Source: Dictyostelium discoideum (taxonomy: Eukaryota). From it: DNA of 64,000 bases. The stretch spans positions 288,001-352,000 of the forward strand of contig CM000154.2 of assembly GCA_000004695.1 (NCBI GenBank), in the 5' to 3' direction. The translations under genes were made by a program, and so were the position numbers. Positions 1-64,000 of this stretch are shown here, piece by piece (within the stretch, counting starts at the first letter, position 1; every line of letters begins with the position of its first letter). A model generated the notes under the pieces. It was given only the letters and a program-made list of their open reading frames with translations, had not been told where the DNA came from and made no database searches.

Positions 1-10747: not shown

Positions 10748-12499
10748 ATGCAATCACTTGCACGTTTATCTCGTACCTCTTTGGTTCAAAAGGGTCTTGT
10801 TCCACAAACCATTAAAAACTATTCATCAGTTTCACAGTATGTAATAATTTTTTAAAAATAAAATAAAATAAAAAAAAAAAAAAAAAAAAACTTAATTAAA
10901 AAATTTGATCATCAAATTATTTGATTAGTTTTTTTTTTTTTATTATTTTTATTTTTATGATATTTTCTTTTTTTTTTTTTTTTTTTTAAAAACTAAAAAA
11001 TAAAGAAAAAAAAAAAAAGAATATTTTTTACTAACTAAATATTATTATTATTATTATTTTTTTTATTTTATTAATATAGAGCTGAAATTGATAATGAACC
11101 AAGATTTTTAGAATGTTTCAAAACTTTCTTTGATAAAGCAGCTGGTTTAACCAATTTAAAACCAGGTGTTTTAAATAATATGAAAGAATGTAATGTTGCT
11201 CTCCGTGTTGAATTCCCAATCAAGAATGAACATGGTGATGTTGATATTATTGCAGGTTATCGTGCACAACATTCACACCATCGTTTACCATGCAAAGGTG
11301 GTATTCGTTTCAGTGAAGAAGTAGATCTCCAAGAAGTTATGGCCTTAGCTTCATTGATGACTTATAAATGTGCTGTCGTCGATGTTCCATTTGGTGGTGC
11401 TAAAGGTGGTGTCCGTATCGACCCAAAGAAATACACTGTCGCCCAACGTGAAAAGATCACTCGTGCCTACACTCTCCTCTTATGTCAAAAGAATTTCATC
11501 GGACCAGGTGTCGATGTACCAGCTCCAGATATGGGTACAGGTGAACAAGAAATGGCATGGATTCGTGATACCTATCAAGCTTTCAACACCAACGATGTTG
11601 ATTCAATGGCTTGTGTCACTGGTAAACCAATCTCATCAGGTGGTATTCGTGGTCGTACCGAAGCTACTGGTCTCGGTGTTTTCTATGGTATCCGTGAATT
11701 CCTTTCCTACGAAGAAGTCTTAAAGAAGACTGGTTTAACTCCAGGTATCAAAGGTAAATCCATTGTTATCCAAGGTTTTGGTAATGTAGGTTACTTTGCC
11801 GCCAAATTCTTTGAACAAGCTGGTGCTAAAGTTATTGCCGTCGCCGAACACAATGGTGCCGTCTACAACGCCGATGGTCTCAACATTGATGCCCTCAACA
11901 AATATAAACTCCAACACGGTACTTTCATTGATTTCCCAGGTGCCACCAACATTGTCGACTCTGTCAAAGCCTTAGAGATCCCATGTGATATCTTAATCCC
12001 AGCTGCCCTCGAAAAACAAATCCACATTGGTAACGTCGCCGATATTCAAGCTAAATTAATTGGTGAAGCTGCCAACGGTCCAATGACCCCACGTGCTGAC
12101 CAAATCCTCCTCAATAGAGGTCATGTCATCATTCCAGATCTCCTCTTAAATGCTGGTGGTGTCACTGTATCATACTTTGAATGGTTAAAGAATCTTTCTC
12201 ACGTTCGTTTCGGTCGTTTGAACAAGAAATGGGAAGAATCCTCAAAGAAATTATTATTAGAATTTGTTGAATCAACCGTCAACAAGAAATTATCAGAAGC
12301 TGAAAGAAGCTTAATCATCCATGGTGCTGATGAAATCGATATCGTTCGTTCAGGTCTCGAAGATACCATGCAAAATGCTTGTGCTGAAACCAGAAAGACT
12401 GCAAATGAAAAGAACACTGATTACCGTTCTGCCGCTTTATACAATGCTATCATGAAGATTAAAGCTGTCTATGAATCATCTGGTAATGTCTTCTCTTAA
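10748..12499 (+). CDS. glud1: Mitochondrial glutamate dehydrogenase (NAD(P)+), 502 aa; join(10748..10836, 11080..12499), intron 10837..11079
   Basis: Exon 1 (MQSLARLSRTSLVQKGLVPQTIKNYSSVSQ) looks like a mitochondrial presequence and ends at a GTATGT donor in phase 2. The acceptor ATATAG is followed by AEIDNEPRFLECFKTFFDKAAGL...MKECNV, which is in frame with ORF 11180..12499. The K/GGAKGG GDH motif and a Rossmann fold (GFGNVG) are present. Overall similarity to animal GDH is strong. Confidence 0.9.
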
Positions 12500-12792
12500 A
12501 TATTTTAAAAAAACCCTTTTAAGTTACGCAAAAAAAAAAAAAAAAAAAAATCCAATACAAGTTATATTAAAATAAAATGAAAATAATAGATTTAATATTG
12601 TAAAAAAAAAAAAAAAAAAATCATCAAAATCAAATAATTTTGTTTAATTTTAAATTTTCTTTTTATTATTCTTCCTTAATCTATTTTTAATTTTATTATT
12701 TTTATTTTTTTATTTTTTAATATCAGCTAATCATTTCTGATATTGATTAATTTAATTAAAAAAATTGTTTTTTTTTTATTTATTTCTTAAAA

Positions 12793-14173
12793 TTAAAAAG
12801 TAATTACAAAAACAAAAAATAAAATAATGAATAGATAACCAGTTATTGATTGAGTTATTTTAAATGATGAGTTACAAAATAAATTTCTTTCAAATGCAAA
12901 TTTCCCACAATCATCACTTTCTTTAATATTGTAATCATTAATATTTTCGCACATTATTTTTCTACAATTTTTTGAAAGACAGGATTGTGATGATAATTTA
13001 TTATCTACTAATGAGCACTTATTGTCGTATGCACAGATTTCCAATTCGTCCGAATATATCAATTTCATTGTTTTTAGTGGGGAAATTGATTGATAACATT
13101 CATTATCTGAACAACTACATCTTTCAAAGTCTAAACACTCGTTAAATGTGGCATTTGGATTACATGATCTTAGGCTTGGTTCTACGTATTCAATACAAAT
13201 ATCTTTTGAGCACTAAAATAATTATAATAATAATAATAATAATAATGATAATAATAGTAATAATAAAAAGTTAAATATATTTTCATAATAATATTTTTAC
13301 TTTTTTTACAGACTACCTACATATAGTCCTTTATTGTAATCACAAAAATTGTAAGTAGCAGAACAATCAGCACCTAATCCAAGAGGTTGTTTTTTAGTAC
13401 AAACACTATTGTTACAATCCAATCTACCTAAACAATCGTCTGGAGAAGTGCACGATTCACCCTCTAATTTTATATTTTCACAAGAACAGTTTGAATTTGT
13501 TGAACATAAACAAAATTCATTATATTTGCAATTTGCATTTATTTTATTCCATCCATCACAGTTTTCAGAAGGTTTCAATGTGCATACATCATTAATACAA
13601 GCAAGTTTATTAGTTGAACAATCAGAATCTAATTTACAATCTTCACCTAATGTTGCAAACCCATAGTCTAAACATCTGTAAACATTTTCTTTATCCAAAA
13701 GACATAAAGTACCTAAAAAAATTGGTTATATTAATTTAATTACCCTTTTTGAATCCATTTTAGGTAATTATTATTTGAAAAAACAATAACTTACCAGCAA
13801 TACATAATTTTTCACCAACTTTACATTCATCACCCTGTCTCAAGTATTTATTGCATTTCCCAGTTTGATTTGATGTGAGAGAAGAGTTATAAAGGCAAGT
13901 TGTATCATAGCTACATTTTCCTTTATTAGTTCCACACTTATATTTTAACAGTTATTATTATTATTATTATTTTTTATACAAAAATAAAATATTTAATATC
14001 TTTTTTTTCTATTTATTTTATTTATTCAATTATTTTATTTGTTTATTTTATTTTATTTTAAAATTATTTGATCCACTTACAATATCATTTTCTTTTAAAC
14101 AATTTGGACAACTACTATCTACAACACTGTAAAATAATACTAAAAAAAATAGCAGAACCAAGTTTATTTTCAT
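12793..14173 (-). CDS. Cysteine-rich secreted, predicted GPI-anchored protein (tandem array unit 1), 348 aa; join(14173..14081, 13936..13795, 13712..13321, 13212..12793)
   Basis: Exon 1 (MKINLVLLFFLVLFYSVVDSSCPNCLKENDI) is a signal peptide and ends at GTAAGT. Exon 2 (CGTNKGKCSYDTTCLYNSS...GEKLCIA) ends with donor GTAAGT in phase 1. Exon 3 is the ORF 13306..13698, ends ...DYNKGLY and is followed by GTAGGT. Exon 4 (CSKDICIEYVEPSLRSCNPN... through ORF 12793..13068) ends NSSFKITQSITGYLFIILFFVFVITF, which is an omega-site plus hydrophobic tail like a GPI-anchor signal. All splice phases are consistent. Confidence 0.75.
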
Positions 14174-14520
14174 TTTTTATGTTTTCTTTTTTTTTTTAAA
14201 AAAAAAAAAAAAAATATTGATCTATTTTTAAAATTTTTTTTTTTAACCACCTTTCCTCTTTTTTCAAAGAAACAACATATCTTACTTTTTCAAATTTTTT
14301 AAACGCCCCATAAAAATAAAAACAAAAAAAAATAATTTTATTGGTAGATATTTTTAATTATTTGAAAAAGGTTTTTAAGAAATCAAAAAAAAAAAAAAAA
14401 AAAAAATAAAAAAAAAAAAAAAAAAAAAATAAAATAAAATACAAAATATTATTATTTTAATTTATTCATTTTAATTTTTTTTACTAGTAATAAAAGTAAT
14501 CACAAAAACAAAAAATAAAA

Positions 14521-14917
14521 TAAAGAATAAAGAAGTTATTGGCTGGGTGAGTTTAAATGAAGAATTACAATATAAATTTCTATAAAATACATCCTTTCCA
14601 CAATCATCACTTTCTTGAATACCTTAACTATAAACTAACGTACTACACACTGTTCTTCTGCAATTTCTAACAACACAGGAATTTACACCTAAATTGTAAC
14701 CATCCAATGAGCACTTATTATCAAATGTACACTTATCCAAATCGTCAGAATAATAATATTTTCCCATTTTTGGTGGGGATAGTTCATAGAACATTTTCCA
14801 TTTGAAAAATTACAAGTTTGAAGGGATGGGCATTGATCAAAAGTAGAATTAGGATTACATGATTTTGTTCTTGGTCTACATATTCAATACAAATATCATC
14901 TGAGCACTAAAATAATA

Positions 14918-14962
<45 letters not shown>

Positions 14963-15962
14963 AGGTTAATAATATTTTAATTAAAAAAAGTGTCTTATTT
15001 TTGGTGACTCGAAAAATTAAAAAAAACAAAAAAAAGAAAAAATTTAGATATTTATTTTCTTAAAATAAATTATTCTTCAGAATGCGAGTGGTGTGCAGGC
15101 AACGTGGTTTTTTTTCCAATTATTTGATTAGTTTTTATTTTTTACCTTTTTTTTTTATTTATAACACTCGTTCTGATTTTATTATTATTAAAAAAAAAAA
15201 AATATAAAAGTTAATAATATTTTAATTTTTTTAATTTTATTATTATTACTTACATATAATCCTTTATTGTAATCACAATTATTAATAGAGCAATCAGCAC
15301 CTAATCCAACTAGTTTTGGTTTAAAGCAAAAACCATTTTTACATGACATTTGACCAAAACACTGGCCTAAGGAAGTGCACGATTCATCCTTAAATTTTAT
15401 TTTTTTACAAGAATCATCTACACGATATTCATCATAATTGCAATTGGAATTCCGTCCATCATAATTTTCAGAAGGTTTCAATCTACATACCTTTTTAATA
15501 CAATCAGGTTGATTAGTTGCACAATCTGTATCTAATTCGCAATATTACCCTAAAGTTGCGAATTTATAGTATAAACATCTGTAAACATCATTTCTATACA
15601 AAAGACATGAAGTGCCTGACAAAAATTGATATTTTATTAATATAATTATATGTATATATTTAATAATATTACTATTCTATATTTCTTTAATTTAACTTAA
15701 AAATGTTTATATTTAAAACTTACCTTCTACACATAAATCATCTAAATTACCAAATCCACATTCATAACATGTTTCAAGTATTTTCTACATTTCCTAATTT
15801 GATTTGATGGTAAAGAAGAGTTTATTAATTTTTTATTTTTTATTTTTTTAATAAATCTTGTTTTATTTTTATGATTTACATACAATATCATTTTCTTTCA
15901 AATTGGACAACTACTATTTACAACACTGTAAAAAAATAATATAAAAATAAATACCGGAATTA
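14521..15962 (-). pseudogene. Decayed copy (unit 2) of the cysteine-rich tandem-array gene
   Basis: It is homologous exon-by-exon to units 1, 3, 4 and 5, but carries several disruptions. The exon 1 homolog reads ATG AAA TGA and has lost the CPICLEEN segment. The exon 2 5-prime half is deleted. Exon 3 has an in-frame TAA (ATLG* instead of ATLGEYCELD). The last exon has at least two frameshifts and an in-frame TAA (VCSTLVYS*). Confidence 0.7.
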
Positions 15963-16507
15963 AGTTTCATTTCATTTTAGGTTTTGAATAATAAAAAAAA
16001 AAAAAAAAAAATTCTTTTTTTTATACAAAACTTTCTTACTCTTTAAAATTTTTAAGCCATCGCTAAATTAATAAAAAATATAAAAATAGATAGCAATAAT
16101 AGTTTTTCTTACTTAAACTTTATTTTTTAGGAATATTATATCTTTTTTTTTTTTTAAAAATACAATCATTCACCTTTAAAAAAAAATAACTTATTCCCTA
16201 GAAAGCAAGAATAATATTATTCAATTTTTATATCAAAATTTTAAAAAACACAAACATTTACTTTCAAAAAAAGGGTTTGAATTTATTTTTTGATAAAGTA
16301 GTTAAAAAAAAAAAAAATTTAAACATTTTTCAATTAACTATTAATTACAACACAAAAAAAATAATTGCAAGCTAAAATTAGATTTTTTTTTTTTTAAATC
16401 TTATTTTTTATATTTTATTTTTTTCTGATTTTTAAAGGCCCCTTAAAAATTGAAAAAAAAAAAAATTGGTAGGTTTTTATAATTATTTTAAAGGGGTTTT
16501 AAGAATT

Positions 16508-16553
<46 letters not shown>

Positions 16554-16646
16554 AAAAAAGTTTTAGTCAATTTATTACTAGGAAAAATATTTATTTGTTT
16601 ATTTTATATATTGTTTGTTATTTTATTACTGGAAATAAAATTAAAT

Positions 16647-17960
16647 TTAAAAAGTAATAACAAAAACAAAAAATAATACTACAAATAAAGAGGTTATTGA
16701 TTGAGTGAGTTTAAATGAAGAATTACAGTATGAATCTCTAAAAAATGCATTCTTTCCACAATCATCACTTTCTTTAATATTATAACCACCTACTAAACCA
16801 CTACATATTTGTTTTTTACAATGTTTTGAAATACAGGATTTTGAGTTATATCTATAACCATCACCCATTGAGCACTTATTATCAAATGCACACTTATCCA
16901 AATCGTCTGAATAATAATATTTATCCATTTCTGGTGGAGTTGGATAAATTGTATAACATTCTTCATCTGAACAACTACATATTAGATCGGATGGACATTG
17001 GTTAGATGTAGCATTAGGATTACATGATTTTGTGCTTGGTTCAACGTATTCAATACAAATATCATATGAGCACTAAAATAATGATAATAAAAGAATTAAA
17101 TTAAAAAAAAAACAAGTTAATAATATTTTAAATTGTTTAATTTTAATTTTATTATTACTACTTACATATAATTCTTTATTGTAATCACAATTATTAATAG
17201 AGCAATCAGCACCTAATCCAACTAGTTTTGATTTAAAACAAACATTATTTTTACATGACATTTTACCAAAGCATTGGCTTGAGGAAGTGCACGATTCACC
17301 CTCAAATTTTATTTTTTTACAAGAATCATCTATACAATATTCATCATAATTACAATTTGAATCCGATCCATCACAATTTTTAGAAAGTTTCAATCTACAT
17401 TCCTTATTAGCACAAGAAAGTTGATCAGTTGCACAATCCGTATCTAATTCACAATACTCACCTAAAGTCGCGAAACTATGGTACAAACATCTTTTAACAT
17501 TATTTTTATCCAAAAGACATGAAGTGCCTGACAAAAATTGATATTAAATTAATATATAATAATATATTGCTATTATATTACAATATATTATTTTAATATA
17601 ATTTTTAAAAATTATAAAACGATAACTTACCACCAACACATAAATCTTTAAAATTACTAATTCCACATTCATCACCCTCTCCCAAGAATTTGGTACATTT
17701 TCTAATTTGACTTGATGGTAGAGAAGAGTTTTTAAAGCAAGTTGTACCATAGCTACAAGTTCCTATAGTCCCACACTTTTTTTTTTAATCAATTAAAATT
17801 ATTATTAATTATTTTTTTTTTTTTTTAATTAATTTTATTTTAATATTTTTAAAGATTTACATACAATATCATTTTCTTCCAAACAAATTGGACAACTACT
17901 ATTTACAACACTGTAAAAAAATAATATAAAAATAAATAATGGAAGTAAGTTTTTTTTCAT
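16647..17960 (-). CDS. Cysteine-rich secreted, predicted GPI-anchored protein (array unit 3), 342 aa; join(17960..17865, 17775..17631, 17527..17166, 17072..16647)
   Basis: It has a signal-peptide exon (MKKNLLPLFIFILFFYSVVNSSCPICLEENDI), GTATGT and GTAAGT donors and AG acceptors. ORFs 17073..17534 and 16647..16928 are exons 3 and 4. The C-terminal tail is SSFKLTQSITSLFVVLFFVFVITF. Confidence 0.75.
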
Positions 17961-18317
17961 TTTTAGTTTTTGAATAATAAAAAAAAAAAAAAAAAAAATT
18001 CTTTTATTTATACAAAAATTCAAAGGCATTACTCTTAAAAATTTTTAATCAATCCTCTAATTTTTCAAATTTAAACTTTGCTTTCTTGGAAAATTTATAA
18101 TAATATCTTTTTTTCTCTTAAAAAAAAAAAAAATAACAAAAAAAGTGCTTGTCCTTTGTTCCAGGGAAAAATATCTTTTTTAAAAAAAATAAAAAATAAA
18201 TTTTTTTTTTTTTAGGGTTTGTTTATTTGAAAAAAGTTTTAAAAAAAAAAAAAAAATAAACTTTTTTTTCACACCAATCATTTTTTAACTAATAATTGTA
18301 ATTACCCATTTTTTTAT

Positions 18318-18348
<31 letters not shown>

Positions 18349-18748
18349 ACCCAAAAAAGAGTTGTTTTATTTACAAAGAGTAGTTTTATCAGTTCTGCTA
18401 CAATAAATTTTAATCACATTTTTTCTTGGTAAATTTTAAAAAAAAACAAAAAATAAAAAATAAAAAAAAAAAAACAATCAATTTTTAATTTAATTATTTA
18501 TATTTTATTTACTTATTTTTTTTATTGAAATTATATTTTATGTTTAAAATATATATCAACCATTAATGGGTAACAGAAAGAATTTCAATTTTTTTTAAAA
18601 AAAAATTACATTATGATCATTTATAAAAAACCATTTTAATATAATTATGATCATAAAAAACCATTTTAATATAATTAATTAAAATAAAAAATAAAAAATG
18701 ATTATTTAAATTTATTTTATTTTAATATTTTTATTACCAGAAATAAAA

Positions 18749-19902
18749 TTAAAAAGTAATTACAAAACCAAAAAATAAAATAATGAATAAAGAAGTTATT
18801 GATTGAGCGAGTTTAATTGAAGAATTACAGTATCTATCTCTAAAAAATGCATTCTTTCCACAATCGTCACTTTCTTTAGCACCAAAGGTATCTGAAAAAC
18901 CACATATTATTTCTTTACAATTTTTTGAAACACAGGATTTTGTATTATAAAAAAGTGATTCATCCAATGAGCATTTATTATCAAATGCACACTTATACAA
19001 ATCGTCTGAAGCTTTAAATCTTTCCATTGGGGTTGGTAAATATCTATAACATTTTTCATCTGAACAACTACATTTTTGAAGTTCTGAGCATTGACTATAA
19101 GTAGCATTAGGATTACATGATTTCTTTATTGGTTCAAAATATTCAATGCATATATCATCTGAGCACTTAATAATAATAATAATAATAATATTAAAAAAAA
19201 AAAAAAAAAAGTTAATAATATTTTAATTTATTTAATTTTATTTATTAACTACTTACATATAAATCTCTATTGTAATTACACACATCATATTTGCAATTAG
19301 CACCTAATCCAAGGAGTTGATTAGAGCAAACATTATTTTTACAAGACATTGGACCTAAACACTGGCTATTATAAATGCACGATTCACCCTCCAATTTTAT
19401 TTTTGCACAAGAATTTCCTAAACAATATTCATCATAATTACAATTGGAATTCAAACCATTACAATTTGCAGAAGGTTTCAATCTACATTCATTGTTATTA
19501 CAAACAAGTTCATCAGTTGCACAATCAGTATTTAATTCACAATATTCAGTTAAAGTTGCGAATTTATTTGAAAAACATCTGTAAATTTTATTTTTATCCA
19601 TAAGACATAAAGTACCTGACAAAAATTGATATTTTTTATTAATATATATGTATTAAAATTCTATATATTTTTTTAATATAATTTTTAAAAATTATAAAAC
19701 TATAACTTACCCTCAATACATAAATCTCTTAAATTACCAGCTCCACATTCATCACCCTCTCTCAAGTATTTGGTACATTTTAAATTTTGATTCGATGGTT
19801 CATAAGTATTATTAAAGCAAGTTGTATCATAGCTACACATTTCATGATTGTTAATTCCACACTTTATTTTTTATAATCAATTAATATAATTTCAATATTA
19901 AA

Positions 19903-19933
<31 letters not shown>

Positions 19934-20057
19934 ATTATTATTTTATTATTTTAAATTATTTACATACAATATCATTTTCTTTCAAACAAATTTGACAACT
20001 ATTTACAACACTAAATAAAAATATAAAAATAAATAATGGAATTAAGTTTCTTTTCAT
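18749..20057 (-). CDS. Cysteine-rich secreted, predicted GPI-anchored protein (array unit 4), 338 aa; join(20057..19968, 19861..19711, 19615..19257, 19165..18749)
   Basis: Exon 1 reads MKRNLIPLFIFIFLFSVVNSCQICLKENDI and ends at GTATGT. Exon 2 (CGINNHEMCSYDTTCFNN...LCIE) is in phase 1. Exon 3 is ORF 19245..19622 and exon 4 is ORF 18749..19027. All reading frames are intact. Confidence 0.75.
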
Positions 20058-20655
20058 TTTTAGTTTTTGGATAATAAAAAAAAAAATTTATAAAAAAAAT
20101 TATTTACTTTTTTTCCTCTCCCAGTTTTTCTTTTGGGAAAAAAAAAAAAAAAAAAATAGAAAAAAAAAAATTACTTATTCTTCTTTATTTTCTAGGGAAA
20201 AATATCTTTATAAAAAATAAAATTAAAAAATTAAAAAAAAAGAAAAAAAAAAAAGAAAAAAAAAAAGAAAAAAAAAAATTACTTATTCTTTATTTTATAG
20301 GAAAAATATATTTTTAAAAAATAAAATAAAAAAATAAAAAAATTAAAAATAAAAAAAAAAAAAAAAAAATTTTAGGAGTAAGAATTCTTTGATTACTGAA
20401 AAAAAAAAATCTACAGGTTGGTCATTTCTTTTAGAATAATTTTAAAATCATATTTTCTTGATAAATAAATAAAAAAATAAAAAAAAAAAAAAAAACTAAA
20501 ATAAAATAAAATAATTTTAAAAACACACAACCAATACATATGAAATTTATATTAAAAATGGTACACACATCTAACAATTGTAACTAAGTGATATTTATTT
20601 TAAAAAATTAATAATAAAAAATAATTGAATTCAAAAGATATTGTTTTAATAGTTT

Positions 20656-21111
20656 TTAAAAAATAATTTGAAAAACAATAAATAAAACAATAAGTAAATA
20701 GGTTAATGACTGAGAGATTTTAGATGAAGAGTTACTACTGCAAAATAATAAATCTGCTCTAAGTTCTTCCTTTCCACAATCATCTTCTTCTTTAACCTTG
20801 TAATCACCAACATAACGTTGACAAATTTCTTTTCTACAATGTTTTGAAAGACAGGACTCTGATGAATATAAATTAACATTAAGTGAGCACTTGTTATCAT
20901 ATGCGCACTTTTCCAATTGGGATGATGCAATCATTTTGAGACTTTCTGGTGGATATATACCAGACTGATAACATTCATGATCTGAACAACTACAAGTTTG
21001 ATATGCTGAGCATTCGCTAACTGTAGCATTTGGACTACATGATTTTGGACTTGGTTGTACAAATTCTTGACAAATATTATCTGAACACTATAATAATAAT
21101 AATAATAAAAT

Positions 21112-21181
<70 letters not shown>

Positions 21182-21654
21182 CAGTTTAAAAAACTTACAT
21201 ATAATCCTTTATTGTAATCACAAAAACCATTATAATAACAATAATCATTATTGTTGTCACAATTATAAGTACCCAAACAACTACCACCTAATTCAATGAG
21301 TTGTGGATTGCCACAAACTCCGCTATTACATGTCAATCCACCTAAACAATCTCGTGAATAATTGCATGGTGAACCTTGTGTATTAATTTTTTGACATACA
21401 CAATTTGAACTTGCTGTACAATAACAATATTCATCATAATTGCAACTTTCATCAATATCATGACAGTGTGTATATTTAGTAGGGTCATGTGAACATACAT
21501 TATTAATACAATCAAGTTGATCAACACAATCAGATTGTAATTGACACTGTTCACCAAGAGATCTAAAACCGTAATCCAAACATCTATAAACATTACTTTT
21601 ATCCAAAATACAACTAGTACCTGTTAAGAGGAAATTTGATTTATATTTAAATTA

Positions 21655-21689
<35 letters not shown>

Positions 21690-21876
21690 TTGTGACATAC
21701 CAAGAATACATAAATAAACACCTGGATCACATTTATCACCACTTTTCAAGTATTTGGTACATCTTGGGGAAGAAGAGTTATTGCTCAAGCATTTTGTATC
21801 ATCACTACATGTTCCTCCTGAGTCACACTATTTCATTTTTATTTTTATTTTTATTTTTTATATTAATAATATTAAT

Positions 21877-21924
<48 letters not shown>

Positions 21925-22036
21925 CAATTTATTTACATACAATGTCATTTTCTTTCAAACAATTTGGACAACTACTATTTACAACATTGTAAAATAAAAT
22001 TAATAGAATAATAAATAAAATTGAGTTAATTTTCAT
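20656..22036 (-). CDS. Cysteine-rich secreted, predicted GPI-anchored protein (array unit 5), 358 aa; join(22036..21941, 21827..21701, 21620..21199, 21087..20656)
   Basis: Exon 1 reads MKINSILFIILLILFYNVVNSSCPNCLKENDI and ends at GTATGT. Exon 2 (CDSGGTCSDDTKCLSNNSSSPRCTKYLKSGDKCDPGVYLCIL) is in phase 1. Exon 3 is ORF 21181..21606 and exon 4 is ORF 20656..20934. This is the most divergent intact member. Confidence 0.75.
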
Positions 22037-22647
22037 TTAAGTTTTTTTTTTTTTTTTTATAACTTTATGATAATAAAAATAAAATAATATTGGAGATAAT
22101 AAAGAATATCGATAAAAAAAAAAATTAAAAAAAAAAAAAAAAGAAAAAAAAAAAGAAAAAAAAAAAAAATTAAAAACCAAAAAAACCAATTTTTATACCC
22201 CCTTAACACATCAATTAATAATTATATTTTTCAATATTATTTGAAAAGCCACGTGTTTTAATATCGTCTTCATTTCCTAAAAAAACAATATCTTTTTTTT
22301 TTTTTTTTTTAATTCAACCAAACAATTTTCAATTTACAATTTCTTTCAAACAAAAAAAAAAAAAAAAAAAAGCTATTACCAAAAGAAATTAATGAAAATC
22401 AAAACTAAAATTAAATTAGATTTTTTTTTTTTAAATTTTTTTTTGTTAATTTTAATTTTGATTTTCATGTATTTTTTTTAAAAAATATCTTATTTTTTTT
22501 TTTTCGCACTAAATATCAAATTATTAATAAAAAAAAAAAAAAAACAAATTTGGCCCGAACTATGAAGTAAATTGTTATTTAATTTTTAAATAATCAAATA
22601 ATTGTTTAAAATAAGTTTAAATTGTTTTTGTTATATAAATTATTTTT

Positions 22648-22707
<60 letters not shown>

Positions 22708-22850
22708 GTATTTTAACACCAGTTATACATAGTGTATTTTAGTTGTCCCATGCCAAAATTTAGTGTGAAAACTCACTGCCTTTTAGATAGAAAAATTTTC
22801 AAAAAAAAATACAAAAATAAGAGATAAAATAATGAATATACACACCAGGT

Positions 22851-23520
22851 ATCAAATCATTTGAATAATATTTAGCATTTTCTATTGGATTTGATCGTGC
22901 ATTATAACATTTGCTATCAGAACAGCCACAAGTTAGATAGCCGGGACATGTATTATTTGTATCATTTGGATTGCATGAACTTAAGCTTGGTTCGACATAT
23001 TCTATGCAAATATCATTTGAGCACTAAATAATAATAATAATTATATTAATATTAATAATAATAATAATAATAATAAATGTTAATTATTATTGTACCATTT
23101 TATTTGAATTAAACTCCATTTCAAAACATACATTAATCCTTTATTATAATCACAAACACCGTTTCCTGAACAATCTCCACCTACTTCAAAGAGTGACCTT
23201 TGAACACAACTATTTCTTTTCCCACATATCAAACTACCTAAGCAATTATTTGTTTTAGTACAATTTTCACCCTACAACTTGATTAATTTGCAAGAACTAC
23301 TGTAACCTACATTAGGGGTATATCCAGTTGTTTCACAATACTCGTTATAATTGCAATTGGCGTCATTACTGGCACAATCTTTTGAATACAATTTACATTT
23401 TAAACAAACAAATTCATCAGTAGCACAATTTAAATTTAATTCACAGTTTTCACCAAGAGTTGAAAACTCAAAATCCAAACATTGGTAAACTTTTTTTTTT
23501 ATCCAAAAGACATTTCATTT
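22851..23520 (-). pseudogene. 3-prime remnant (unit 6) of the cysteine-rich tandem-array gene
   Basis: Only the exon 3-like and exon 4-like regions remain (ORF 23272..23478, and CSNDICIEYVEPSLSSCNPN... near 22900-23030). Exon 3 has an in-frame TAG (IKL* where paralogs read IKLEGESC) and an A10 run that shifts the frame. Exon 4 is truncated after KYYSNDL and lacks the hydrophobic tail. No exon 1 or exon 2 homologs are found upstream. Confidence 0.65.
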
Positions 23521-24970
23521 TATTTTTTTTTTTTTTTCTTTATTTATTAAATCCAAAATAAAAATTTTTTGAAAAAAAAAACTAACAACCAATCCACGGT
23601 CAATCTAAATTTTAAAATTTTTTTTTTTATTTTTTTAATCTTTTCCTAGATTCCCAAAAAAAAATACGTTTCCAAAGCATAATTCCCCTAAAAAATTTTT
23701 AAAAAAAATATTTTAGAAACACAAAAGATATTTAAATTTTTTCCCTAGGTTTCTAAAAAAAAAAGAAAAAAATAAAAACATAATTCTTTTTTTTTTTTAT
23801 TTTTTTTTTTTGATCTTATCATCTTTTGGTGATCAAACCAATAATTTCTTAAATCTTTTTTTTTTTTTTTTTAATGCTTTTTTTTAATTATTTTATACTC
23901 TTAACAATTAATAAAAAGAAAAAAAAATAAAAAAAATTTCTAACTTTTGATTTTAATCATTTTCTTGTAAATGACAGAATAATTCTCTTTATTTAAAATA
24001 ATCCAGTAGAATATCAATTTTTTTTTTTAAAAAAAAAAAAAAAACATTTTTAAAATATTATTAGTCCTTTTCGTTTTATATTTTTTTAAAATATTATTAG
24101 TACTTTTCATTTAATATTTTTTTATATTGAACTGGTATAAAAAAAGTTTTTGGGTTGAAAAAAAAAAATTGGTGAGGAAAAAAAAAAAAAAAAATTAAAA
24201 ATAAATTAAATTAGGTAAAATTAAAATCAAATTAATAAACCTGTTCATTATTTAGTTTTCATTGAAAAAATTTTAATACAAATAAAAAAAAACAAATAAT
24301 GAATGAGTATAAAAAAAAAAATTTATGAGGAAAAAAAAAATTAGTGGGAAAATAAAGATTTTAAAAAGCAAAAAAAGAAAAAAAAAAAAAAGGTGGAAAA
24401 TTCCACAATAAAATTTTAACTCAATATAATAAAAATGCCTCAATTAATAATAATGTTTTAAAATTTCAGATGTATCATTCATCCATATGATGTTTCTGAA
24501 ACCAATAAATTCCCTTCACATGGACTTCTGATGATCCTCTTGATATAGCCATCAACCTTCAAGATTGTTATGAATATAGTATACAAGTTTGAATGATAAT
24601 TTTTTGATCACTTTAAACCTACCAAAAAACACAACACCATAAACAAATATATTTTTAAAATAATTAAACCAAATTAATATATGTATTATTATTTTTTTTT
24701 TTTCCACACATATTTTTTTTTAATAGGAATTTTTTTTTTTATTCCAGTTCATTTCCTATTTTTTTTTTTTACAAAATGGTTATAAAAACTTTATATTAAA
24801 ATTTAATATTATTATTATTAGAGTTTTCCAATTATTTTTTCCAGTATACTATTATTTATATTTTTAATATTAAGATGATAGAAATGAATTTATATTTTTT
24901 ATTTATTTATTTATACAACTTTTTATTAAATTTTATAAAAAATTAATTTTTATTTTTTTTAATTCAATTA

Positions 24971-25780
24971 TTAAAATAAATCTTTTAATCTTGATAATAA
25001 TAATGATCTACTATAGAGTGTATCACTTGATAATAAAATTTGTTTAATTAAAATATTCATATGACTCATATAAAGGGCATCAGTTAAAATGAATTGGGAA
25101 TAAAGGTTAACTTCATTAATAAAATTTGGCATTAAATTTGCAATTTCATTGAGAGGAGTTTTCAAATTATTTAAATGTGAAGAAACTGATAATACTGATT
25201 TAATGACCAATTCATAATTACTGATTACAACTTGATAGGTGGCAACATTTGGTGAATTTGGTGATAAGGAATTTTTTGTATTATTCATTAAAGTTGCTAA
25301 TGTTATAGCTGATTGTTTAACTGAATCAATATTTGTAATTAAATTATTAATTGATGATGAAATTGTATTAAATCTACTTGTATCCATATTTGTAAATTTT
25401 GTAAGAGTATTTAAATAACCAACTGTATTATTTAAACTAACAATTCCCAAATTATTTGCATTATTATATAAGGAAATTAAATTTTGATAATGTGATGATG
25501 CTCCAAATAAATCATTATTTGATAATGCAATTATATTATTTAAAAAATATTTACTAAATGTAATATTAAACACATCCGATGGGTTTTCAACTTGAATTGA
25601 ACTTGCCAAAATTAAAATACTTGTTTGATCATCATTAAGAAGTAACGAAGCACGTGAAAAATCAGCCGGTGTCATAATACTGGAGCCTGTAATTGGGACA
25701 TAATTTGAAATTAGTGAATTGGAAAAACTGAAAAGAGAAACTAAATAAATTAAAAAGAAAATTGAATAAAATTTAAACAT
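24971..25780 (-). CDS. Secreted Asn/Ser-rich hypothetical protein, 269 aa
   Basis: It is a clean ORF with an N-terminal signal peptide (MFKFYSIFFLIYLVSLFSFSNS) and coding-like composition in an AT-rich context. I recognise no domain. Confidence 0.6.
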   Translation of the reverse strand: MFKFYSIFFLIYLVSLFSFSNSLISNYVPITGSSIMTPADFSRASLLLNDDQTSILILASSIQVENPSDVFNITFSKYFLNNIIALSNNDLFGASSHYQNLISLYNNANNLGIVSLNNTVGYLNTLTKFTNMDTSRFNTISSSINNLITNIDSVKQSAITLATLMNNTKNSLSPNSPNVATYQVVISNYELVIKSVLSVSSHLNNLKTPLNEIANLMPNFINEVNLYSQFILTDALYMSHMNILIKQILLSSDTLYSRSLLLSRLKDLF

Positions 25781-26012
25781 TGTGTGTTTTTAATAATAAA
25801 AATAATTAAAGTATATTGAAATATAATTTTGATGAATAAAATAAATAAAGTAAATAATTATTTATAAAAAAATATTGTAATTTTGATTTAATAAAAAAAA
25901 AAAAAAAACTCTGTTTAAATAAGAAAAAAAAAAAATGTAAACTTTACAAGAATTATTTTTTTTTTTTTTTTTTTTATAAACTAAGAATCATACTCAAAAC
26001 TTGAGATTTGGT

Positions 26013-26043
<31 letters not shown>

Positions 26044-26531
26044 GTAAAGCTCAAAAACACACTTCATTTTAACTTATTTTTAAAGTCATGACAAAAATAT
26101 CACAAAGTTTTACAAAAAAAAAAAAAATTAATGGTATTATTTTATTTATTTTTATTTTTTTTAATTATTTATTTCTGGTTCTTTTGCCACATATGCGAAT
26201 TTTTCTTTTTATTTAAGGAATTATTATTGTGGTGGGTTGAATGATTCTTTATTTTTTTGGAAAAAAAGGAAAAAGCCTTGTGAATAAAGAAAAAAAAACT
26301 TGAAAAAAAGGAAATACTGAGAATTTCTCTATTTTTTTTTTTTTTCATGAATTTTTACATGTAAAAAAAAAAAAGTGAACAAGAAATGATTGAAAACTGT
26401 TTTTTTTTTTTTTTTTTTTTTCAGTTCGACCACCACCATATGGTGGTATTATTCTTGAAATCAAAAAGGAACACTAAAATCTTAGGAACCTAAATTATTT
26501 GAAATTAATATAAAAAAGAGAAATCTTTTTC

Positions 26532-26843
26532 TTATGATTTATCTAGTTCTGCACTATCTTCATATTGATGTTCATATGCTATTGTTGATAAATTAATATC
26601 AGGAGAAACTGCTTTTTCATCTTCTTCTGCAACTGCATTTAAATTATCATCAAAACTACTCTTATCATTAAATGAAAATGTATCTACTAAATATTTCTTT
26701 GTCATATATCTTTTATAAACCAATGAAATTATAACTAGTGATAAAATTGATGCTGTTCCTAAAATAGTTAAAATAATAACAATATTCCTTGTTCTATAAT
26801 TTTTTTGTGGTTTTCTTGTATGAATTGGAATTTCTGATGTTCC

Positions 26844-26885
<42 letters not shown>

Positions 26886-27396
26886 AGTTGTTGTTGTTGT
26901 TGTTGTTGTTGTTGTTGATATTCCTGTAGTTGTTGATACTCCTGTTGTTGTTGGTATATTAGTTGGTGCTTCTGTTGGTGAACTGCATGGATAATAATCA
27001 GTATTAATTTTAGTATCATCTTGATAGAAATTGCATTCTTTGCAACCACAAATAGTATTATTTGATATTGTCATAAGTTTAAGGTATACGGTAGAGTTAT
27101 TACCAATGATTGGAGATTGACTAAAAGATAGATTTAAATTGGTTAAAGTTAAAAAACTATTGATAGAGTTGAATAAACGATTTGAAGAGATTAAAGGAAA
27201 AAACAGTTTAAACTCAAATTCCAGTGTACTATTTTCTATATAGACTAAATCATTTTCAATTGTATTTGATGGTGAATACTTTAAATAATCCTTTAAAAAT
27301 AAATTTGATTCTTTTAGTACTGTAAATGCTGATTCAAATTTATATTGACCATATGTTGAATTTTGGTTAATTGCAATACTACTACTACTACTTCTA

Positions 27397-27429
<33 letters not shown>

Positions 27430-28475
27430 GTAGTAATATTTGAGAATTTAATATTTTCTAATCTTGTTAAAACTGATGATGAAAAAGGAGAGAAACATTT
27501 ATAAAAATATATAAATGTGGATAATTGATTATTAAAGAAATTAAAATCTAGTAATCTAACAGTTGAGTTGATTGATAATATGAATGGACTTGAAAAATAA
27601 CTATTTGATATTGACTCCAACCCTGAATTTGACACATCACCAGACCTTATGAATATAAAAGGCGTTGACAAGAACTCACTATTCTCCACATCTAAAATAT
27701 AAACAATACTGCCACCCACTATATAAATTGGTGAAATAAAATCACCATTGGATACCAATGCATTTGTTGATGGTGATGGTGATGGTGGTGACCTTAAGTT
27801 ATAACCAGTTGTTGAAATAAAGTAAACCAATATTGAGTCTTTTTTATAAACAATTTCATCAGCATCACTGTCATTTATCGGATAAATATTAATTATACTA
27901 CTTGAAGAAATTATATTTACAAATCTAAAAAATATTGCAACATATTTTGAACTATCTTGTGGAGTTGGGTTTGTTTCTTGATTGATGTTAATTTTCACAA
28001 TTGTTTGATCCCAATTTGTAAAATTAATACCTGCAAAAAGGAACCGTCTCTGTGTTGCACACGGGTAGGTTGAATTTGGTTGAACTGCTTCTTGAATGCT
28101 AAGAAATGGCTGTGTTGTCGAGCTGCCACCTCCATCAATGTTTACATTGGTCGTGTCACTACTTGATTTAATCCATAAAATACCACAATAATTATATAAA
28201 TTTCCTAATGTAACCGCTGTTGTAATTGATGATTGGTTGATATCGCCACTAATGATAATGCTATTTGGATTATTTTGATTTTCAATTTTTGATAATAAAA
28301 TCGCTCTATTCCCAGCATCCTCTAATGATGTACATACTGGTTCATCTGCTAAACCACACTCTTCAAATGAATTATAATTTCTTTCAACATTATAATTAAC
28401 TGCAATATCAAAAGAAATCACAAAAGTATTATAATATAAAATAATTAATATATAAAAATAAATTTTTTTAATCAT
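26532..28475 (-). CDS. Type I membrane glycoprotein with a large extracellular domain, a poly-Thr stalk, one TM helix and a short acidic cytoplasmic tail; about 647 aa
   Basis: The ORF runs 26532..28613, but the first ATG is at 28475 (MIKKIYFYILIILYYNTFVISF, a signal peptide). The track M at 28613 is a non-ATG codon in an AT-rich leader. The ectodomain is Ser/Asn-rich (possibly beta-helix-like), followed by a T30 stalk and the TM helix IVIILTILGTASILSLVIISLV. Confidence 0.65.
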
Positions 28476-29721
28476 ATATGATAATTTTATAATTCTTTTT
28501 TTTTTTTTTTCAGTATTGGTTTGAATTAAAAAAAAAAAAAGTTTTATCAAAAAAAAAAAACTTTTTTTTTTGATTTTTTTTTTTTCAAATAAAATCTCTT
28601 TGGTAATTACCAAAAAATTTTAAAAAAAAAAAATAAAAAATTAATGGTGGGTTTTTTTTTTTTTTTTTTAATTCAAACCAATTGTTTGATCCCAATTTGT
28701 AAAATTAATACCTGCAAAAAGGTTGAACACAATCTTTTACTTAAAATGAACATTGTATATACAAGTATTTACTTTAAAAATTTATATTTATGGTTTTGAT
28801 TATTTTAATAATAAAATAAAATAAAATAAAATAAAATAAAATAAAAAATTATTTAAGTAACAAAATAAATCAATGACATTTGAAGAGGTTTTTTTTTTAT
28901 TTTTTTTTTTTATTTACCCATGGTCATATTAAAGTAATTAAAATTCTCTTTTTTGTTTATTATTATTTTTTTTTTTTTTTTTTCAAAAAAATTTTGTTTT
29001 TAAGATTTTTTTTTTTTTTTTATAGTTATAAAAATAAACTGATAAATAATGAAGTGTTGTGGATGAGAAAAAAAAAACTAAAAAAAAAAAAAAAAAAAAT
29101 ACAAGTTATTTTTTTTTTTTTTTCACAAAATTATTTTTTATAACGAATATTTGACAAAACATATTAGGTTCTTGAACTTTTTTTTTTTTTTTGGGTGGCA
29201 GGAGATTTTTGCAGAAAAAAAATTGGTAAAAATAGACAACAACCTCATACTGATGTCCAAGATATTTTTTTTTTTTTTCTTTTACAAAAAATTAATTTTT
29301 ATTTTTAATTTTTTTTTTTGATAACTTATAATTAAATAAAGATTTTCAATTTTTTACATTATTCAAAATTATCTTGTTGCACTTATAAAAGTGGGGAAAA
29401 AAAATAAAAAAAAATTGAAATTTTAACCCTTATGAAAAATAAAAAAATCTAATACAAAAAATGTTGTAAAAAAAAAAAAATAATAAAAAGAAAACAACAA
29501 AAATATTATGAACTGATTAAAGTTAAAATAAAAGTTAAAAAAGTAACAAACATTGCTCATTTGAGATCGAATTCAACAATTGTTTAATCTTTCTTCCCAA
29601 ATCTATTTAAACTTTTGCTCTGAGCCATTCTAATTGTGATTTAGACCAAATTATTTTTCTTAAAACTCAGTTATCTGGTTTGGATGTCCCATGCCAAAAT
29701 TACTATGGTAATTCACCAGCC

Positions 29722-29819
29722 ATATTAATTTCAGCATATAACACCTGTTTTTAGGCTGAAATTAATATGTTAAAATTGTCCTGCTGAAATTAATATGTCT
29801 AAATGAAATTAATATATAA
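29722..29819. repeat. 15-bp inverted repeat (catattaatttcagc / gctgaaattaatatg) with a 19-nt spacer, followed by two more direct copies of ctgaaattaatat
   Basis: Seen directly at 29722-29735 and 29755-29768 (inverted) and at 29782-29796 and 29803-29817 (direct). It lies in an intergenic island that is richer in GC than its surroundings. Confidence 0.7.
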
Positions 29820-30003
29820 ATACAAAAAAAAATAAATGAATAAAAATCACCAAAAAAAAAAAAATCTTTTTGTTCATTCCCACAATTACAAAAAATGAAA
29901 ACTAATTATTTTTTAATTTATTTAATTTTATTTAGTTATTTATAAATATTAATTATTACAATATATAATATAAAAACAATACAAACTTTGTTTTGTTGAT
30001 TTG

Positions 30004-30027
<24 letters not shown>

Positions 30028-30034
<7 letters not shown>

Positions 30035-32988
30035 AATGCAGAAGTTTGTTGTTGAACTGGAGAAGAAGTTGAAGAAAAAGTTACAGGTTTACTACCACTT
30101 GAATTTAATACACTACCACTATTTGGAGGACTACCAACAGAAGTGACATTATTTGAGGCGGTTGAAGTTGTGGTGGTGGTGGTTGAAGGTGGTGGACCAG
30201 AGATTGTTTGTTTTCTATTTTGAATTGGTTTTGTAGAAACTTTACCACGACCTCTAATGGTTTCAGCTTTTCTTTTTAAGAGTTGTTCAAAGTTTGGATT
30301 ACTATGAATGTTTGATTTAATTGATTGAACCCAACTATCCATTTCGGCCATATTTGCAGCGGCGATAAAATAAGCGGCATGATTTGCTTGAACCAAAGTA
30401 CCATCGGAATTCAATTTACAAGCTTTCATTTGCTCCTGTGAGGAATGAAGCATAAAACAAAACTTTTTCTGTGGGTCGATGGTGACGACAACATTCTCCA
30501 ATGGAATGATACCACAAGGTTCATGATCTTGAGGGGTCTTATAGTAGAGTAAACAATTGGCGGTCAATATGAACCAACGCTTCTTCCAAGTCTTAATTCT
30601 ACCACCTTGCTTTGTTAACCAACCTTTCTTTTCAACATGTTGATTTGCTTGATTACCATCACGCTCCATCTTAATTTCGTTGGTAACGATTTTATCATAA
30701 AGATTCTCCATGAAATCGGGTGGTAAATCATCACCACTATTGATACCACTATTATTACGAAGGAATTCAGCTTTGGTCATTTTCTTCTTTATGTTTGGAT
30801 TATGAGCATCAGTGTTTAACATAATCACAGAGAAAGCCAATACATAGACAGCATCTTGATTTACAAATACCTTATTCTCTGGATTATGTTGATAGAATTG
30901 TGATGCAAATTTCTCCATCATACGATCGATCTTTTGAGCTTCACCAGGCAATCTAAAAGTGAGTAGATATTTACGTAATGCCACATCGAAATCCAATCCA
31001 AAAAAGTTTAATTCATCTACAAATGCATGGAGTACTTGAAGGTTGAAATCATCACCTTCACCAATATACTCACCAATGGATTGTTTTGAAAGTTCACTAT
31101 GAGTCAAAAGGAAATGTGCAACCTCTTTTGGATTCTTTTCACTAATTACACCATTGGCAACAATGAATTCAATACCTTTCTTTGGATGGCTATTAAATTG
31201 AGCGATTGCAGCTTTAATCAATAACAATTTTTGTTTCTCTGCGGCCAATTGTTCCATATCTTCTTTGGCCTGTTGTTCCAAAGCCAATTGAAGTTCATCG
31301 ACTTCATGATTGGATGATTCACGTTTATTGACGATTTGATAGATTTCATCATGATTCTCGGTACCAAAGGTTTTTGTGAAATCAACTGATGAACGTAGAC
31401 TAACTTGATCTAAATCTGCACCCGCTCTAATTAAAACACGAGCCACATCGGAATGATTCTTTTTGATGGCATAAACCAATGGAGTTTTACCTGCAAAGTT
31501 TTTAGCATCAATACGTGCCTTAAATTGAATTAACACATCCACTGTATCACGAGCACCAGCTGCACTTGCCAAATGTAATGGTGTACTTGAATGGGTGTCG
31601 ACGGCATTAACATTTGCACCCTTTTTCAAGAGGATTCTACAACAATCCGAATGACCATTGTAGGCTGCATTATGTAGGGGCGTACCACCTTGACTATCTT
31701 TAACCTCCAATTCAGCACCACTTCTGATCAATGTTGCCAAACATTTACTTCTACCATTGAATGCTGCTTTATGTAATGGTGTTGCGCCTTGACTATCAAC
31801 GATGCAAATGGGTGCTCCTTTATCGACCAATAGCTTGGCACAAGATGAATGGCCATTGAATGATGCTTTGTGTAGTGGTGTTGCCCCCTCTTCATCCTTG
31901 ATATTGATTTGTGCTTTATAACGAATGAGTAGATCTACCATATCAAGTAAACCATTGAATGCTGCCAAATGAAGTGAAGTTGATTGACGACTATCTCTGC
32001 AATCGATCATTGTTGGATCTAAATATAAAAGATATTCACAAACTTCTTTATGTCCATTGAATGCTGCTTTATGTAATGGTGTTTCACCCATTTCATCCAC
32101 CATATTAATCTTTGCTCCTAACTCTATTAAACGTTTGGTTAATTGTAGGTTACCATTGAAACATGTATGATGTAACGGTGTGACACCCTCGATATCGACA
32201 CAATTGATGTTCTCACCATTTCTTACCAATTGCTCAACACAATCTACATAGCCTGCAGATGCGGCATTGTGTAATGGTGAAATACCATGAATGTCACGAG
32301 GATCCACTTTTGCGCCCTTTTTCAATAATAATGATACACAACTTGAATGACCACTAAATGAAGCTTGATGTAATGGTGTGATACAATCATTGTCCACTGC
32401 ATTCACTTTGGAGTCGGCCTTAATCAACAACTCTACACATTGTGGATTACCACCAGCAGATGCATGATGTAACGGTGTTTCACCATTGGTTGTCACTGCT
32501 CTTGGATCTGCTTTACCATTTAATAAATATAGTACACATTCTGCTGATGCAAATAATGATGCTTTGTGTAGTGGCGTACCATTTTTATCATCTTTGGTAT
32601 TAACGTCCACTCCACCTTTTTCTACCAATAGTTTGATACACTCTAAATGTCCTCTACTTGATGCCCATTGCAAGGGAGTATTACCTGCTGAATCTTTAAT
32701 GTTGGCATTTGCTTTCTTATCTAACAAAAAGTTTACACATGCTGCTGATCCACAAAATGCTGCATGATGTAATGGTGTTCTCTTTTCAGAATCTGGTGTA
32801 TCTGGTGATGTTGCTGAATTATTCAAAAGATTTGATAACTTTTCAATATCACCTGTAGATGAATAATAATGTACTGATGGTCTTGTTGGTGCTGAATTTG
32901 AATGTTTTGCTGTTGTTGCTGGTGCTGCTGTTGTTGTTGTTGTTGTTGTTGATCCTGTATTCTTTGTTGAATTTGATGTTGATCCCAT
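30028..32988 (-). CDS. secG: Arf guanine-nucleotide exchange factor with N-terminal ankyrin repeats, a Sec7 domain and a PH domain, 986 aa
   Basis: It has at least 14 ankyrin repeats (TPLHxAAxxGH pattern). The Sec7 domain carries the catalytic glutamic-finger motif FRLPGEAQKIDRMMEKFA. A PH domain follows (KKGWLTKQGGRIKTWKKRWFIL). This architecture matches the described Dictyostelium cytohesin-like SecG. The symbol is assigned from memory of that architecture, not from a search. Confidence 0.75.
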
Positions 32989-33307
32989 TTTTTTATATTA
33001 ATTAAAAAAAAAAATATATATATATTTTTTTTTCCCCTTTAGCCTCTAATTATTATTATTATTATTTTCCTTTTTTTTTTTTTTTTTTTTTTTCTTAGAC
33101 TACAATATTTTTCCTTTATTCACTTTTTTTTTTTTTTTTTTTTTTTAAAAAAAAATTTCTATAATTCTATTTTGGTAATATTTGAGTAAAAAAAGAATTA
33201 GAAAGGTGTGTTAATTTTAAAAATAAAGAAAAAAAAAAAACCACCCCAAACCCAAAGCAAACCCAAACACAAACAAAAATTGAAATTTGGGGTTTATTTT
33301 TATCGTC

Positions 33308-33348
<41 letters not shown>

Positions 33349-33567
33349 TTTTTTTATAATAAATAATTAATTATAGTTGTTTTTATTTTAATAATATTAT
33401 TGACATTATATTATTATTAAAATATTTAGTTTTCTATATGAGAATAAAACCTAAATCAAAAAAAAAAATTAAAATAAAAAAAAATAAATAAAATAAAATA
33501 AAATACACAAAAAAATAAAAAAAATAATAATAAAATTATTAAAAAAAAAAAAAAAAATTAAAAAATC

Positions 33568-33614
<47 letters not shown>

Positions 33615-33780
33615 CAATTTTTATTTATTTTGGATTTTATTTATATTTTGTATTTTTATTTTTATGTGTATCTTTGATTAAATAGTTGATTTTATTTTTG
33701 TTTTATTTTCTTATTTAAATTTTAATTACTATTATGTATGTATAAATTATTATTCTTTTTGATGAAAGTGTGAATGGGAG

Positions 33781-33808
33781 TGTGTGTGTGTGTGTGTGTG
33801 TTTGTGTT
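33781..33808. repeat. (GT)n dinucleotide microsatellite
   Basis: gtgtgtgtgtgtgtgtgtgtgtttgtgt is seen directly, in the 2.2-kb intergenic region upstream of secG. Confidence 0.9.
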
Positions 33809-34423
33809 TATTTAAAATATGTGTATGTGTGTGATAATTCAACTATTATTACTATATAATAATCGAAAGTAGGGATAGAGATAAAGACGGAGAAAATTAA
33901 AAAAAAAAATATATTTATATATAATAATATATATATATATGTATATAAAATAAAATTATAGTACCACTAATATGATATAGTACTTATTATGGTTTTCATC
34001 ATAACAAAATTAATTATAAAGAGGAAAAAAAAAAAAAATAAAAATAAAATAAAAAAATGAAATAAATTGAAGAAAAAATAAAAAAATAAAAATAATAAAA
34101 ATAATAATAATTTTTTTTTTTTTTGGGTATTATTTAATAATTATATTTTTATTTTAAATGGTGTTATAAATCATGACACTAGAATCAACCCACCTTTCTT
34201 TTTTTTTTTTTTTTCCTCTTTATAATTAATGCACATCCACACAAATATTATTAACAAATTATCATAAACAAAATAAAGCATTGTATGCTTCAAAAATAAA
34301 AATAAAAATAATAATAATAATAAAAAAATACCACTGTTATTGAGAATAGTGTGTGTGTGGGAAAAGGGGGTGGTGTGAGTGAGAGAACATAACAATTATG
34401 AATCTTTTGTTTTGGTTTGGTTT

Positions 34424-34461
<38 letters not shown>

Positions 34462-34804
34462 AATCTATTGCAATTATTTGTTGGCGATGGTATCCCATCA
34501 TAACTTTTTTTTTTTTTTTTAATTTTAGATGTTATCTATACTATGTGTGAATAACAGATGTTGATCATAGATTAATTTTAAATTGAACTACAATTAATTT
34601 ATATATTGTTACTATTGTAATTATTGGTTTTATTGCTATCATATAATATATATTTCATTATTGATATCAAACTTTCAACCACTACTAAAAATATAACTAT
34701 AACAAAAAATCTTTTTTATTTCTCTTACTTTTATTATTTCTATTATTATTTTTGTATTTTTAAAAAAAAAAAAGAAACTAAGGATTAGTGAATAAATAAA
34801 TACA

Positions 34805-34835
<31 letters not shown>

Positions 34836-35010
34836 ATTAATATATATAGGGGCCCAATACTACTTGGAGTAGTTTTTTTTATTTTTTTTTTTTCCAAAAT
34901 TTTTTATAAAAAAAAAAAAAAAAAAAATCTAATTTCAAAAAAAAAAAAAAAAGTTTGTGAAAAAAAAAAAAAAAAATAAAAAAAAAAGAAATAAAAATAA
35001 AATTCCAAAA

Positions 35011-35044
<34 letters not shown>

Positions 35045-35152
35045 TACTTATAAATACCATTTATTATTAATTACTATTTTCGAAATTGTAATCTTAATAC
35101 AAATTTGTATTTTTAATTATTGGAATAAAATAAATAAAAAATTATGTTTGGG

Positions 35153-35185
<33 letters not shown>

Positions 35186-35188
35186 ATT

Positions 35189-35508
35189 TTATTTATTTGA
35201 AAATCTGAAATTCTTTTTTTTATGAATAAATTTAATTTTTGGATAATTTTCCAAAGTATCATTTAAATAATTAATATATTTTAAAAGTTGATCATTTTCA
35301 AAATAAACCAATTTAAATGATTTTAAATTATTTCCATGATTTTTAAATAATGGTTCAATTATACTATCTTTATCCATTTCTTCAATACACCCAACTATAG
35401 GACTATAAATCACATGTTCTAATTTACAATTTGTATGAATTAAAATCCATTTTATTAAATCCAAAAATTTACCATTATCTTTATTATAAACTGATTCAAA
35501 ATAATTTC

Positions 35509-35552
<44 letters not shown>

Positions 35553-35637
35553 TAGTAATCTCTACCAATAATTTTTAAAAATTTCAAATTTGGTAATTTA
35601 ATTGGAAATGTATAATAAGTTGTATCCCAAATATCAA

Positions 35638-35673
<36 letters not shown>

Positions 35674-37069
35674 TATTTGAAAAATATAAACCTGTATCAA
35701 ATGATAAATATTCTAATTGAGTAAATACTTTTGAAACTTTATTAAATGGAGTTGAGTAAATTAAGCCTTTATAATCAATAATTGAAATTGGTTTTTTAAA
35801 TAAACAATATTTATAACCATATTGAATTTCATAATAAAAGAATGATTCATATCCAATTTTAAATTGAGATTGCATTTTATGCCAATTAATTTCAAAATTT
35901 AAACAATGTGACAACATATTATAAAATTTCCAATTTGTTAATGCAATTGAAAAAATATCATTTTTAATTTCATTGAATATAAAAGTTGATAAATATATAC
36001 AATATTTTGATTTAATTAAATTATTAATTAAAATTAATGATGGTGATGATGATGTTGATGACGATGATAAATTTGGAATTTGATGATTTATATTTCTATT
36101 ATAAGTAATTAAAATTATTATAATTTTTATAATTATTTCATTTGGTAAAATTTCAAAATTATTATTATAATTATTAATTTTATTATTATCATTATTTAAT
36201 ATTTTATTTATTTTTAATATTTTTAATTTATTTTTATTTTCAAATTCCATTTTATTAAAATATTTAAAAATTGGATTAAATAAATATTTTTCATTTGTAA
36301 TTTTTAAACCATTTTTAATTATATTAATAAATTTTAAAATAAAATTAAGTTCTTGATTATCTTTGTTATTAAATTCATTATAACACATTTTATTAGCTAA
36401 TAATGATTTTAAAAGAAATGATAAATTAAAATTTGTAATTAATAAATTAAATATTTTAAATTGATTATTTTTTAAAAAAAATAATTTTAATTTCAATTTA
36501 TCTGATAATATCATTTGTAAAAGGTCTGATGTATTTCTTTGATTTAATGATATATTTGTAGATTTATGATAATATTTATTATAAAATTGAATTACCATTG
36601 GTATGACATTATTACCACTACCATCATCTAATAATAATGATGATAAATATTTGAAAAATTCATTTCTATTAAATATTGATTTATTATTAAAAAATTGAAA
36701 ATGTTGAAGTGAGATGAATAGTCTAATAGTTTCATTTTCATTGAATTTAAAAGTTTCAAATATTTCAATGAATTCTTCATAAGGAACTATTGAATATTCT
36801 GTTTGAGGATCTTCTTCACCATTTTCATTTTCACCTAAAATATAATATCCAAATGATCTTAATAGTTCAATTGATAATTGTTCAATTTTAACTTTTTTTT
36901 CAATTAATTTATTTATTACCAATTTTCTATTATTTAAATAAACATTTTCATAATTTGATTTATCAATTAAAATTTTATCATTTACGTCAATTGTAAATAA
37001 CAATTTTTCATTAAATTTATTTGAATGTTTTTTAAATAAATTTATAATTTCAAAATTTATTTCAAACAT
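35189..37069 (-). CDS. Asn-rich hypothetical protein, 626 aa
   Basis: It is a long clean ORF with ATG in aaATG context and has poly-N tracts. I recognise no domain. Confidence 0.55.
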
Positions 37070-37147
37070 TTATTAATTTTTAATTTTTAATTAAAAATAA
37101 TTTTTTTTTTGGTTAAGGAAAAAAAAAAAAAAAAAAAAAAAATTTTG

Positions 37148-37184
<37 letters not shown>

Positions 37185-53416: not shown

Positions 53417-54545
53417 TTATTGCATACTTAATAAAACACCAATTGCATTTAAACCACCAAAAAAGAAGGAGAGTTGACCAGTTTTTTCAGTGAGATCTTC
53501 TAATTTTTTATTTTTAAATTGATTAATTAATGAAATAATTTTTGGAATTAAAATTAATGGTAAATTTAAAATATATTTATCAATATCTAATGATAATTTA
53601 AATAAATAAATATAGGCACTAAAATAAAATAAAATTAAATTAATTATTAGTCAATATTTGTTAACAGTTTTATATTTGTTCATTTTTTTTATTATTATTA
53701 TAATAAAATAAATAAATTAATAAATAAAATAAATTAAAATAAATTAATACGTACAATAAATATAAGCCAGCATAAATATAATAACAATTTTTAAAACCTA
53801 ATTTTGAAGCTAATGTAATTGAACCAGCTTCTGTATCAGCTTTAATATCTCTTGTATTATTTACATGTAAAACAGCAACGATTGTCAAAGCCAATGGGAT
53901 TGAATAAAAGTAAGCTAATGAATCATGATAATGAGTTTGAGAGATGAATGCTGATTGTACCAAGATTGGACCAAAACATAAGAAAATGGTTAAATCACCC
54001 AATCCAATATATTTTAAACCAATTGGAGCGGCAGTATAGGAGATGTTTAAAATGAAGCCAAAAGCACCCAATGGTAGGATATTCTCCACTATACATTTGA
54101 TATTATCCATTCTAAAAATCATTAAACCCAAACAAATTGCACATTGAATTAATAAATACCAAATTAAATTTATAATATTACCCTCTGTTAAACCAAAATC
54201 AAACATTGTTCTATCGGCTGATTTCTCTTTGGTATCATTTCCATTCTTACAATCATAAAAACTATTTACAACATTACCTAAGGCTTGTAATGAAACTGCT
54301 CCAACTAAAATAATTGATAACATTATACTATCAAATTCTCTAATCTCTCTAAATGCTAATGCTGATCCAACCAATACTGATGTAACTGAAATTGTTAATG
54401 ACCATGGTCTAGTTGCTAAAATAATTCCCATTAATTTTGAAATTGGTGGTTTTTGTTGTTGTTGTTGAGATGATTCTGTTTTAATCTCTTTAGTTTTATT
54501 TACAACTTGTTTTGTTTTTTCATTTCTATTTATAGTTGTTGACAT
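53417..54545 (-). CDS. UbiA-family prenyltransferase of the UBIAD1 / MenA (1,4-dihydroxy-2-naphthoate prenyltransferase) type, about 330 aa; join(54545..53755, 53618..53417), predicted 136-bp intron
   Basis: ORF 53670..54545 contains ILATRPWSLTISVTSVLVGSALAF and ALGNVVNSFYDCKNGNDTKEKSADRTMFD, which match UBIAD1 motifs ([23 protein letters not shown] and [26 protein letters not shown]). The track ORF tail (YVLIYFNLFYLL...) looks like read-through into an intron. A GTACGT donor follows ...AGLYLL, and the acceptor TTTTAG is followed by FAYIYLFKLSLDIDKYILNLPLILIPKIISLIN...GQLSFFFGGLNAIGVLLSMQ. This restores a hydrophobic C-terminal segment with a consistent frame. Confidence 0.7.
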
Positions 54546-54599
54546 TTTTTTTTTTTTTTTTTGATCACCACACTGTGCTTTGGGTCTTTTAATAAAAAA

Positions 54600-54630
<31 letters not shown>

Positions 54631-54971
54631 ACAAAATGAAAAATTAAAAAAATAACAAAAATAAAAAAAAAAAAAAAAATTAAATTTAATTTAATATTAG
54701 ATTTTTAAATTGTGAAAAGACAAAATCAAAAAAAAAAAAAAAAAAATATCTTTAATTTTCTTTTTGTAAATTATTCATTAAATAAGGTTAATTATAGCAT
54801 CAATCTTTTATAATTTCAGACAATTTTTTTTTAAAAAAATAATAATAATATTGGCATTGAAGTGCAAATATTAATTTTTTTTTATCAGGAACTTTTCAAA
54901 AAAATAAAAAAAAAGGTTATTCAAAGATAATTATAAAATAATAATAAAAACAATAATAATTAACTTAATAT

Positions 54972-55008
<37 letters not shown>

Positions 55009-55077
55009 TTAATTTATTTTAATTATTTTTAAAAGTTTTTTTTTATTTGTTGAAAGTAAAAATAAATTTTTTTATAT

Positions 55078-58000
55078 TTAAATTAATTTATTAATTAGGT
55101 GATTTGGTAAATTATCTTTTAAAATTTTAAGTAATTGTTGATCATCTTTAAAATTATTGATTAAATTTTTAGAATTATCAATATTTTGATAATGTTTAAT
55201 AATATGAAAGTTTGAATTTTTTAAAGTTTTTTTTAGCATATCTTGAGTGATTTTAATTTCTTTTGGATGATTTTTTAAAACTAAATCACAACATTTAATT
55301 TTACCTTTGACAAAGAAATCTGAAAATAAATTTTGTTGGAAATAAGTTTCCTTGCCATTGAATGATTTTCTTGCTTTGACATCTTTATTTAAAAACTCTT
55401 GAAGTTTTAAAATTATAAATGATTGAGTTTCTGGTTGTTCAATGATTGATTTTATTGAGTTAACTTTTTGTGACCGATTTTTGATAAGCAAAGGGAGGGT
55501 TTCATTCAATTGAACTTTGAAATTTCCCATACCTTCATGACGGAATTGGTGTATTAACAATACGATCACATTCTCTGCTATTCTATTTCTAATTTGTAAA
55601 TCATTACCAATGAATTTATCATACAATTCTGTAGTTTTATTACAACAAAGATACTGAACTAAATTATTTAAAAAAGTGAATTGAATTTTTGAATCTTTAT
55701 CTCCAAGACTTTTAAATATCAATTCAAAGTTATTTTTTACTTGTTCAAAATGATTTTCATAAATGTATTTAATTTCCGAGTAATTACTTAAATCTAAATA
55801 ATTAATGATATCAATTTTGAAATTATCCATAATAAATGAAATTATATCAATTCTATTTAACTTGGCAGCTAAACGATAAATGATATTATGGAAATTTGAA
55901 ACGTAGGTATTAAATCTTAAAATTCTTTGAATTTCATTAATATCCATTACTTTACAAATTGAATTTAAAAGATCAATTGAAAATTCGAATATATTAATTA
56001 ATTTTAGCATTGGTTTAATTTGATCAATTAATTTACTATCATCCCAATCAATTTTAATTGAAGATTCTTTTGGTATTGGTTTTTCATAATATTTATCTGT
56101 TATTGATCTTTTTATTAAATTTGTTGATTCTGTTGTTGTTGTTGTTGTTGTTGTTGTTGATTCTGCTGTGAGTACATTATTTGTTGAATTACAATTGAAC
56201 ACTTTACTATTTGGTAATACTGAATCTAATGGTGAATTAGTTAGATATGATTGACTATAAATTAAGTTTTCATTTTCATTTAAATAATCATCGATCCAAT
56301 CCAATAATTCCCAAAATAAATCTTTTCTATTAATATCTAAACAATATTGTAAATCTGAATTTAATGATTGACTAAAGAAATCACCACCATCTACTATTGA
56401 ATCTCTATTATCTTTTTTACAAATATCATGTGATAGTTTTTTAATTAATTCTTTTAAAATATCATCAAATGAAGTTCTAAATTTAATTTTATCACTATTA
56501 TTATTATTATTATCATTATTATTATTATTATTATTATTGCTATCTCTACCTAATAAATAATCATATGTAAAGAAATCTGTATTGAAATGAGTTTCTAAAT
56601 TAAAACCTATAGTTATTTCATGATTTGTTGAAGTATTATAACCAACGAAATTTGAATCTGATAAAGAATCCATGAATGATTTGATACCAGGTCTTGTGAT
56701 GAGATATTTTGATAATTTTGGTGATCTTAAATTAAGATAAAAGAAACAACGGAATAAGTTATCATTTGGTAAAAATGAATGTTCCTCCAATGAATTACGA
56801 ATTGATTCCAATTGTTGAATTGTTAAACCATCAGTTCTGATTAGAGTATCATAAAGATACACAAAGATGACATTATAGGATACCCTGCAATCAATGCCCT
56901 CTTTATTGGCTTCATTTGAGTATTTATCAACCATTAGATTAATTAATGAAATGATTTGATCGACATTATTGGCATATTGAAAGATTGATTCATCTTTATA
57001 AAATAATGTCTTTCCGAATGATAAACGACTACTGCAGTATCCTGGATTCCAAAGTTTGAAAGGGGTGATATTTCTAATGAACAACTCGGCCAATGTAAAG
57101 TTTCTATCGGTAAGGAGGGTGGTGGTGGACACTGTTGCTTTAACTATCGGCACTTTAAATGTAAACTCCAACTTTGGTGGTGGAATGATTCTAGTGAATT
57201 GTGATAAAAAGTTGAAATATAAATATTTCTTTCTAAATTGTTTAAATGAACGTTGATTGAAATAATTCCATAGTCTCATTATGGCTCCTATGTTATCACG
57301 TGAAGGGAATTCAAATCTGTGAAAGTTTGAAATCTTTGAAGTAAGATCATAATTCTCAGAAAATTCACCCTCGATTCTGCTTAATTCCCCAATATCACCC
57401 TCTTTGATTGCTTTCAATAAATTGTTAATTTTAATTGAATATAATTTTGATTCATCAAATACAAGGGGGTATTTATGGTCATAGTTGTCCTCTGTAAAAT
57501 GAAGCAAATCGTTGATGTGTTTCAAATCCTCATAACCATAATCTTCATCCTCGCCATCACTATCGTTCTCATCATTGTCATCACCTACGTAATCAAACTT
57601 TGCAGTTTCTTCTTTTTCAAGTATAAAAGCGATATCGGCTATTCCTATGTTGTCCCCATTATCTTCCCCAATATGCTGTTCTTGCAACTCCTCTTGATCC
57701 TCATCCTCTTGCTCTTCCCCATTTCCTTGGTCTTCTCCATTTCCCTGGCCTTCTCCATTTCCTGATTGAGCTATATCTGGTGGTAGTTGTTCTTTGAATT
57801 CTTTTTTTTGAATTGGACCAAGCTCTTTAATTGCTTCACCATAAATACGAGAATAATAATAATAGAAATTTGTTGGTTTAAATTCAATTGCAATTAATTT
57901 TCTCAACTCTTTTAATTTATCGAATCCAACTTGATTATTTGTACGAATTGAATTTACTTTCTCTTCAATTAATTTATCTCTATTTGTTTTTGTACGGTTA

Positions 58001-59016
58001 TCTAAAATATGTTCAAAATAAAATCTTAATGTAACCAATAATCTTTCATAACGTCTATCTATTACTAACCAATCTCTAATATCAAATTCATTTCTATCAT
58101 TTGGTTTTGAAATATAAGCCACTCCTAAATCCATCATTTTATTCATCATTCTTACTTTATAAGTAGTTATAAAGTTTTCATACCCAATTTTTTTCAATTC
58201 CTCTTCTTCTTCTTCTTCTTCTTCTTCTTCCTCATTTTTTTTACTTTTTGTTGTTGCTATTTCATCTTCTTCATTTGAATTTGATGGTTTTAATTTCTTT
58301 CTTTTTTGTTCTTCTTGAGTTGGCTTTGTATATAATGATGGATTATCGATTAAATATTGAAGAATTCTTGTTTGATTAGCATTATTATGAGCTGAACGGA
58401 ATGAAAACTTCTTTACTTTTGCAGAAATTAAATCAATACCATGATTCTTTATGTTGAGTGGATTTGAATTTACAATCTCTTTGATGGTCTCTAAACAATT
58501 GCATTCAAATGCAGTTTTTAATGTATCTGGCTCAATTAAAAGATTGAATGGCTCGTGAACTAGTAATCTTAATACTTCCGGACTGTCCAACTCTATGGCA
58601 AGATTAGTGAGATCACAGATTTCAAATTCATCTCTTCTATGGGTCATTAATAATCTAATGACTTCTAAATATTGTTCTTTGTTTTTTAGTTGTGGATGTT
58701 GTTGTTTTCTAAATGTCAATTTTTTAAATAAATATCTTATTGACTCTTTATCAATTTCAATGTAGTCACCATGTTTGATTTTATTTTTAATTAATGAGAA
58801 TAACTGATTCCTTATCATTAAAAAAAGTGAATGAATATCTTCAAATTTGCATCGATTATTAATATTATAATCTAATGGAAGTTTATAGTCTACCCATTCA
58901 GTTTGATGAATTTGGTTTAATATCACACTAACTATATAATTGTTTTTAAAAACTTTCCAAAATAATATTTCTCCATAACTAGTATTATTATTATTATTGT
59001 TATTATTACTTGCCAT
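55078..59016 (-). CDS. Large hypothetical protein, 1312 aa, with a poly-Glu tract and GNGE(D/E)QGNGE repeats
   Basis: It is a clean long ORF. Its N-terminus (GEILFWKVFKNNYIVSVILNQIHQTEW) is paralogous to the N-terminus of the 39156 gene product. Confidence 0.65.
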   Translation of the reverse strand: MASNNNNNNNNTSYGEILFWKVFKNNYIVSVILNQIHQTEWVDYKLPLDYNINNRCKFEDIHSLFLMIRNQLFSLIKNKIKHGDYIEIDKESIRYLFKKLTFRKQQHPQLKNKEQYLEVIRLLMTHRRDEFEICDLTNLAIELDSPEVLRLLVHEPFNLLIEPDTLKTAFECNCLETIKEIVNSNPLNIKNHGIDLISAKVKKFSFRSAHNNANQTRILQYLIDNPSLYTKPTQEEQKRKKLKPSNSNEEDEIATTKSKKNEEEEEEEEEEEELKKIGYENFITTYKVRMMNKMMDLGVAYISKPNDRNEFDIRDWLVIDRRYERLLVTLRFYFEHILDNRTKTNRDKLIEEKVNSIRTNNQVGFDKLKELRKLIAIEFKPTNFYYYYSRIYGEAIKELGPIQKKEFKEQLPPDIAQSGNGEGQGNGEDQGNGEEQEDEDQEELQEQHIGEDNGDNIGIADIAFILEKEETAKFDYVGDDNDENDSDGEDEDYGYEDLKHINDLLHFTEDNYDHKYPLVFDESKLYSIKINNLLKAIKEGDIGELSRIEGEFSENYDLTSKISNFHRFEFPSRDNIGAIMRLWNYFNQRSFKQFRKKYLYFNFLSQFTRIIPPPKLEFTFKVPIVKATVSTTTLLTDRNFTLAELFIRNITPFKLWNPGYCSSRLSFGKTLFYKDESIFQYANNVDQIISLINLMVDKYSNEANKEGIDCRVSYNVIFVYLYDTLIRTDGLTIQQLESIRNSLEEHSFLPNDNLFRCFFYLNLRSPKLSKYLITRPGIKSFMDSLSDSNFVGYNTSTNHEITIGFNLETHFNTDFFTYDYLLGRDSNNNNNNNNDNNNNNSDKIKFRTSFDDILKELIKKLSHDICKKDNRDSIVDGGDFFSQSLNSDLQYCLDINRKDLFWELLDWIDDYLNENENLIYSQSYLTNSPLDSVLPNSKVFNCNSTNNVLTAESTTTTTTTTTESTNLIKRSITDKYYEKPIPKESSIKIDWDDSKLIDQIKPMLKLINIFEFSIDLLNSICKVMDINEIQRILRFNTYVSNFHNIIYRLAAKLNRIDIISFIMDNFKIDIINYLDLSNYSEIKYIYENHFEQVKNNFELIFKSLGDKDSKIQFTFLNNLVQYLCCNKTTELYDKFIGNDLQIRNRIAENVIVLLIHQFRHEGMGNFKVQLNETLPLLIKNRSQKVNSIKSIIEQPETQSFIILKLQEFLNKDVKARKSFNGKETYFQQNLFSDFFVKGKIKCCDLVLKNHPKEIKITQDMLKKTLKNSNFHIIKHYQNIDNSKNLINNFKDDQQLLKILKDNLPNHLINKLI

Positions 59017-59438
59017 TTTTTTTTAATTATTATTATTATTACCACCAGATAGTTTGTGTGTATTTATTTTGAATTTTTTTTTAATAAAAAAAAAAAATTT
59101 TTTCTTTTTTTTTTTTTTTTTTTTTTTTTTTTGAAAAAAAACAGTAAGTTTTAGATTTTCGAAAAAAAAAAAAAAAAGACATTTTATCAGAGTCGCGCAA
59201 AGATCTTCGGGAAATTCAAAAAAAAAAAACGAATTTTTTGAACTGTTTTTTTTTTTTATTTTTTTTTATTTTTTTTTTCGTTTATTTTTATTAACAAATT
59301 TTGAATGAAAAAAACACTGTCAGTGAAACCGCTGAATGGTTCCTGGGACCTCTACCTTAACCAAAATTTAAATCTGTTCAGAGTTTTTAAAATAATAAAA
59401 AAAAGAAAATAATGGTGTTTTTATGATTTACTTTTTAA

Positions 59439-59475
<37 letters not shown>

Positions 59476-59606
59476 CATTTAATTTATTGAAAAAGTAATA
59501 AAAATTAAAGTAATAAAGTTTTAATTTTATTTTATTTTTTCCTTTTTAGTTCATTTTTTGTAATTATTTTTTTTATTTTGAAGAAAAACAATTATGTAAT
59601 ATATAA

Positions 59607-61166
59607 AAATATAATCAATTTATTAAAGCACAACAATTATCATCAACATCATCAGGTGGTGGTTTAAATTCAGGTCAATTAAATAATAGTTTTTTAGGTG
59701 GTACAGGTAGTATTAATAAATCATTTGAAGAAATTGAAAGAGAAAGAATTAATCAAAATTAAAATTTTAAAGGTAGATTACAATCAAATTTAACAGATTT
59801 TAGTTTTGAATTTAATGGTAATGATAGTATTTTAAAATAACAACAAGAGAAAGAACAACAAGAGCAAGATGATGGTGGATATAATAGACAAAGTTTAATA
59901 AATGAAAATCAATCAACAATGTCATCATTAAATAATACAAATGAACCAATTATTAATACAGGTGATGTTAAAGTAAATTCACAAAAAGTTAAAACATTTG
60001 AACAAACTGTATCTGGTAAAGTTGAATTATTGAAATTTATTAGAGATAAGAATTTTTATGCAATTTCAAGTTGTGCTACAAAATGTAAACGTTGGTTTAC
60101 AATTAATATTTTATCACAATTGGTTGAACCCGCACAATTATTTTTATAATTAGCTAAAGAAGATGATCAACAACAACAACAACAACAACTTCAAGAAGAA
60201 TTATCAAAACCATTTACAAAACAACAATATGATAATATGATGAATGGCACACTGTTGGAATTCTTGAATTATCTCGTGATAAACATGTTTTCCTCGATTT
60301 TAATAAAGGTGGTCAAGGTTGGATTGCAAATGAATTACCAACTGATGAACAATTATTATTTTGATTATTCGTTGCTTACATGGATTATAAATTATATAGA
60401 GATGTTACTGCTCCAAATCCAGATATACCATTTTCTTCAAAATATATTAAACATGAAGATAGTAAATGTAAGTTATATAATACCCTATACATACCATATA
60501 CATACTATATACTAACTTTTTTCATTCATTTTATAGTTATTAATCTCAATATTCAATAATGATTAGTATTGCATATAAAAGACCATTACATTGACAAAAT
60601 AATGTAATTTGGGATATTTCACCTGGTTTTGATAATTTATTTTTCTCTATTGTTTTATTCTTTTATAATGTAATTCAAAATCAAAATGGTTCATCATTTT
60701 ATATGATAATCATAAGAATTTCAAATTGGTGGTAATTGAAGAGTTTCTTAAAAACTATTCAAATTTATTTAAAAATAGAGATCAAGTTTCCACCGATATC
60801 TCTTTGAAAATGTCAAGTCTCTATTTGGGTAATAGTTTAATTTCAAAGTTTTGTACCGACTATTCAAAATATAATTACTTGGAATTGGTATTACGTGCTC
60901 ATAAGAATTACTATGTACCATTGTTATTACCATTCTATAAAACTTCAAATCCAAAGGATATCAAAAAGGATGTTATGTTACAAACTGATCTTGAAAATTT
61001 CCCAAGATTAATGAAATCCGCGAATATTGTAAAATACTTTGTAACCGATGAAGAGAAAATGGATTTATTCTTTGAATTGGCAGGTTCTTATCATAAATTT
61101 ACAACCTTGGAATATATTGACCCATCAATTTCAACTTGTAAATTCAGTAGAATAAAAATTAAATAG
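59607..61166 (+). pseudogene. Disabled gene with an F-box-like N-terminal region. It has three in-frame TAA codons, one in-frame TGA, an 8-bp tandem duplication frameshift and a degenerate exon junction.
   Basis: A coding-like frame runs from 59607 with in-frame TAA codons at 59760, 59838 and 60147, flanking the track ORF 59919..60149. It contains F-box-like SCATKCKRWFTINIL. At 60228-60243 the sequence tatgataa|tatgatga is a tandem duplication that shifts the frame to +2 (YDEWHTVGILELSRDKHVFLDFNKGGQGWIANELPTDEQLLF, then in-frame TGA at 60362, then LFVAYMDYKLYRD...HEDSK). A GTAAGT...TACTAAC...TTTTATAG intron (60469-60535) follows, but the downstream frame is closed until ORF 60726..61166, which has no ATG. 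Confidence 0.65.
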
Positions 61167-61685
61167 TTTTTACCTTTTTTTATTTTTCCGACAATTGTTT
61201 TTATTTTTCAATTTTATTTTATTTTTTTACGATTTTTCTTTTTTTTTAAAATTTTGGTAAAAAAATAAACGTTTACCAAAATATTGAAAAAATAAAAAAA
61301 AAAATAATGAAAAAAATCTCTATCCATGGACTATCGCCAACAATTAATATGAGATTAAAAAAAAAAAAAATTTAGTTGGTTATATTTTTATTTTTTTTTT
61401 TCTAATTTTCGAATGAGACCATAACAACTATTAAATTCAAAAAAATATTTGTAATAGCTATTTGATAAAGATTTTAAAAAGATACTCCAGAGTATCCAAG
61501 TCAGTATTCTTTTCCCTGAGAAACTTATTGAGGAGATAAAACAGGTATGGGTTCTATGATTATCATTAAAACAGCTAAAAAATTTGGTGCGTTGAGTGTG
61601 CCCAAAACTTTCTCAAAGTTTGTTCCTAACTGTTGATATAACTTTTAAGATTAATATAGGTTTTGGCTTACTTAATTTTATTATT

Positions 61686-61724
<39 letters not shown>

Positions 61725-61944
61725 CATTTACAATCTTTCTTGAAAAAAAAAGTCTTAGAAGACGATATTCAATAAAATTATCTTCTTAAAACATTTTTTT
61801 TATTTTGTTTATTTCTGAAATTTACCAAATACAATTAATTAAATAAACAAATAACCAATTAATCTTTTTTAAAATAACAATTTTATTATTATTTTTTTAA
61901 TTTTTTTTTTTTTTATTTGATTTGAGATTTAAAAATTTTTTATT

Positions 61945-63613
61945 TTATTTTTCAAACATAATTAAACCCTTTTCATATAAAGCTGAAACTACATCTAATT
62001 TTTGATCATCATCTTCAATTGGTAAATCTTTAGTATAGATATAGGAAGGATAGGAATCGATGATATGTTCTAAAGCATCTACACATTCAAGAGTGAATTC
62101 AACGACACCTGGTTCCTCGCCAACTTGATGATAGATACGAGTGTTATCGGCATTATGGAAGAGGATGGCAATATCTTCGACAACCAATCTGACAGAGTCG
62201 GCTCTAATTAAACGGAATCTAGTTTCAGGTTTGATTTTCATTGAGGTTGTTTCATCTTCAATGGAATGTTTCTTTTCTAATTGAGTTAAAACTGGTGGTA
62301 AAGAATCTAATAAATATTTAACAGCCATTTGATCGGCACCGATATCAATTGGTAATAGTTGGCCCAACTTGTCCCAAAGTGTTCCAACCTTGTCTGTCAA
62401 CTCCTTTCTTCTCTCATCACCAACTTTATCACTATGAATCACACCCAAGTATTGAGTATAATCTCTTGGTAAACCTTCTCTAAACTCTAAGCATTCCTCA
62501 TTTGCAATCTCCAATGCTCTATTCAAAACCTTTCCAATTAAATCACCCCATGTATTATTTAAATAAGTTGAAACTGTGATATGAAGTGAATGTACATCCG
62601 ATGGTGATACAGCTTGATGAATCACACCTCTTGGAAAGTATAATAAATCACCTGCCTCTAAAGTCACTGTGAAATATGGTTCACCAATCTCTTCTTGTGT
62701 GAAATTTTCACTTGATTTCTTTGGTAAAACTTCATTTGCATCTCTTGGTTTATATAATCTCCATTCTTTTTTACCCTCCAATTGAAGAATAAATACATCA
62801 ACATCATCATAATGTGGTGCAAATCCTTGTGCTCCTGCTGGTGTTAAATAAATATTTGCACCAACTCCACATTGAAAATGAGTTTGTAATGTACTACATA
62901 ATTTCCAAACATTTGAATTAAATGTTTGTGGATTTAATAATCTAACTGAACAACCTTCCTGGGGGGAAAAATAAAAAAAATAAAAAAATAAAAATAAAAA
63001 AATAATAATTAATTTAAATTTCTTTTGTGTGTGTGTGAGTGTGTGAGTGTGTGATAATTTTTTTAGAAAATTAAATATTTACTTTATAATGTTTCCAAAC
63101 TAATGATGGATAAGCTCTACCTTCTGGATTTAAAGTAATTCTTTGGAAATCGACATAATTTGTGACATCAACATTTTCTGTGAATTTCATTAAATTATTT
63201 CTCAACATTTTATCTAAAGAATCTTTAGTGAAAAAGTTTTTATAAATGTTGTCCCCATTTCTTTTAACGTATAGATGTTTTTGACCAAAGTATTGGTCAT
63301 AGAAATCTTCAATGATAGTTGGTGAAATTAGACCTGCTAAAACACCATCAGCTTCAACACGTTGATCTGCAACTGATAATTCATTACTACCAATATCGTT
63401 GATATTGATTTCACGAATTTCAGTTTTCTTTTTTGGTACTAATTTGGTTGGTCTTAATGGTTGACTTGATACTTGGGGTACTGATTTAGTTAATGGAACT
63501 GGTTTACTCTTTTTTACAACTTTCTTCTTTTTTTTCTTTCCATTATTATTATTATTTACTCCAACTTCCTCTTCTGACATTTCTTCAATTTCTTCTTCTA
63601 ATCCTCTTTTCAT
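61945..63613 (-). CDS. JmjC-domain ribosomal oxygenase (NO66/MINA53-like 2-oxoglutarate/Fe(II)-dependent hydroxylase), 514 aa; join(63613..63083, 62958..61945), intron 62959..63082
   Basis: ORF 63071..63613 ends ...LVWKHYK at a GTAAAT donor. A CCCCCCAG acceptor precedes EGCSVRLLNPQTFNSNVWKLCSTLQTHFQCGVGANIYLTPAGAQGFAPHYDDVDVFILQLEGKKEWRLY, in frame with ORF 61945..62781. The motif HYDDVDVFILQLEG is the NO66/MINA JmjC iron-binding region. The N-terminus is acidic/Lys-rich and nucleolar-like. Confidence 0.8.
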
Positions 63614-64000
63614 TTTTTTATTTTTTATTTTTTATTTATATATTTATTGTGAAATCTTTTAAAAGATTAGGAAAAAAAAAAAAAAAAAAAAAACGAAAAA
63701 AAAATGAAAAAATAAAAATTAAAATAAATTAAAATAAAAAAAAAAAAAAAAAAAATCAAAATTAAAAAAAAAAAAAAAAAACGATAGTGACGGGAGTTTT
63801 CAAAAATTTCAATCATTTTTAAAAAATCAAGATCTATTAACAATTTCAGGTATAGAAATTTAAATAATCTTAAAATGGTATTTTTGGTGACTAAAAAAAT
63901 TTAAAATAAAAAAAAAAATAAAATAAAATAAAATAAAAATTAAAACTATAATAATAATTATGGTTCAAAAAAAAAAATTTTGTTTTTTTATTATTAAAAT

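Follow-up and report, generated by a model that had tools for sequence, protein, structure and literature searches.

A tandem array of gp64-family genes on chromosome 5 of Dictyostelium discoideum AX4

On chromosome 5 of Dictyostelium discoideum AX4, a run of direct repeats raises the question of whether its units are genes and, if so, to which family their products belong and what role these may play. We analyzed a stretch of 64 kb (the window), in which the array occupies positions 12793-23513 on the minus strand (Table 1). Our findings indicate that the gp64 family, a group of surface glycoproteins in dictyostelids, has probably undergone a lineage-specific tandem expansion in this region.

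Table 1. Units of the array and flanking genes, in coordinates of the window. Gene models were built from the sequence.
Feature	Position	Strand	Exons	Status
Glutamate dehydrogenase gene, last exon	11180..12499	plus		ORF; synteny anchor and evolutionary-rate baseline
Unit A	12793..14173	minus	14173-14081, 13936-13795, 13712-13321, 13212-12793 (with stop codon)	intact, 348 aa; identical to XP_637205.2 / Q54KB6
Unit B	14492..15975 (about)	minus		full-length pseudogene
Unit C	16647..17960	minus	17960-17865, 17775-17631, 17527-17166, 17072-16647	intact, 342 aa by the present model
Unit D	18749..20057	minus	20057-19968, 19861-19711, 19615-19257, 19165-18749	intact, 338 aa by the present model
Unit E	20656..22036	minus	22036-21941, 21827-21701, 21620-21199, 21087-20656	intact, 358 aa; identical to XP_637208.1 / Q54KB3
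Unit F	22829..23513	minus		truncated pseudogene
269-aa ORF	24971..25780	minus		other flank of the array; second synteny anchor

Four spliced genes and two pseudogenes

Self-BLASTN revealed direct repeats of approximately 2 kb with 65-83% identity spanning 12787-23513. A preliminary description of this DNA had proposed five to six collinear minus-strand units of this size; six head-to-tail units were resolved, four of which (A, C, D and E) are intact four-exon genes, the other two (B and F) being pseudogenes. The exon structure and splice phases that had been put forward as common to the intact copies were recovered as well: all 12 introns are bounded by GT..AG, measure 80-144 nt and follow the phases 0/1/0. 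The motifs quoted at that time are all present in the gene models, with exon 1 ending in CPNCLKENDI, CPICLEENDI or CQICLKENDI, exon 4 starting with CSKDIC, CSYDIC, CSDDIC or CSDNIC, and the proteins terminating in C-N-S-S, eight polar residues and a hydrophobic tail.

All four intact genes are already contained in the AX4 reference proteome (Q54KB6, Q54KB5, Q54KB4 and Q54KB3). Intron 2 differs from the reference model in unit C (Q54KB5, 333 aa) and in unit D (Q54KB4, that is DDB_G0287483, 327 aa). The present model of unit C retains a family-invariant cysteine and brings the cysteine total to an even number, 38. A newer annotation, KAM9946824.1, has the unit D junction proposed here, yet merges adjacent genes.

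The two pseudogenes have decayed to different degrees. In unit B, codon 3 is a stop and exon 1 has lost 4 nt; the unit also lacks the first 40 nt at the 5' end of exon 2, which contains frameshifts, and is further interrupted by an in-frame stop in exon 3 and by four frameshifting indels and one stop in exon 4. Of unit F there remain exon 3, disrupted by frameshifts and an in-frame stop, and the initial ~195 nt of exon 4; no convincing exon 1 or exon 2 was found in this unit.

In an AT-rich and repeat-rich genome, and with two of the six units degenerate, the array might be taken for pieces of a transposon or repeat whose open frames are fortuitous. This reading is so improbable as to be negligible. 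For each of the six exon junctions in units A and E, the 40-mer across it was recovered exactly in a pair of short Logan contigs, which derive from the neighbouring SRA runs SRR24091726 and SRR24091724, one gene in each. The contig for unit A (L005) contains three of three junctions and that for unit E (L004) likewise three of three, the latter within a 978-nt match starting at the ATG, and both contigs are too short for introns to fit. Splicing of A and E at the predicted junctions, anticipated in the preliminary description, is thus demonstrated. Furthermore, the exon structure is kept and syntenic arrays exist in four other genomes, a scaffold of 38 cysteines is conserved throughout Dictyostelia, dN/dS lies below 1, and TBLASTN with the unit C protein found copies within the 64 kb window solely in the array. 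Transcripts and conservation across species refute the transposon interpretation, and the units are genes as originally proposed.

Membership in the gp64 family

The preliminary description had matched the genes to no named family. Such a family exists, and its founder, gp64 of Heterostelium pallidum, has been studied by experiment: the array genes are new members of an already known family. A profile of the array subfamily matched 94 representative proteins at E≤1e-3, mostly of 320-390 aa and aligned end to end, with named sources in Dictyostelium, Tieghemostelium, Polysphondylium, Cavenderia, Acytostelium, Synstelium and Heterostelium. The family thus occurs across dictyostelids, its members combining some 38 conserved cysteines with a predicted signal peptide and, at the C-terminus, a putative signal of the GPI type. 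Of these members only gp64 has been characterized; it is known as "cell-cell adhesion glycoprotein 64" and comes from Heterostelium (Polysphondylium) pallidum. The array profile matches Heterostelium PPL_00440 at E 7e-10, and this protein is 75% identical to the UniRef entry "Cell-cell adhesion glycoprotein 64" (GP64_HETPA). Direct comparison of the array subfamily with gp64 by hhalign gave a probability of 96.9% and an E value of 1.6e-10 over 216 columns; this match is confined to the region of the beta modules, and the C-terminal third aligns, through its cysteine pattern, only in the multiple alignment. In an alignment of 51 sequences with 38 conserved cysteine columns, all 36 cysteines of gp64 fall on such columns and A, C, D and E each occupy all 38; 35 cysteines are invariant in an alignment of 17 sequences from across Dictyostelia. 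Together, these results establish that the array genes belong to the gp64 family.

The resemblance extends to overall layout. gp64 is 320 aa long (array proteins 338-358 aa); like the array proteins it begins with a signal peptide, and both share the C-terminal order of cysteine, small residues, polar spacer and terminal hydrophobic tail. On the other hand, identity is only about 25%, and gp64 lacks one cysteine pair close to the C-terminus (36 cysteines compared with 38-42 in the array proteins). Unlike gp64, the array subfamily (identity at least 45%) is limited to the D. discoideum species complex, where it was found in discoideum, cf. discoideum, citrinum, dimigraforme and firmibasis. We know of no evidence for a tandem array around gp64.

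gp64, also called "contact site 1", has an adhesion literature spanning 1984-1996. Its role in adhesion is backed by antibody and antisense evidence, and the protein carries a GPI anchor and 36 disulfide-bonded cysteines. Its function is said to have been tested by Manabe in 1994, by Saito in the same year, and by Funamoto and Ochiai in 1996. Since the array proteins are only ~25% identical to gp64, which stems from a distant dictyostelid group, this function may not transfer to them.

For the four array genes themselves, reference names are automatic only and a literature search on them found no paper. The earlier impression of an un- or under-described family is apt for the names and literature of these four genes, not for their annotation in the AX4 proteome. 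Three paralogs outside the array, DDB_G0291492 (Q54EJ0), DDB_G0291572 (Q54ED1) and DDB_G0290443, are likewise uncharacterized. They correspond to the array proteins in length, cysteine scaffold and terminal signals but lie on other assembly contigs and are about 30% identical to them. These paralogs are far better conserved between strains than the array genes, each forming one 90%-identity cluster over several strains; the cluster of DDB_G0291492 even includes D. citrinum.

Gene birth and death at an elevated rate of protein evolution

Syntenic arrays lie beside the glutamate dehydrogenase gene in D. cf. discoideum (contig L002) and D. discoideum ACTFIW (L006), and an array adjoins the orthologue of the 269-aa ORF in D. 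citrinum (L003) and ACTFIW. The orthologues of glutamate dehydrogenase have ELFV_dehydrog domains and 99.8% protein identity; the 269-aa ORF has a hydrophobic N-terminus and gave no match in a Pfam search. Orthologue groups are separated in a neighbor-joining tree, with A-, C/D-, E- and F-type lineages that arose by duplication. Both B and F have decayed in AX4, whereas related strains have intact B or F types or one extra copy: F-type genes are intact in D. cf. discoideum (sequences P0009 and P0020), and the positional counterpart of unit B in ACTFIW (about 14305-15817 of L006) falls within a predicted gene. The array evolves by gene birth and death; synteny, copy-number change and the contrast in rates described below are all established.

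Rates were estimated pairwise by the Nei-Gojobori method from few genomes. Between AX4 and D. cf. discoideum, dN/dS was 0.46-0.49 in the array versus 0.02-0.08 in its neighbors; overall, values of 0.42-0.60 in the array compare with 0.02-0.36 in the flanks at similar dS, housekeeping neighbors lying at 0.02-0.1. In the array, synonymous divergence between AX4 and ACTFIW was 0.065-0.123, and the flanks covered a range of 0.024-0.128; the array had no excess in this comparison. At non-cysteine positions of the array genes dN/dS was 0.64. No region had dN/dS clearly above 1, the highest pooled window lying at about 1.0, in what is, with pairwise estimates and few genomes, a weak test. Outside the cysteine scaffold, constraint is relaxed or partly diversifying, and dN/dS below 1 fits plain relaxed constraint just as well as diversification driven by recognition.

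These data modify two earlier statements. Diversified exons 2 and 3 had been set against a conserved signal peptide and tail, which is only partly correct: exon 4 is barely more conserved than exon 3 among paralogs, signal peptide and tail show no special conservation between orthologs, and the slowest-evolving part between orthologs is the second half of exon 3 (dN/dS 0.23-0.36). The picture of a rapidly evolving surface or recognition family holds insofar as the array evolves far faster than its neighbors; as no test gave positive or balancing selection, recognition is a function that we infer.

Such rates would also suit a family of alternative, abundant GPI-anchored coat proteins of protective and variable nature, comparable to ciliate immobilization antigens; predators, pathogens, toxins or environmental conditions would then drive their diversification. 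The immobilization antigens of Paramecium and Tetrahymena (Ser genes) are cysteine-rich, GPI-anchored and encoded by multigene families (PMC4136848). The array resembles them in cysteine richness and as a multigene family, its GPI anchor being predicted only, and pseudogenes and copy-number change in a tandem family, dN/dS outside the cysteines and the label "Paramecium surface antigen repeat-containing" in the AX4 annotation all lean in the same direction. This label, however, probably traces to a SMART model; the four array proteins did not match the Pfam model Paramecium_SA (PF01508) at E≤1, nor did 49 family members at E≤0.01. Moreover, with ~340 aa the proteins are much shorter than the ciliate antigens and lack their long periodic repeats, the sole characterized relative is an adhesion protein, and the transcripts of A and E stem from neighboring runs with one gene each. 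We regard a coat function of this kind as unlikely and favor an expansion within the gp64 family, with a putative role in adhesion or recognition.

Predicted architecture and comparison with known systems

Secretion of cysteine-rich proteins, as initially proposed, agrees with the presence of just two hydrophobic segments, one at approximately residues 2-18 and the other formed by the final 13-14 residues, with no cytoplasmic tail following. Cysteine counts are even throughout (38-42), and each protein has 3-6 N-glycosylation sequons. An AF2 model based on a 49-sequence alignment (pLDDT 85.5, pTM 0.77) places beta-hairpins at residues 24-250 and helices at 254-322; a Foldseek search against the PDB gave no full-length match (best E 0.08). 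Each intact gene may be pictured as encoding a cleavable signal peptide, ~230 residues of small disulfide-locked, Dickkopf/colipase-like beta-hairpin modules, a helical domain of ~70 residues with cysteines, and a GPI-attachment signal in which C-N-S-S and ~8 polar residues would precede 13-14 hydrophobic residues reaching to the very end. The protein would enter the endoplasmic reticulum, form ~19 disulfides and become N-glycosylated; exchange of its tail for a GPI anchor would then leave it exposed on the outside of the plasma membrane. Judging from gp64, it would probably take part there in cell-cell adhesion or surface recognition.

The hydrophobic C-terminus could instead be removed or remain unused and not be replaced by lipid, in which case the proteins would be structural building blocks of the spore coat, the slime sheath or the extracellular matrix. 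Many secreted matrix and coat proteins of Dictyostelium are rich in cysteine, and the predicted structure is a compact disulfide-rich rod. Yet Pfam searches gave no match to matrix or coat repeats such as Dicty_CTDC, and the small-residue site, polar spacer and hydrophobic end are kept family-wide, gp64 included, which points to a processed GPI signal. A matrix function thus appears very unlikely, and GPI anchoring, suggested by sequence features and by gp64, is preferred.

The Dickkopf-like module raises the thought of a tethered or shed signaling ligand or antagonist that binds, for example, Frizzled/LRP-like receptors. Dickkopf_N (PF04706) was detected at E≤0.01 in 23 of 49 family members (best 1.4e-12), and Dickkopf/colipase domains (Dkk1, Dkk4, draxin, colipase and prokineticin) appear to share their disulfide-rich beta-hairpin fold and cysteine spacing with at least one ~50-residue module. 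In the four array proteins, however, scores of 14.4-19.1 bits stay under the Pfam gathering cut-off of 25 bits, and the likeness concerns one module of ~50 residues out of ~300, the CRD1 plus CRD2 architecture of Dickkopf proteins being absent. Since colipase, prokineticin and toxin folds score about as well, the module appears to be a generic disulfide-rich fold. To our knowledge, Dictyostelium has no Wnt ligands. In addition, DKK is recorded as missing outside animals (PMC2959043), and we give a signaling role of this type little credence. A surface glycoprotein of the gp64 kind, with a possible part in adhesion or recognition, agrees better with these observations.

A further step would be to regard the array as a second fast-evolving, copy-number-variable locus for adhesion or recognition in the D. 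discoideum complex, independent of tgr. We consider this doubtful. If it held true, sets of gp64-like GPI proteins that differ between strains or species might bias cell sorting, species segregation or partner choice during aggregation or during the sexual cycle. No homology links the array proteins to the tgr proteins, which span the membrane, are large and contain immunoglobulin-like folds. The array also differs from polymorphic loci of the tgrB1/tgrC1 type in that its dS does not exceed that of the flanks and its dN/dS is nowhere clearly above 1, as far as a weak, pairwise test on few genomes can tell. What it has in common with the tgrB1/tgrC1 kin-recognition locus of D. discoideum is the clustering of genes for (in the array, predicted) surface proteins, fast protein evolution and differences between strains.

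Gene models, transcripts and annotation of the array

Self-comparison of positions 12000-25000 reveals a succession of directly repeated units of about 2 kb with 65-83% identity, extending from 12787 to 23513 in a window with a G+C content of about 20%. Gene models were built by reading the minus strand, every boundary being checked, and confirm the six units and four intact proteins of the preliminary description, units B and F being dead. All intact copies share the four-exon structure and the conserved splice phases claimed for them (0, 1, 0), and their 12 introns, 80-144 nt in length, are without exception of the GT...AG type. The motifs quoted earlier were all recovered: exon 1 closes with C(P/Q)xCL(K/E)ENDI, exon 4 opens with CSxxIC, and the C-terminus carries CNSS followed by a hydrophobic tail. 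A TBLASTN search with one array-encoded protein found no further copies beyond the array in the 64 kb window, and a whole array unit gave no match to phage DNA. Nearby, a pair of chitinase-like ORFs lies upstream of a class Ic (Glu/Gln) tRNA synthetase-like gene, and a large Arf-GEF-like ORF shares 98% identity with the orthologue in D. citrinum.

Positions of array units, disputed splice sites and neighbouring genes in the window
Feature	Position	Strand	Description
GH18 ORF	2618-3886	minus	glycoside hydrolase family 18 (chitinase-like); one of two in divergent orientation
GH18 ORF	4797-6152	plus	glycoside hydrolase family 18 (chitinase-like); the other of the two
Unit A	12793-14173	minus	intact, 348 aa
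Unit B	~14492-15975	minus	full-length pseudogene; exon 1 with stop at codon 3 and 4-nt deletion, exon 2 without 5' end, in-frame stop in exon 3, several frameshifts in exon 4
Unit C	16647-17960	minus	intact, 342 aa
Intron 2 of unit C	17489-17650	minus	disputed splice, AX4 reference model Q54KB5
Unit D	18749-20057	minus	intact, 338 aa
Intron 2 of unit D	19577-19730	minus	disputed splice, AX4 reference model Q54KB4
Unit E	20656-22036	minus	intact, 358 aa
Unit F	22829-23513	minus	truncated; damaged exon 3 and first ~195 nt of exon 4 only
269-aa ORF	24971-25780	minus	hydrophobic N-terminus, without Pfam match; borders the array in AX4, ACTFIW and D. citrinum
Arf-GEF-like ORF	30028-32988	minus	large; ankyrin repeats, Sec7 and PH domains

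In the protein collection, A and E are matched by ORFs that derive from sequencing runs assembled by Logan. The predicted E mRNA, which occupies 1283 nt in the genome, agrees exactly over 978 nt from the ATG with a contig of 1021 nt from SRR24091724 that terminates in Illumina adapter sequence, and the A mRNA agrees over 872 nt, corresponding to 1207 nt of genome, with a contig of 1008 nt from SRR24091726. Because the genomic spans are longer than the matches and all six exon-junction 40-mers of A and E are present exactly, these contigs are spliced transcripts of E and A. The predicted junctions are thus found in RNA for both genes, and the alternative that the array units are not genes is refuted. 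Transcripts of C or D were not found. Around position 878 the unit A transcript contig carries seven A residues where the genome, around 12970, has six (TCAAAAAA(A)TTG). The extra A, which cuts the ORF of the contig to 292 aa, most likely reflects faulty sequencing or assembly of the homopolymer and not a real variant.

The array family had been suspected to be un- or under-described. In fact, all four intact genes are already present in the reference annotation; the literature search found no paper mentioning them. Proteins A and E are identical to XP_637205.2/Q54KB6 and XP_637208.1/Q54KB3 of D. discoideum AX4, encoded on a chromosome record of 5,125,352 bp, and C and D are annotated as Q54KB5 (333 aa) and Q54KB4 (DDB_G0287483, 327 aa), with an intron 2 that differs from that of the present models. 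These reference introns skip the consensus donor G/GTAAGT in favor of the weak donors GTTTTA and GTTATA and end at an acceptor that lies 36-38 nt within the sequence corresponding to exon 3 of A and E. As a result, 9-11 residues including a family-invariant cysteine are lost and an odd number of cysteines is left. The transcripts of A and E splice intron 2 at the position chosen here for C and D, using the pair of consensus G/GTAAGT donor and T-rich ...CAG acceptor, and a newer annotation (KAM9946824.1) has this position for both C and D. For these reasons, Q54KB5 and Q54KB4 are probably slightly wrong, that is, mis-spliced. Furthermore, recent NCBI annotations of wild Dictyostelium assemblies fuse adjacent array genes into proteins of 492-1147 aa (P0016, P0011 and P0126; positions 6191-17714 of the D. 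discoideum ACTFIW contig L006), one of which reads through a pseudogene of the AX4 B type. Counts of family members taken from these wild-strain proteomes are therefore wrong.

Protein features and relationship to gp64

Each of the proteins A, C, D and E contains exactly two hydrophobic segments, one at residues ~2-18 and one formed by the last 13-14 residues up to the C-terminus, the latter directly preceded by C-N-S-S and about eight polar residues. This layout is that of a GPI-attachment signal, and it suggests that the proteins are GPI-anchored and displayed on the cell surface. They possess 40, 38, 38 and 42 cysteines, respectively (12.5-13.5% of the mature chain), and three to six N-x-S/T sequons. 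Pfam returned sub-threshold matches only (Dickkopf_N, EB and DUF7107, around residues 130-185). A Dickkopf-like tethered ligand has less support than a gp64-type protein, as the Dickkopf resemblance amounts to one generic module. The AX4 annotation names A and E 'Paramecium surface antigen repeat-containing protein'; a coat of the ciliate-antigen kind, whether protective or variable, is likewise less well supported, for Paramecium_SA was not matched. Granulins were rejected because the array proteins are devoid of CC doublets, and Dictyostelium matrix repeats, ponticulin and similar families because no such Pfam match was obtained.

Word-indexed searches, even with a broad alignment as query, found relatives in the D. 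discoideum complex only. A profile search run exhaustively against 1.84 billion representative sequences retrieved 94 proteins at E<=1e-3, 34 of them at E<=1e-10, most of which are 320-390 aa long and aligned end to end. The sources named for them are D. firmibasis, D. purpureum, Tieghemostelium lacteum and Polysphondylium violaceum as well as the further Dictyostelia Cavenderia fasciculata, Acytostelium subglobosum, Synstelium polycarpum and Heterostelium album. DDB_G0291492, DDB_G0291572 and DDB_G0290443 are additional D. discoideum paralogs. Throughout, these paralogs and the other members are annotated as 'hypothetical' or with automatic domain names. An alignment of 17 sequences has 35 invariant cysteines and shows both terminal signals to be shared. 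A matrix or coat component is less well supported, as the GPI-type tail is conserved family-wide. An AlphaFold prediction from a shallow alignment of eight close sequences was unconvincing (pLDDT 55.6) and was not retained; with protein A as lead sequence and an alignment of 49 diverse members of the family, AF2 reached a pLDDT of 85.5 and a pTM of 0.77. In the predicted model, successive beta-hairpin modules occupy residues 24-250, a helical domain that contains cysteines follows at 254-322, and then comes a tail helix.

The family extends to gp64 of Polysphondylium pallidum, an adhesion protein that is GPI-anchored and contains 36 cysteines. It was reached from the array only via the Heterostelium member PPL_00440, which is 75% identical to the UniRef entry 'Cell-cell adhesion glycoprotein 64' (GP64_HETPA). 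A direct hhalign comparison of the array subfamily with gp64 gave a probability of 96.9% (E 1.6e-10, 216 columns). All 36 cysteines of gp64 fall on the 38 conserved cysteine columns of the family, and A, C, D and E fill every one of these columns. At the sequence level, the array genes are thus members of the gp64 family. A Pfam search with gp64 itself matched no family, and a curated gp64 family is absent.

Evolutionary rates, synteny and copy number

Rates were estimated for all genes by one method (Nei-Gojobori with Jukes-Cantor correction); given the high AT content of the genome, the values are rough. Between AX4 and D. cf. discoideum ACTFIZ, array orthologues have a dS of 0.26-0.30, a dN of 0.12-0.14 and a dN/dS of 0.46-0.49, compared with 0.06-0.38, 0.001-0.027 and 0.02-0.08, respectively, for the genes for glutamate dehydrogenase (GDH), the tRNA synthetase-like protein and GH18 proteins. 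Between AX4 and D. discoideum ACTFIW, the values are 0.065-0.123, 0.028-0.074 and 0.42-0.60 for the array and 0.024-0.128, 0.001-0.040 and 0.04-0.36 for flanking genes. The array proteins evolve 5- to 100-fold faster than their housekeeping neighbours; the 269-aa ORF is fairly fast too (dN/dS 0.21-0.34; 69% identity to D. citrinum). Among AX4 paralogs dN/dS amounts to 0.54-0.84, with about 1.1 for exon 2 of the C-D pair.

With seven orthologue pairs pooled, residues ~50-85 (dN/dS 0.8-1.0) and ~235-255 (~0.9) change fastest and the Dickkopf-like module (~140-190; 0.23-0.36) slowest. Mature non-cysteine positions have a dN/dS of 0.64, and evolution outside the cysteine scaffold is relaxed or diversifying. 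At 0.55 for the signal peptide and 0.43 for the GPI signal, the special conservation proposed for these two elements was not borne out. The earlier view of a rapidly evolving surface or recognition family holds as far as fast protein change is concerned; on the other hand, no dN/dS clearly above 1 was detected in the pooled pairs and no excess of synonymous divergence, as left by long-term balancing selection, in the array relative to its flanks.

At least four copies adjoin the GDH gene in ACTFIZ, at least three adjoin the orthologue of the 269-aa ORF in D. citrinum, and six lie between both markers in ACTFIW. In a neighbour-joining tree, orthologues separate into groups of the A, C/D, E and F types. 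Nucleotide identity is higher between orthologues (84-90%) than between paralogs (65-80%), and strong concerted evolution of the copies was rejected on these grounds. It follows that the duplications are old and have not been homogenised. ACTFIW harbors an extra copy (L006 11900-13308, the second half of P0126) with about 80% nucleotide identity to units C and D and no positional counterpart in AX4, and, at the position of the dead unit B of AX4, a copy that lies inside a predicted gene. The F type is truncated in AX4 and intact in D. cf. discoideum (P0009 and P0020), and no stretch of L006 matched the AX4 F remnant over 300 bp or more. Given the old, non-homogenised duplications, the extra ACTFIW copy and the differences in B and F types between strains, the array has undergone birth-and-death evolution. 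It offers a compact example of this process for surface proteins, in which copy number and pseudogene status vary among close strains.

Two further observations concern individual copies. When AX4 unit E was aligned by codon with its ACTFIW orthologue (L006 6000-7700), one stop appeared on the ACTFIW side, which may be a real lesion or may reflect alignment running into an intron. In D. discoideum ACTFIR, a solitary dispersed member (P0003; L001 10001-11329) that is 72% identical to C resides at an unrelated locus between a MeaB-like and a Mon2-like gene.

Comparison with known adhesion proteins

The best-supported reading is that the array arose by lineage-specific tandem expansion and encodes surface glycoproteins of the gp64 type that are rich in disulfides and GPI-anchored. 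gp64 is among the few dictyostelid adhesion molecules that have been identified biochemically. Toda et al. 1984, Manabe et al. 1994, Saito et al. 1994 and Funamoto & Ochiai 1996 reportedly cover between them the blocking of gp64 by antibodies, its knock-down by antisense, its GPI anchor and the engagement of all its cysteines in disulfide bonds. By analogy, the array proteins may take part in cell-cell adhesion or recognition. That the array acts as a variable adhesion or recognition locus affecting sorting between strains or species appears rather improbable to us.

No statement of a link between the array genes and gp64 was found in the literature searched. The analysis ties gp64 to four D. 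discoideum genes that had not been studied and to about 90 sequence clusters from across the Dictyostelia, and so provides these 'hypothetical proteins' with a role that can be tested in a species amenable to genetics. The array is not a new kind of system: the genes were already annotated and the founder of their family, gp64, already studied. What the analysis adds is the tie between the two, evidence that the array evolves by birth and death with fast protein change, and two probable errors in the annotation.

Follow-up and report, generated by a model that had tools for sequence, protein, structure and literature searches.

Within a tandem array of related genes in Dictyostelium discoideum AX4, one member lies between intact neighbours and has no annotated protein of its own. 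This raises the question of whether the copy is a gene concealed by errors in the reference sequence, a locus that still works in some reduced form, or a gene that has died, and, in the last case, what its death says about the way in which the array evolves. A first-pass annotation, made from the letters of the sequence, had proposed that this second unit of the array is a decayed pseudogene bearing independent lesions in every exon, and had taken it as a sign of ongoing birth-and-death turnover. Here we combine a lesion-by-lesion account of unit 2 with comparison to orthologous arrays in other assemblies, and consider the protein family to which the array belongs. Coordinates are those of the window, by which we mean the whole 64,000-nucleotide stretch that was analysed (positions 288,001 to 352,000 of the forward strand of contig CM000154.2, assembly GCA_000004695.1).

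The array and its neighbourhood

The window belongs to chromosome 5 of AX4, where the array adjoins a two-exon gene at 10748-12499 on the plus strand, the product of which is, exactly, the AX4 NAD-dependent glutamate dehydrogenase (GDH) XP_637204.1. Directly downstream of this gene, six related units occupy the minus strand from 12793 to approximately 23513 (Table 1). The array genes have four exons and code for cysteine-rich proteins which, judging from their predicted sequences, are probably secreted. Units 1, 3, 4 and 5 have open reading frames of 338-358 amino acids with 38-42 cysteines and GT-AG introns, and the first-pass description of units 1 and 3, which flank unit 2, as intact was accurate. 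Two of the products (units 1 and 5) match AX4 RefSeq proteins exactly, and short Logan contigs carry the spliced sequences of the same two proteins, which indicates that both are transcribed, with splicing as in the models. No AX4 protein is annotated for unit 2, as EAL63701 corresponds to unit 1 and EAL63702 to unit 3. The second relic in the array, unit 6, is truncated, and what remains contains a frameshift and one in-frame TAG.

Gene models across the array call for some caution. Two AX4 RefSeq models within it apparently rely on an incorrect splice acceptor, and the automated annotation of newer Dictyostelium assemblies runs through unit 2, merging up to four array members in a single model.

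Table 1. Members of the array and features of unit 2 (window coordinates)
Feature	Position	Strand	Description
Unit 1	14173-12793	-	Intact; four exons; 348 aa, 40 Cys; product identical to XP_637205.2
Unit 2, exon-4 remnant	14489..14906	-	Acceptor kept; multiple lesions
Unit 2, intron-3 insertion	14983..15227	-	245 bp; specific to the AX4 lineage; 38-nt direct duplication on either side
Unit 2, exon 3	15254..15615	-	Full length (362 nt); no indels; both splice sites retained
Unit 2, exon-2 remnant	15724..15825	-	3' 102 nt of a 148-nt exon; donor retained
Unit 2, intron 1	15826..15883	-	Shortened to 58 nt (intact ortholog, 105 nt)
Unit 2, exon-1 remnant	15884..15975	-	Signal-peptide exon; ATG AAA TGA, with TGA at codon 3 (15969-15967)
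Unit 2-unit 3 spacer	15976..16646	-	671 bp; upstream of unit 2; aligns end to end with the wild unit X-unit 3 spacer
Unit 3	17960-16647	-	Intact; four exons; 342 aa, 38 Cys; closest AX4 paralog of unit 2; XP_637206.1
Unit 4	20057-18749	-	Intact; four exons; 338 aa, 38 Cys; DDB_G0287483 (XP_637207.1)
Unit 5	22036-20656	-	Intact; four exons; 358 aa, 42 Cys; product identical to XP_637208.1
Unit 6	22838..23513	-	Second relic, more decayed than unit 2; exon-3-like and exon-4-like pieces only

Lesions in unit 2

Unit 2 spans 15975 to approximately 14489 on the minus strand, slightly beyond the 14521-15962 first assigned to it. The homology that had been recognised in all four exons is borne out by nucleotide identities to unit 3 of 94, 84, 87 and 81% in exons 1 to 4, respectively, which are far above chance. 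Unit 2 also retains all three introns and its register within the array, as a non-processed pseudogene should. Lesions were called from codon-aware alignments to unit 3 and to the intact ortholog in assembly ACTFIW, and their coordinates were verified directly.

The premature TGA reported in the signal-peptide exon is present, and is accompanied by a 4-bp deletion after 15903, which takes away part of a CPxC motif and throws the exon out of frame; the GT donor of this exon, at 15883-15882, is retained. The reported loss of part of exon 2 corresponds to a deletion of about 90 bp, which took the 3' end of intron 1 along with its AG acceptor, and 45 nt from the start of the exon, with homology resuming at about 15825, and a further 1-bp deletion lies within the remnant at 15770/15769. 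In exon 3 the in-frame TAA noted previously is found at 15547-15545, at a codon that is GAG in the paralogs, and two invariant cysteines have been replaced (C133Y at 15462, TAT at 15463-15461; C146R at 15424, CGT at 15424-15422). The last exon had been described as containing frameshifts and a TAA; these resolve into a 1-bp deletion at 14876/14875, a 4-bp deletion at 14790/14789, and a change from TTA to TAA at 14626-14624. In addition, a third invariant cysteine is lost from this exon (C236F at 14807, TTT at 14808-14806), and the original stop codon has been destroyed by a 1-nt insertion (14491-14489). Intron 3 carries a 245-bp insertion that is missing in every paralog and in both wild orthologs described below. 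The duplicates which flank it, at 14945-14982 and 15190-15227, differ by one mismatch; the insertion has no match in Rfam and no second copy within the window, and the other loci fetched for this study gave AT-rich chance matches only.

Every exon is thus damaged, as first proposed, and the damage is more extensive than had been listed: the 4-bp deletion in exon 1, the 1-bp deletion in exon 2, the three cysteine losses, the loss of the stop codon and the insertion in intron 3 are all additions. Altogether, unit 2 contains three in-frame stops, four frameshifting indels and one deletion of a splice acceptor with part of an exon, besides its missing cysteines and stop codon. At least eight of these lesions are each disabling independently, and unit 2 is unable to encode a protein of this family.

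Orthologs of unit 2 in other assemblies

Syntenic regions were fetched by means of a glutamate dehydrogenase variant that is common to three other assemblies. This approach gave ACTFIW (GCA_054859355.1, L016) and ACTFIR (GCA_054859385.1, L017), both labelled D. discoideum, together with one assembly labelled 'cf. discoideum'. In ACTFIW and ACTFIR the units follow one another in the order: ortholog of unit 1, best match to unit 2, a unit with no AX4 counterpart (hereafter unit X), ortholog of unit 3, and ortholog of unit 4. As assembled, the ACTFIW ortholog of unit 4 has a 1-nt frameshift. When exons 3 and 4 were used to build a neighbour-joining tree (200 bootstraps), AX4 unit 2 fell with the wild 'b' units from these two assemblies (FIW_b and FIR_b) at 100% bootstrap, and the clades of units 1, 3, 4 and 5 each mix AX4 members with those of other strains, likewise at 100%. 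The ortholog FIW_b is open, with 342 amino acids, 38 cysteines and canonical splice sites, and FIR_b is open except for a single 13-bp deletion in exon 1; the intron-3 insertion occurs in neither. In the AX4 lineage unit 2 has died, while at least one further lineage preserves it intact and in a third it has been damaged separately. The candidates P0001-P0003, which are 72% identical to unit 3, were also considered as intact orthologs of unit 2 and rejected, being just 47-57% identical to it; P0003, moreover, sits at a different genomic locus.

How far apart these lineages stand affects the meaning of 'another strain'. Relative to AX4, ACTFIW and ACTFIR show approximately 3.6% mismatches over the 10 kb spanning GH18, GlnRS, GDH and unit 1, and 2.7-7.8% over the remainder of the 35 kb compared (3-6% overall); for D. 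discoideum strains, a 2025 preprint puts mean nucleotide diversity at 0.003. Either ACTFIW and ACTFIR represent a deep lineage, or this 35-kb region is unusually diverged. Given divergence of this size, the finding that unit 2 is intact in another strain may reflect a deep lineage rather than a segregating polymorphism. We also considered whether the 6-12% between-strain divergence of the array genes signifies hypervariability specific to the locus, and dropped this idea, as divergence is similar in the genes next to the array (GH18 dS 0.19-0.20) and across the 35 kb as a whole.

Loss of unit X and a probable hybrid origin of unit 2

Unit X is intact in both ACTFIW and ACTFIR (345 amino acids, 38 cysteines) and absent from AX4. 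It forms a deep branch of the tree, and must therefore be older than the split between AX4 and the wild lineages. Its former presence in AX4 is suggested by the spacer upstream of AX4 unit 2, which scores 538 and 505 bits against the wild spacers between units X and 3, but no more than 64-70 bits against the one that precedes the unit 2 ortholog in the wild strains. Multiple alignment shows the same discontinuity, in that the 5' flank of AX4 unit 2 is of unit X type, whereas in the 3' half of exon 1, and in intron 1, the copy carries states of unit 2 type. From these alignments, AX4 probably lost unit X through an unequal crossover that left unit 2 with the unit X promoter. Diagnostic sites are few, and place the junction only within about -10 to +57 of exon 1.

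A plausible history would begin with one ancestral gene, which is still single in ACTFIZ, and which would have been duplicated to units 2, X, 3 and 4 in the D. discoideum lineage. In the AX4 lineage, unequal crossover between the 5' ends of unit 2 and of its upstream neighbour, unit X, would then have deleted about 2.4 kb, consisting of the body of unit X and the spacer between the two genes, and left a hybrid of unit X promoter and unit 2 body. Freed from constraint, this hybrid copy would have accumulated nonsense mutations and small indels, the deletion of a splice site and part of an exon, and the intron insertion. Such a crossover would preserve the reading frame and could have left the gene alive; decay may have begun before or after it, and with any of the lesions.

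Selective constraint on unit 2

When substitutions at 886 sites were polarised with the unit 3 clade as outgroup, 42 proved specific to AX4 unit 2 and 10 to FIW_b (p = 9e-6), an asymmetry that owes part of its size to the wild orthologs, whose branch is unusually short. The 42 AX4-specific substitutions are distributed 21/10/11 over the codon positions. Unit 3, taken as a control, gave polarised counts of 29 and 40, a difference that is not significant. A stricter count, confined to sites where every other clade is invariant, tells a similar story: in the unit 2 clade, 26 such sites changed on the AX4 branch and 5-7 on the wild path, compared with 11 and 15-16, respectively, in the unit 3 clade, and 13 and 12-13 in the unit 4 clade. 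At family-conserved sites, AX4 unit 2 changes two to five times faster than its relatives, and not by an order of magnitude. We considered gene conversion from unit 3 into the wild orthologs as a cause of the asymmetry, and rejected it because the changes on the AX4 branch are spread along the entire coding sequence, and persist when polarised with unit 4 and unit X.

The derived changes in unit 2 comprise 27 nonsynonymous and 7 synonymous substitutions, which is near the roughly 4:1 ratio of the sites themselves (approximately 829 to 197), and substitutions on the AX4 branch look neutral. Evolution is rapid across the entire family. Between AX4 and the wild orthologs omega ranges from 0.37 to 0.60 for units 1, 3 and 4, compared with 0.02-0.09 for GDH and GH18, which lie nearby; the two wild orthologs of unit 2 give 1.26 against one another, and AX4 unit 2 gives a pairwise value of only 0.68 against FIW_b. 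It is therefore the polarised counts, not omega, that argue for relaxed constraint.

These patterns bear on whether the locus might still work in some other way, by yielding a small peptide, a truncated protein made through alternative splicing, or a regulatory RNA transcribed from the hybrid promoter. The promoter region is of unit X type and undamaged in appearance, exon 3 retains both of its splice sites and exon 4 its acceptor, and a gene predictor applied to another assembly incorporated pieces of unit 2 exons into the fused model P0012. That model is, however, an artefact joining four genes, and the substitutions in unit 2 fall evenly across codon positions and strike invariant cysteines. 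No Rfam family matched the locus, and the longest ATG-initiated reading frame on the coding strand amounts to just 56 amino acids. An exact look-up of this 56-residue frame returned no record, a result that is uninformative about its expression, although transcript-derived records do exist for the spliced products of units 1 and 5. We consider residual function of this kind improbable.

Age of the decay and recurrence of the lesions

Substitutions on the AX4 unit 2 branch affect approximately 4-5% of sites, a figure comparable to half of the synonymous divergence that separates AX4 from the wild lineages (dS 0.07-0.20). As a rough inference, unit 2 would have drifted through most of the time since AX4 parted from ACTFIW and ACTFIR (dS about 0.1). 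The death of unit 2 in AX4 is old, not recent.

A second, independent assembly of D. discoideum (GCA_054883475.1, locus L001) agrees with positions 12000-24500 of the window at 99.3%, and the differences over these 12.5 kb consist of homopolymer lengths and 7 SNPs only. Within unit 2 all four exons are identical, and the two SNPs and one poly-T length that differ are all in intron 3. This near-identity invites the suggestion that the decay of unit 2 is a recent laboratory event, reflecting mutation load in the axenic AX3/AX4 lineage rather than natural gene death, given that AX4 is a laboratory derivative and that the sole assembly with the same lesions is close enough to share its lineage. 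Such a recent origin is very hard to reconcile with more than ten indel and nonsense lesions, a 245-bp insertion and approximately 26-42 lineage-specific substitutions in about 900 sites, because divergence of around 4-5% is beyond what decades of culture can yield; we regard it as highly improbable. Natural and long-standing decay remains the preferred reading.

The first-pass annotation had itself named assembly error in stops and frameshifts as the outcome that would overturn its proposal, and the identity of the exons in GCA_054883475.1 shows that the lesions are not assembly errors. That unit 2 is an intact gene obscured by sequencing or assembly errors in an AT-rich, homopolymer-rich reference is scarcely credible: the region is indeed about 20% GC with long A/T runs, and homopolymer lengths do vary between the window and the independent assembly, but every exon of unit 2 is the same in both, the disabling indels (ATTG, G, A, ATAG) all lie outside long homopolymers, the three stops and three cysteine losses are substitutions rather than indels, and 26-42 extra substitutions are present besides.

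Unit 2 as a pseudogene and turnover of the array

The presence of at least eight disabling lesions, their recurrence in an independent assembly, the neutral-looking substitutions and the existence of an intact ortholog elsewhere together lead us to conclude, with high confidence, that unit 2 is a non-processed (duplication-derived) pseudogene of a tandem family of four-exon, cysteine-rich genes in D. discoideum AX4. It resembles non-processed pseudogenes generally, as an intron-keeping tandem paralog with several independent lesions and neutral-looking substitutions, which clusters with its orthologs.

Copy number at the locus differs by lineage. The cryptic species represented by ACTFIZ has a single gene in place of the units 2, X, 3 and 4 of D. 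discoideum, and ACTFIY, also a cryptic-species assembly, has a 140-bp 3' fragment alone at this position (L015 13843-13981); ACTFIR has a dispersed paralog at another locus. Since array members group by orthology with 100% bootstrap, the array is not being homogenised. Sequence comparison thus supports evolution of the array by birth-and-death. The turnover that the first-pass annotation had proposed is upheld by the orthologous clades, the differences in copy number and the distinct lesion in ACTFIR; its description as ongoing needs qualification, because the inactivation in AX4 took place long ago.

A comparable situation is known from the tgr family, in which strains other than AX4 have open-frame alleles of AX4 pseudogenes (bioRxiv 10.1101/2025.10.22.684067). 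As in that tandem birth-and-death family, the array described here differs between strains in both copy number and functional state. The likeness does not extend to the proteins, however, as tgr genes encode immunoglobulin-like transmembrane proteins, and the array genes are unrelated to them, encoding small, cysteine-rich and apparently GPI-type products.

The protein family

The intact products begin with a hydrophobic N-terminus and end in a 16-residue hydrophobic tail (mean Kyte-Doolittle 2.8) that follows N-S-S. This layout, with a putative signal peptide and a hydrophobic C-terminal tail, fits a secreted or GPI-anchored surface protein. Between these ends the proteins contain a repeated module, G-[DE]-x-C-x5-C-x6-C-x4-C, and 38 cysteine positions are invariant across 12 family members. 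Source databases name XP_637205.2, XP_637206.1 and XP_637208.1 'Paramecium surface antigen repeat-containing protein'; the AX4 proteins of this name, together with DDB_G0287483, are the intact array members, and unit 2 is their dead paralog.

A search of units 1, 3 and 5 against Pfam-A with hmmscan (E <= 1) returned no match to the Paramecium surface antigen model, and listed only the EB module, DUF7107 and Dickkopf_N, all below their gathering scores. Dickkopf_N (PF04706) reached 14.8-19.1 bits against a gathering threshold of 25 bits. A profile search of PDB sequences with the family found nothing. An AlphaFold2 model was of low confidence (pLDDT 60, pTM 0.39), and a Foldseek comparison of this model with the PDB gave Pvs25, Dkk4, an ICK toxin and Dkk1 as best matches, all at E >= 0.05 (E >= 0.09 for the Dkk matches). 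The array proteins may resemble the disulfide-rich modules of the Dickkopf N-terminal/colipase-fold and knottin-like kinds, which we offer as a lead, not as an assignment to that group. A search of one literature library found no paper mentioning these array genes.

Implications

Unit 2 is a clean and ordinary case of gene-family turnover, and as a pseudogene settles no open question. Its practical value is to flag annotation problems around the array, in the form of fused models and doubtful RefSeq acceptors. Its evolutionary value is to bring together, within a few kilobases, duplication, probable deletion by unequal crossover, independent inactivation and progressive decay, all of which can be followed by comparing orthologs that are intact with others that are dead.

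More broadly, the high rate of protein change makes the array family a candidate surface repertoire. That the array is a fast-evolving cell-surface repertoire which differs among D. discoideum lineages, with unit 2 alive in some and differently dead in others, and its neighbour present or absent, is in our judgement an unlikely reading, for which the omega range of 0.4-0.7, and the value of 1.26 between the wild unit 2 orthologs, may be cited. If it were true, strain-specific content of the array might matter in recognition between cells, or between cells and bacteria, as for the tgr genes. In that context, divergence of 3-6% over 35 kb, set against 0.3% species-wide, could mark an old haplotype maintained under selection, and not merely a deep lineage.

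Loss and Decay of Array Members

An additional intact array member, uX (345 aa, 38 Cys), is present in two assemblies labelled D. discoideum, ACTFIW and ACTFIR (loci L016 and L017, respectively), and is lacking from AX4, where window positions 15976-16646 hold no counterpart. Because the AX4 u2 pseudogene carries a uX-type 5' flank, comparison of the aligned loci points to the removal of approximately 2.4 kb from AX4 by unequal-crossover deletion. Within its third intron, u2 further bears a 245-bp insertion, which has a 38-nt direct target duplication on its flanks and contains a GC-richer unique core (GAATGCGAGTGGTGTGCAGGCAACGTGG, 15080-15107); this insertion had no match in Rfam, and neither the window nor the fetched loci contain a further copy.

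Positions of array features discussed in the text
Feature	Positions	Strand	Remarks
uX, ACTFIW	L016 16314-17659		Between u2 and u3 orthologs
uX, ACTFIR	L017 15857-17200		Between u2 and u3 orthologs
u2 intron-3 insertion (245 bp) plus flanking duplication	window 14945-15227
u6	22838-23513	minus	Second family relic, more decayed than u2; exon-3-like and exon-4-like pieces only
u3 intron-2 acceptor region	17527-17631		RefSeq model disagreement
u4 intron-2 acceptor region	19615-19711		RefSeq model disagreement
Fused array gene models	L001 10001-17240; L017 12022-19163; L016 11908-15260 and 16314-19621

The relic u6, whose top match (57%) is ACTFIZ_012225 (protein record P0009, from a cryptic-species assembly), has lost exons 1 and 2, and combines one in-frame TAG and a 5' frameshift with a truncated last exon. 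No counterpart of u6 was found in ACTFIR in the interval from the 269-aa gene to the u5 ortholog. Relative to the ACTFIT assembly, the window shows a cluster of three A>G differences within u6, at 23448, 23436, and 23430. Elsewhere, a 140-bp last-exon fragment, 85% identical to u4, stands alone between the u1 and u5 orthologs of the cf. discoideum assembly ACTFIY (L015 13843-13981); as this fragment is all that is left there, the gene of the u2/u3/u4 type was almost wholly deleted in that assembly. In the ACTFIW u4 ortholog, exon 1 (L016 21514-21608) measures 95 nt rather than 96, because a T run is short by one base, and the resulting frameshift could be either a nanopore homopolymer error or a genuine lesion.

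Comparison of the window (about 1000-36000) with loci L016, L017, and L018 revealed 3-6% divergence between AX4 and the two D. discoideum-labelled assemblies across all 35 kb compared, with a GH18 dS of 0.19-0.20; species-wide diversity in D. discoideum is reported to average 0.003 (preprint). Such divergence means that the two assemblies represent a deep lineage, or else that the haplotype block here is unusually old.

Gene Models and Transcription

Logan contigs of about 1 kb, derived from sequencing runs and underlying protein records P0013, P0016, and P0017, encode the u1 and u5 proteins in spliced form, which shows that both genes are transcribed and that their modelled splicing is correct. 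No comparable records were found for u3, u4, or u2. For u3 and u4, AX4 RefSeq has XP_637206.1 (333 aa) and XP_637207.1 (327 aa), which depart from our models at the exon 2/3 junction, where they lack 9-11 residues including one invariant cysteine. Our junctions match those that RefSeq gives for u1 and u5, as well as the ACTFIT annotation and the family alignment; the RefSeq models for u3 and u4 probably use the wrong acceptor. In the newer assemblies, gene models run array members together, two to four at a time, giving single products of 654-1263 aa; one such product in the AX4-like assembly (P0012, 1147 aa; locus L001) includes exon pieces threaded from the u2 pseudogene. These fused models are annotation artefacts, which inflate protein databases.

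Orthologs of the u2 Pseudogene

The u2 orthologs of ACTFIR and ACTFIW differ at 27 nonsynonymous and five synonymous positions (omega 1.26, on small numbers), which could reflect relaxed constraint in the ACTFIR copy, or else diversifying selection. The former copy is frameshifted by a 13-bp deletion in exon 1, directly after the signal peptide (L017 about 15185-15200), and is open elsewhere. If this deletion is real, then the u2 gene has been independently inactivated in a second lineage.

Follow-up and report, generated by a model that had tools for sequence, protein, structure and literature searches.

Short subterminal repeats, arranged in arrays, are a feature of class II transposons, as seen in the 12-bp motifs of CACTA/En-Spm and the AAACGG motifs of Ac/Ds elements. 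Inverted transposon repeats can reportedly also give rise to small RNAs, with Piriyapongsa and Jordan (2007/2008) said to have derived human miR-548 from Made1, and MIR genes of plants from MITEs. The thug-S miRNAs are said to have been first reported by Avesson et al. in 2012. The thug-S hairpin module is the source of these multicopy miRNAs, which appear as miRNA_can_D3 in Meier et al. 2016, the published pair being UAUGGCUGCUGAAAUUAAUGUGG and AUUAAUUUCGGCAGCCAUAUU. Thug elements make up ~0.1% of the genome (PMC5633606), with one thug-S copy placed at chr5:425 kb by table S4 of Meier et al. 2016, ~34 kb past the window, as we call the 64,000-nt stretch of Dictyostelium discoideum DNA analysed here. 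The consensus arms of the Rfam family mir-7131 (RF03716), aauauGG.CuGCuGaaauuaauauGgu / acCauauuaauuuCaGCaa.CCauauu, equal the published thug-S miRNAs, which ties this family to thug-S.

Two intergenic islands of the window share a 17-mer and are compared here with these systems. The features concerned are as follows.

22700-22760, plus strand: island 1 copy of a ~60-nt shared block, consisting of the 17-mer and a left flank whose similarity is weak and broken by indels (p ~0.02 for the flank in local alignment)
22744-22760, plus strand: 17-mer copy 1, TGTCCCATGCCAAAATT
22799-23011, minus strand: last exon of a truncated Cys-rich ORF, ending in GVYIHYFISYFCIFF and the stop codon
28678-29891, no strand: middle of the spacer between secG and the next gene, holding island 2, unalignable to three sister species
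29556-29822, no strand: island 2 as a whole, GC 0.29-0.32, no ORF of at least 40 aa
29648-29701, plus strand: island 2 copy of the shared block (local alignment)
29681-29745, minus strand: hairpin A, formed by units U1 and U0, 65 nt, 24 bp, 11-nt loop
29685-29701, plus strand: 17-mer copy 2, TGTCCCATGCCAAAATT, the first 17 nt of U0
29685-29708, plus strand: U0, TGTCCCATGCCAAAATTACTATGG, the most diverged unit (alignment A1; 18.6 bits against a unit profile built with U0 included)
29718-29800, no strand: alternative hairpins U1/U2 and U1/U3
29719-29741, minus strand: U1, the sole inverted unit, TTATATGCTGAAATTAATATGGC on the minus strand
29749-29771, plus strand: U2, TTTTAGGCTGAAATTAATATGTT
29776-29799, plus strand: U3, TTGTCCTGCTGAAATTAATATGTC, with a TGTCC prefix in common with U0
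29802-29820, plus strand: U4, AATGAAATTAATATATAAA, truncated and AT-decayed
30028-32988, minus strand: SecG-like gene (ankyrin repeats, Sec7, PH; 986 aa), given for context

The preliminary description had reported an identical 17-mer in two short islands of elevated GC that lack ORFs, and both copies are verified, on the same strand. Its picture of the islands holds for island 2, which stands out from surroundings with a GC content of 0.1-0.2, and neither island contains an ORF longer than 31 aa. Island 1, however, is not a free-standing island, with a GC content of only 0.25-0.27 and its 17-mer following the stop codon (22801-22799, minus strand) of the truncated Cys-rich ORF at a distance of 39-55 nt. 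The left boundary of the island 1 block is a 57-nt poly(A) tract (22646-22702), and the EB module is matched by paralogues in the Cys-rich array. The motif aaaactca is indeed found near both copies of the 17-mer (at 22768 and 29662), but on opposite sides of it and hence not collinear, and this 8-mer is not enriched in the window (5 found vs 7.7 expected).

The 17-mer occurs exactly twice in the window (22744 and 29685), with no further copies when up to 3 mismatches are allowed. Amongst the exact repeated 17-mers of the window with at least 6 G/C it forms the sole unexplained pair, the others being attributed to the Cys-rich paralogue array, ankyrin repeats, trinucleotide runs, and one local 44-nt duplication. 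Any repeated 17-mer with at least 7 G/C appears in 2% of 300 Markov-1 simulated windows and in 2% of 300 block-shuffled windows, so that a chance origin of the repeat is unlikely, though not overwhelmingly so. The left flanks of the two copies (22700-22743 and 29648-29684) are weakly similar (~65% identity with indels), with 18 of 1000 shuffles scoring as high in local alignment. The right flanks add no similarity, and no homology between the islands was found past ~60 nt on either strand. The perfect 17/17 match beside a diverged flank would fit a conserved functional motif of a repeat family.

Island 2 holds a cluster of five copies of a 20-25 nt unit, one of which is inverted relative to the four direct ones, and the core of the unit is GCTGAAATTAATATG(G). 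The sequence CTGAAATTAATATG occurs exactly three times in the window, at 29721 (minus strand), 29756 (plus strand), and 29784 (plus strand), compared with an expectation of 0.21, and a truncated copy, TGAAATTAATAT, lies at 29804. Both the inverted repeat (15 bp, 19-nt loop; 29721-29735 / 29755-29769) and the further direct motif copies previously described in this island were recovered. The 17-mer makes up the 5' two-thirds of U0; the preliminary description overlooked that it thus itself belongs to a diverged unit pairing with the inverted unit. Alignment A1 reveals the common core TGC(T/C)(G/A)AAATTA.T.TG in U0-U4, the island 1 copy, the thug-S miRNAs, and the Rfam arms. Searching the window and related loci with the unit profile (R1) yielded no convincing extra copies, the best new match (35814-35837, 12 bits) looking like a chance occurrence in apparent coding sequence.

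Prediction of RNA secondary structure, which the preliminary description had proposed as a check, shows island 2 folding into alternative hairpins. On the minus strand, hairpin A is formed by 19 Watson-Crick and 5 G·U pairs with only two 1-nt internal loops, and has a predicted free energy of -23.6 kcal/mol (z = -3.9), compared with only -15.3 kcal/mol on the plus strand; the 17-mer forms its basal 3' arm. U1 is competed for by three alternative hairpins, the U1/U2 hairpin having 15 perfect base pairs and a 19-nt loop (z = -6.2, plus strand), and the U1/U3 hairpin having 19-nt arms that are 95% complementary and a 45-nt loop.

The closest likeness of island 2 is to the thug-S hairpin, a comparison made over the ~20-nt unit against the published miRNA sequences and the Rfam arms. 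The 19-nt core of the thug-S miRNA (UAUGGCUGCUGAAAUUAAUGUGG) has two matches in the window with up to 3 mismatches, compared with an expectation of 0.01, and both lie inside island 2, mutually inverted and matching at 16/19 positions. U3 matches this core at 16/19 positions, and U1 aligns with the 5p miRNA at 19/23 across a 2-nt gap. The mir-7131 hairpin and hairpin A are collinear, with the 5' arm of the latter matching 5p at 19/23 positions and its 3' arm matching the first 13 nt of 3p at 11/13, and the arm order is the same. Both are AT-rich hairpins from an inverted pair of ~23-nt units, occur in the same species group, and have in common the hairpin-arm core GCTGAAATTAAT.TGG and its complement. 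In contrast to thug-S, hairpin A carries a 2-nt deletion in its 5' arm, is fully diverged past 13 nt in its 3' arm (the TGGGACA part of the 17-mer), and has a loop of 11 nt rather than about 30-40 nt, with three extra direct units following in island 2. Furthermore, the published miRNA loci (chr5 425 kb and 4.80 Mb, chr3, and chr2) exclude the island 2 locus, and neither full-length UAUGGCUGCUGAAAUUAAUGUGG nor AUUAAUUUCGGCAGCCAUAUU is found in the window or related loci with up to 3 mismatches. The mir-7131 covariance model scores 22 bits on island 2 (E = 0.066 over 551 nt), short of the gathering score of 74 bits, and this score is unusable as evidence of membership because unrelated miRNA models score alike on the same DNA (mir-216 24.5 bits, MIR7993 24.2 bits), which is generic hairpin noise. 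The thug-S miRNA 20-mer, compared against metagenome, prokaryote-genome, and viral collections, returned only six single, non-AT-rich chance matches.

The distribution of the units is species-specific in the loci compared, which comprise 23-kb syntenic loci of D. citrinum, D. firmibasis, and D. dimigraforme, and a second D. discoideum assembly (L001, L005) extending ~5 kb past the window. The 17-mer and the unit are present in the second D. discoideum assembly, with island 2 at 100% identity, and are absent from the three sister loci even with 2-3 mismatches allowed, giving two partial copies in D. discoideum (the window and ~5 kb) and zero in the sisters. The spacer between secG and the next gene is 1547 nt here, compared with 995, 467, and 275 nt in the three relatives. 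Since the middle of this spacer cannot be aligned in the sister species, no empty site or insertion boundaries are definable. The inverted units found are internal ones only, and neither terminal inverted repeats nor a target-site duplication nor an empty site came to light; a single inverted pair further out (29636-29661 / 29825-29850) has 73% complementarity and is of low complexity.

We lean towards reading both islands as degenerate remnants, confined to this lineage, of a small family of repeats with a relationship to the thug-S hairpin module, and infer a transposon origin for them; a species-specific transposon relic is the most likely identity. The short units, placed in both orientations, would once have acted as subterminal transposase-binding or foldback repeats, and the present copies would be immobile relics with at most residual hairpin-RNA potential, although the predicted folds suggest that island 2 may possibly still be able to form a hairpin RNA. 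Island 1 would then be a ~60-nt fragment, comprising a diverged unit and its flank, that sits where the Cys-rich gene lost its 3' part. The transposon terminal fragment or MITE put forward in the preliminary description, which had also listed thug among the repeat libraries to consult, is borne out in part, with the unit matching the arms of the thug-S miRNA hairpin and absent from the three sister loci, but no terminus is seen. Several observations count against a thug-S-related relic, the sub-threshold mir-7131 score and the lack of terminal structures among them. Island 1 carries the diverged unit alone, without the canonical core, and scores below E = 10 against the unit profile. The portion of the 17-mer that gives its GC content (TGTCCCA) is without counterpart in the thug-S miRNA sequences, and no match was obtained for the leftmost 130 nt of island 2 (29556-29684).

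A relic of this kind can be set beside the two transposon systems introduced above. As in the subterminal arrays of CACTA/En-Spm and Ac/Ds, island 2 has a short motif that recurs several times, and in either orientation, within ~140 bp; it differs in having no identified transposase, terminus, or second end, and a binding-site role for its units is purely conjectural. As with MITE-derived miRNAs, transcription through inverted transposon repeats would produce a hairpin of the Dicer type, and decayed copies lie dispersed close to genes. In contrast to those miRNAs, the hairpin of island 2 is a predicted one, and no complete MITE structure (terminal inverted repeats and target-site duplication) is defined for it.

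On a less probable reading, island 2 would be a functional gene, so far unannotated, for a hairpin or miRNA-like RNA. It would be paralogous to the thug-S miRNA hairpin but diverged from it, with a transcript made from the same (minus) strand as secG and processed by DrnB/RbdB. This overlaps with the relic explanation, since such a gene would still be transposon-derived. Canonical Dictyostelium miRNA precursors are recognised by a hairpin fold, by paired 5p and 3p reads with overhangs, and by DrnB/RbdB dependence (Meier 2016, Liao 2018), and the predicted hairpin A, with its 24 bp and low z score, provides the first of these, its arms resembling a validated miRNA pair. All five transition-type differences between its arms (5/5) form G·U pairs if the minus strand is read, where the plus strand would have A·C mismatches, a weak sign of constraint at the RNA level given that a random strand side would produce this outcome in 1 of 16 cases. 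Just upstream of the hairpin (29823, minus strand), a T-rich stretch with a G after it resembles the start motif of pri-miRNAs (PMC6161686), but carries no weight because this motif has 236 occurrences in the window. Against an RNA gene, the mir-7131 threshold is missed, no known miRNA in the supplements searched matches the island 2 locus, there is no conservation across the three sister species, and three hairpins competing for one inverted unit are unlike a precisely processed precursor. Of the non-coding RNA gene suggested in the preliminary description there thus remains a possible hairpin or miRNA-like RNA, with tRNAs, Class I/DUSE RNAs, and Rfam families at gathering score excluded. No family reached its gathering score in the whole window or four related loci, Rfam E-value scans gave nothing on island 1 and only sub-threshold miRNA-model matches on island 2, and ARAGORN predicted 0 tRNA genes in the 64 kb, in agreement with the cloverleaf previously noted as lacking, and none in the four related loci.

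An extension of this idea, which we regard as very improbable, would make island 2 a D. discoideum-specific candidate miRNA-like gene, derived from a thug-S-type hairpin on the minus strand downstream of secG, with the island 1 17-mer as its target and the pair caught at birth. Copy 1 of the 17-mer lies 7 kb from island 2 in the same-strand 3' flank of the truncated Cys-rich gene, and as its sequence is that of the hairpin 3' arm, it would be a ready-made, G·U-rich complement to a small RNA from the 5' arm.

It is improbable that the units are instead binding sites of a host DNA-binding protein, forming a shared cis-regulatory module that would act on neighbouring genes, for example on how the 3' ends of secG and the Cys-rich gene are formed or on the promoter of the downstream 693-aa ORF. 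Whilst each copy of the 17-mer comes after a minus-strand gene, downstream of its stop codon, with island 2 beginning ~205 nt downstream of that of the SecG-like gene, their distances to the stop codons are very different (39 nt vs 327 nt). Clusters of short repeats that face both ways typify factor-binding arrays, and the 17-mer is perfectly kept when its flank is not; however, the orthologous spacers of three close relatives, whose flanking genes are conserved, do not contain the module, and it has no copies near other genes in the 64 kb or the ~5 kb more in L005. Nothing specific emerged in favour of the shared regulatory module offered in the preliminary description.

We similarly doubt that the islands have no common origin, with the 17-mer a coincidence or micro-duplication, island 2 a local tandem and inverted duplication, and the resemblance to the thug-S miRNAs accidental. 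The 2% of composition-matched windows that hold some repeated GC-containing 17-mer, the marginal flank similarity, and the noise-level mir-7131 match are all consistent with such a reading. It would nevertheless require the coincidence of a 17-mer repeat, a flank similarity, a double match to the 19-mer core, and a position of the 17-mer within a unit that can be aligned with the other units and paired with the inverted one, each of them unlikely by itself.

DUSE-dependent ncRNA genes (Class I RNAs and snRNAs) have a DUSE ~60 nt ahead of the transcription start or TGTG box, together with an 11-nt motif and a terminal stem. The DUSE promoter element reportedly has the consensus [AT]CCCA[CT]AA (Hinas and Söderbom). 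Its three consecutive C residues and ~60 nt spacing are described in PMC7919456. A DUSE-type element (TCCCAT..) driving a small ncRNA gene (Class I RNA, snRNA, or snoRNA) is effectively refuted, in that the 17-mer resembles such genes in its CCC-containing motif in an AT-rich spacer, and supplies the first six bases of the consensus, but reads TCCCATGC, with GC where AA is needed, lacks the spacing, a TGTG box, the Class I 11-nt motif, or any RNA-like feature ~60 nt downstream of its copies, and words fitting the DUSE consensus show no enrichment in the window (4 found vs 10 expected).

If the transposon-relic reading is right, it accounts for two GC-containing islands that look odd within very AT-rich spacer DNA, and brings one more degenerate member to a transposon family that is small and poorly described. 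Beyond what is set out here the islands are ordinary. They would serve as an example of the decay of thug-S-type inverted units, and may show how such units seed new hairpin RNAs beside genes, in a genome in which the origins of miRNAs are being actively studied.

The GC-rich 17-mer TGTCCCATGCCAAAATT occurs on the plus strand at both 22744-22760 and 29685-29701, as the preliminary description had reported, and the observation is real, with no third copy in the extremely AT-rich window when up to three mismatches are allowed. Judged from the sequence, the two islands that carry it appear, on balance, to be degenerate remnants of a repeat related to thug-S, a Dictyostelium DNA transposon that is a source of miRNAs. 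The short units found in both orientations in island 2 (29556-29822) would then be a vestige of the foldback or subterminal repeat region of the element, with the 17-mer a conserved variant of the repeat unit, and island 1 (22700-22760) may be a ~60-nt fragment remaining at a rearrangement breakpoint. Of the origins proposed earlier, the transposon one, with thug among the candidates, is the best supported, but it holds for the repeat unit and not beyond it. We infer this origin, as well as any former binding-site role. Within 29685-29820, a unit of 20-25 nt is present five times (unit alignment A1):

29685-29708, plus strand: unit U0, TGTCCCATGCCAAAATTACTATGG
29719-29741, inverted: unit U1, minus-strand reading TTATATGCTGAAATTAATATGGC
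29749-29771, plus strand: unit U2, TTTTAGGCTGAAATTAATATGTT
29776-29799, plus strand: unit U3, TTGTCCTGCTGAAATTAATATGTC
29802-29820, plus strand: unit U4, truncated and AT-decayed

U0 is the most diverged of the five; the 17-mer makes up its 5' portion and shares a TGTCC prefix with U3. The inverted and direct repeats described for island 2 were recovered, with U1 and U2 pairing over 15 perfect bp around a 19-nt loop, and U1 and U3 pairing through 19-nt arms that are 95% complementary. U1 is also able to pair with U0, forming on the minus strand (29745..29681) a 24-bp hairpin in which 19 pairs are Watson-Crick and 5 are G·U; its free energy is -23.6 kcal/mol (z = -3.9), and all bases of the 17-mer fall within its basal 3' arm. 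The plus-strand fold has A·C mismatches in place of the G·U pairs and gets no lower than -15.3 kcal/mol. Weak matches to the unit profile or core at 35814-35837 and 35878-35894 on the minus strand (TATGAAATTCAATATGG and TTGAAATTAATTGGCAT, 60 nt apart) lie in apparently coding sequence and are judged to be chance. GAGATCGAATTC (29563-29574), on the left margin of island 2, bears a weak likeness (8/11) to the tRNA B-box consensus GGTTCGAATCC.

When island 2 is scanned against Rfam by E-value, mir-7131 (RF03716) heads the list, and the segment aligned is precisely the U1/U0 minus-strand hairpin. At 22 bits, the hit falls short of the gathering score (74), and unrelated miRNA models score 23-25 bits on neighbouring hairpins of the island, so the covariance-model score is no evidence of membership. 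The arms of the model's printed consensus, aauauGG.CuGCuGaaauuaauauGgu and acCauauuaauuuCaGCaa.CCauauu, equal the miRNA pair UAUGGCUGCUGAAAUUAAUGUGG and AUUAAUUUCGGCAGCCAUAUU in Table 2 of Meier et al. 2016 (PMC4894637), and RF03716 is therefore the thug-S miRNA family. When up to three mismatches are allowed, the window has two matches to the 19-nt core of the published miRNA (0.01 expected; two matches in 0/100 shuffles), both within island 2 and mutually inverted. The 5p arm of the published pair agrees with the U1/U0 hairpin at 19/23 positions with a 2-nt gap, and the 3p arm at 11 of its first 13 nt, diverging thereafter, with the diverging portion being the TGGGACA end of the reverse-complemented 17-mer. 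The S4 table of Meier et al. 2016 carries strand labels that appear at odds with the 5p/3p names; read as a single hairpin with a ~40-nt spacer, its pair agrees with the Rfam model. The same table places one of the published thug-S miRNA loci at chr5:425 kb, expected ~34 kb past the window. The miRNA supplements searched contain no precursor sequences, and six matches to the miRNA 20-mer in public DNA collections without Dictyostelium, each a single match in a non-AT-rich contig, are attributed to chance.

Partly overlapping with the transposon-relic reading is the possibility, which we consider unlikely, that the U1/U0 hairpin is a miRNA-like precursor still expressed from the minus strand. 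The one-sided pattern of its G·U pairs is a hint in this direction, with 1 in 16 expected were the side random, whereas the T-rich/G start motif upstream of the hairpin has 236 occurrences in the window and is therefore worthless as evidence.

The conservation of the islands was compared at the syntenic secG loci of three sister species, the secG gene of the window being:

30028-32988, minus strand: SecG-like protein of 986 aa, with ankyrin repeats, a Sec7 domain and a PH domain

D. discoideum SecG is likewise 986 aa long. An identical 986-aa protein is encoded in a second assembly of the same species (NCBI GCA_054883475.1), and its closest database relatives are from D. citrinum (97% identity), D. 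firmibasis, and D. dimigraforme. Neither the 17-mer nor the unit occurs at the secG loci of these three species, even at 2-3 mismatches, and BLASTN of island 2 against the same loci gives no match. The secG-to-next-gene spacer (window 28614-30027) is 1547 nt, with homologous spacers of 995 nt in D. citrinum (L002 12938-13932), 467 nt in D. firmibasis (L003 12941-13407), and 275 nt in D. dimigraforme (L004 12932-13206), and has expanded in the D. discoideum lineage. Alignment to D. citrinum is limited to the spacer ends (window 30060-29892 and 28677-28400), with the central 1.2 kb, where island 2 lies, not alignable. In the second assembly, which is 99.2% identical to the window over the spacer, both islands are identical or nearly identical. 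Absence from the relatives and presence in the second assembly therefore identify the islands as lineage-specific additions rather than conserved elements, which fits mobile-element debris and argues against an old functional ncRNA or a regulatory module; that the islands constitute such a module is improbable. The D. citrinum spacer contains ACCCTTGCCAAAATG (L002 13322-13336), a 12/17 match to the 17-mer in reversed orientation relative to secG, and TGCCA...TGGCA palindromes (L002 13800-13880) near the promoter of the downstream gene; they may be fortuitous or represent a TGCCAAAA-type promoter word.

Island 1, described initially as an intergenic island, in fact lies directly 3' of a truncated Cys-rich ORF, whose stop is at 22801-22799:

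22799-23011, minus strand: last Cys-rich ORF of the array, truncated relative to D. citrinum (compared with L002 20921-21410)

Array paralogues of this ORF match the EB module. In the ORF itself, homology to D. citrinum is lost below ~22904. Where the D. discoideum copy loses homology, the D. citrinum gene has ~300 nt more coding sequence; a short hydrophobic tail forms the end of the D. discoideum copy, and the 17-mer block and a long poly(T) come next on that strand. Immediately adjoining the island-1 block is a 57-nt poly(A) tract (22646-22702), which has 17 nt fewer in the second assembly and is therefore a length polymorphism. Automated annotation of that assembly's locus fuses the Cys-rich remnants into one 492-aa gene spanning ~3 kb.

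As the 17-mer was picked post hoc, the null was widened to all 17-mers that recur exactly in the window and contain 6 or more G/C, the others all lying in the Cys-rich array, the secG ankyrin repeats, trinucleotide runs, or a local 44-nt duplication. Of 300 Markov-1 simulations, 2% produced a repeated 17-mer containing 7 or more G/C, as did 2% of 300 block-shuffles. The left flanks (22700-22743 vs 29648-29684) show weak similarity with indels, with 18/1000 shuffles scoring equally high, and the islands share no similarity to the right of the 17-mer or farther out on either strand. The aaaactca words noted near both copies are present, but they flank the 17-mer on different sides in the two islands and show no enrichment. 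Pure chance is hardly a likely source of the islands. The exact 44-nt duplication (CAATTGTTTGATCCCAATTTGTAAAATTAATACCTGCAAAAAGG; 27998-28041 and 28679-28722) has one copy within the coding part of a 693-aa minus-strand ORF (26532-28613) and the other upstream of this gene, on the border of the block still alignable to D. citrinum.

A DUSE-driven ncRNA gene is effectively excluded, with 4 DUSE-consensus words found in the window vs 10 expected, and ARAGORN finds no tRNA in the window, in agreement with the earlier statement that no cloverleaf is evident. One perfect DUSE-consensus word, TCCCACAA, lies at 29878-29885 (plus strand) between island 2 and the secG stop codon, with no RNA-like feature evident ~60 nt downstream.

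Whilst there is a small chance that a young miRNA-like locus is represented here, the whole is most likely an ordinary, species-specific hairpin relic derived from a transposon.

Follow-up and report, generated by a model that had tools for sequence, protein, structure and literature searches.

In the 64,000-nucleotide stretch of Dictyostelium discoideum DNA analysed here (the window), a plus-strand locus that had been described as a single disabled gene is very probably a non-processed chimeric pseudogene, composed of a partial TMEM209 duplicate and a UBR fragment, which seems to have been kept open for a long time and disabled late. Its first part (~59613-60690) is a DNA-level partial duplicate of TMEM209 that comprises the C-terminal two-thirds of the protein, without the N-terminal transmembrane region. 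The second part (60691-61145) is a 455-bp fragment of a UBR-box E3 ubiquitin-ligase gene, to which the first is joined abruptly, in the same orientation and out of frame. As is expected of a non-processed pseudogene, a functional parent exists elsewhere and the copy carries disabling mutations. Judged from its sequence, the locus has no present protein-coding function.

A TMEM209 copy in three reading frames

A Pfam scan (E<=1) of the conceptual translation returned PF09786 (TMEM209; historical name 'CytochromB561_N') as its sole match, with E=1.4e-8 and 34.6 bits versus a gathering score of 27.3. In a database search, the same translation was matched with E=2e-90 to 4e-96 by full-length dictyostelid TMEM209 orthologues, namely those of D. 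discoideum (786 aa, P0004), D. firmibasis (P0003), D. purpureum (P0005), P. violaceum (P0006) and H. album (P0007). The 786-aa D. discoideum gene, which lies on another contig or chromosome than the pseudogene, is the intact relative for which the preliminary description had suggested searching the genome. TMEM209 is a nuclear-envelope gene whose function is poorly understood, and the literature yielded nothing on it in Dictyostelium or on this locus. The most conserved motif of TMEM209 is SCATKCKRWFTINIL, in which C, R, W, F, T, N and I are invariant in six out of six sequences of our six-species alignment. The locus had previously been called F-box-like on the strength of CKRWFTxNI, a motif that turns out to be invariant across dictyostelid TMEM209; no F-box Pfam family was found at E<=1, and the resemblance to an F-box protein is a superficial one between Leu/Ile/Trp-rich motifs.

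The surrounding window is nuclear DNA of ~20% GC, with long A/T homopolymers and many long ORFs in the standard code. An Rfam scan of the locus and its flanks, on both strands, gave sub-threshold noise only. The locus is flanked by the UbiA and 1312-aa genes on one side and by a JmjC (RIOX1-like) gene on the other. As for these neighbouring genes, a database search with the 1312-aa neighbour gave only paralogues at 37% identity, which belong to a different gene cluster, and an exact look-up found this protein in the same assembly only, while the JmjC neighbour had no dictyostelid matches in the database search.

Within the TMEM209-derived part three segments can be distinguished, which tblastn maps to three different frames. 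Segment A (59613-60233) corresponds to parental aa ~318-536, although its homology may begin near 59597, and contains no start codon; in tblastn, aa 318-534 of D. discoideum TMEM209 match 59613-60224 with 56% identity (E=5e-50). It is interrupted by three in-frame TAA codons. The first, at 59760-59762, stands where D. discoideum and D. firmibasis have TTT (Phe) and D. purpureum has TAC (Tyr). The second, at 59838-59840, falls in a variable, low-complexity region of the protein. The third, at 60147-60149, is located directly C-terminal to the invariant LVEPAQLFL motif and is one substitution away from the parental TCA (Ser), the codon being CAA in D. purpureum. Three-frame translation bears out the stops that had been named, with these three TAAs in one frame and the TGA at 60362 in the frame that follows the shift.

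This shift is caused by an exact 8-bp tandem duplication at 60226-60241, in which AATATGAT is directly followed by a second AATATGAT, and which moves the homologous frame by +8, from 0 to 2. The preliminary description was therefore right about a frameshifting duplication of 8 bp, but not about its register: at 60228-60243 only 7 of the 8 positions match, whereas the exact copy starts two bases earlier. When one AATATGAT unit is deleted, the upstream and downstream homologous frames are rejoined, reading ...FTKQQYDEWHTVGILELS... across the site. No other exact 8-nt tandem duplication is present in the region, and there are none in 24.8 kb of intact ORFs of the same window. We also considered a chance repeat, with YDNM as the ancestral state (P. 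violaceum has YDNM), and rejected it: in the correct register the repeat is exact, it is unique, and removal of one unit restores the frame.

Segment B (60242-60467) corresponds to parental aa ~611-682 and holds the DVTAPNPDIPFSSKYI core. Here, aa 617-698 of D. discoideum TMEM209 match with 77% identity (E=4e-33), and tblastn places aa 617-~682 at 60260-60467. Relative to D. purpureum, ~32 codons are net absent between segments A and B (...QQYD / ILELS...). The TGA at 60362-60364 stands where D. discoideum, D. firmibasis and D. purpureum all have TGT, a conserved Cys codon. Segment C (60537-60690) follows after an intron and corresponds to parental aa ~683-747, with tblastn placing aa ~686-747 at 60538-60690. 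Its spliced frame begins correctly (SK/FIN, versus SK/YIN in the orthologues), after which a net +2 indel within 60537-60550 and a TGA at 60592-60594, in place of a parental Cys TGT, account for the closed frame that had been noticed downstream of the intron; a further in-frame TAA may be present at 60541-60543. A frameshift at the splice junction itself was dismissed, since three codons are read correctly after splicing and the indel lies just downstream.

Compared with TMEM209, the copy is missing the N-terminal ~317 aa with both transmembrane helices, the last ~39 aa, and the start codon. Homology begins at parental aa ~309-318, and tblastn with parental aa 1-317 gave no counterpart at the locus beyond low-complexity noise. 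Likewise, alignment of the 5' boundary identified no start codon or N-terminus of a putative former protein. As it lacks an ATG and is broken by 5-6 in-frame stops and by frameshifts of +8 and +2, the copy is not a functional member of the TMEM209 family. The TGA at 60592, the possible TAA at 60541, the net loss of ~32 codons, the loss of the N-terminus and start, and the change of source gene at 60690/60691 are additions to what had been described before.

An ancestral intron and a second source gene

Between segments B and C lies a canonical 69-nt phase-1 intron at 60468-60536 (GTAAGT...TAG), whose elements GTAAGT...TACTAAC...TTTTATAG had already been recognised. It occupies the codon and phase found in orthologues, namely those of the second TMEM209 intron in D. 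purpureum and of the fourth in P. violaceum, which makes it an ancestral TMEM209 intron. The D. discoideum and D. firmibasis genes do not have it; each of these carries a single intron, located in the N-terminal region that is absent from the copy. Because the intron is common to the copy, D. purpureum and P. violaceum, the duplication must have been at the DNA level and have preceded the loss of this intron from the main gene. Retention of a parental intron is what distinguishes a non-processed pseudogene, and a processed (retro-)pseudogene was rejected on account of this intron, the truncation of both ends, and flanking repeats that amount to generic A/T runs. A search around the locus for flanking repeats or transposon signatures likewise yielded only A/T runs.

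No TMEM209 homology exists in the last ~150 codons of the locus. Instead, the product of 60691-61145 aligns, with 89% identity and E=3e-82 in an exhaustive HMMER search, to aa 285-435 of P0130 (D. dimigraforme ACTA71_007947), a 1571-aa UBR-box (N-recognin type) E3 ligase with a PF02207 zf-UBR domain at aa 70-138; weaker matches were to relatives of 1.5-1.8 kaa, proteins that likewise have a UBR-box zinc finger. At the nucleotide level, the fragment is 88.1% identical to the D. dimigraforme gene (L007 3109-3563) without a single gap. The fragment (aa ~285-435) lies outside the UBR box of P0130, and no PF02207 match was found on the locus. Its frame is intact and both of its ends are sharp: upstream, the 60690/60691 junction shares ~1 nt with TMEM209 sequence, and downstream a non-homologous tail of six codons (SRIKIK) and a TAG, at 61146-61166, leads into A/T-rich intergenic DNA. 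Sharp junctions with about 1 nt of microhomology are typical of end-joining. The parental loci of three species, D. discoideum, D. firmibasis and D. purpureum, have no UBR-like sequence beside TMEM209. The mosaic did therefore not arise by copying two adjacent genes, and a single segmental duplication of adjoining UBR and TMEM209 genes was discarded, as the two are not adjacent in any of these three species.

In contrast to the TMEM209 part, the UBR fragment shows no decay, with 0 stops in 151 codons, an omega of 0.105 versus D. dimigraforme, and differences by codon position of 8/7/39. This is compatible with a recent arrival, with the limitation that the gene used for comparison is that of D. 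dimigraforme and not D. discoideum's own. A decay time common to both pieces (d~0.04-0.06) has a joint probability of ~0.1 and was thereby neither rejected nor demonstrated.

The lesions are present in independent sequences

The preliminary description had named its own refutation, namely reads showing the stops and the duplication to be assembly errors; independent sequences show the opposite. Positions 59560-61200 are identical in the independent long-read assembly GCA_054883475.1, which derives from a long-read genome set of AX2 and wild isolates (PMC12745789). Over 55000-64000, the window and the chromosome-scale CM142511.1 of that assembly differ by 0 mismatches and by seven homopolymer lengths, all of them intergenic. 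Furthermore, run SRR26869247 yields a 1422-nt contig of short reads with 2 SNPs relative to the window (60248 and 60764), in which all the lesions that it spans are present, as are the unspliced intron and the junction between the two fragments. Since an independent assembly is identical and a second genotype carries the lesions, assembly error is excluded and the lesions are not confined to a single genotype.

We therefore attach next to no probability to the reading in which the stops and shifts are due to sequencing or assembly error, or in which expression is rescued by stop-codon readthrough, frameshifting or RNA editing, even though the residual coding signal, the one point in its favour, is real. 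Apart from the identical long-read sequence and the short-read genotype with all lesions, the lesions are too heterogeneous for it, with both TAA and TGA stops and with +8 and +2 frameshifts. Readthrough or correction at the RNA level, which had been raised as a less likely alternative, would in addition have to cope with the truncation and the missing start codon, and finds no support here. A ciliate-type code, in which TAA is read as Gln, can be set aside as well, as neighbouring genes have long ORFs in the standard code; these reach 1312 aa within the window, so that there is no codon reassignment, and stops of two kinds accompanied by frameshifts do not fit programmed recoding either.

Public protein models on the locus

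Two short public protein models sit on this locus, P0001 (ACTFIT_000127, 316 aa) and P0002 (309 aa), which the database search with the conceptual translation also returned, and both are forced models, that is, annotation artefacts. In P0001, a stretch of 1.7 kb is divided by seven 'introns', each of which coincides exactly with a stop or a frameshift; one measures ~24 nt, and most have coding-like GC content. P0002 takes an internal ATG as its start, removes both the invariant CKRWFT...LFL motif and the TAA at 60147 by splicing, reads 75 codons outside the homologous frame, and from the 60468 donor continues in the UBR ORF. Neither the 309-aa model nor the 146-aa ORF had a record in exact look-ups.

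Could the locus nonetheless be a gene that still functions, either with multiple introns as in these two models, or as a young chimera that uses the GTAAGT donor at 60468 and an acceptor near 60716 to splice into the intact UBR-derived ORF? Several observations lend this some appeal: two annotation pipelines have called proteins here, the UBR-derived ORF is intact with an omega of 0.10 and differences of 8/7/39, the splice donor upstream of it is genuine, and the locus and a neighbouring gene are arranged head-to-head, with a ~600-bp A/T-rich spacer between them as a conceivable promoter. Yet the two models disagree with each other, P0001 requires its seven lesion-covering introns in 1.7 kb, and both excise family-invariant motifs or read them out of frame. 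Moreover, the sole contig found that is not from a genome assembly is colinear with the genome and unspliced, and at the inferred decay time the UBR piece would be intact by chance with P~0.1-0.25. As such, we regard a gene that is still functional as very improbable, and a pseudogene remains the preferred reading.

An old copy with few lesions

How old is the TMEM209 duplicate? In the codon alignment, the copy is 80.4% identical at the nucleotide level to both D. discoideum and D. firmibasis TMEM209, versus 88.4% between these two; its identity to D. purpureum is 72.6%, making it nearer to the former pair. Parsimony-informative sites favour D. discoideum and D. firmibasis as sisters, with the copy outside, by 47:10:8 for nucleotides and by 9:0:0 for amino acids. 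In the six-species alignment, a poly-Q insertion common to D. discoideum and D. firmibasis is absent from the copy, which also keeps outgroup-like residues, e.g. in GW-IANELP. From its phylogenetic position, the retained ancestral intron and the missing poly-Q insertion, we infer that the duplication would have taken place after the D. purpureum lineage had split off and before D. discoideum and D. firmibasis separated. The latter split has been estimated at 50-100 My (PMC12745789). The pseudogenisation had been called recent. This holds in so far as the locus is a pseudogene that was disabled late relative to its origin, but the duplication itself is ancient and predates the D. discoideum/D. 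firmibasis split. It should be noted that polarising synonymous changes by D. purpureum is unreliable because of saturation, for which reason branch-specific nucleotide counts were not used for rates. A database search of annotated dictyostelid proteomes, which clearly misses many proteins, returned no intact orthologue for the truncated copy.

Despite this age, coding sequence is better preserved than expected, and the high residual coding signal reported earlier is borne out. Pairwise dN/dS between the copy and D. discoideum or D. firmibasis was 0.10-0.12 on well-aligned (filtered) columns and 0.20-0.24 on all gap-free columns (bootstrap CI 0.13-0.35), compared with 0.04-0.07 for the functional D. 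discoideum/D. firmibasis pair and with an expected omega of ~0.5 for a copy that had been neutral since birth. These ratios are to be read with caveats: dS is 0.6-1.1, near saturation in this AT-rich genome, NG86 is crude, and a protein-guided alignment biases dN downward. The copy-specific differences are distributed over codon positions as 56/41/70, which is flatter than the 19/11/77 of the functional pair, with third positions still enriched. Furthermore, 78 of the 85 residues that are invariant in five orthologues (92%) are kept in the copy, where neutral decay at the inferred age predicts ~40% retention. We also simulated neutral decay, starting from the parental sequence and using the local non-coding base composition. 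At d=0.2-0.43 substitutions per site, this gave 14-23 in-frame stops, with P(<=6)<=0.01. The observed 5-6 stops are 3-4 times below this expectation for lifelong decay, and fit d~0.04-0.12 instead.

Taken from dN/dS, the retention of invariant residues and the deficit in stop codons, it appears that selection probably maintained the reading frame of the copy over most of the time that it has existed, and that the frame was lost in about the last fifth of that time, in the D. discoideum lineage. The main competing explanation is that both fragments are debris, pasted together by repair or rearrangement and never coding, in which case the low dN/dS and the few stops would be artefacts of saturation, of alignment bias, or of an age younger than inferred. 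Several features of the locus agree with such an origin: a start codon is lacking, as is the N-terminal third with its transmembrane helices, the two pieces are mutually out of frame, dS is indeed near saturation, and an intact orthologue of the copy was not seen in other proteomes. Against it, the position of the copy outside the D. discoideum/D. firmibasis branch, together with an intron that both of these genes have lost, makes the copy old, and at that age never-coding debris should have collected 14-23 stops rather than 5-6, and should have retained ~40% rather than 92% of the conserved residues. The remaining enrichment of differences at third codon positions also speaks against it. We therefore judge an origin as never-coding debris to be unlikely, and prefer the reading in which the frame was long maintained and then lost.

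Discussion

The history that we propose for the locus, read from present-day sequences, is as follows. After the duplication, the truncated TMEM209 copy would have been held as an open, selected reading frame. The D. discoideum lineage would then have lost this frame about 0.04-0.12 substitutions per site ago, through nonsense mutations, the 8-bp tandem duplication, the +2 indel and loss of the start. Within this scheme, the nonsense mutations would have struck codons a single step away from a stop. The arrival of the UBR fragment may have replaced the 3' end of the TMEM209 copy and thereby killed the frame, or it may have come later.

In terms of annotation, the 316- and 309-aa models should give way to a pseudogene entry that names both source genes. 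Beyond that, the locus provides a dated snapshot of TMEM209 from before the loss of the intron and the gain of the poly-Q stretch in the functional D. discoideum and D. firmibasis genes, because the intron is preserved in it and the poly-Q insertion is absent. If the long constrained phase is true, dictyostelids once had a TMEM209 paralogue without transmembrane helices, which can be searched for in sister species. Tentatively, such a paralogue might have been selected for tens of My in the D. discoideum lineage and might persist intact in close relatives, such as D. citrinum, D. intermedium, D. dimigraforme, or cryptic sister species; we consider this possible, but on balance doubtful. In that case, the locus would be a recently lost allele of a TMEM209-like protein, soluble or tail-anchored, that has yet to be described. 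In a bolder variant of this idea, a chimeric TMEM209-UBR transcript or protein may even still be made by means of the 60468 donor.

The locus adds one more case to a well-known kind of feature, and leaves the general understanding of such features unchanged. Duplicated and chimeric or mosaic pseudogenes are commonplace, and have been described in many eukaryotic genomes. As a derivative of the TMEM209 family, the copy still keeps the invariant motifs CKRWFTxNI, LVxPA and DxTAPxPDxPFSSKYI. From UBR-box E3 ligases, on the other hand, the second piece differs in being a fragment of ~10% of the protein that has neither the UBR box nor the RING-like region, and that is out of frame with what lies upstream. 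Like typical duplicated or chimeric pseudogenes, the locus is a partial genomic copy that contains an intron and has been struck by nonsense and frameshift mutations. It differs from them in retaining an intron that has since disappeared from the parental gene, and in being unusually old for so few lesions, a combination of great age and little damage that argues for a long functional or constrained phase first.

Sequence agreement and variation at the pseudogene

When the 9 kb at window 55000-64000 are compared with GCA_054883475.1 (contig CM142511.1), an independent assembly from long reads, the two sequences disagree solely in seven length differences, all of them in long A or T homopolymers (window 59086-59109, 59162, 59443-59446, 61689-61694, 63672-63675 and 63736-63739). 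In every differing tract it is the window that carries the longer run, and these differences could be either artefacts of sequencing technology or truly hypervariable tracts. A second D. discoideum genotype, represented by a 1422-nt short-read contig that overlaps the pseudogene (L009, run SRR26869247), is separated from the window by two SNPs within the pseudogene. At 60248 a C>T substitution would replace His by Tyr if read in the TMEM209 frame, and at 60764, in the part derived from a UBR-box E3-ligase gene, a T>C substitution is synonymous in the UBR frame.

Genomic surroundings

The A/T-rich spacers on either side of the pseudogene locus each contain one short, GC-richer island (59305-59385 and 61485-61640), the downstream one holding a 29-codon ATG ORF at about 61547-61636. 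Neither island has an Rfam match or, on either strand, more RNA structure than expected (z-scores -0.6 to +0.7).

Head-to-head with the pseudogene lies a single-exon gene of 1312 aa (55078-59016, minus strand), in whose product no Pfam domain was found. Its sole retrieved relatives are 37% identical and located in a different region (L006), where they sit in a cluster of comparably large, domain-less genes of 'D. cf. discoideum'; the gene looks like a member of a fast-evolving, lineage-specific family.

Further away on the minus strand, a UbiA prenyltransferase gene (~53421-54549) adjoins a 1264-aa gene (48533-52327) whose product is a polyketide/fatty-acid-synthase-like or reductase-type protein; it has acyltransferase, ACP and NAD_binding_4 domains and also matches ketoacyl synthase weakly. 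The 986-aa ORF at 30028-32988 (minus strand) combines ankyrin repeats with Sec7 and PH domains, an ArfGEF-like architecture. This ORF lies where the GC content of the window is highest (0.37 versus ~0.20 elsewhere), a striking compositional outlier for the D. discoideum genome.

Intron and poly-Q history of TMEM209

The TMEM209 gene has five introns in P. violaceum (L008), three in D. purpureum (L004), and one each in D. discoideum (L002) and D. firmibasis (L003). Across these species the introns were lost stepwise, and the pseudogene in the window captures an intermediate stage of this loss. A poly-Q insertion of ~40 residues is common to D. discoideum and D. firmibasis TMEM209, and is absent from both the pseudogene and the outgroups.
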